The position numbers and the translations under genes are program-made. A DNA stretch of 64,000 nt, from contig JAYWIR010000006.1 in the NCBI GenBank assembly GCA_036172245.1, positions 5,022,001 to 5,086,000 of the forward strand. Reading direction: 5' to 3'. Positions 1-64,000 of this stretch are shown here, one piece after another. Position 1 is the first letter of the stretch, and each line of letters starts with the position of its first letter. Below the pieces are notes generated by a model. It was not told the origin of the DNA and did no database searches. It saw only the letters and a program-made list of their open reading frames with translations. Source of the DNA: Raillietiella orientalis. Taxonomy: Eukaryota.

Positions 1-12625: not shown

Positions 12626-13682
12626 GGCAGAAATCGAAACAGCACAGTGGTCTGTCTACCGTTTTACTGGAAGACTGTGGAAAATTGCTGGCGGCCTTCA
12701 GTGACATGCAGTCGCTTCGTTATCAGGATTTCGCCCAAGTGTGGCGCAAGCACAGTTTCTCCTTAATTTATTGGTGAGAAACTTACTTTCTGGATCGGCA
12801 GCTGGCTAACGATTAAAGCAGTGGCCGGCAAAGCTTTAGGGACCTCCTGTCATTTGCGGAGTGCGCCCTGCACATTGCCAAACAGTTTTGGTTTCCTCCC
12901 CATCAGTTTGCGATCCGCGTCGGTGCACTGTATCTCCTCTATGGCCTTTATTACAAGCAACCGTATAGGTGAGCCTCCTGGGCCCAATGAGGCAGCGATT
13001 GTTTTAGGTACTTGGCCAAGATTCGCCTTACGTGGTCAGAGTTGCTGGAAGTGCGCTGCTTTATCAACCACATAATAGCCGAGGAACACCATGACATTCA
13101 TTACGTATACCATAAGCTGTGGAGCGATCAGGCGTTTGTTTTTGCAGCCACACCTCGGCCTATGGGACCTGATGTATTCTACACGCCCACGTCGGTCATC
13201 AAAGGCAGCCTTTCCGATAGCGCGGATTCTTCCGGCTTGCGAGGTCATGTGTTCGACAAAGTAATCAGCCACCTCAGTGTAATGCACCACGATTACCAAA
13301 AGTTTCGGAGCTTGATGTACAAGCAAGATAACGAAACACACCCCAACGTCATAGAAAAGTTGAAAAGTTGCCTGGTCCCACAGAGCGCCGCCCCGAAGGT
13401 TTCGGATCCTGAAAGTGCAACCAGAGATGACATCGGTGAGTTCGGGACGTCAACGTGCTTTTCCACCCCTCGTGTGTCCGCGAAGGTGCCCGGCGCGCTG
13501 CCCTCAGGCAGAAGGCCTTCAGTTGTACCGCAGCGTCGAATCCACATGCACGCTTGTCCCAGAAGAGCGCCTTGTCCCAGTCTCAGGATGTCGCCGACGC
13601 CGAGACCAGAGCGCCCGGAGGCGGTGAACCTCCCGTCGGTGCGTTCGCAGTGGACATGCCCGACATCACAGACAAGCCTTAA
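12626..13682 (+). CDS. SNAPC1: snRNA-activating protein complex subunit 1 (SNAP43/Pbp45); initiating exon not identified
   Basis: Exons 12626-12773 (LLEDCGKLLAAFSDMQSLRYQDFAQVWRKHSFSLIYC), 12822-12968 (GRQ...FAIRVGALYLLYGLYYKQP), 13008-13435 (KIRLT...YHKLWSDQAFVFAA) and 13486-13682 (GARRAALRQKAF...MPDITDKP*). These match the SNAP43 N-terminal domain pattern. The last exon boundary is less certain. Confidence 0.9.
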
Positions 13683-13998
13683 TCCACATTGTGATTTATT
13701 TCATGAAATCGTAATCGTATTATTGTTACACAAGATAAATGCAATGCTTGACTTTGGGATCTTGGGTACAAATATTTATATTGACAACGGATTGTAAGAG
13801 GGCAATAGAGAAGTGCCTGTAATATTGCTAAAAGGTTTCAAACAATCTGTCTGGGGGAGGTTGTGGAAAATGCTGCTGCGGTTGATGGGATTTTCGGATG
13901 CTATTGTCATGTGTTGAGAGAGGAGAGAGATACTTGTAACCAGAATCCCCGTCGCTGCATTCATATTTGCAGGAAACATATCGCATTGCTAATGTAAC

Positions 13999-16900
13999 TT
14001 AGTACACCTTGAGTCTGCCATTTTCGTCAAAACCGGCAGAATGACCAGCGTTTCTGGCAACGAAGCTGTGTGCATCGTAGTGCAGTCGTCTTTCACCTCG
14101 TCGAACAAACAGATGAGGATTGTGACCCATGGATGCAGTAGCGTGGATGAAGGGAGTCGTGATGCTCGCAGTCCCCAGAGATGGCGAGGTCCGCAGCAAT
14201 CGTTTGCCGTTGTCACGCATCACCCTGAAAAGAAATGGCACCGTCATCCGAGTCCGAGCGCCGATCTCGCTCTGCAGATCCCATGCTGTGAAGCATTTGA
14301 GCCATCGTTCTGAGTGCCGATGCCCTGGCAGCTTCGGGGTTGCAGGCAAAGCAACTGGGAGAGCGGCCTTCTTCTGTTTCTCGGCACCTACGATGGTATC
14401 CGCTCGTTTGCTTCTTTCGCTGCAATCATTTACCGTTTTTCATGCCGTGTGAGAGGAGCTGCAAGCGCCGGTCGCAGTTGCGGGTTTTGAGCGTAGTGAC
14501 GAAAGCGCGGTGTGGTGGAAGTGGCGCCCTGTTCACAAAAATGGGAGTAAGTTTACGATTGCTGTGTTCACGTGTTTGAGAGTGGTGTTTCCAATTCCAT
14601 TTCCTGCTTTTAGAACAGCCTCGGCCACACGGTGTCTTCCCAGAGGTATGCGGTTCGTCGAAATTTGATCGAGCCCGGCGCCGCGGGATCGATGCGGGAA
14701 TGATTTAAGATCCGCCGCGGAACGGCTCGGCCGGGCCATGTCGTGGAGCAAAACTCTTTCCAAGTCTGCGGGTGTTTAACGGAACGACGCGTAGTTGCAG
14801 CAGAATGGGGACAAACGGAGTGGGCTGTGGGGAAAAGTTTGTTAAGAGTCTCTTCGAAAGAGGAGCCCCGTGCTCGTGTGCCCGTGCTTCCTCCACCCGG
14901 AACGGACCCTGCAGCGGTATTGGAGTCGTCGAGACATTCCGGAAGCAGCTTTGTGTCATACGCATAGTGGAATAGAGTGAGTGGCCAACAGCTTCGGGGA
15001 GGCTGGCGTATCCGTTTACGGTAGCACCCGACGAGCAATGAGTGCGTTCTCTGACAGGACTCCTTTGAGGAATTTTTTTTTTCCAATAAGGACCGAGAAG
15101 GGGAAAGGGAGGGAGTGCTTTCTTCTTCTACGGTGTACGTTCCCTGTGTATCCCCAAGAAAGCCACCCGAAAGTATTTTTTCTCGTATCGTTCTTTTTTT
15201 CCTTTCGAGATCTTCGATGGTGTCGGACTTCGTTTCAGTCAGTGCTTTCGCAGTTTTCGTTTCGAAATTGAGACGGTTGATGGAAACTTCCATAAATGGT
15301 GGATAGTTGTCGTGAGTGGAACTTACAAGGCAGACACGATCATCCAGCTTATCACCGCCCCGGGGATTACTTAATCTCTCCGCATTACCGAATATGACGG
15401 TAATGTCGATACTGCAGCATCAGCAGGTAACCACTTGAAGAAGAGTCAGTAACATCGAGTAGCAAGGATTCAGTCACCAGTTGTTCTCTTGGCAACCGGA
15501 CCCTTAGCAACAAAGCGGAATTCAGAAGGAAGGTAGCAAGCGTATCGTATAAGCTGCGCGTTCACCTTTCAGATAAGGTTGATGATCGTATGGGATGCGA
15601 CGAGACGGGTTGCAGGCACTCGAGGTGACTTCGCATCTCGCTCTTTGGGAGCCTTGCGTTTCCTAGCTGCACTTAATTTTGCTTGGGGGGGGGGGGGGGG
15701 GGACGATTTCCTGATTTCATTTTCGTGTATAGCGGGAACTGACGCGCATCTTAATCAAGAAGTGTGGGGAACGAAAAAAAAAAAATCATCCGATTTCGAA
15801 TGTATGTACTGAAGTGCATGTGTTTGAACCGGAAATAATGTTCGAGCGAGTACTTTGATTTTTGTCAAACTTTAAAAAGATCGGCCTGTGGTGGTTGGTG
15901 AAATAAGATTGAAAGTTCGGCAAGGGGCGTTGAATCCACGTGTGCGCCTACCACCACCACATGCTAACGCAGTGGCATCCACGCCCACCCGTCAGAAAGT
16001 GAATTTCTTTGCCACGCTGTGAAGTGCTGAAGAGTTGGGCTAAAGGCTTTGAAACGTTAACAACAAATGTTCTGAAGCTGCGCCCGTTGTGAGCTACAGA
16101 GGGACGTGTTGGCAAGCGGACACCATCGGTTTTCAATTCGTGCAGACCGCAGGGAAATGAAATATGGAAAACCCCCAAAAAGTACCAAGCGTATCCCGAA
16201 TTTGTGACGCAGTTGCCTAATGCGAAAAATTCCCTGGCGAGGCGAACCCCCGATCCGGGAACTCTTATCTTGCAGGAGAGCCGCCAGCACGAATGACATG
16301 GAGAGTGCGTTTCATAAACTGTGAAGGAGAAACTGTATGATAAACCCAAAGGCAGTGGGGGATGCGTCGAAATGATGGCAACGAGGAATGGCTTGCACAT
16401 CAGGAATGCCATCACTCTTATCAGTATCAACTCGGAAAAAGAAAACTGAAGAGAAGGCAGTGCAAAAATCTGTCAGACAGATAAATAAATTGCCACCAGT
16501 ACTGAAGACGCGCGCACGCGCACGTGATGCTCCAAGGGTTTTCGTCAGTTCTTGGGAAACTCAGTTCATGAAGTCAACACGGCAGGTCTGATTGCAAGAG
16601 TAGAGGCTGTAGAGGAACAGGCGGGTGCCAATGAGGCGGAGGCGACCAACAACACCAAAGTGGGCTTGCTTCGGTACTTCGTCCAAAGTACCGAAGAAGC
16701 TACCGGTACGTTTCCCTACGTGGTTTTAGGGAAATGCCGGAGGGCATGCGAGCTCGTGGTTTCTTGGGAGATCAGTTGGTTTCCCTGCATAGCTTTCCGT
16801 CGGCCATGGCCGGGGGAGACCGCCGCTGAGATGCTCCCCCTTTTCCCAGCGCCACCGCTTATCGTGCGGAAACGCGCGCGCGCACCTCCGAATAGGCCGT

Positions 16901-18503
16901 TTTTTTGCCACTATTAAGTGGCTGTTGGATTTTGAGCGCTGCGTCGACAACGAAAAGCGGACGGTATGGATCGTCAGCAAGTTCTTCAAGAGGTCTCTAC
17001 GAAACCTCTTCGAGATTCGGTTTGGGCCGGCAGATTACCGTTCTCGGACTAAGCATTTTTTTTTTTTTTTTTTTTCTTTTAGGTCCTCGGTAACATTCCC
17101 TGTGGATTTGGGAATGGAGCGTGCTTGTGGCACATGATTTCCCCCACGTAAAGCTTGGCATGCAGCGGTGACCCCTTCTCGAAATTCAAATTAAATTTCG
17201 ATTTGTGCAGGTGATCAAAGTGGCAGACCGGCGTGAAATGCTGGGTGCGAATTTCCGATGGTTCGGAAAGAGGCTCCGCGGTTCGGAAGCTTTTGGCGTC
17301 ATCACGAGCCTGCCCCATGGGCGCATTCAGGATGGTCCCCATTGTGTTTCCAGACACACTGCATCATGAAACATGCATGTTGATGCATGGAGGACTTGCG
17401 TCTGCCACTTACGTTCCAGGGTCGCTTATCATAATCACCATCACCAGGGGAACGCACACCTCTGGTGCAACCCATTCGTTATTCTTTGCCCTCCGGATCG
17501 CTTGTGAAGCTTTCGGCAGGCTCCGTTCGGTCCCGCTTTGTGTGATTTCCGATGCGCATTTAACGCTGTGATCAGAATCATCTACGCACGGCTATTCAAC
17601 GAGATCTAAAGGTACGACACGGTGGTTTAAATGCTCCGTCGCCAACGAAACGCAGCCCGTGCGATGGCCTTCGGCTCTGTCCGATGCGGAGGAGGAGCGG
17701 AGTCCCAGAACAAGTTCGCCGTTTCGTGTACGCCATGAGAACACTACAGAACGCGAAAACACCATCAAACTCGAGGCGCAGCGTCGCTACTTGTGCTGCA
17801 GACGCCGGGCGGAATCGCAGACGGATTGGCTCACACGGCCGGTCACACGGAGCCCCCATGCCGTCAGCGGCGCTACCCGATGGCGTAGGGGGCCAATTTT
17901 GGAGACGCGCGAGGCTCCTTGCGAGACGATGAAAGAGTTCCACCACGTGGCGCGCGCCCCGCCACGCCATGGTCTCAGAGAACAGACATCTCGCATTCCG
18001 GAAACGCGGCGTAATCGTTTGCGGATAAACTGAGATTTGTGAATCTATCGGAATCCGAAAGTGCGTCTCTGAAGAGCGGACCGCTCGAATAAAAGCAGTT
18101 CGGACCGTTTGCCGTTTCAATTTCGTTGGGCGGAAATCCGTCCAATGCCGAAAAAGCCAATGAAGAATGTGATTACCTAACTTGTCCATCTCTAGCTTGA
18201 GCTATTCTTATTCCGTTGATTATCCACACCTCTGCCCCATCATTAGTAACGTAGTATTGATAATTTTCCAAAACAGAGAAACACTCCCTAACACAATCCT
18301 GGCCCGTGTGCGATTCCCCAAAGTATATGTCCTGAGTAAAATCATAGTTCAGATTTGCGAACTGATCGGTGGTCGTTCTTGTTCCTGCTTGATCGACCAA
18401 ATATATTACGGCACAATTAGCAGAAGAAAAACTGACCCCTTTGTACCACATTTTTGCGAATCTAAGGAAGACAACTCGCATTAAGAAAACAACAACAACA
18501 ACA

Positions 18504-18538
<35 letters not shown>

Positions 18539-20877
18539 AGTGTGTTTCTCGAATAGAAGGTGCAGACGCAACACGTTTTTGATACGCCGAGCACTCAGAA
18601 AGAAAGAAAGAAAAGAAAAGCGGAAAGGGGCGCCGTCGTCTTTAGGCACGAGGATGTTCGCACAGCACACTGTGAAAATGCTACTGTTTAAGAAGATGCA
18701 GCTCTTTTCTAAAGAAATAAAACATTCGATTATTTCCAGAATTCATTATTTTGTTGGAATTCTTGGAAGCGTGGAATCGTGACCGAAACACAGTAATCGG
18801 ATATCATTTGAAAATGGAACAGTGGCAAAGTTCGCAGGCATCTGCGAAGCTGTCGGATTCTTCCTCGACTCGGATACTGCCGATGGACTCCGTAGGAGCA
18901 TTTCGGTTCCGAAGCCACCGAGTCTTACAAAGGCGGGACAAGACCGTACGTAAAGAGTTTCCAGGAAACGAGTGGCCAAAGACAACCAAGAGATGCTGTG
19001 ATGATTAGATTGAGGGTGGGGTCCACGGTCGCCGCATCGAAACCTGTTGCGAACGTTTCTATTCGTTTTCTTTCTTATGAGACGGTGCGGTCAACTGCCA
19101 AAACGAAAACTACGCACTTGTGATTGCCATCGGGGTCATTAGCTTGAATTTCTACTCTGCTCCCATACTGATAGATTCTCCCGTTAGGATGGATCAGTGC
19201 AGACGAAGTTCCACTAGAATTCAACGCCAGCACGATATTGTTCTGAAGGAAAGTAATGAATCGAGAGTGAGGGTTTTTTTTTTTTATTTTTTTTTTTTTA
19301 AAAAAAAAAAAAAAATACGAACCTGAAAGTTAATTATTCTCACGGATCGATCTAGAGTCATTTCGACCTTTAGCTTGTCTTTGAGCCGGAGAGAAATTGT
19401 TCCAAGTTGTGTCACAATAGGACCCCCGTAGCAGTTATCCAGACTGTCTTTCCACCCTTCAATTGGCTGTGCACCCTACAGTTGTCATGGAACCATGTAA
19501 ACCTCCCGTACTTCTCCGATGATGGCTGGATCTTGCGACATCAGTGAGGGCACCATTTTGGGCATTCTGGACCGTCCACTAATTGAGCGAAAATTGGGTC
19601 TTCCTCTATTAAGTCCTGGTAGGCGATAGCGGACAACTTCTCCTCTACCCAAGTGCCAACTATCAGGAACAGACTCATACTGTCCGAAATCATCGTAAAT
19701 CTAAGGGCAAAACTAGTGGGGAAGCATCTCGTATTGTCATTCATAAAAATTTCTATCATCTATCACTTTGATCACTACGATACACATTTCGTCCTTGACC
19801 CTTACAAATAACTATCGGCTACCTGTAAAAAAAAAAAAAAGAAATGTAATGTAGATGAGATACCAAATTTTTTAGGCCCACGTGCGTACGTATGTTTATA
19901 TGAGTATGTATGCGTGCATGCGTACACACATTGGAAATAGAAACGAAGATTTATGGTGAAAGCAAGAATTTCCGTTTGCCTCCACTTGGGAATTCTTCTA
20001 GTAATTTAATCTCTAGAACTCGGTAATTCGTCCATGCCTCTGCGTTCTCCACTGAGAATTAATGAGCTATGCCTTTTTTTTTTCCTTCTTCTTCCTTCCT
20101 TAATGGCGTTCTCAATAGGCTCGGTTAGATCGTGGTCATGGGAAGGCGTTCTCTCCAAAGCAAAGATATAAAAGTTTCGATCCTCTTTGGATGATGGCGA
20201 AAGAGTAACATCGCAAAGTGTGGTCGTTCACCGCCGGCTCGCCTGGAGCCGTTGGCGCAGCTTCCTCCCCCCCCCCCCCTCCAAATCTCTTGCATCATCC
20301 GACCGCGGAGGAAGCTGTCCGGTGACTCATCCCACCGGATACGGCGGGACTGCGAGCATCTCCTAGACTTTTTTTTTTTTCTCTTCCAGGGAGGGGGAGG
20401 GGAGGTTCTCTTCGGGCGGGATTCTCGTGGGTTTACATTGCGTTACATTCTGTACAAGCGAAACGCACGCGACTCCCTAAAACACATACCGACACTGAAC
20501 GTTCGAAGCACTCTCGCGGACTTTGGCGTACAATGTTACAGCATTCGACTTCGTACAGTTACACTTTCAATGTCTCTGCTCTCGGGATCAAAGGAAAGAA
20601 AAAAAAAACAGAACAAGGATATTCCAGCAGCAGCAGCAGCAGCAGCATGATCATTATTATGCTTATAGATTTTTTTTTTTTTGTTTTTTTCAAAAAGAAA
20701 GAAAGACAAATGTTCGGTATTGCCATGATAAATGATTACCTCGTAATGCTCTTCTGGATTGGTATGATAAGAATGAGCAGTATAAAGGCTCCGTGGCCGA
20801 ATGATCGTTGCACCTGTATTTTCTTCTACAGGCATTTCGTACGCAGTTTCCTCGAAATTTTCGTATTCTGTCCACAT
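13999..20877 (-). CDS. Conserved arthropod protein ending NAGHSAGFD..LKVY, possibly Wurstfest (fest)-like
   Basis: Phase-consistent exons 20877-20740, 19700-19512, 19475-19323 (GTISLRLKDKLKVEMTLDRSVRIINF), 19242-19118 (NNIVLAL...HPNGRIYQYGSRVEI), 18461-18177 (AKMWYKGVSF...YLVDQAGTRTTTD) and 14224-13999 (HLFVRRGERRLHYD...RNAGHSAGFDENGRLKVY*). The last four exons are well supported. The first two exons and the fest name (from memory) are tentative. Confidence 0.8.
14610..15293 (-). other. Unassigned 227-codon ORF inside the 3.95-kb intron
   Basis: ATG-initiated ORF with a charged, coiled-coil-like start (DTIEDLERKKRTIREKILSG). No family recognised. Confidence 0.25.
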
Positions 20878-21010
20878 GGTTTAGCCTGCTGTGATGATTG
20901 CAATGCTGTTGTTTGGAATGTTGTTTTTCTTTTTTTTCCTTTCCTTTCCTTTCTAGGTTCCGAAGTTTCAAACAATGCGATGCCATGGCAACTGTTGGTT
21001 GTAGTTTGGG

Positions 21011-21935
21011 CGAAATGGCGGCGAGATCACTCCGCGTACGGGCGAGCCCGCGGTGGACCACGCACCCCCGGGTCTTCCCGCGGGGAAGCCGCGAGCCAGC
21101 AGATGCCTCCCGGAGACCGGTAGCTGCGGGGTCGTCTGTCGGACGTCGGGGGGACGTTGCGGCGCGGTCAAAGGCGAAGGAAGAGGGGGAGGGGTTCGGG
21201 AGAAATGGCGGCGGGATCACTCCGCGTACGGGCGAGCCCGCGGTGGACCACGCACCCCCGGGTCTTCCCGCGGGGAAGCCGCGAGCCAGCAGATGCCTCC
21301 CGGGGACCGGTAGCTGCGGGGTCGTCTGTCGGACGTCGGGGGGACGTTGCGGCGCGGTCAAAGGCGAAGGAAGAGGGGGAGGGGTTCGGGAGAAATGGCG
21401 GCGGGATCACTCCGCGTACGGGCGAGCCCGCGGTGGACCACGCACCCCCGGGTCTTCCCGCGGGGAAGCCGCGAGCCAGCAGATGCCTCCCGGGGACCGG
21501 TAGCTGCGGGGTCGTCTGTCGGACGTCGGGGGGACGTTGCGGCGCGGTCAAAGGCGAAGGAAGAGGGGGAGGGGTTCGGGCGAAATGGCGGCAGGATCAC
21601 TCCGCGTACGGGCGAGCCCGCGGTGGACCACGCACCCCCGGGTCTTCCCGCGGGGAAGCCGCGAGCCAGCAGATGCCTCCCGGAGACCGGTAGCTGCGGG
21701 GTCGTCTGTCGGACGTCGGGGGGACGTTGCGGCGCGGTCAAAGGCGAAGGAAGAGGGGGAGGGGTTCGGGAGAAATGGCGGCGGGATCACTGCGCGTACG
21801 GGCGAGCCCGCGGTGGACCACGCACCCCCGGGTCTTCCCGCGGGGAAGCCGCGAGCCAGCAGATGCCTCCCGGAGACCGGTAGCTGCGGGGTCGTCTGTC
21901 GGACGTCGGGGGGACGTTGCGGTGCAGTCGAAGGC
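21011..21935. repeat. 190-bp GC-rich tandem array, about 4.9 near-identical copies
   Basis: Units start at 21011, 21201, 21391, 21581 and 21771 (xGAAATGGCGGC...GGGGTTCGGG) and differ by only a few substitutions. Confidence 0.97.
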
Positions 21936-24900
21936 GCGGCGAAGGCGAGGAAAGAGAAGGGGGGACGTCCCGCTCCTTGTGCGCGTAGGTAACGTCGTAG
22001 AGGAAAGCAATTGATCGGGAAGTGCTGCTTGTTGACTTTCCCGCCGGGATCCGGGACGCTGCGTAGTCCTCGGCAACTCGTTATCGCGTCGCTTCGGAGG
22101 ACGAGACCGTTGGAAATTGCGCAAGGGATGCAAGCACGTTCGAAGAACTCTGGAGCTCTGAAGGAAGTTTCGGAGTAAGGCGTAACGCAATTGAATGGGT
22201 GGACTGGAACGACAAATGTCTTTCGCCTTCCCCGTTGTTTTTTTTCTTTTCTTTTTTTGCGTGATTATTTTCATCGCCGTCTGTCTATTTTCCAGCTTCA
22301 TCCCGACTTGCACGTGTGAAGGGAAGGAGGGCAAGTGACTGGTATCCATACCATCGAGGTGGGGCTTCGAACATGTTTTTTGCGATGGCCTATTTACTTG
22401 GCTGCCTTCTCACGCAGTGATTTATGCCAAACACGATGAAAGGCGCAACGGGAATCCAACCATGAGGACTTCCATCGTACCGCCGCTGCCCAGCACGTGG
22501 CTCGTGGGCTGCGAAATTGGGAAGGTCCCTCTAAAGCTGACTTCGGCTAGCCAGCTCCACTTCCAAAGCGGACGCTGACGCTCTTCAGGAGAGCTTTGTT
22601 CCCGCTAACCTGACTTTCCCTCACCGGAAAAAAGGGAGGCACAGGTGGTTTTCGAGACGGCATTGTAGTTTCATTCTGTGGTGCTCCCGTCGATCGCCCG
22701 TCTCTTTTTCCTTTTTCAGCTGCCTTCGAGGAGTCCTTGAATGGCCAAGTGCGGGCAAAAGTGTTCTTGGGGCACCTCTGAAGCGCAGCTGGACGTGAGA
22801 GCATTGGAAACAAAATGGAAACACAGATTTGGTTCAGATTGGATTGACCACACCGTTCTCCCGTCGGACCAAGAGCGGAAAAAGGAAAGAATGAGCCGTA
22901 AATTGGGGAATTACCTACGGAAAATTGAATCGAAAGGTCGCTGATGAAAGGGATATCTGACTCGTGATTGCACAGAGATTCTTCTTTTTTTTTTCTTTTT
23001 TTCTTATTGCTATTGTTATTGGATCGAAAGTTCTCATGAATGCTGATTCCGTTTCGATCCAGCTTTCTCGAAAAGAGTTCTTCAGCCACATGCGGTGCTT
23101 CTCCCCTGTCGAAATGGAAATGTCGGAAAATAAATCAGGGCAGCCGAAAAATTCAAGAGCGTTGCGTCAACGAGAGGCGATCTGTCTGAAACGCAACGAC
23201 CAAACACACCTTCCTGCAAGTGTCAGGCTGTCGATCGGGCAAGGAAGACGCACTTCGGAGTGCGCAGACGGCGTAAAAGATCTGTCCAGCGTAACGTGGG
23301 GAGAGAGGAGGTAAACAGATTACTGTCAGCGTGGGCCCACCTTGCGGAGATCAACAGGGGATCAAGAGTTACCTACGAGCCGTACCGTGCCAAGAATCGG
23401 AGTTGTAGGTGAATTATGGGGTCTTCGTGCTGCAGGAATCCCTGCCGGTGGTAAAAATGTCCGGTAATTCCGCTCACGCGAGGTGCCGTATCTTCCAAAC
23501 CACCACTGCGGAGAACAGTGGCGCGGGAAAGTCGGACGTGGCTCTGCGCGAATATCCTCCACTGGAATTCAGAAAATGAAAGCGTGGAAGCACACGGCAC
23601 GTACGTACGCAGACCTTGGAAGGAGGCGCTAGTTCAGAACAAAATGGCCAAAAGGGGCCATAAAAAGAAAAAAAGCACACGCGCGCGCAGCAGTGAGGTC
23701 TTTGTTCAGCGCTTATTTCTATGCGATAAACGAAAATCCAGAGCAGATTTGTGTTTCCGACGATGCGGATGAGGAGCGGCTTCATGGTTCGACCTGTTGT
23801 GATGGTGTTCACAACATCCGACAACGCTTTCAGCTCCTCATGTAAGATGGGGATCACATGTACCACTCACTTTGCAGAAGGAGCCTCCATCAGCGACCAC
23901 AGCAGAATACCCAAAACAGGGGATGCCTTCTGCTCATGACACGCACACTGAATGAGCAATTTGGAATTTCGGGAAGCGCAACCATTTTAACTGCTTCAAA
24001 AAAAAAAAAAAAACAGCAAGAAGGCCCTAGGGTTTCACAGTAGGTTGCCTTTGTCAGGTTATGAAAAAAAACTTTCTGATGATGGGAACATTCGAAAATT
24101 ACGTTTCCTCTAGCATGGACAAATACAATGGAGTATGAGTGTTTGATGCTAAAGCGGGGATGAGTACGGCTGCATGCCACGAACGCCACGTCTGTTCCAC
24201 AGGCCCAGTGGAACCTATGGAATCATCTCCATAATCCAGCTAGAAGCCGTCAAGCACCCAGTGGTGCCACGTTGAGGGTCGTTCGGTTTGGGGCTCCCTG
24301 CAAGCTAGCCGACCGCCCCAGTCGCATTCATCCGCGTTTCCTTTCTCTCCTGCTCTTCCCCGAAACTTAGGTGTGCAGATCCGTTCCCACCCAGCAGCTA
24401 TCGTCGAAAAACTGCACCCAGAACCGAACCAAGTTGAACGACTCGGTCAGAGAAATGGCATTTCGTTTTCAGCACCGGGAAATTCAGCAGTGTGTTCTAA
24501 AGAGTCCGATTTCGAGCAGGCGATTGCAAGCTGCAGCGGCTGCCGAAAGAATGGACGAGGATTTCAGCATGCCTTCCTGGGTTTCTCTATCCGAGAAGAA
24601 AAAGCAGCGAACGAGGAGGAATGGCGTCTGCCGAAAGAGGCCAGTCTGATGAGTGTGGGTCCACACAGCAAAAGTTCGCGACGGGATCCCGTCCAGGTAG
24701 CACATGGTGATGAGGAAACGGTTGGGATGAGCAATGGTCATATGACCTTCTGCTCGGCTGCCTTCTCAAGAAGCGGATAAATCAACGTGGATCCCACCAG
24801 ATGGAACGGGCTGCCTGCGCAGGCCACAGATTCACAACTGACGTGCCTTCATCACGCACGTTCAGCACCTTCTTTCTGCTTCTGTTTTAAAGTAAATCTC

Positions 24901-26115
24901 TGGTAGATTAATTAGAATCTGTGGCTCAAAGGCATCTCCTCGCAGACGGATGGCCTCAGACGTAATTTGCACGCGTCTTCTTTAAGCTAAAACTTCTAAG
25001 GTGAATTTTTATTCTTTTGGTTGCAAAGAAATTTGATTCAGAGCACGTATGAAAATTACCGTAAAATCGAACCTTTCCTTGTGGAAGACGGCAAGGAGAG
25101 GGAGATTATCGAAGAAAGAAAGGTCAGCATCGCTATGTGTGTGTATATGGGGGGGGGGCACGAATTTCACGGAAACTCCGGCGTCAAATTGAGCTCCTGA
25201 AAGCGCAACGCGACCCGTGGTCATCGCAACACAGCCATTGCTCTTTGAGGAGGAGTCGAACTGAAATTGGTTCCTCGGGTTAGTTGGTTCGGATCCACCA
25301 GCAGCAGCGACGGGGAGACAAAAAGAAAAGAAGGAAAGGCAGCATTCGAGGAGGATCTGTTTCGAGGATTTGAAGGATGCCTCCACCTGAAGCTTTCAAA
25401 AGTCCGTTCAAACGGACGGTTTTAGGAAACAAACTCCCCGTTCGTTCACGGCTCACACGTCTGTGGACCGCAGAAATCGAGCCACCGACTCTGTGGCTTG
25501 GGAAGTGGGCATCCTTATCTTTTTCGGCTCAGGGAAGAAGCTGCAAGCGGAAACCCGCAAACGCGGTGTCTTTCGCTGAGTAGGACGGCATGTGCTACGA
25601 GAGCCGGGAAGAGGACCTTCGGCGTTTCCATGGAAACCGCACCTCCGCACTCTGCTCTACGTGCGAGCGTTGAGCGGCATGTCTTTGAAACGTGCCATCG
25701 GGAATCTGCAGCGCAAGCAGCAGCTTGCCGTAGAGATGCCACAGAGATGAAGCCGCCGCTTTTATTCTGCAGCTTCTTGCGAAGGTGCGGTTAACACGCG
25801 GTTGTCGCTTAGCCTCCGTTCCTTTGTGCTGTTTTCTATGTTCATTTTTGTTTTTAGGGGCCGATGGGGGGAGGGACTGTGGCTTGGCTGTGGGGAGGGC
25901 TTCCGCGCGCTGCTCGTTAAACTGGAGGCAGGGGGAAAGGAAGTCATTCGTTGGTGCGTATCGATAAAAAAAAAAAAAAAAAAAAAAAACGGTGTCTTTT
26001 CATGGGTCGAAATCTTTTCCCAAGACCCCACGAAGTTTGCCTTCTTCTTCCCAGCAGCAAAGTTGGTCACAACCGAGCGCATCTTAAATTCGCCGCGCGT
26101 GAACGGGGGATGGAC

Positions 26116-26536
26116 GGATTGGCAGGTTCTCCAGACTCCGGCATGTGTGTGCCACGCTCCCTCCTCGTCCGGGATTCGTGCCACGCGCGATCGCAGTCGG
26201 TCACCGTGCTTTGCGGGGAAGCGGATGATTGGATTCGGCAAAAGTTGAGACGGGGCGGTCCCCCCCCCCCCCCTCTCCCCAAAAAGAGGAAATGAAGTGA
26301 AAGAAGAACGGTGCCGATTACGGGTGGGTCCCGGAGCTGGTCGCCGCCGGACGGCGGGTGCCTCGCGAATCCGCAACCGGGAGGGAGAGGCTGCACCTTC
26401 CTCCACCCGCGGCGGACTCTCCGCGGCGCGCCAGCTGGAACAAACGGGATGAATTGGCTCGCTGCGACCGGAAAAGGATTTCCGCCGCGCGGGATTGGCA
26501 GGTTCTCCAGACTCCGACATGTGTGTGCCACCCTCC
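26116..26536. repeat. 45-bp dispersed direct repeat, 2 copies 376 bp apart
   Basis: GGATTGGCAGGTTCTCCAGACTCCG(G/A)CATGTGTGTGCCAC(G/C)CTCC at 26116-26160 and 26492-26536. Confidence 0.9.
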
Positions 26537-29500
26537 GCAAGCTCGCGTTTTCCGCTGCTGCTGCCCGCCGCGTCCCTTGAGCTCCGAGAGCTCTTTCCTC
26601 CTGAGATCTGTCGGGAATCGTATGGGAACCTCTTCTCTCCAGATGTCGGTAAGTGTGAAAGTGGCCCGCGCCATTCTGTTAGTTATGGGGGAAATGTGGA
26701 GTGCTGAATCGGAAGTCATCAAGTGGGTCCCTGGAGCGAAATTTTTTTTTTTTTTTTTCTTTGCGCACATGGGAAATCATGTTGATCAAAAAAAAAAAAA
26801 AAAAACATCGTGTATGTCTGATGCATGTCACCCGGTCGTCGCATTCCCCCCAGGTAGCGTCCTTTTTTTCAAAAAGTCGGAAGATTCGGGGGAAAAGGAG
26901 GAAGCAGTTCGGCCGCTGCTGCCGGCGTCGCAAGCCAAGAAATTTTCGCCAGCTGGAAGGCCAAGAGAAAAGAAAACCAAACCCGAGCCGCGGTGGGCGT
27001 GGTCTGCTCCACGAGGCAGAGCTCGGGGAACACGACTCGGCGGGTGTGAAGAGGCCGACCATCTGCTGGGGCTCTCTTGGAAGCGTTCGTGGGCGCCATT
27101 TTTCTTCATTGATCGACTGCCCCTCTCCTCCTGCAGTGCGTCTGGATCCGGTCTTGCAGCGACGCCGGGCCCGCGTTCTTCCCGCTCCCGCAGCAGTCGA
27201 TGCCTAGGGAGGGAGGTGGCCGCTGTGGCTCAGTGCTGCCGGCAGTCGGGGAACCAGGGGGCGTGGGTGACCAGGAAACCCTCGATCCGGTGTCCCACGC
27301 GTCGCGCCGTCAGTGAGGCGCGCGCACCCCACCCGCGACAGAGGGTGTGTGCGCTTTTCCTGCCGGCGTGCGAAGGCGATTTCGAATGGGAACAGTTGGG
27401 GGTGCTTGCCTGCTGGCTGTCCTTACCACCACAGGATGCGAGGAGCCGAAGGGAGGCAAAGCTGAGGTCGCAATCCCCCCCCCCTCCCCCTCAAAAATAG
27501 CTCCGATGCGTTGTGTTCAGTGGATGACTGTGGAAAATGTGCTTTCCCGTTGAGATGGCAGTTGTGTTCGGCAAGAGCGCGCCGATCCGTCTTCCGGATT
27601 TCTTGAAATTGATTTTCCGGTACTTTTCCACGAAATAGGTACAAACGTACGTTTCAGATGATCCCAATGCTGCTCATTCGTGGTCATCGGCGCACGCGTA
27701 ATTCCTTCTGCCTGGCTTGCGCCTGCTGCTGCACCCAAGAAAGCATCCAAGAAAGTTGCGTTCCCGATTCGAGTTCGTTTCCCAGATCAGTTTACATCGA
27801 TGGCTTCACACGTTTTTTTTTTTTTTTCGTTGTTGTTGTTTTGAGGGAGGGGGGGGGGGGGGCTCCTTAGCGGCGATTTCGTGCTGCCCCGCGTAATGAA
27901 CGGCTTTTGCCTCATCCTGCTGGGTTCCCGATTCGTAGCATCTTCGTCTGGGAATTGGGAGCGTCCAACGTGGATATCGTTAAACCAAGGGATTTTCCCC
28001 TCCCGTCTGCTTTCCGGAATTGATGGATTTTTAAGTTCGCAGCCTTCCGAACGAAACCTGCAGTCGCGGGCCGAACTGCGCGCTGCTGCGACGGCCGTAT
28101 CTTCCGGGCGTCTTCCTCCCTCGGAACTACGCAGCAGCTGGATCCGACGAGGACAGGAAGGCTGCCCTGCGAAGCACAGGTTGCAAAGGGAGTGCAATGC
28201 AGTGAACATAAGGGAATGTGAATGAGATGCGGTGCATAAACACGTATGTATACACATATTCTTTCGGCGGTGCTCTTTCCTACGTGTTCCTCAACACGCA
28301 GCAGCAGCAGCAGCAGACCCTACTGCTTGCGTGCTGAGCGGTTCGCAGTGAGCTCCAAGCCTGCGTCTGGCTCGAGCAGGCAACCGTTAATCGGCGCCGA
28401 AGAGGGGGGGCATCTCGAAACGCCTGCTGTCCCTGCAGACCACCGCCGAATGTGCGAAGCAACTGGCGAAAGGAAAATGCAAATCGTTCGAGCGGCTCAT
28501 GCAGTTGCAGTGATAAACAGCGACAGCCAAAAAAAAAAAAAAAAGGGGGGGGGGGGAGGAGGGGGACTCGCGAAAGCTCTCCATGTCTACACGGTTTGCC
28601 GAAAGATGCTCCGCCGCCGTTAGCTCACCCGGGATCACCATGGGAACCCTTCCTCGAAAAGAGAGAGACGTTGGTCACCGAAAATGATGATCGATTCTTT
28701 CGCGTCAGGAAGAGCGCGCGCTCTTCCATGTTTCACACATTCGAAGCGCTCTCCGTCTTGAGCGTTTTTTGCGTCGGGAGCTGCTTGCTTTTGAAACCGT
28801 GGTCTGGAAAGTTTCCATCCATTTATTTTCACTCTCCGGATCCACAAAAAAAGAAGGGAAAACGAAAGATGTGCATCGAAATGGAGAACAGGCAGATGCG
28901 ATTCCCCTCCTCCCTCCCCTACTTCCGAACGCAATTACAGCTGTTGGGATGCACCCTTCGTTTTCCTTTCCCATTTTCAGGAAACTGCCCGGTGAAAATT
29001 CCGAAAATTGGCCTTGGCAATGTCTTAGCCACGCTTCGTTGCAGGCAAAACCTTTGATTGCACGAGTAATTATAAATTTCCCGTTCATTTGTTCCGTGCT
29101 GGAAGTTTCCGGTCTGATTTTATGGGTGCGGGACGCCTAATTTATTGAAGGAGCACTCCTAACGTCACTCCGTGGCACGCTCTTCTCCGTTCAGATTTAC
29201 GGTCCTCCTCCACTTGCCTCTCCTCTGCCACGGGAACGCGGCGATGGGGTCGTGGCGGTTCGCGAGATTCCTGCGAATCGTGGATTTAAGGGAATCTGCA
29301 CTTCTCCGTCCGTGGAGTTTCGCCACCTCCGTCCCCCCTGTGAGCGCCGACTCCTCCTCGGATGGCTCCTGGAACGCGTGACGCCGTTTCGAGAGGTGCG
29401 AGCCGCCTCAGGCCAGCAGCTCCGGCCAGTGCCGGGGTCTGCTCGTATTCCCGCTTCCGTCCGACGGCTTGGATCCCAGCGGGATTCCACGTCGAACCAA

Positions 29501-32500
29501 CCCTCGTGCAAATTTCCACACGGCGTTTTGCCATCACGGCAGCCGCGTTCCCGCACCCCCCATCACCCCCTTCCTTTGGATCTCCGATCCTCCCCTCACA
29601 GCCTCACAGCTGTACCACTGCTGTCTTTTCCAGCCCGCGTGGTAATCCCCTCTTTTCCGGCATTCTCAGCTCACTCGAAGGGGAAATTCGTCTCCGCTCC
29701 CCTCGGGCACCTTCCCGTCCAGTGTGACCTTTCCTTCAGCGTGATCAGGACATCCCGTTTGTGCTGCTTCCTGCAGTATTGCCCAGGATTGAATTCAGGA
29801 GTCTGTACAGCAAACGGAATGACCAAGTCTAAACAACACTCCTCCCTCACTTCCATCCCTGTAGAACAGATCGTAGGCCGAGATGCCGATACAGTTTTTC
29901 AAAAGGGAAAAAGAAAAAAAGATGTTCGGAATTTCTTAATGTCGGTGTATTTTTCTTTTCTTTGCAACCGTAATTTCCACAAACCGTATCTCCACATCAT
30001 ATGTTTTTGCTCCCGTCCGATTGCCTTGTTCACTTGCTCCATGCACTGAGCATCGGCAGCGGTTGCGCCGAATTTCCTTGTGTGGCGACGAAGTGTGGCT
30101 CGTGTGTGGCAGATGCGCAGTGGGAAACCTCCGTGAGAAGAACTCCTCCTCCTTGAGGGAGCAGAAAGGGGGAGGGGAGAACGTCGGTTCGACGTGGACA
30201 CGGGAAAAAAGAAAAATGGCTCCGATTATACAGAACGTGGGACTGCGAAATGCCTAATATCTTTCAGAACCAAACGAGGAAAACGAAATTCAGTCAGAAG
30301 TAAAATTCTGCACTCTTGTAATGAAAATCAAATCTCTCGCTTAATCTCCCTTTCCTCTGCAGTGGAGTGAAAACGAACACAAGAGACACAAGAGCATCCG
30401 AAATGAGAATTCTTTGTTTCTTCTTGCCGAAAACGACCCGCGCCTGTTAGCATTTTTTTTCCAAAGATTTCAAGGTTGATTTCGCCTCGGCGTGTTTCCT
30501 GTGCTCTCATCCGCGTTGCCATCCGTCCAGGGTGCGATCGAGTTTGCAGGCAGGGTTGCCAATTTAGCAACTTCCCCCCCTCTAGATTGGAAACCCATCT
30601 AGCGGCTAAAAGTATTTTCTCCTGCTGAGCAGGAATTCTAGAGATTTTTAAATTCCTGGCCGCCCAAGCTTACCGGTTTTTCATAACTACAAAGAAAATT
30701 CTCAATTGTGGATGTTGTGAATGGTCGTACATAGAATTCCGGACGTTTCGTCCACCCCTGTTTCGATCATGGTGTCACATCCATAAACTGTTGCACTTTG
30801 GGACCTCTTGTTAAAACATTTCGGTGTTTAAATTCGGACTCGTCTTCTGCAGCGTCTTTGAGTATTTCATTGCAATTTGCAGACTGTTCTCTTGTCACGT
30901 GTTCCGGTAAAGAGACCGGAAGTGTGGCGCTCTGCTCGCAAACGCATCCAACACGTGCAGCAGCGCAGCTTCATGACGTACATTTCATGTGATCAACAAC
31001 TGATTGTCACTTTGCGTTTCATTGTTGTACTATTGAATCTGAAGATTAAATGACATCAAATGATTTAATAATGACAATAATAAATTCCCAGTACCAGAAT
31101 CTGGAGATTTTTTTTTTTGGGGAAAATCGCGAAGGTTTTCGAGGGCCATCTAGAGAGGGATCCCGTTAAGTTCTGTTGGCAAGCCTGTTTGCAGAGTTTA
31201 TTCCAGTCCTTACTATGCTCGAAAGGTTGGTAGACGTATCAGTTTTGTAACTGGTTCTTTGGAAAACAGTCGTGCTGATTGCTGTTAGCTTTCCTTTTTT
31301 CGCTTCACGGTTTTCCCATCTTGCAAGCTGCACTTCATCTTACTTATGTGGCCTCGTTGAGAGCGTTTTCCACAGTGCCGACGTGTGACCTCGGTTCGAG
31401 TTGTGTATGCGTTGTTTTCCATCCCCACATTATCCCTCGCCGTCAGCGTTCAGTACCGAACTTCACGGAAGGTTTTTTTTTTTTTTATGATTGCAAACCT
31501 CCACTTTTGGTAAGAAAGGAACGATGCGTTCGTTGGATGTGTTGTGGGATTCTGTGCAGCAAGGTAGTGCCCAATTTTTGCAAAAATTAGAATTCAGGAA
31601 TTCTTTGGATGGCAGCTGCATGAGATGGGGAACGTATCTGATGATGGTGTGCAGCATCAGCAACCACTGACACTCTAGGCCCGTAACGCGAATTCGATGC
31701 AGCTCTAGATTCGGGGAGTCTTCATCAATCCGGAAATTCCCAGCCACTTCCGGTTCGGGATTTAGACTCCACAAGAAAGGTTTCCTAAGTGACTCAGGCA
31801 AAAAGACACAGATTCTCTCCATGTGGCATTCCCTGTAATTTCATGTACTTTGCTTGTTTCTTCATCGCAAGCGACAAACAAAGAAAAATGACAAATTGGG
31901 ATTGTGTGAAAGACAAGCTTTTCCTTTTTCTCTAGATGAGAGGAGAGAGAAAGGAGCAGCTTTTCCCTGTGTTTAAGTCTCCCGGAAACAGCAAACGCTT
32001 GTTGCCACGAAAATGTGTTGATGAAGAAGCACTTTGAGAATGCAGCAGATCGTTTAAGGAGCTTTCGTTCTGTTTGCCAGGAGTGTCCAGTTTCGACTGC
32101 TTGGCAGATCGGGAAACCAGAAGCACCGTCTGCTGGTCCAGACATTTCTTGCGCCAAACATTCCTCTTGCAATTCCAATAGGGGCAGCAATTTTTTTTTT
32201 TTTTTTTTTTTTTTATGATACATTGATTAAGTTCTCAGATTCTGAAAGGGCGAACCGAACATGGAAGCACTAGTCTTAGAGATTGTACAGGATTTCCATT
32301 AGCTTGAAGTAACAGGCTTATAGTAGTAAAAGAACAAGTATGTACACTTGGTATTAGGTTCTCATGCGTTCTCTAATTCTTTCCGCTTGGCCCCGTTGAA
32401 TATTTCTCTGGCATTACTTCTCTCCAAAAGAGAATTCGAGTTTTACATCTCCCTAAAGTGAAGTGTACTTATGTTGCATTGAACCTGTCTCCTGTCATCA

Positions 32501-35209
32501 GCAAACACGTGTTCGCATACAATACAAGAATGTACATATTATTATTGAATGCTGTTATGTGTGGCCGTAGGATAAGTAGGGGCACTTCAACACGGACTAC
32601 GAGATTCGTGGCGTGTTTTTTTTTTTTTTTTCTTCAACAAGGAATTTCGTGGTCGATCCATAAGATGCCATAGATACGATCTTAAATGCACGCCTAATAA
32701 AACGATTTCCTTTCCGTGCTTAAACACAAAGTGTGTTTCCAAATTTTTGTTTATCGGGGATAATGGGGCTTGCTTTCCTCGGCGAAAGACCACAAATTGC
32801 TTACCAGCAGCATTCGTCTCATAGAGTCGTGGACACAATGGCCATCGCATATTGATATGCAGTAATGGACTGCTGGAGGTACTGCATCCTCCATGGACTC
32901 TTTGAACGAAAAATATTCGTGGTAACACAGTCAGAAAGAGCATGTAAGCTCTCGAACGCTAAACAGACCTCATCCTCAGGAGACATTTGTCCCGTGGTTT
33001 TTTTTTACTGTCCGCTCTTCTTCAGCGGACGTCATCCCTCGAATCGGCTCCAAGTGAAGGGTGGAAAAATCGACCCTTCGTTTTAGGAAATGTTCCAAGG
33101 ATTGCGTTAAATTATCACAGGATGCAAACGTAAAAGGATACAATTAGTTAATTGCGTTTCGGAAACTCGAGCAGCGAGCTTCCAGAACGGAGAACTGCAC
33201 TTAAAACCTCATGATCTCTCTCTCTGAGAAATGATTCGCGCCCAAACTGAGTTTTCGTGAAACATCTGCAACCAAGCCAGGTGTATTTCAAAGAAACCTG
33301 CAAAAGAGATCTTCTTTCTCTCAAAGTTGCAAAAAAAAAAACAAACAAACAAACAAATGGGAAAAAGCCCTACTTCTGCACAAGTCGCATAAATCGTTGT
33401 GAACTAACCGCCACCACTTGCGTCGAATGCTCCTTTCCTTCTGATCCGCTTTTTTTCTTGAACGGTTACCACTGCATTGGAATCAGCGCGGAACCTCACT
33501 CGACTGAATGTACATTGGGTGGATTCGCTTGTTGTACGTTTAGGCTTCTGGACGGTTGCATCTCCGAGATACCTTCTTCCCCCCCCCCCCCCTCTTTCGA
33601 AACCGTGCAAGCTTTTTTTTCAGATATCTTGTGTTGGTAGGAGCGACATAACCCATAAGAGTGGAATCAACTATTTGTTGCCAGGGCCCTTAACTGGAGA
33701 AGGAGAAAATTGATCTTCGAGCTTTCGTACAAACAGGCGCTGCACCTTGACGACGAATTCCGTGCTTCTTTGCAACAAACCGAAGTAGCAGTTGATGACG
33801 ACTGTTTTAGGTCTTGAAAATGTAGCTGAGTCCAGTCTCGCTCTGTATACATTTCTGTGCCATTATGCAATGCCGTGGTTCACTTTCTGTTCTTTTCTTC
33901 TTCTTCTTCTCTCTCTCTCTCTCCCTCCCCCCCCCCCCCCCCCCCCCCCCGTAGATTTTTGAATTTCCGCGGATTCCTCTTCTTACGAAGATAAATGCTC
34001 TGTCGTGTTATTTCTGTTTACACCTATTCACGAAATGATGCTCCGTTATTTTCCTTTTTATTTTGCACATTTGCTTCTTGTAATGCTTTGCATTCCTTAT
34101 AAAAAAAAAAAAAAAAAAAAAAAAGGAGAAGAAAGGAAATGGTCCCAACACGGTCCGTAGCGTTCGTGGTCTTGCCAGTGGCACGGGTGAGAGCCATGGA
34201 TCCAACGAAGTTGCAGGTCATCAAGCACCTGCGGCGTCTCCTCTGATTTTTGAACGACGCTGGAAGTTGTCGACTTAGTGACGATGTTTTCAGGTGGGAT
34301 TTTAGCAATCGTTCCCAATAATCCGTGAACGTTTCTTTAATTTATTTAATTTTTTTTTTTTTTTTCTACTACCTCGGCTTTTATTTCGGCTGGGGGGAAA
34401 CCACGGTGCCTGCATGCACACGCTTCGGTGTTGCCATCAGATCGGGCTAAAGGGAGGAGGAAATCCTAGAAGTGCCCAGCATTGTTTTTTTTTTTTTTTT
34501 TTTCTTCTTCCCTCCCCCTCCCCCCCTTCTCTCGTCCCCTCTCCTCCTCTCTTCCTTCCTCCTCCTCGTATTGATCACAGTACTCCAGCGGCAGCGGAAT
34601 TCCGGGAGGGACGAAGAGGTAATCGCGCAAGACTCCATGTCGTACAACCGGGGGGGGGAATACGTGCAGTTGTGAATCGGGAAGTTGGTCTTTGTTCTCC
34701 GGTTTTTCGTGGGCCCTCCCCGATCCCCGTTCCTTGGTGGCAACTCGTGGGGGATAGCTGAGGCGTCGCCCGAGGGACCTTGGTAGGTACCGTTTGCATG
34801 TCCTGATCTGGCGATTGCCAGGACGCGTGAAGTGTTTTCAGCACGAAATGGAAATGGGGAGTCGGATCCGAGGGGGAATGAGGGTCGTGGTGTGTGATGG
34901 GGAGGTGGGGGGGGGGGGAAGGCATCGTTTTTGTTTTTTCAATTTCGTCATCCCCCATTGTGCATGCACAGTGACGGTGCGTGAATGATGAAAACATCAA
35001 GGGAAAAGTCGGAGAATCGAAACCTTGGAATGCTAAAAATTCTAATTGTCATGATATGTGTTCCCTTAGCAAAATCTGCAAGCAATACGGAAAGACGTAC
35101 CAAAGCATATATTTTACTACTAGAGATATGAACTGAAGCTTTCTGAAAAGTATTTCTACCGATTTTAAGATTGCAAGTCGACTTAATTTTTTTTTTTATA
35201 AATTTTAAG

Positions 35210-38200
35210 ATGAATTTTTTTTATTATAACGCCACTTTGTGTATTGTATTAATTTATTACCTTGGAAGATTTAAAAGTATTGGTAGTGAAATCAAAATAA
35301 GTGGTAAGTACCAGGGTGTTTAAATTATCCCATGATTAATCCCTGTACCTGAAGATACATTTCGTTTTGCCTTGTTCGAAGGAGAAGATAGTTATTATGC
35401 CAAAGTATATGAAAATGAAACTCTAGTTGATATCACACCAAAAATCAGAGCTGTTGGTAAAGAAACATGTAGCTTCCTACTTACAAACAAGCAGTCTACG
35501 GACATACCATTTGAAGTAAAGAATAGTTTAATAGATATTTGATATATACATACCTCGTGTTCACTTCCCATTAGGTATTATTGAAAAACTCTACAACAGG
35601 CGAAGCAGAAATGCATGCAAAAAGACCATTAGATTGTGAGAAACAGAAAAACTTCAAGTTTTACCTTCAAGCCATAGGGTGTGATGAATCAATCAGTGCA
35701 CCGTAAGATGGGTTGTATTTTGGAGGGAAACATTAAGAAGAATGCAGGGCCATCGTGCAGGTCATTGTGATGGATGTGAATGAATTTCCTCCTGTATTTC
35801 TGCAGTCAGAATACACAGCAGAAGTAGATGAAGGACAGCTGTTTGATGAAATAGTTCATGTTCAGGCAAAAGATCCTGACTGCTCTCCAAAGTATGGAGA
35901 GATCTGCAAATACGAAATCCTGAATGACAATGAGCCCTTCAATGTGAGTGCTGATGGATGCATTTGGAACACAGAAGTTTTGGATCACAGTCATGCTGAT
36001 AAGCATGTGTTATCTGTAGTTGCATATGATTGTGGTATGAAGCGGTCAAATTCAGTTGTGGTGACTATTCATGTGAATCGTGTATGTCATTTGGGTTGGA
36101 AGGGTAAGTGAAATGTTCTGTGACAGTTGGCAGTTATAATGATTGCATGTTTATGAAGCCATCACAGAAACTGTGGACTACCAGCCTTACCAAAGAGCTG
36201 TACCTTTGTTTCCAAATGTGACTCTGGATACTTGTAATGCAAACTGCCATGTTCAGAATGTGACTGTAAAAGTCAGCCTGCAGACTGACTATATTGCAGG
36301 AGGTTGTGACCGTGATACCTACTCAGTTAAGAACCAGCGGCAGTTATGTGGTAAACTGATTTTCATGCTACTGCAAATGTTTTCCATGCTTCTGGTAGAT
36401 CTCAGTCAGGATAGCTATGATTTGACAACACCAGCCAAGTGGCTGAGTAGTTTGTCCAAAGATGGCAGCCAACAAACCAATCCTGTATTTCGATTTGATG
36501 GAGCTAGTAATGGTGTAATAGTACCACCAGATGTGATGCCACATCAGTTTGCTTCCAAGTTTAGCATATCAGTGTGGCTACAGCATTTGACTGCAGCTGA
36601 CACTCATCGCAAGGAGCACATCTTGTGCCTGGCAGATGGTGAAAGTAAGATATTGTAGCCTAGAACCCCAGTAATTGTTTGCTTAGATATGAATCGGCAC
36701 CACATGGCCTTGTTTGTGCGCAATTGTAGATTAATTCTGCTTCTCAGGAGAGAGTTTGAAAGAGCAGATAAAATTTTGGCTCCTGCTGAATGGCGCTGGA
36801 AATTACCCAGTGTGTGTGATGGCCAGTGGCATCATTATGCAGTCAACGTTGATTTACCTCATGTCCAATTATTTGTTGATGGCAATCCGGTCAACAATGA
36901 TCCTCAAGTAATTGATGATTGGCCACTGCGTCAGAGTGACATTACAAATACAACCCTCACAATTGGTGCCTGCTGGCGTGGAGCAGATGATAGGATGGAT
37001 CACTTTCTGCATGGTGCTATGGCAGGCTTATCAGTGCTGCTGGGTGCAACTGAGAGCAGTGCTGTGTTTCACTGTATTCATCGTTGCCAAGAGTATCTGG
37101 AACTGCAGCCTTCAACCCTGCCGGACCCAGGCACAGAAATCCGAAAAGCAGAGCAGCAGCATTTTATCTCATTCCATGGGCAAAACGTCTCCAGTATTGA
37201 GAAGCTTTTGCAATTACTTAACTATGTGAATGAGCACAAGATACCTTCTCCTGGTAGACGCCTCATTCGTCTACTGACATCGGTGGCTTGTAATTATCAT
37301 GGAAGACTTGCTATACCAAAAGTAGAAACATTTGTTGATGTATTGCCAGCTGCTCATGTCAGCATTTCACTGACTGGTACCAGCAACATACATTATGACC
37401 AGCAGTCTCTTCGTGCAGGTGTACTTGTATTTCCCGATGTACACTTTGGGCATAAAAGTCCAGACACACTACCAGAACATCTGGTTGCTTGTCATATTAC
37501 GTTCAATCCTCCTTTGTCTTCAGAAAATGAATTTGTAACTTTGCCAGATGATTTGCTGGCCAATTTATCTTTGCAAGCGCATCTGACTCGCTCAGGCATG
37601 GTACTTACTGATGCCAAAGCAATTAGCATCTATGAACAAGCCTTGCATCAACTGCGGTACACCAATTTGCACCCTACGCCCCATTTAGCTCGTGAATTTG
37701 GTCTGATGTGCACAGATGATGGTGGCAGCATAACTAGCAATGAATTCCACCAGATTGTGACAATGAAGCCTCCATCCTCAAGTCTCCAGGCAAATCAACA
37801 CCATACGCCTGCACCTGCACATTTACTGAAGCATCGTCAAGAAGTGGCTGAGCCAAAGCTACGTCACCGTCCTGCAAAATTGCCAACAGGAAATGGTAAG
37901 GGTAACCACCAACCATGCAAGCAGTGAAAATCTCTCTTTTCTAGATAACACAGTTGTTTTTATTGTAATGCTTAGTGTAGTTTTCCTGCTGGTTTTGGTG
38001 TTGTTGGGAGTAGTACGCCTAAGACAGGCACGGCGTCGAGCTCAACAAGAAGACTTGGCAGACCAGGAGTTAGCTTGGGATGATTCAGCCCTAAATATTA
38101 CAGTAAACCCAATGGAAGTAAGCATGTTATCCTTGGAATTTTCATGATTATGCATCTGCTGCAGAAGTTTCATGAACATGCTACGTATAACACTGAGGAT

Positions 38201-38284
38201 TTTGAAGAAGATTGTGATTCCGAACCATATGAAGGAGATTCTGATGAAGAAGAGGATCTACACCAAGGTCCAGTTCATGCCTAG
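35210..38284 (+). CDS. CLSTN1: Calsyntenin (2 cadherin domains, LamG/LNS, TM, acidic tail), 9 exons
   Basis: Exons 35210-35303, 35355-35515, 35575-35702, 35748-36103, 36159-36350, 36399-36644, 36687-37895, 37945-38117, 38165-38284. Motifs DVNEFPP, DPDCSPKYGEICKY, KEHILCLAD, MNRHHMALFVRNCRL, PAEWRWKL, a TM segment and LAWDDSALNITVNP. Confidence 0.96.
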
Positions 38285-38324
38285 TTCTACTCATTTATAT
38301 ATAGAATATAATAAACCGAGTCTT

Positions 38325-39814
38325 TTATTGTCTAACTTGAATGGAAACACTGCTATCAGGTTCTCCAAAATAAACTTGCTGTGCCATGTCCACAAATAAA
38401 CCTGTTTCCACTACTCCTGGCAACATTGTTATTCCTGTGTCTATTTCTTTCCAATTATAAATCTGAGGGAATTGCCAGTCAAGAATCCAGTTCCCTTGAT
38501 CCGTAACAACGGGTCCCTAAGTGCTCATGGAATCTATCAGCTAAACAGGGATGTTAGGTACTGACTGCTTTGCGTATTCCTTGGCGCAAATTTGCAGTGC
38601 CACCCCAGCGTTTTTCAATTTTCCATTTGATTACTGCTTGCGCTACTGGCAGCACTTCAATTGGAATGCCTTGCTGCCAATGTTCCCCAAGTTGCAGGGA
38701 GCGTTTCCTATAAATGACAGATTCGTAGGTTCTTCAAATGATGGATTTTGTTCGAAGTCAAAGAAACTCAAAACGCAACCTATAGTCACAAACAATGATG
38801 AGTTCCTTAGCAGCAGATGCAACCACTTTCTCCTGTGCTAGACATGCTCCTCCACCTTTGATAAGTGTGAGATTTTTGTCTACTTCATCAGCTCCATCAA
38901 GAGCACAGTCCAGCTGATCATAAGTGTCAGATGTGAGTCAAGTACTCACTTGGCTATGTCTTGCCAAATCTGATAATTCTAATTTATGGTCTATAATGAG
39001 TTGTTGTGCTTGGAAGGAGGTGGGAATGCAGATCACCTTCAGCATTTTGGTCTTCACAAGGGTAGCTAAGGGATTTAGACATTAGTACAGTATTTTAAAA
39101 GCTGAGGGAAGCGTTTGCAGTAATAGAGTCGAGAGGGTTAGACAAGGTTTACTTGGTAAATATGCAGCTGCAAGTTTCTGTTGCAATCAACCATGCAGTA
39201 AACAATAGCTCATCTGATCACTTGAGCAAACAGTTTGCAGCAAGAACATGTACATTAGTAGATTCACTTTTCAGAATGCGAACCCAGAACATATATGATT
39301 GACTTATTAGTCAGTTATACTGATGCATGTCATACTGAGCTTTTGGCAATACGAACTCTGACACCCAAAACATTTCTCTACATCTTTTATTTGTCATACA
39401 AGACCAGCATGCACAGGCTCCTGATCACATCCACACTCATACTTTCGGTATTAATTTATGCTTGCGAAACTTTGCAGTCTGTAAATCAATGGCACTTTGT
39501 CGCCTAAAAATACTTTGGCATGTGGGTATTCAAAAACTGAATGTGTAACAAGCCAAACCCTTACATAAATCGATCAGAGTCAGGGTTCAACTACGAAGTT
39601 CAACTTTGTTCTTTCAAGTATGCAAAGAATGGTTAATCTCACCTAAATATTCCACAACGTGCACTATGGTAGATCCCGATCCTATACCTAAAACTGCTCC
39701 ATCCTTACAAGCAAATTAAAAATACTCAGATGCATGAATACTCACAAATACATGTGCATCAACAGCTTTTTGGGCTGCCTGGCGTTTGGCTATTTCTATG
39801 TTTTCCCCACTCAT
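38325..39814 (-). CDS. RPIA: Ribose-5-phosphate isomerase A, 6 exons (not in the ORF track)
   Basis: Exons 39814-39746 ([19 protein letters not shown]), 39703-39643 (VLGIGSGST), 39065-38950 ([10 protein letters not shown]), 38913-38780 ([23 protein letters not shown]), 38707-38566 (GIPIEVLP) and 38516-38325 ([14 protein letters not shown]...PGVVETGLF). The RpiA signature motifs are present. Confidence 0.96.
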
Positions 39815-40055
39815 GACTGCATGCTTTATTTGATACTAACAATACAAACACATTTCACAAACACAATGTGGTACGTGGCACACACTACCACAATGTTTTG
39901 CCCACATAATTACAGATAATCATTGAATGTTATGTATTTTCTGGAGGCACAACACAGACCAATGGCAATGATAGCACAGACATCATATCCATGCTAAATC
40001 CAGAAGCCCCAGTACCAGTTCTGGAAAGTCCAAGGCAACAAAGCAGCAACAGGTA

Positions 40056-43000
40056 TCATTGAGAAGCAGCGCTGTCGGAAAAAAATGAAGGAGCTGCATC
40101 CCCTCGACAAATTGGGCAGGTTCGATTTGACTTGACACACAAGTTATCCTTTCAAAAAGTTTTTTTTTTTTTTTTTATCTTACCTTCAACCATTTATCCA
40201 CACATTTGGCATGAAACTCATGACTACATGGTAGCATTCGAAGCATATGACATGGCTCAAAATCACACATGCATACTACACAGGTGCTTTGATCACCATC
40301 ATGAGTATCGGCATTGTATTGATAAGCAGGCAACTGTTCAATGTCATTTCGAGTGAGCCCCCGAGGTCTGGCTTCCCCAAGCCTTTCTGCAAGGTTCAGC
40401 AGGGCTTCATAATTTTCTTCTGATTCTGCTTCTGAACTAGGCACTTCAGGAGAGGCAGTTCCATATGTACCTAATCCAGGATTGATCATAGCTAATACAT
40501 GCATCAAGAAACTTGGAGTAGGTAAAGGAGAATAATTGCGAGAATGAGAAGTTGCTGGGATTCCTTGAGGTTGCATATGGGATGGGCGTTCTCTCCATGA
40601 ACGGTGAGTTGAATTTCTAGAACGGTGTAGCAAATGGTGGTTGACATGTAAGTTGGATGACTGCATAGCATACTGAAGAAATAATCAGTTAGATTAATTA
40701 GCTTCACCTCTGGATAGAACATGGGAGGAGAAGTATAACCAATCTGGTGATGGCCAATTCGTAAAGGAAGCCCAGCTAATAATGGGTTGTGGTGTAGATT
40801 ATCTGCAGCTGCTCCTTCTAAACGATGATGCTGTTGCTGTTGTGAATGGTGGTGGTGATGGTGGTGGTGGTGGTGGTGGTGATGATGGTGGTGATGATGA
40901 TGATGATGGGAATCATGTTCACCTCTCTGCCAATTAACCATTCTTACTCGATTTTTTATTTTCCTTTACACTGTCACCTGAGATTGCAGCTGCAGTGGAT
41001 GCATGTGATATGAAAAACTTGCTGGAGCTTGCTGTTGTGTTGGGAGAACATTTGGAGTACCTACTGTTACAAATGTCGAATGTGTTTGAGCAGCCAGATT
41101 GGGAATCTGATTCAGCAAACAGAAATAATAACACATGCATCATAGCTGTACCTGACAGGAAGTCAAATGGGTAGTAGCACAAGTGTAAATATTCTGAACT
41201 TGGCATGTTGGCAATCGGGAAGTTGAGCATATTGACAAGTTTGGAGTACTGTATAAGGATGAAACAAAAGGATGGCTAACAGGCACCTATTGTTGAACGA
41301 GAATGTATTAAACAAATATAAAAAACAATAACTGATTAAATTACAAATAAGACAGTTCCAAGTGTGATTTGCAAGATTGGCAACCACCACAAGGTCTATC
41401 CACTATGCAGAAACATGGTTACCTTACACCCAAAGTGAAAAGATCTGAGTTGAAGGCATTCCATAAAAGTGTTGTTCAAAACATGTTATTTCTGTACCCA
41501 ATGAAAAACTGAGTGCGGGACATTTAAGTCACAGAAGCTACAAATGGGAAAACCAGCAACTAACAAGCAGTAATATCGAAAACAAAATAATGTAATACAA
41601 CTAAACAAACTAGAATGTCAAAAATTCATGTCACACACATGTACATTTGTATGCATGCGCACTTAAAACAAAAGAACATCATGCACGCTTCAATGGCCAA
41701 AGCTTATATATCTATGGCACTGGATGAATGAGAGATGGCTTGCAATCCATTTTTTCACTCTTACCAACAACACACGCTAACAAGTTGACTGTACAAATGG
41801 ACTTACCACTCCAGGAATCAACATATACGGAAACACGGCCATTCCTAAATCAAGCTTACTACAACGAAACGTTTGCGTCCGCACATTACAATCACTTGAA
41901 TGGGGCTTATGGTGAGCCCGATTTACTATGGATACAGTAGTGAAAGTACTTAGCAACCAGACGTACTGCTCCAAGCGTGTCCACGGGTGGAAAATCAAGT
42001 TGTTGCCGGAGCGATTTCAGTTTTCCTCAGCGAGAACGAAAAAGCATCGAGGCACTAAGCGGAAGCAGCAGTTTTTACGCAATCACTCGGTTTTACGTCT
42101 CCGTTAGAGCACGGTAATCCTTAACAAAAGCAGGAGAGGGGGGGGGGGAGAGGAGGACGAGGAGGAGAGAGAGAGAGGGAGAGAGAGTGGGGGGAGAGAG
42201 AGAGAGAGAGAGAGAGAGGACAGGGACGCCCGACAAGCACGACAGAACGCGTTATCGACTGCAAATAGCCTATACTACGACGCTGTTCCGGTCATGCGCC
42301 AGCCATCTATCGGGAGGCACTGACAACAACAATTCAGCTGTACGTCGGATCACATTGCTTTCGGGTGGAAAACACTTCACTGGGTACGTGGGCACTGGGG
42401 AGGAGGAGGAGGAGGAGGAGGGGGGAGGGAAGAATTCCAGCCACCCGCATAAGCTCCCTTTATGGGAACCTGGAAGAAAAAAATTACCCACGGCAGTCGG
42501 AGGAGGAAGACGGTGGGACGCAATCAGGGAAGGGGGAGGGAAGAGGAGGAGGAGGAGGAGGAGGAGGGTGGGGGGGGGAGGAACACACACGGGACCCGAC
42601 CTCTCAACACACCGTACCTGCGATCCGTCCATTACTCGGGAAGGTTGCAGAGCCAGATTCGAATACTCCCAGCTCGGACTGCAGCAAATGGAGTTTATGG
42701 AAGCACCGTTCGGTGAGATGCCTTGACAGTGGGACTGCACCGTGGGCACGGCCACGATGGATTTTCTAGGAGACACACACACACGTTGAGACAAACAGGG
42801 GGGAAAAAAGGAGTCACTTGTAAATGTCGACGTACGGGGCTCCCAGCTTTTCTCGATCGGCGATCCTTCGCATGCTATAGTGTGACAGCGACGGGCGACG
42901 TCGTCGACGTGTGGCTGGCATTTCTCTTAATGAATTTAAGGAACTGATAACACTTCTCTCGATGTTCGACTGCGACGGGGACAGCCTGCGTCGTTTTATG

Positions 43001-43292
43001 TTTGGACTGTCGCTCTGAAGTCAACAACAGACTTATGAGCACGAGAACATTCGACTCCTATCGGTACGTGAACAGAAAAAAACGGAGGGGAAAGAAAGGA
43101 AAACAAAACAAAAAAAAAAAAAAAAGACAGTTTAAAGGTCGTTTGAGAGACCACGGCTGTCTCACAGGAATCGTCCGTCCGCAAGGTAAGATGGAGCCTG
43201 TTTACCCGCGATGGCACATCAGAAGGAGGAGGAGGAGGAGCAAAACAACGCCGCCACCACCACCACCACCACCACCACCACCACCACCACCA

Positions 43293-43323
<31 letters not shown>

Positions 43324-44660
43324 CAACAACAACCCATTTCACATGCCATTCATTTTCTCTCAACATAAAAACGCCCAAGGCATCAAGTACGCATGGCTCC
43401 CTCGTCAATATTTCTGCTACATTCATGGCGGTCGGCGCGCTTCTAGACCGTTACTCACACTTATTCCAAAGATTGCTTTAGAAATACCTTTGTGATCACG
43501 TCATCATCGCGCCAGTTGTTCAGGGCCATGTTTGCTGGCTGGGTCATATTCCCCTGATTCAGATGATCGTGTTGCGCATCTGGAATTAAAATATGCTCCT
43601 TACAGGTAAGTAACGAATATCCCAAAAGCTGGCCTCGGGCTGCTTTCGAAAGTTATACGGCTTTCAATAAAGTTTTTACTGTTTTCCCCGTACACGAAAA
43701 CACGCTGGACAATGAGAGACAATGCTCCCCGTTTCCTGAATAGTCCAGAGCCATTCAAACTGAAAACACGTGAGGGGTAAATCCCTCGCCTTGAGAAAAA
43801 CGATTTCCCCTTATTATGGGCGAATGCGCGAACCCAAAAGCTCCCATGCAGCCGAATGTCCCTCTGGGTATCTCTCTCTTCCCCTTCTGACAAGTGAAAA
43901 AAAAAAAAAAAAAACTTTTGGGGTGCCGTTACAGGTGCGTTCCCACGAAACATCCACCTGCCAGGGGAAGGTAAATAACGACAAATTCAAGAGGAAGGAT
44001 AAAATGCATTCCCGAGGGGTTTTTTTTTTTTTTTTTTTTCCCCCTGTGTACCGAACCTCCACGTATCCCCCCCCCCGCCCGATCGGCTTGGAGGAAGAAT
44101 TGGGTTTTCACACTCATATCTTCAATCAAAACAACGTAAATTCACCTCGTAGTATAGGCCGGAGATCATATCCTATACTGGGGCTATGCAACTCCATGGT
44201 AACAGTGTTCAGACCAGGACTTAGATTAAGAACTGGAGAAGAACTATCAAAACTAATGGGAAGAGGTTCCTAGGGAGAAAAAAAAACAAAAAAACACACA
44301 CAAATGGGAGCCTGACTTAAACAGGCAATCAAAATGAATGATCAAAATGGCTTAACACAATCACATGAATTGAATATATCATATACACTCTTTGCAAGTA
44401 GTAAGGAAAATAGTAAGGAAATACTATTTTTTTTTTTTTTTACTTGTAGAATGCTGACGTTTAGTGGACCAGTTTGGGGGCATTGTTCTAACCGAGTTTC
44501 TACAAAGTGGGAAGAATCACTATGGAAATAAGCTGGCTGATGCATGTAATCTTGATGAGATGTGGGACTGAATCGTTGAGTGGGTCCATTTCTTGTAGTA
44601 CTTTTCTGTAAGTAATAGAGCAAATTTTCCTTTGGACCTTGGCTAGGAGCAATGGGCATG
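40056..44660 (-). CDS. RNF38: RING-H2 E3 ligase RNF38/RNF44 family (murashka-like); 5' end uncertain
   Basis: ENYEALLNLAERLGEARPRGL and RING-H2 CVVCMCDF...LPCSHEFHAKCVDKWLK|SNRTCPICR. Exons 40130-40056, ~40672-40184, 40926-40708, 41106-40978, 41286-41152, and probably 42721-42618, 44269-44146 and ~44660-44444. More upstream exons are possible. Confidence 0.9.
43224..43333. repeat. Compound trinucleotide microsatellite (GGA)(CCA)(GCA)(ACA)
   Basis: Directly visible; lies in an RNF38 intron. Confidence 0.95.
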
Positions 44661-44687
44661 GCATATATATATGTGTGTATGTGTATG

Positions 44688-44728
<41 letters not shown>

Positions 44729-45182
44729 GATAACTGCTTGATTTATTTGTATAGTTACTATAATCACAGCAACACAATACTGATTACATCAACTAAAACA
44801 CAGATCTGGTATTAATGCTCAACTTATTTTTAAAGTCATAAGGAGAGGCAAAAAAAAAAAGGAGAAACCAAGTGACACCAACATGGGTGACACCTCCTTG
44901 CACATTCATGCATCCTTCTTTACACACAAAAAACAATGGAAGAGTAGCATCCATGCAAACTTGCACTCCCTACTGACAAAAACGTGTGGCTTCAACTTCA
45001 TGTAGGCAAGTGCGGGGAAACGGAATTGCAGAATAAGAAGGAAACTGCACCGAATGCATGCTATTCGAAAATCTCTGTGCTTTCCCAATTCGAATTCTAG
45101 ACCAAGGAAGCGGAGCTTCTGATGCACTGCGACGCAGTGGATTTCTAATTTCTGCTATGCCCAGAAAGGCTGGGCTTGCAAC

Positions 45183-45183
<1 letters not shown>

Positions 45184-45248
<65 letters not shown>
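45184..45248. repeat. Poly(T) run of about 65 nt
   Basis: Longest homopolymer in the window. Confidence 0.9.
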
Positions 45249-45251
<3 letters not shown>

Positions 45252-45476
45252 GACAAATGCAGATCAAGTAAAGTCATTTAACATTTCACATGACAACTCA
45301 CAAACAATGCAATGGAAGCAGATACACTGCAGCTGCACCATGGCAAATCTTCTGAAAGGCACGCATTCCACGGCAAATGCAAACAGCGATCTTCGTTGGC
45401 ACCATTTCTCACACACACACACACACTTATGGCAATCCACCTCTCTGATACCGTGTGGAGAAGAGGAGGAGGAACA

Positions 45477-45507
<31 letters not shown>

Positions 45508-48500
45508 GGGAGGGGGGGGAGGTGAGAGAGAGAGAAAGAGAGAGGGGGGGGGGAAACCACACCACCACCACCACCACCACCACTTTTGGTGATGTCACAC
45601 ACTTCCACACACGACTTTCACGAAACACAGCCTCCCGCTCGGGGGAACATGCAGTTACTGGCAACGAAGAGCTTCCCCACCGGGAACCCGTGTTCCTTCC
45701 TTCCTTCCCTCACGTATGGCAAACGTTACATGCCCGTCTGCTGCTGGATCGGCGAATATGCGTACGGGACATGTGTACGGGAATATCCTCCCGCGGAGAG
45801 CACACACACACACACACACGCGAAAAGAAAAAAGAAAAGAGGGAGGAGGAGGAGGAGATTTTCAAGCTTTCGAAAATTGATCTCGTCAAATCAGATGGAA
45901 AAACTATATATAGCTTATTTGCATTGCGGAGATTAATGCTGACTTTCCGTTCTCGAGCACTGCTGCTGCTGCTGACAGCTCCTTTAAAAATAGTTTTCTT
46001 GACATTTTCGGGGTGTTTCCAGCTGACTGAGTGTTCAGACTTCACGTGGGATGATGCTTAGCATGGGATGGAACACGAGGTCTTCGGTGCCGGGAACTTG
46101 TGTGGCAAACCGGATCTAATTTTAAAACCACTGCAATCGAGGTGACTCCTGCACGCAGATCGATTTTCTTTTCTTTTTTTTTTTCTTTTTTTTTATTCCG
46201 ATCCTAACGAGCCTTTTTTTTTTTTTTTTTTTTTTTTTTCGATCTGGTCTCCCTGTCGCCGTTTTCGCCGGATGAAAATATCGAAAAGGTTTAAATCCTC
46301 TTCGGGATGCACAGCATCCGCCGCTGCCTACTTCCAAGGTGCATTTTTCCCCTCCCGTCAGGCTCTGCAGTTGGATGGCAGTCATTAACAGTGCATTAAA
46401 AGCACGCCAAATATGTCGTATCTCACCTGCCTAGATTTGGCCCGTTCCTGGAACTGGTGATATCCTCGAATAGGCACGCATCTCTGGCGCGCCCGCCGAA
46501 ATTACATTCATCTCTGCACTACATACCGAAATTACATTCGTTCCCGAGGAAAATGGCTTCTCTTCAAAGCCAGCGTCCGCTTCTTTCAGCAAACCATCCC
46601 TCCCATTCGGATTTGTCCTTTATGCTCGAGCAGGAATCGGTTCCGGCTATGTCCCGCCAGCTGGTTCGCAGCTCCACCACGGTTCTCGCAGAATCTCCCA
46701 TTGGAGATGGCAGAGCATCGGCGGAATGCGAAAATGTCGAATCGCGAGGCAGATGCACGTGGAAGCCCTGATTCAGGGGTGCACCGAGCACTTCCTCCGG
46801 GGAAACACAAAGTATGAGCCACCCTATTTGCTCGCAAAGGCATCTCCTCCACCTTGTGTTGCGCACGAGGTGGAGAAGAAGTCGTTGTGCATTGCAGGGA
46901 ACAACAGGAAGGCAAGGACGGCTTGTTCTGGGCGTGCAGGGGATAAGGGGAGCAGTCAAAGTGGCCCCTCTCTGGCTGGGGGGCGATCCACGCAGTGGAA
47001 TGTGAAAAGCACAGATTTCGAAAATTCGACGTCAATCGATTGACGGAACACTCAAATAGGCGTGCAGGGGCTTCGCTTGGCATTAATTAGTGCAGCAGTA
47101 TTGCAATTGTTCTTTTACATCCGATTTTTTTTTTTTTCCTTGGAAAAAGTACTTTCAAAAAATAAAGGTGCTTTAAAAAAAAAAAAAAAAAAAAAAGGAA
47201 AAAGAAAACAGTTAAGATGCTGGCCTGTTGTCTCCAATTTTATGAATAAGAAATTGCGCTCAGGCTATTAGAACATCAAAGTTAAAAATATTCATGAAGC
47301 AATGATAAAATGGCTTCCTCATGGAATAGAACAGAATACTGAGTGAGCACACAAGCACATAGGAAATCATCAGGAAAAGTTTCAAAAAAAAAAAGTAGGA
47401 TGACGCTCCGGTGGAGCCTGTCTTTCTAAAGGAATCGCTAAATTATCTAACAAAATAGAGAACAGTTGGTTAATCGCTCGAGTTAGGTCCTGGCAGCAGT
47501 TTTCACAAAACCGTAGAATGACGCCGTGTTTATCACTTTCGGTGATTCGATATCTACACAGAAGGGAAGGTATTCCAAAAAATGTGTCCATTCCAGTCAG
47601 GATTTCCCAAGTGCCCTGATGGGGAAAAAAAATCATTGGGCTATGAACCGGTCTAAAAATTTTTGTTACTTGGCCCACATGGGACTCAAGGCCTAAAATT
47701 AAGATCTTTAGTAATGGGTGGAAAGAATTTTCCAGGAAAGCGTCAGTGAAAACGATCCAATTGATATTGATTTGGGGCATATCAGGAGAGCACAGGAAGA
47801 GGAGGATTATTAACATTCATGTAAATGACGAGTTCGAATAAATCAGGAAGCAAAGCAGGAAAAGGTTATACGAAGGATTGACTTGATCTTTTTGACTTAC
47901 AAAACTTACCAAAGATTAAAAAAAAAAAAAAAGGAAAAACATTAAGACTTTTAACTGTTTGATCCTGCATCGTCAGACGTAGAACAGCAACCACTTAACG
48001 CATCTTAACACACACATTATTTGTTGATTGCTGTGTCGTTTCAGTGATCTTTAAAGTCTGCCTTGGAACGCAAACCATGCCAAAAAAAGTGATGCCAGAT
48101 ATTGCTGGATATCTTGCTGATTTGTAACAGCAGTCGATGCTTTTTATTCATCTCAAACATCCGTGCATTCATTTCTGTTCAGAATTCCATTTTGAAAATT
48201 CATTCGGGCACAGTGGATTGCAGCACGGTGGATGAAACTCGTTAGTACACATTTACAATCAATGCTCTTTTCGTGCGCTCTTAAGAGGGAATCCACTAAG
48301 GCCATAACGTCCAGCATGGTCAAGTTCTCATTTGAAGGCGTCCACCGATATCAAGGTGCAACTTGGAAAATGGCGGAAAGGTCATGCTGACCGCCAGGTG
48401 TTTCTGATCCCACCGGAACCTCTCTGTTTCAAGTGCACCCAGTTTTTAAATGACTACAAACATTGGGAGACCAGTTTCTTCCAACTGCTCTCATGGACAT

Positions 48501-50477
48501 CCTTACCGGTATCGGTCTCCGCATGCATTCGATATCTTATCTGAAAGCAGGCTGAATTTGAGCACTCTCACAGCAAGACCTCTCTCTGCACCTCGAATAA
48601 ATTTCTTTGAAGAAATCGTTCGGTCTCTCTGAATGAGGACACTCCATGGCATCAAAACGAACTTTGCTTCAGCCTTTTCTGACAGCAGGAGACCCTTTCC
48701 TCAAGTGCGAACATTCCACGTTCTTCCTAGAAGGTTTGGAGAGCCACAGCTAGGATGCCGTCCTGCGTCCATCATCCTGATCGGCTGTTCTCTTGTACTT
48801 TGTTTGAGAACTCCTACCAACTGTCAAAGTATTTTCTTTGTGTCCTTTCTGAATCTAGTTTTTCGCAATGGTCTGCCTGTTTATCTTCGCGATTTCTGGG
48901 ATCCCCTGCAAATTTTCGCTTGGAGCAGCAACCCTCTTGCCGGAACAAAGGTGAACTGGCCCGTGTCCGACCGCGTTTTGGTCAGCGACTGCTTGCTGCC
49001 ACACCGGGGCTCCTGCATGCAGTTTCGCATCACCTTTCCTGCTAGTCACTTTTCTGCCCGACTTGCCCCCAGGCCCTTAGGCATTTTCGTCGTGATCTGG
49101 ACGAATGCGTTTCCTGGTGCACTTCCAGTTTTGGGGATAGCTTGATCTTCACCGCACAAAGCAAGCAAGCAAGCAAAAGCCGTGCGATGTTACTCAAGTT
49201 TTCTTGATTCACCATTCATTTTTTTTCTTTCCTCCCCCCCTTAGTTTCCTTTCGAAGTAGGCGAGTTCCAAAAACCGGTCCATTTCTTATCTGCAGAGGT
49301 TTTCTTCCTCGGATGCAATGCTCGGAAGTTTCCCTTTTCCTTCTGTTGAATGTGAATGCCGTTCATTACCATAACTGTTCCGTCCTGCTGATTATCGTCG
49401 TGTGCATTACGTGAAGCTCTTTGCAAGCAAATCCAATAAGCCTACACCAAAGTTCCCCAACCGTTTTTCCACAAAGGTTGCCAGAGGTTCTGCCTGCGTT
49501 GCGTTTATGAAATTCGCGAACGCGTTCAGTATGGAAAATGCAAACTCTTCGTTATTAACCGTTTACCTCCCTTTAAGGAATTTATTTGTACCCATTGGCA
49601 TCGCTTTCGGTCCCCCCCTCCCTTCCCCCTCCTGCCCAAACTTTACTCTTTATGGAGAACGCCGAAATACACATCAATGAGAGAAAGCACCGCCTTTCTT
49701 TGTAGTTTGTAAGCAATCTTTTGATTCGCAAGTCAGGAAGTCCGTTTTTCTTTTTTTTCCTCTTCTTTTCTCTCTTTTTTTTTTTTTTTTTTGCACACTC
49801 GGCTAAGTGATTTTTCGTACATAATTCCCATTCGTCGTTGCGTAACCAGAAACAAAACAACAGCAGCAAGCATTCGATTCATCGTCACACGACCGGGGAT
49901 TGACGCGACGTTTGCCTCTTCCTGACTTTGGGAATTTCTGAAAACTGCCCTTTTCCGATTCGTGACGTTTCCGTGTCTTTCGGTATGTTTTGCCAACGAT
50001 GAATGTATTGACGTTCCGCAGCAACCCCGCGAGAGGAGGCTTCCCAGCTTCCCGGAATCACTGCGGATCATTTTCGCAGGTCGGCTCCGCGCTGGGAACC
50101 CCTCGGAGGAGGATGGCTGCGTATCGACGCCAGGATGACGTCGCAGTCGCATCATCATCCCGAGACGAATCACCTGGGTACTCACCGCTCCGGCCCGATT
50201 CCAATGCACTTCGAAGTAATTTTTCCCAGGCTGAGCAGATTTCGCACGAATCGGTCCTCCGATGTGTTTTCGTGTGAGTCGACATCGGCAGAAGAAGGGG
50301 ATGCAGCGAACGGGAAAAATCTGATTCATCACTTCCTCCTTGCAAGCGTACGTTTCTGTGCTTTCGTTTCCGGATTTTATCGATGATGGAATCGAAATCG
50401 AAAGAAACACGTGAGCAGGCCATTCCCTCCCTTAGGGAGCCCTAGCGAAACATTAAAGTATCGACTGCAAAAACAAC

Positions 50478-50519
<42 letters not shown>

Positions 50520-52499
50520 AAAAAAAAGAAAAAAAGAAAAAGAAAAAAAGGCGACAACAGCAAAAGCTTCCTTGGCTGCGTCCTGCTAAGAAAAGTATAT
50601 TCTTCGTTAGAAACGAGATCTTTTCTTAATTCTACCTGCTAATGGGCTAAATTCTGCCCCGTGATGCAGTACAAGAGTGCTCGTTTTTGAAATGTTTCGG
50701 CACGTACATGGCGGATTCCGGCGTTCTGGTGTCGAGGAATGGGAAAATGAAAAATGCAGCACGGGGATATCGAGTATTTCACATCGTCGGTGGACAATTT
50801 CCGACTCGTGGGAATAATTATTTTCCAAGAAAAAGCACGAACAAAGCTGCAGCAGGGCAGCATCAATCGTAATCGCATGAAAGCATAAATCCATTTGTCA
50901 CAGAATGAAAGTGGAAGCCCCTTGAACCAATTTTCGCTCTCATTCTTAATCTTGAAATTCCAAGATCACGGGAAAGCATCCCTTTTAATTCGTGGCTAAA
51001 CAGCACTGTTTCCACGTGTGTTCAGATCAAGAACTTGGTAAGCTAATGGGCCACTCCCATCACGTCAGCTGCTTCTTGTAGCTTCGAACCTGAGCAGCCG
51101 AACTTCACTCTTCTGCTTGCCTACGACCCGGGCAGTCCTGCGGAGAATCCTTCCTACTTTCGAGTCTCCTAAAGACACGGGGAGGTCCTTCCTTTCCCCA
51201 GCTGTCGCGCATAATCTTCCGTCGGTTGCTCTGCCTATTCTTCATTAATTAATTTCCCAAGAAAGGCTTCCTTGTGCCATACTTCAGTTTCCATCACGTC
51301 TTTCGTGATGCTTCAATTCCAAGATATTGCTTCGTACCCTTCCCGAATGCTTCAAGGTGTGTGTGTGTGTGTGTGTTTCTATCGACTAAAAGTACACAAC
51401 TGAAACTGAAGCCTTCATGCAAAGTCCAGCCTTTGGGGTTTTCGAGCTCCTACTGATTTCTCTGCAGAGGAATCCGCCTGGCTGCCGCCGAGCGTCAGCT
51501 GGAAAAGGGGAGCCGAAGGTCCACCCGAAGCGTCTTCCTGAAAGCAAAAGCTGAAGCTGCAGTATCGAAGAAACCCGCTTGGAAAATTTTCACGATGGAC
51601 GTTCTTCTCCGTCCCTTACAAAACGTCCTTGAAAGGTTTAAGAAAGGCGAACACGCGCGGAGCTCGGACCTGATGGATGTAACGAAAGGGTTTTGAACGT
51701 GAGCCATCTTCGAAGCAGTGGAAGATGGCAGCTTGAGAGGAACGGCGAAGCAGTCGCACGGCGCGCGTGTGGCAGCGATTCGGAGACGGAAATTCCCATT
51801 TTGTAAAATGGAGCCTTTCTCGCAGGCATCTCAGGATCTGCCAGGTACGACCTCGGATGCAACGTGTTGCTCTTATCAGATGCAGCAGCTTCAACCTGCA
51901 TTCATATTGAGGCGCGCGATAATTTTGCTGTGCAAATGTTGCACAGCAAAATTATCATCGTCAGTTCATTTTCAATATGTATGTTCACCCGGAATAATTT
52001 GTTTCGTACGATATGTAAATCGTATTCAGAGATAAGGCTGGTGGTTGACGTCTAATAAACACGTTGGTGAACATTTTGTCCACTGTCTTTGGAGGGGGTT
52101 CCTTAACTAGAAATTCCGTTCCGGATTCATCGCATTTTTTTGTACAGTACAACCGTCTTTGAGGAGAGGGAAGAAAGTCGTGTATGGTGTCGTCTCAGAG
52201 GGAAAAAATGCCCGCATCACCGAGAGAAAAAAAAAAGAAAAGAAAAGAAAGTAACCCCTCTTGAAAAAATAAATAAGTAAAAAATACTGTACTTGGTGGT
52301 TATTTTAGCGACTTCAATCTCAAAAAGCTGTAAAAGATATTCAGGTACCTTCATTTGTTTTTATCCCTTTGATGACGTGATTATAATTACAGTCCCATAG
52401 GGTGACATTAGATTACCGGCACACATTTTATCGTACGCTTAACAGAGCTAAGCGTGTCATGTTAATTCCACTAAAGTTTTTTTCCCCGAGTTTTCCGCG

Positions 52500-54500
52500 A
52501 AAGATTGCAAGTTTTAGACCCAGAATCAGTCAGCGTGTTCGGAGCCGGAAAGTCTCATCGGAAAACTCGCAGGGCGCCAGTTTCCCGGAAAGCAACGAAT
52601 CGGGGCAATTTCTTTTTGCCCCCTCCGCGCAGCAAAATCGGGAAAGGCAGCGCCGGACGGAGGCTTTTCTCATGAACCGAAAGACGGAGAGCTCGGAGTA
52701 GGAAAGCGACCGGGAGGCGACTCCAAAATCCACCAGCGCTGGTTGCGGTCGCTGCGAACCGCAGGGTGTGCGGCCAGCTCTTGACTGTTTTTTTTTTCTT
52801 TTCTTCTTCTTCTTCTTCTTCTTTCTTTCTTTCTTTCTTCCCTCCCCCCCTCCCCTCCCGGACAGGACGCCCGGTCCCGAGTGCCTGACGTCTCTTTGGC
52901 TGGAGCCCTTTCGGCGACTCGGGAGCATCCTGCGCGCGCAAGCGTCCGAACGCGGCCCCTGCGGCCCCTCGCGACCCGCACAATACGAGCAGTGGAGCCG
53001 CTCCTCCAGCCAGGCGCGCGATCGGCGCCGACCGCACCAGGCATGGGCCGGAATCAGCAACTTTTGAAAATGCCAGGGTTTGACCCGAGAAGATAACACG
53101 ATAAGTCCTCCTCCTCCAGCGGCTGCTGGGATCGTGTGGAAACGCCGGTTATCTCCGCAGCTTCGCCTGGAATTTGCGTCTCATCCCCGCTGCAGTCGCA
53201 GAAATCGGTATTAATGGCGTTCACAGAAGGAGTTTCCCACTGTGAAATCAAAGATGTGATGAAGTGGTTCAGAACGCAACATGCATGTGGCCACATACTC
53301 CGGCGGTTTCGAAGATCGATATCGATGATCGATGAAACTGGCATTTTTTTTTTCCTTCCTTTCTTTCTCCTCCCCCCCTCCTCCCAGGAAGAAAGGGGAA
53401 AAAAAAAAAAAAAAACACATATCTGCCAGGATTATCGCAGTGTCGGAGCTTTAATCCTTTTTTTTTTCCCCCCCCCCCTTTTAAGCGCTCTTCGGTACTG
53501 GCGATTGTGATCGCCATCCGCTCGCTGGCAGCATCCAAATCCGGTTTTTTCGATAGCGGAGAACTCTCCTGCGTACGCCCGTCAGCCGCGCAGGCCATAC
53601 AAATCAGGGAATGCGCCCCACGTGATCCCGCGGAAGCTTCCCATTGGCGCAGCTTTTATTGCGCTTCAAGTGCGAGGAGCGATTCGTAAACTTCGCTTGA
53701 AATGCGCAGTCGGCGGTGGTGGTTGACCGTGTGGTTTCGCGCGGCTGGGAACGGGTGGTGTGGCACGCGCGCACCACCGCGCCATTGTTGGGATCCGGCC
53801 GCTGCGATTGTTGCCTTCGGATTCTTGTGCGAGCGTTTGGAGCCGCCGTGCACGGTGCGTGCAAGGCCGGGTAGGTGAAGGCTGCTGGTGTGGCTGCGTG
53901 AGTCTTTGGCCGGGAGAGAGGGTCGGGAAAACTCGGCCGTCCCCCTCCCCGCCGGCCCCGTTCCAGCCTGGAAGCCCCCCCCGCCGAAGCCCGCTTTCCC
54001 GGATTCCCGTCGGCGCCGCCGGCCGGGCGCGAGAACCCGACGTTCGGCTCCCCCGTCGCCGGTGTGGTCCTCGGAAGAGACGCGGGCGAGGGAAGTCGGT
54101 CCCGCTTGCACGCTTGCCAGTCGCATTCCGCGATTTCGCGGAGTTTCGAAATGATCGCGGGCGAGGAAACAAACGGCTGCCTATTCGCGTGGAAAGCACT
54201 GGGGTTGCCAATTCGTTGGGCCGTTCCCCGGGCGTTGCGTAACACTGGCGTTTCTAACGTACGAAAAAAAAATAAAAAAAAAAGGATACCACTGTACTTC
54301 CGAGCAGAGTACCGAAAGTGTTTCCTGTCGGTGTGTATGCTATGCCTCCTCGTTCGATGCAGGAAAGTGCTTGCCTCGTGGGGAACGCAGTGGCCTCGAA
54401 TGTGCGCGAGTCGAGTTCAAAATCCATCGTAGTTCATGGAGAGTGGCATTTGAATCGAGGAAAAGACACGATGCAGCGTCCCCCCCCCCCCCCCCCCCCC
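52500..54500. promoter_or_regulatory. CpG/GC-rich island, candidate divergent promoter region for RNF38 (-) and PNRC (+)
   Basis: Very CG-dense stretch between divergently oriented genes, switching abruptly to AT-rich, CpG-poor sequence at about 54600. Confidence 0.4.
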
Positions 54501-57500
54501 TGTTTTCCGGTAGGAACGCTTTCGATGGTACGACTTTTCGGTTTACTGCAAACAACGTAGTTGTCAGCATAACGTTAGCAAATGTGCGGTTTCATCGAAT
54601 AGGCCAACCATTTGTTTGTTTTTTATGAGAGAGAACGATGTCCATCGGTGATAATGGTGATTAAAAAACGCACACACACACACACACTAATCATGACTGC
54701 ATGGGGACTTGAATCCTATACTACAGTTGACAAGAAAGCTTAGGGTATGTAACAGCCAGTGATTTATGTGACTGGAAGTCAAAATTTGAGAATAGGAGGA
54801 AACTCGAACTGAATCATCCTGAACTTTTTTTTAATGAGGAGGTGAAACGCTCGCTGGGTTGTTGTTGTTGGGCAGTCAGCCCAGAAGCAGTTGGAGCTTT
54901 TGATTTCGAGTGCATTCGTGTTGTGTTGTGTAATCTAGTTGAGTTGAAAGGGTAGAGTAAAAGTAGCGATTTGAAAAACCCACGTTGTGTTATTTCTCAG
55001 TTCCAACTGTATTCATTCACTTTGTAATGACTGCTTGCACCAAAACTCTTTTAGACACTGAAGAACCTTGTGCACGGACAAAATATGATTCATAATAAAT
55101 TTTATGGATATCCATTTTGATGCCAGTAAATTTGGGTAAATGCCTTTGTTGGACATCACTCAAACTGATTAAAAATTGCAGTAGCGGATACTTTTTCATG
55201 TACTTTAAGTGGGATATGCATCGGTTAATAAGCGATGTGCTTTGCTTTCATTGTTTCATGTTTTTTTTTATTTATCATTGTGTTTTTTTTATCATAATTA
55301 TTTGTCATGAATTGGAAGAGGTTTATGTTGTGTTTCCAATTTATCATTTTTCGATAAACTGTCCATGTATGTAAACGTTTGAAGTATAATTCAGTTGAAA
55401 TCGCATCGATTTGAAAATTTCTTTGTTTTCTCATAAGCGTTTTTATTTGATCACCGAAAAACATTCTTGTAGTGTGTGAAAATGTGTCCTTCCCTCTCCC
55501 CAGAAGATGTAGAGCACAATTTTCATTTTATTTTATTTTAATTACATCACATATTATATCGGTTTCCATAGTCATGCAATTAACCAGTGGTAAAGTAGTA
55601 ATTTAATCTCGAATCTTCTATGGAATTCGTACAGTTGCATTTGTGTTCAGTGGGGACATGTAACTTGATCTGTTAAGAAAGCACTTGTCCTACTTGCCAT
55701 GTTGTAATGTTTTAATGTGCCGAAGTAGTATTTACCACTTGCCCCAACTGCATTTTTAATTAGGTATTGCAAACTGCAAATGCTTAAGTACTAATTAATG
55801 CCTTGAAGCCCCTGAATGTTGATGTTTCTGTTGTTTATCTTAAAGCTTTGGGCAGGTATTTCTGATTTCATTAAATGAAAACGTGAAAAATATGTCAAAA
55901 AAGTCAATGATGAAAGCACATTAAAGTGTTTGATAAAAGGTATGCATTTTTACATTCATCATTGTTGTCTGTGGTCCACTTGGAGTCTAGTGCTGAAATA
56001 CTGAATGTAGATTCTGGAAGGATAGTTGGGAAAAAGTTTTTGTAATATGAATTAATTGATTGGATGCATTTTTTTTTTTTTTTTTTTTTTTTTCTTGCGA
56101 GAAGGCTGTGTAATATGGGATAAGTGTTGTGTTTCTCATCTGTTATTGTTTCTTTGGAAATGCTGCATTCCCAATAATTGTTTGATTTTAAATGTTGTTT
56201 CTCGAATCATTTTTGCTATCAGAAGAATCCTCATTTAATTTTTTGCTTTTAAATAATCTGTGCACTAAACTGTAATTCATCAGAATTGCAAAATATGGAA
56301 TCCTTGATTTATGACAGACTTGCTTAAACCTTCTAATATTCAATGATAAAATGTGTGTTTTTTCTCCTTTCATGTTTGTTTGTTTTTTCGTAAATTGTTT
56401 ACGATTACAGTTGTATATGGTGATTCATGTTAAACTGTTGTATGCATTCCAGTTTTCCTTTTTTTTTTCTCGTGAATAATTTGTTTGTGTAAATTAACAT
56501 TTGTGATTTCTAACTTGTGAAATTGCAATAATCGTGCTGGGATATTTGTTTATAGTCTGTTTGTTTAGGCCAATTTTTGGTAGGAAAGTTTAACCTTTTG
56601 TGCATGTGGTGGCTTAAAGTTGAATTTGTTTGTTTTTTCTTTTTCTTTACAAAATTAAGTTTTAGTTTTCTGCATGCTTTAATTTGTATTTCAGCTTGCG
56701 CTCATAAAGGAAAGACTGTTCTTTTTGAACGTTATAGAATTATGTGAAAGGCAGTCAAAAGTAACTCGAATAATACCCCACCACTGAAATGGAATGTATT
56801 GAGTCGAGCAAATTATGTAGAATTTGAGTACATTCCTTTTGGTTCCTCCTTAATCTCTGTATATATTCTTGAATGTGTATGTGCTTTTTGTTGTGCTTTT
56901 GTTAGCCACAGTATTCTGAATTCAAAATGTGTATTGTGAGAGTATTTCAAATCGTTTGCATAAATGAGTTTTTCTTGTTTTGCAAGTATTTTTTGTATTT
57001 GTGTTTGTGGGTTGGCCCTGATTTGAAAGATACACTGCAGTTTGTTTTGTGTTGTTGAGAAGATTGTATTAAGTTTTTTTTTTTTCTTCACATTTGTGTA
57101 TTCTTAATGTTTGATCTTCATATGAAGGTTCTGCAGTCCATAAGTAGCTGATGTATTGGCGAGTGTTTTAAAGATTAAGTAATTTTCCTGGTTGTAAGTA
57201 ATACAAATATTTGATAGAATAACTTCATGTGCATGTATTTCGGTTGGATTTGTTGAATTTAAAGCACTAATGGCTTCAAATTTCTACGAAATATGTTTTC
57301 ATGTTTATATTTCAAAAGGAGTGAGGATACATCTTTGGTTCTTGTTAGTATTCATGTTGCTAAGGTAATTCAAAAAATAATAAAGTAAAAGGAAAACTCA
57401 AATAAGAATCAGAATAAACAGAAATGGGTGGCTATTATTAATTCAGTGCATCATCAAAGTGTAATCCAGCATTGGTGTTTATTTCACTGTAGGTAAAAGA

Positions 57501-57858
57501 TTTACATTTTTAATAGTATTATCGTACTTAGAAAGTTTATTGTAGCCTTTGAGCCACAGTTTTCAAATTAAAAAAATGACAAAAAACATATGTATTCATT
57601 GTGAGCTAAAATATTTGATCAACATTGAATACTACTGATGCTAATATAACATGGCTGTATAAACAGTAATTATGTGAATATAAATAATAATTATATGAAT
57701 GGTGCACAAATTGTTTCTTTGATTATTATGTTCTAATGCATGCATGTGTTAACAAATAGGCACAAATTGTGTTTTTTAAGTTTCTTTTGATATTAATTTT
57801 GACAATTTTTATTTATTAGGAAGCTTAGATAAAAATATTTTCATTCACTTATGTACTA

Positions 57859-58335
57859 ATGAGTATGGAAGTCAGAACAAAGAAACAAAGTTTTCCTTTG
57901 TTGTTTCAAAATAGTGGAGCAGTTTGTAATGGCATAAAGACAAAATTGCCCCATAAGAGAATTCAGAGTTCATGTAACCATAGGAAAAAAAATGGTCATG
58001 CTCTTGGTTATTTAGCACCTTCAAAAAATCAGAATAGTATCATAGAAGTATATGATTCTTGCAACAAAGAAGCTGCATGCCTTCAGTCTGCTGCAACAAA
58101 GTATATTCAGAAGGAAACTCATGTCAAATTGACTACATCTAAAGATAGTTTGTATCAGTCTGCTGTGCCTCCCTATGCTGGCCCAAAGTTCAGTGAACCT
58201 CCTTCACCTAGGTCCCTTCCAAAACCACCTTCACATTGGATGACCTGCAGAGAAAATGCTATGTGTGAAAACTTTTTCAGTAAGCACTTTGTATGCAATC
58301 AGATTAAGTTTCTACTAAATATGCAGCAAGCATAG
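57859..58335 (+). CDS. PNRC2: Proline-rich nuclear receptor coactivator (PNRC1/2-like), single coding exon
   Basis: Family signature YAGPKFSEPPSPRSLPKPPSHW and C-terminal QIKFLLNM (cf. LKxLLxV). Splice acceptor TTATTAG at about 57819. Confidence 0.9.
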   Translation: MSMEVRTKKQSFPLLFQNSGAVCNGIKTKLPHKRIQSSCNHRKKNGHALGYLAPSKNQNSIIEVYDSCNKEAACLQSAATKYIQKETHVKLTTSKDSLYQSAVPPYAGPKFSEPPSPRSLPKPPSHWMTCRENAMCENFFSKHFVCNQIKFLLNMQQA

Positions 58336-59276
58336 AACTGTAGAGGTAAAGTGAAAAACTTAAAAATACAAAGTAACTCACATGCATTTATTGTACAGAA
58401 CATTCTAAATTGTCTTTCCACTTCAGTGTGTAAGAAGAAAATTTGCATATTTCTGTGACTGAAATTAGGTTGTTAGGAGTTGTATGTTGGCTGATTGTAT
58501 GTTTGATGAATAATAGTATATCTTTGGAAGATGATGAGTTAAATTTCTTTCTCTCATTCATCTTCAGAATTATAGATCTCTGGATTTGAGTTATTTGATT
58601 TTTATGTGGTGATTTTGGATTGGAATTTTTGTATTCCTTATGGATCTGATTGTATGTTGGGATGATTGCACATTCTCGTGAACTTTTTTGTGAAATTTAA
58701 GCATGTTTCAAGATACCAGACATTTTTCTCTCTCTTGGGAAGCAAAGCAAATGAAGTTCTCTCTTGGAAGTAAGTTTTCTTTCAAGAAAATGAATGCAAA
58801 GGTGGACAATAGGCATGTTTTGGTTTGCAATAGTATTCCGTTTTCTTTTTCTTTTTCTTTTTTTTTTTTTATTAAAAAGCACTTGATTGGTTTATGTTTA
58901 CCTTGATAAATTATCAAGAATGTTGTAATTAATTGATCCAGTTCTAACTTTTGTGTACTAAGGAGGGTCTCTTTTTTTTTTCTTTTTTTTTTTTCCGTTG
59001 TTGTTCCTGCCATCATCATTGTTGAAAAAATATGTGGAGTGGTTTCTCAGTTTTTCATATTTTTATTTTGTTTTGGGTCCTTTTCAGGACCCCTACCATA
59101 CTTCGAAAGGTTGCCGTAAAATACAGGGATAGTTTGGGGGTAATCAAGGAATGGGGTTGGTTATCTTTATTAATTAAATAATTGCAACTAATCTTTAAAT
59201 TCAAGGCTGTTTGTAGAAATGGAAAAGTACAATCTTTGGTAAATTGAAAGCAAAGTATCTAACTAGTATTTAGAAA

Positions 59277-61396
<2,120 letters not shown>

Positions 61397-64000
61397 TTAA
61401 CATTTGCCTTCCATCGTGCGGTAATCAGAAGGTTAATGGAAGGACAGAAATAACGAACCAAAGAACGAAACAAATGACGGACAGAAATAAAACGGAACTA
61501 ATGAAATCGTCTATGTCTCCGTGTATGCACCATGGGCTGAATTCCGAGGCTGAGTGGCTCCTCATTTTTCATACGTCGACTCCTCATCAGTTGGCAAGCT
61601 GGTCGTTTCTTCGAATCCCTCGACTGCAGAAATGAAAGCTGAAAGATCTCGATATCAGGGCGGTAGCACGAATAAGCCAATTTGCATCGCCCGTAATGCA
61701 ATGTTATACAAAAAGTATTGTTTTTCTTTTGTCTTGTCCCCCCCTTTTCGATTCGTTCCCGAAAACAAGATTCGGTAACTCTATTCGCGTATACGTGCAG
61801 AGTGCATTTGTGTGGGGTGGCTGCGGGCAACCGACGGGCCCCACTTTGCGTGAACTTTCAGCTTCCAGGAGCACACGGTTCGAGTTTTTTGGTTTAGGGT
61901 TCGCGTTCTCAGTAATGTCAGCCGCATTCCTTTTGTATTTTTAGACAGCACTTTCCGAAGTAGCAGCGACGTGTGTGAAATGCCAAATTCGAACCGCGAA
62001 CGTGAAAGCTGAAAGAAAATTCATTGCAACAGCGGATCAGCCGAAAGTACAGTGCCTGCGCTTCACACCTAAAACGAAAATAAGGATCTTTCAGGAAAAG
62101 CACGTCTCCCCCCCCCCCCCTCCCCCGGAGGATCACACACCAAGCCCAAACGGCGAATCCTTCGAACACGGGTCTCGGCCGGGAGCCGCGAAGGAAGGAA
62201 GAAAAGGGTCCGCACGGATGTGCCCGCGAAGGCCGCGCGTTCAGTCGGCCTGCCAAAGAGGTGGGAGGCGTCGACAGTGTTGCCAACTGTTGTCGAGGGT
62301 TGGCATCGTACGGTGTAAACGGTTTTTGTGTACAGCGGTCATGCTGTGTGAGTGGTGCATGCAAGTAGTCGGTTCTTCGGTCTCGGTGCAGATGCTGGTG
62401 GCCAACGCACAAGTAAACAAAGATTGTACCTTTCCATGCTCTTGGATTTTTTTTAGGTGACCCGATGGTGATTATCACTTCGTTTATTCCCAGAATTCTT
62501 TTTATTTTATAGCGTTTTCATGGACTTCCGGTGCGCGTACGGAAATGCAAGTTGCATCAGTGCACTAAGGCAAAACGAAAGGTTATGCGCTAGTGTACAA
62601 TAAGCAACTTTCAGGCCATCAGCTTATGATTCCGCCAAGGAAGCGTGCCCTACAACATGGTGAATAATCCTAATCATGGAATTCAGGGTTGAATTTTTTA
62701 CACCCGAGGTTTCCCAAAAATGGAATCGGAAATCAGTAGCTGTCATGGAAGTTTTGAATTCAGTTCATGAGTTATGGTTGCTGGTTGTGGCACATTTCCC
62801 TCCGAGCCCCAGGAAAACTGCGGCTGGCGTGTACCTGGCGTGGCAGGTGTCCCCGCCTTTCGGTCAGAAAGCATCGGTCTTTGCCTCAGGCTCTAGCAGA
62901 CTGATCTGGGAACTCTAGAAAGTCGAGCGCCGATGCTTTAGCCTGGGGATGCTGCTTGCATCATTTGGTATATCTCGGGGAAGGTGGCTATTCCCAAGGA
63001 ATGGTATCGACAAATGTTCCAAATATGCACATATACGTCCCAGAATTAAGAAGAAGTATGTTATTCTAGTTACTTTACAGTCGAAGATTGTACTAAGCAT
63101 TTTTTTTTTTTTTTTTTTTTTAATATATGAAGCAGAAAGCACCAACACCTGGACTTCAATTTATTGTCATTTTTTCAGATTGTTCAATAAAGGATATGTA
63201 TTTCACTACCATGAGATTACTGCTCCATAAAGTGCCATACTCTTATTAACAGCCTTAAGAAATAAAGTTATGTCTTAAAGATATAAATAATATTTGTCTT
63301 GAAAATGAAAGGTTTTCCTCACATACATGAAACGTCATGTGCTACAAATACTGGCAGACAAATTTTTGTTTTGTTTTTTGTTTTCATTTTTGTTCTCTTA
63401 TCACATTTCTTGACAATTCTTAATTCAGAATTGTTTACGCAGTTTTCTTTATTCCTTTTATCAAATTGCAGAAGTTTCGACACCAATGTTCTATTTGTAT
63501 CATTCTCTGTATCGATGTATATTTAAACGAACTTGAATTTATCAGGATAACTGTCCATTGCATGTATGAGCATTAGCATTCGAATCCTTTTTTTTCTTCT
63601 TGTATTTTCTGAATAAAAGACTCATTTTTCATGTTAAGGATACGAATTTTTCTCACTTAAAACTACATGAAATACAATATCAACTTTCCGCAAGTTTTAT
63701 CACTTATGTGTCTGCCATCTATGCATGTGAGCAGTTTACGAAGCTTCTGGTAACCTGTACTAAACATTCTTGTCAATTACTTTTCTCTGGTAATACCAAG
63801 AACTTTCAGCAAAAGTCATTTTATGGAGTACATTGTTTTTTTTCTCAATAATGGTTCAAGTTTTACTTATGAATTCTAACGGAATTGATCGCATCTGTCT
63901 AGAATCCCAGTTTCATTACATCATTTCCGGTGTTTTTTCATAAGAGACATTACACACAATGAGATGATGATCAACTAGTAACTTAACTAATATGCAAACC

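Follow-up and report, generated by a model that had tools for sequence, protein, structure and literature searches.

RNF38-RPIA, a candidate operon in the genome of a probable tongue worm

Operons with transcripts resolved by a spliced leader occur in nematodes, tunicates, flatworms and chaetognaths. In nematode operons, 50–200 nt separate the poly(A) site from the downstream acceptor, according to the accessible part of PMC7668243. Among crustaceans, reports describe spliced-leader trans-splicing in copepods (PMC4664967, in excerpt) and in the amphipod Parhyale (PMC5111886, in excerpt), and the available portion of a 2021 paper describes operons as unreported in copepods or amphipods (PMC7986045). 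For Drosophila, 159 dicistronic pairs have been counted, together with 130 genes that have a common promoter and 5′ exons (PMC4528330, accessible sections). A full-text literature search, from which subscription journals were mostly missing, returned no report of an operon or of trans-splicing in a pentastomid.

Within the window, the 64,000-nucleotide stretch of DNA analysed here, RNF38 and RPIA lie head to tail on the reverse strand (−). The RNF38 stop codon, TGA, ends at 40056 and the RPIA ATG is at 39814, as the first-pass annotation had them, and re-reading the intervening spacer (39815..40055, −) gave the same distance of 241 nt. RPIA (38325..39814, −) has six exons in an intact frame (39814–39746, 39703–39643, 39065–38950, 38913–38780, 38707–38566 and 38516–38325) that match Pfam Rib_5-P_isom_A, and an AATAAA (38324..38329, −) overlaps its stop. 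One of its introns is long (39066..39642, −; 577 nt) and the remaining four are 36–72 nt. The last three RNF38 exons (40056..40926, −; 40926–40708, 40660–40184 and 40130–40056) carry the RING-H2 domain and the stop in an open translation; the RING exon matches Pfam zf-RING_2, with RNF38 as the top match among solved structures in the PDB (E = 4e-25). The middle exons of RNF38 are only partly resolved, and its probable first coding exon is at 42833..42921 (−), with an ATG at 42921 and an acceptor further upstream near 43058. On the opposite strand (+), the calsyntenin gene ends at 38284, 40 nt from the RPIA AATAAA.

This arrangement resembles the SL2-type operons of Caenorhabditis elegans and Trichinella spiralis in that unrelated genes share a strand and a predicted poly(A) site lies about 80 nt before a near-ATG acceptor, with G+U-rich sequence between (PMC7668243, accessible part). 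Unlike those operons, it has no TAYYTT Ur motif, it belongs to an arthropod host, and our searches found no SL1- or SL2-like RNA gene. The operons of Ciona intestinalis and Oikopleura dioica, which use a single leader, likewise have a very short spacing of co-oriented housekeeping genes, and several other pairs in this genome are 69–143 nt apart; median intercistronic distances in those operons are 1–33 bp, whereas RNF38-RPIA keeps about 80 nt (PMC7986045, available portion). Copepods and Parhyale are likewise crustaceans and have leader trans-splicing; a leader is putative here (PMC4664967 and PMC5111886, both in excerpt). In Drosophila, the dicistronic genes and those with a common promoter and 5′ exon set an arthropod precedent for neighbours co-transcribed without a leader; about 2.5% of the genes in the fly are polycistronic, and of the 40 anchor genes sampled here at least 3 are tight downstream genes, a count that leaves out two ambiguous pairs, L114 and L134 (PMC4528330, accessible sections).

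The mitochondrial COX1 gene likely places the genome with the pentastomids. Three pentastomid sequences were among its four best matches (Armillifer, 77% and 76%; Linguatula, 75%), and trees grouped it with pentastomids at 100/100, with or without a long mite branch. It has 18 near-exclusive residues in common with the pentastomids; 300 random trios, used as a lenient control, gave 0. The trees included no fish louse or ostracod, so the placement is likely but short of certain. Searches with calsyntenin, DDX41 and PSMB2 returned no close pentastomid protein (best matches about 44%, 85% and 59%); the nearest relatives of the first two were distant arthropods, and a tree built on calsyntenin gave no placement.

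Gene bodies in this genome are CpG-depleted and 5′ regions are CpG-normal. At the 5′ end of RNF38, the observed/expected CpG ratio was 0.7–1.25 across 41500..44000 (strand not assigned), compared with 0.2–0.4 in gene bodies; this region is the putative promoter of the unit, and the start may lie further up. The spacer, which had been described as CpG-poor like the gene bodies, proved to be so, with 1 CpG where its base content predicts 9.5 (P = 0.002, taking the rate found ahead of 26 other start codons). These 26 comparison genes were hand-picked and have recognisable starts; PTS was left out, its start being absent at the guessed place. Only one of them was as CpG-low as RPIA, namely PNRC, which lies behind a long AT-rich stretch. 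Over the 241 nt before the ATG, the pooled ratio was 0.87 in the 26 genes (147 seen, 168 expected) and 0.21 in eight tandem-downstream genes (7 seen, 32.9 expected; Mann–Whitney p = 4e-5). This depletion is our strongest result, as a proxy for a missing promoter: we take CpG-poor sequence to reflect gene-body methylation and to be promoterless. Since RPIA has no such promoter mark, a single RNA is probably made from RNF38 and RPIA together; by one route or another their co-transcription seems to us very likely.

RNF38-RPIA is one instance of a genome-wide layout. We sampled 40 housekeeping loci, 26 of them DEAD-box and 14 proteasome, with 10 kb around each; gene prediction there used a self-trained finder and gave introns with a median near 48 nt; 17 LSM loci were mostly too short to add pairs. 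Searches underlie the assignments of PTS, PSMB2 and both the DEAD-box and the proteasome families, and most other gene names in the sampled pairs are ones we presume from recognising the predicted proteins. Head-to-tail pairs fell into one group with a CpG-normal stretch of at least 2 kb between the genes and one group without. The second group comprised, by distance from stop to start, NUBPL-QTRT1 (69 nt), PTS-DDX47 (90 nt), DDX54-TUFM (122 nt), MDH2-DDX55 (189 nt), RNF38-RPIA (241 nt), CK1-NELFB (550 nt) and PNRC-DDX41 (941 nt), as well as EB1-PSMB2, in which 143 nt separate the EB1 stop from the acceptor at which PSMB2 starts. The genes on either side of the six shortest spacers (69–241 nt) are unrelated. 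The RNF38-RPIA layout was thus repeated at seven other examined pairs. Tail-to-tail gaps were 34–81 nt in eight pairs, so the genome is compact in general; in the closest head-to-head pair observed (L135), the ATGs are 962 nt apart. Upstream of the window, 200 kb of sequence are gene-poor.

The spacer also holds a candidate acceptor, TTGTTAG (39836..39842, −), whose AG at 39836 is 21 nt ahead of the RPIA ATG, in frame with it and with no stop between. Its position stood as first reported, but its strength was only modestly above chance: among 186 predicted short-intron acceptors the AG reached the 67th percentile, and about 9 of 100 random AT-rich 40-nt windows contained an acceptor as good. 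Splice signals in this genome carry little information. In the eight downstream genes, the acceptors lying up to 40 nt from the start were better than chance (p = 0.014, one of the eight being itself defined by its acceptor); acceptors close to the ATG were also enriched in 28 other genes (p = 0.04). The stretch before the AG is G+U-rich (39838..39913, −; 61% across the 100 nt ahead of 39836), and no TAYYTT motif was present within those 100 nt; the motif preceded the acceptor in two of the eight downstream genes. Two possible cis donors lie in this stretch: with GTGTGT at 39885 (21st percentile of donors) the intron would measure 50 nt, and with GTAATT at 39913 (30th percentile) it would measure 78 nt. 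A three-codon upstream frame (39811..39822, −), overlooked at first pass, ends in a TGA that overlaps the RPIA ATG. The fold of the 241-nt spacer was not strong (z = −1.9).

The first canonical AATAAA past the RNF38 stop is at 39825..39830 (−), 10 nt ahead of the RPIA ATG and downstream of the acceptor, and the next is at 39391–39386, within the RNA-confirmed 577-nt intron of RPIA. Both had been noted at first pass, where they led to the argument that RNF38 mRNA must overlap RPIA coding sequence. That overlap is unnecessary because an AATACA at 39933..39938 (−), a plausible variant poly(A) signal overlooked at first pass, with cleavage expected at about 39915, could set the RNF38 end some 80 nt ahead of the acceptor, a distance inside the 50–200 nt range of nematode operons. 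A[AT]TAAA occurred within 100 nt of the stop in 21 of 28 genes, and of the seven genes lacking it, three had AATACA within 50 nt of the stop, which suggests that AATACA serves as a poly(A) signal in this genome. The earlier proposal of a single transcription unit loses its overlap argument and has indirect support from the CpG-low spacer, unlike 25 of the 26 other starts, and from the layout at seven other pairs. By a rough estimate, chance would put about one AATAAA in the 577 AT-rich bases of the long RPIA intron.

RNA data were available as contigs from two low-share runs, X1 and X2, at depths of 2–6 and in fragments. X1 supported three RPIA introns in total; its contig joins 39745 to 39702 and 39643 to 39065, which confirms the 42-nt and 577-nt introns. 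Binned depth suggests that this contig, which had no loose end, stops at about 39804 and misses the ATG by ten bases; it is therefore uninformative on the RPIA 5′ end. An X1 contig spans 42866–43016, at the probable first coding exon of RNF38, and X2 supported the RNF38 intron 40707–40661. No contig of either run, at this depth and fragmentation, crossed the spacer; the junctions listed for 35000–44500 included none from an upstream exon to RPIA, the acceptor itself being without cover. A deep X2 contig over RPIA (38654–38900) with 255-nt loose ends was set aside, as it looks like another organism.

A telling case of a missing 5′ piece came from PSMB2. Its single copy among the 14 proteasome subunit genes starts at the acceptor that follows EB1; an in-frame stop lies directly ahead of that acceptor, and comparison with homologues indicated that exactly the first Met is absent. 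No ATG|GT was present in the EB1-PSMB2 spacer. By contrast with such a start, PSMA1, PSMA4 and PSMB3 carry their own ATG|GT, and ordinary cis-spliced 5′ exons thus exist. Possible sources of the Met are a donor below the 1st percentile, a 4-nt AATG exon in intron 1 of EB1, a leader ending in AUG, or a one-base slip in the assembly. Since PSMB2 lacks its first Met, some downstream genes need a 5′ piece from elsewhere. The case favours shared transcription units here and is silent on cis versus trans splicing. In the window itself, SNAPC1 starts at a phase-1 acceptor, which fits the phase-1 first exon of PCED1.

Together, the observed gene structures, spacing, CpG pattern and recurrence in the genome indicate a layout that is real and beyond chance, and make RNF38-RPIA, as read from its sequence, a good candidate for an arthropod operon. 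We give about an even chance to the reading that it is a two-gene operon resolved by spliced-leader trans-splicing. Polymerase would start in the CpG-normal region above RNF38 and transcribe both genes; RNF38 would be cleaved and polyadenylated near 39915, directed by the AATACA at 39938; a capped spliced leader would be joined to the uncapped downstream RNA at the 39836 AG; and the RPIA mRNA would end with the AATAAA that overlaps the RPIA stop. The broader proposition, that many housekeeping genes of tongue worms sit in operons for which these animals have their own spliced leader, whose AUG-ending form could supply the missing Met of PSMB2 and similar genes, we put at somewhat below even. 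If true, no earlier arthropod operon system would be on record, and operons would have arisen independently once more, in a parasitic arthropod whose introns are tiny; the case would offer a test for whether compaction and leader splicing lead to operons, and the annotation of this genome would have to change.

Other readings dispense with the leader. RPIA may have a small promoter of its own, in the RNF38 3′ UTR or the spacer, that lacks the CpG mark, the AG being there by chance or ending a 50- or 78-nt 5′ UTR intron. The compactness seen in the tail-to-tail gaps would suit such a promoter, and the donors at 39885 and 39913 suit the intron sizes of this genome; set against it are the CpG counts of RPIA and of the pooled spacers, and the fact that several of the other spacers measure merely 69–143 nt. 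We regard it as unlikely. A shared promoter with a non-coding 5′ exon above RNF38, cis-spliced either to RNF38 or, skipping the RNF38 body with its poly(A) site, to the AG at 39836, is another reading. RNF38 does seem to begin at the acceptor near 43058, above which lie possible donors, and both the phase match between PCED1 and SNAPC1 and the 4-nt exon in EB1 would fit such an exon. It would, however, require about eight exons to be skipped where introns have a median near 48 nt, and similar skipping at many loci, and we think it quite unlikely.

Reinitiation after a long first reading frame is inefficient, which weighs against a dicistronic mRNA that runs to the RPIA poly(A) site and is translated into RPIA by reinitiation or internal entry, perhaps aided by the three-codon frame. 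The position of the first canonical AATAAA, 225 nt past the RNF38 stop where most genes have A[AT]TAAA within 100 nt, speaks for such an mRNA, as do the 159 annotated pairs in Drosophila (PMC4528330, accessible sections). However, the TUFM, DDX55 and QTRT1 pairs carry a poly(A) signal at or directly past the upstream stop, and the Met-less PSMB2 exon would be left unexplained. We consider this reading very unlikely.

For the leader-resolved operon, we searched the genome for a leader RNA gene with motifs taken from PMC3795323 (in excerpt). Rfam SL1 had 0 matches in the genome, a search without a positive control; no leader-like unit was present at the nine 5S loci; and the regions upstream of U1, U2 and U4 had no common promoter motif to search with. 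Nine pattern searches returned no leader RNA gene. As the donor and Sm spellings in them were guessed and no positive control was available, these negatives are weak. Donor-plus-Sm patterns gave dispersed single matches near the control level; for one pattern, 17 of 26 matches were inspected and none forms a family. A three-copy match looks like a coding exon, which we take to belong to an ankyrin-type family. An SL2-like 22-mer turned out to belong to dispersed repeats, as their antisense end, and GT followed it in none of the six copies examined, and the shortest amphipod leader matched at the control level. A universal leader ending in AUG fits RPIA and PSMB2 but not SNAPC1, given its phase-1 start, nor genes with an acceptor 2 nt ahead of the ATG.

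A 278-bp tandem repeat at contig ends was also considered as a leader gene and set aside as probable satellite DNA; we judge a leader function for it highly improbable. In some copies, the repeat has an ATG|GTAAG, a hairpin and an Sm-like run. Its GTAA is kept in 171 of about 1070 counted copies, and one of three units folds better than shuffled sequences.

The RNF38–RPIA layout recurs once more in the window, at PNRC followed by DDX41 on the plus strand (57859-61396), where the spacer is CpG-poor and measures 941 nt. An AG lies 3 nt upstream of the DDX41 ATG, and the sole CpG-rich region is upstream of PNRC (53500-54500). The RNF38 protein contains a tract of some 20 histidines (window 40830-40910, minus strand).

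On the plus strand at 8510-13800 lie two further genes, probably PCED1 and SNAPC1. SNAPC1 lies 280 nt downstream of PCED1 and opens with an acceptor of phase 1 near 12625, with no in-frame ATG at this start; the phase of the acceptor is compatible with PCED1 exon 1. However, if the assembly has slipped by one base in the T-runs immediately 5' of the acceptor, SNAPC1 would also have a local start. Elsewhere in the assembly, PSMB2, found as a single copy, has no local initiator Met in its 5' region (L137:5410-5554, contig C50 of G000). At the same locus, a 4-nt candidate exon, AATG, lies inside EB1 intron 1 (L137:3895-3898), preceded by a good acceptor.

In UAP56 (L135:4709-4715, minus strand), an acceptor and a donor stand back to back (AG|GTAAGT) immediately 5' of the ATG, and the DDX54–TUFM spacer (L123) carries an AG|GT resembling this site. 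At the 3' ends, calsyntenin and RPIA finish 40 nt apart (window 38284-38329), each with an AATAAA at most 25 nt from its stop; AATAAA overlaps a TAA stop in 7 of 28 genes.

A 278-bp tandem repeat, probably a satellite, was counted in about 1,070 copies (loci L191 and L192; ends of contigs C7, C34, C90, C100, C110 and C125). A subset of copies carries ATG|GTAAG, a purine/pyrimidine hairpin, which is preserved across variants, and an Sm-like run. The SmE gene has two intron-bearing copies on different contigs (L180, L181).

U1 and U2 gave more than 40 matches (L045-L054, L035-L044). Most U2 copies read lack the 5' end and have an A-rich run immediately upstream, the pattern expected of retrotransposons inserting into U2 genes. 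COX1 has 54 matches in the assembly, mostly fragments on many nuclear contigs, implying many mitochondrial insertions.
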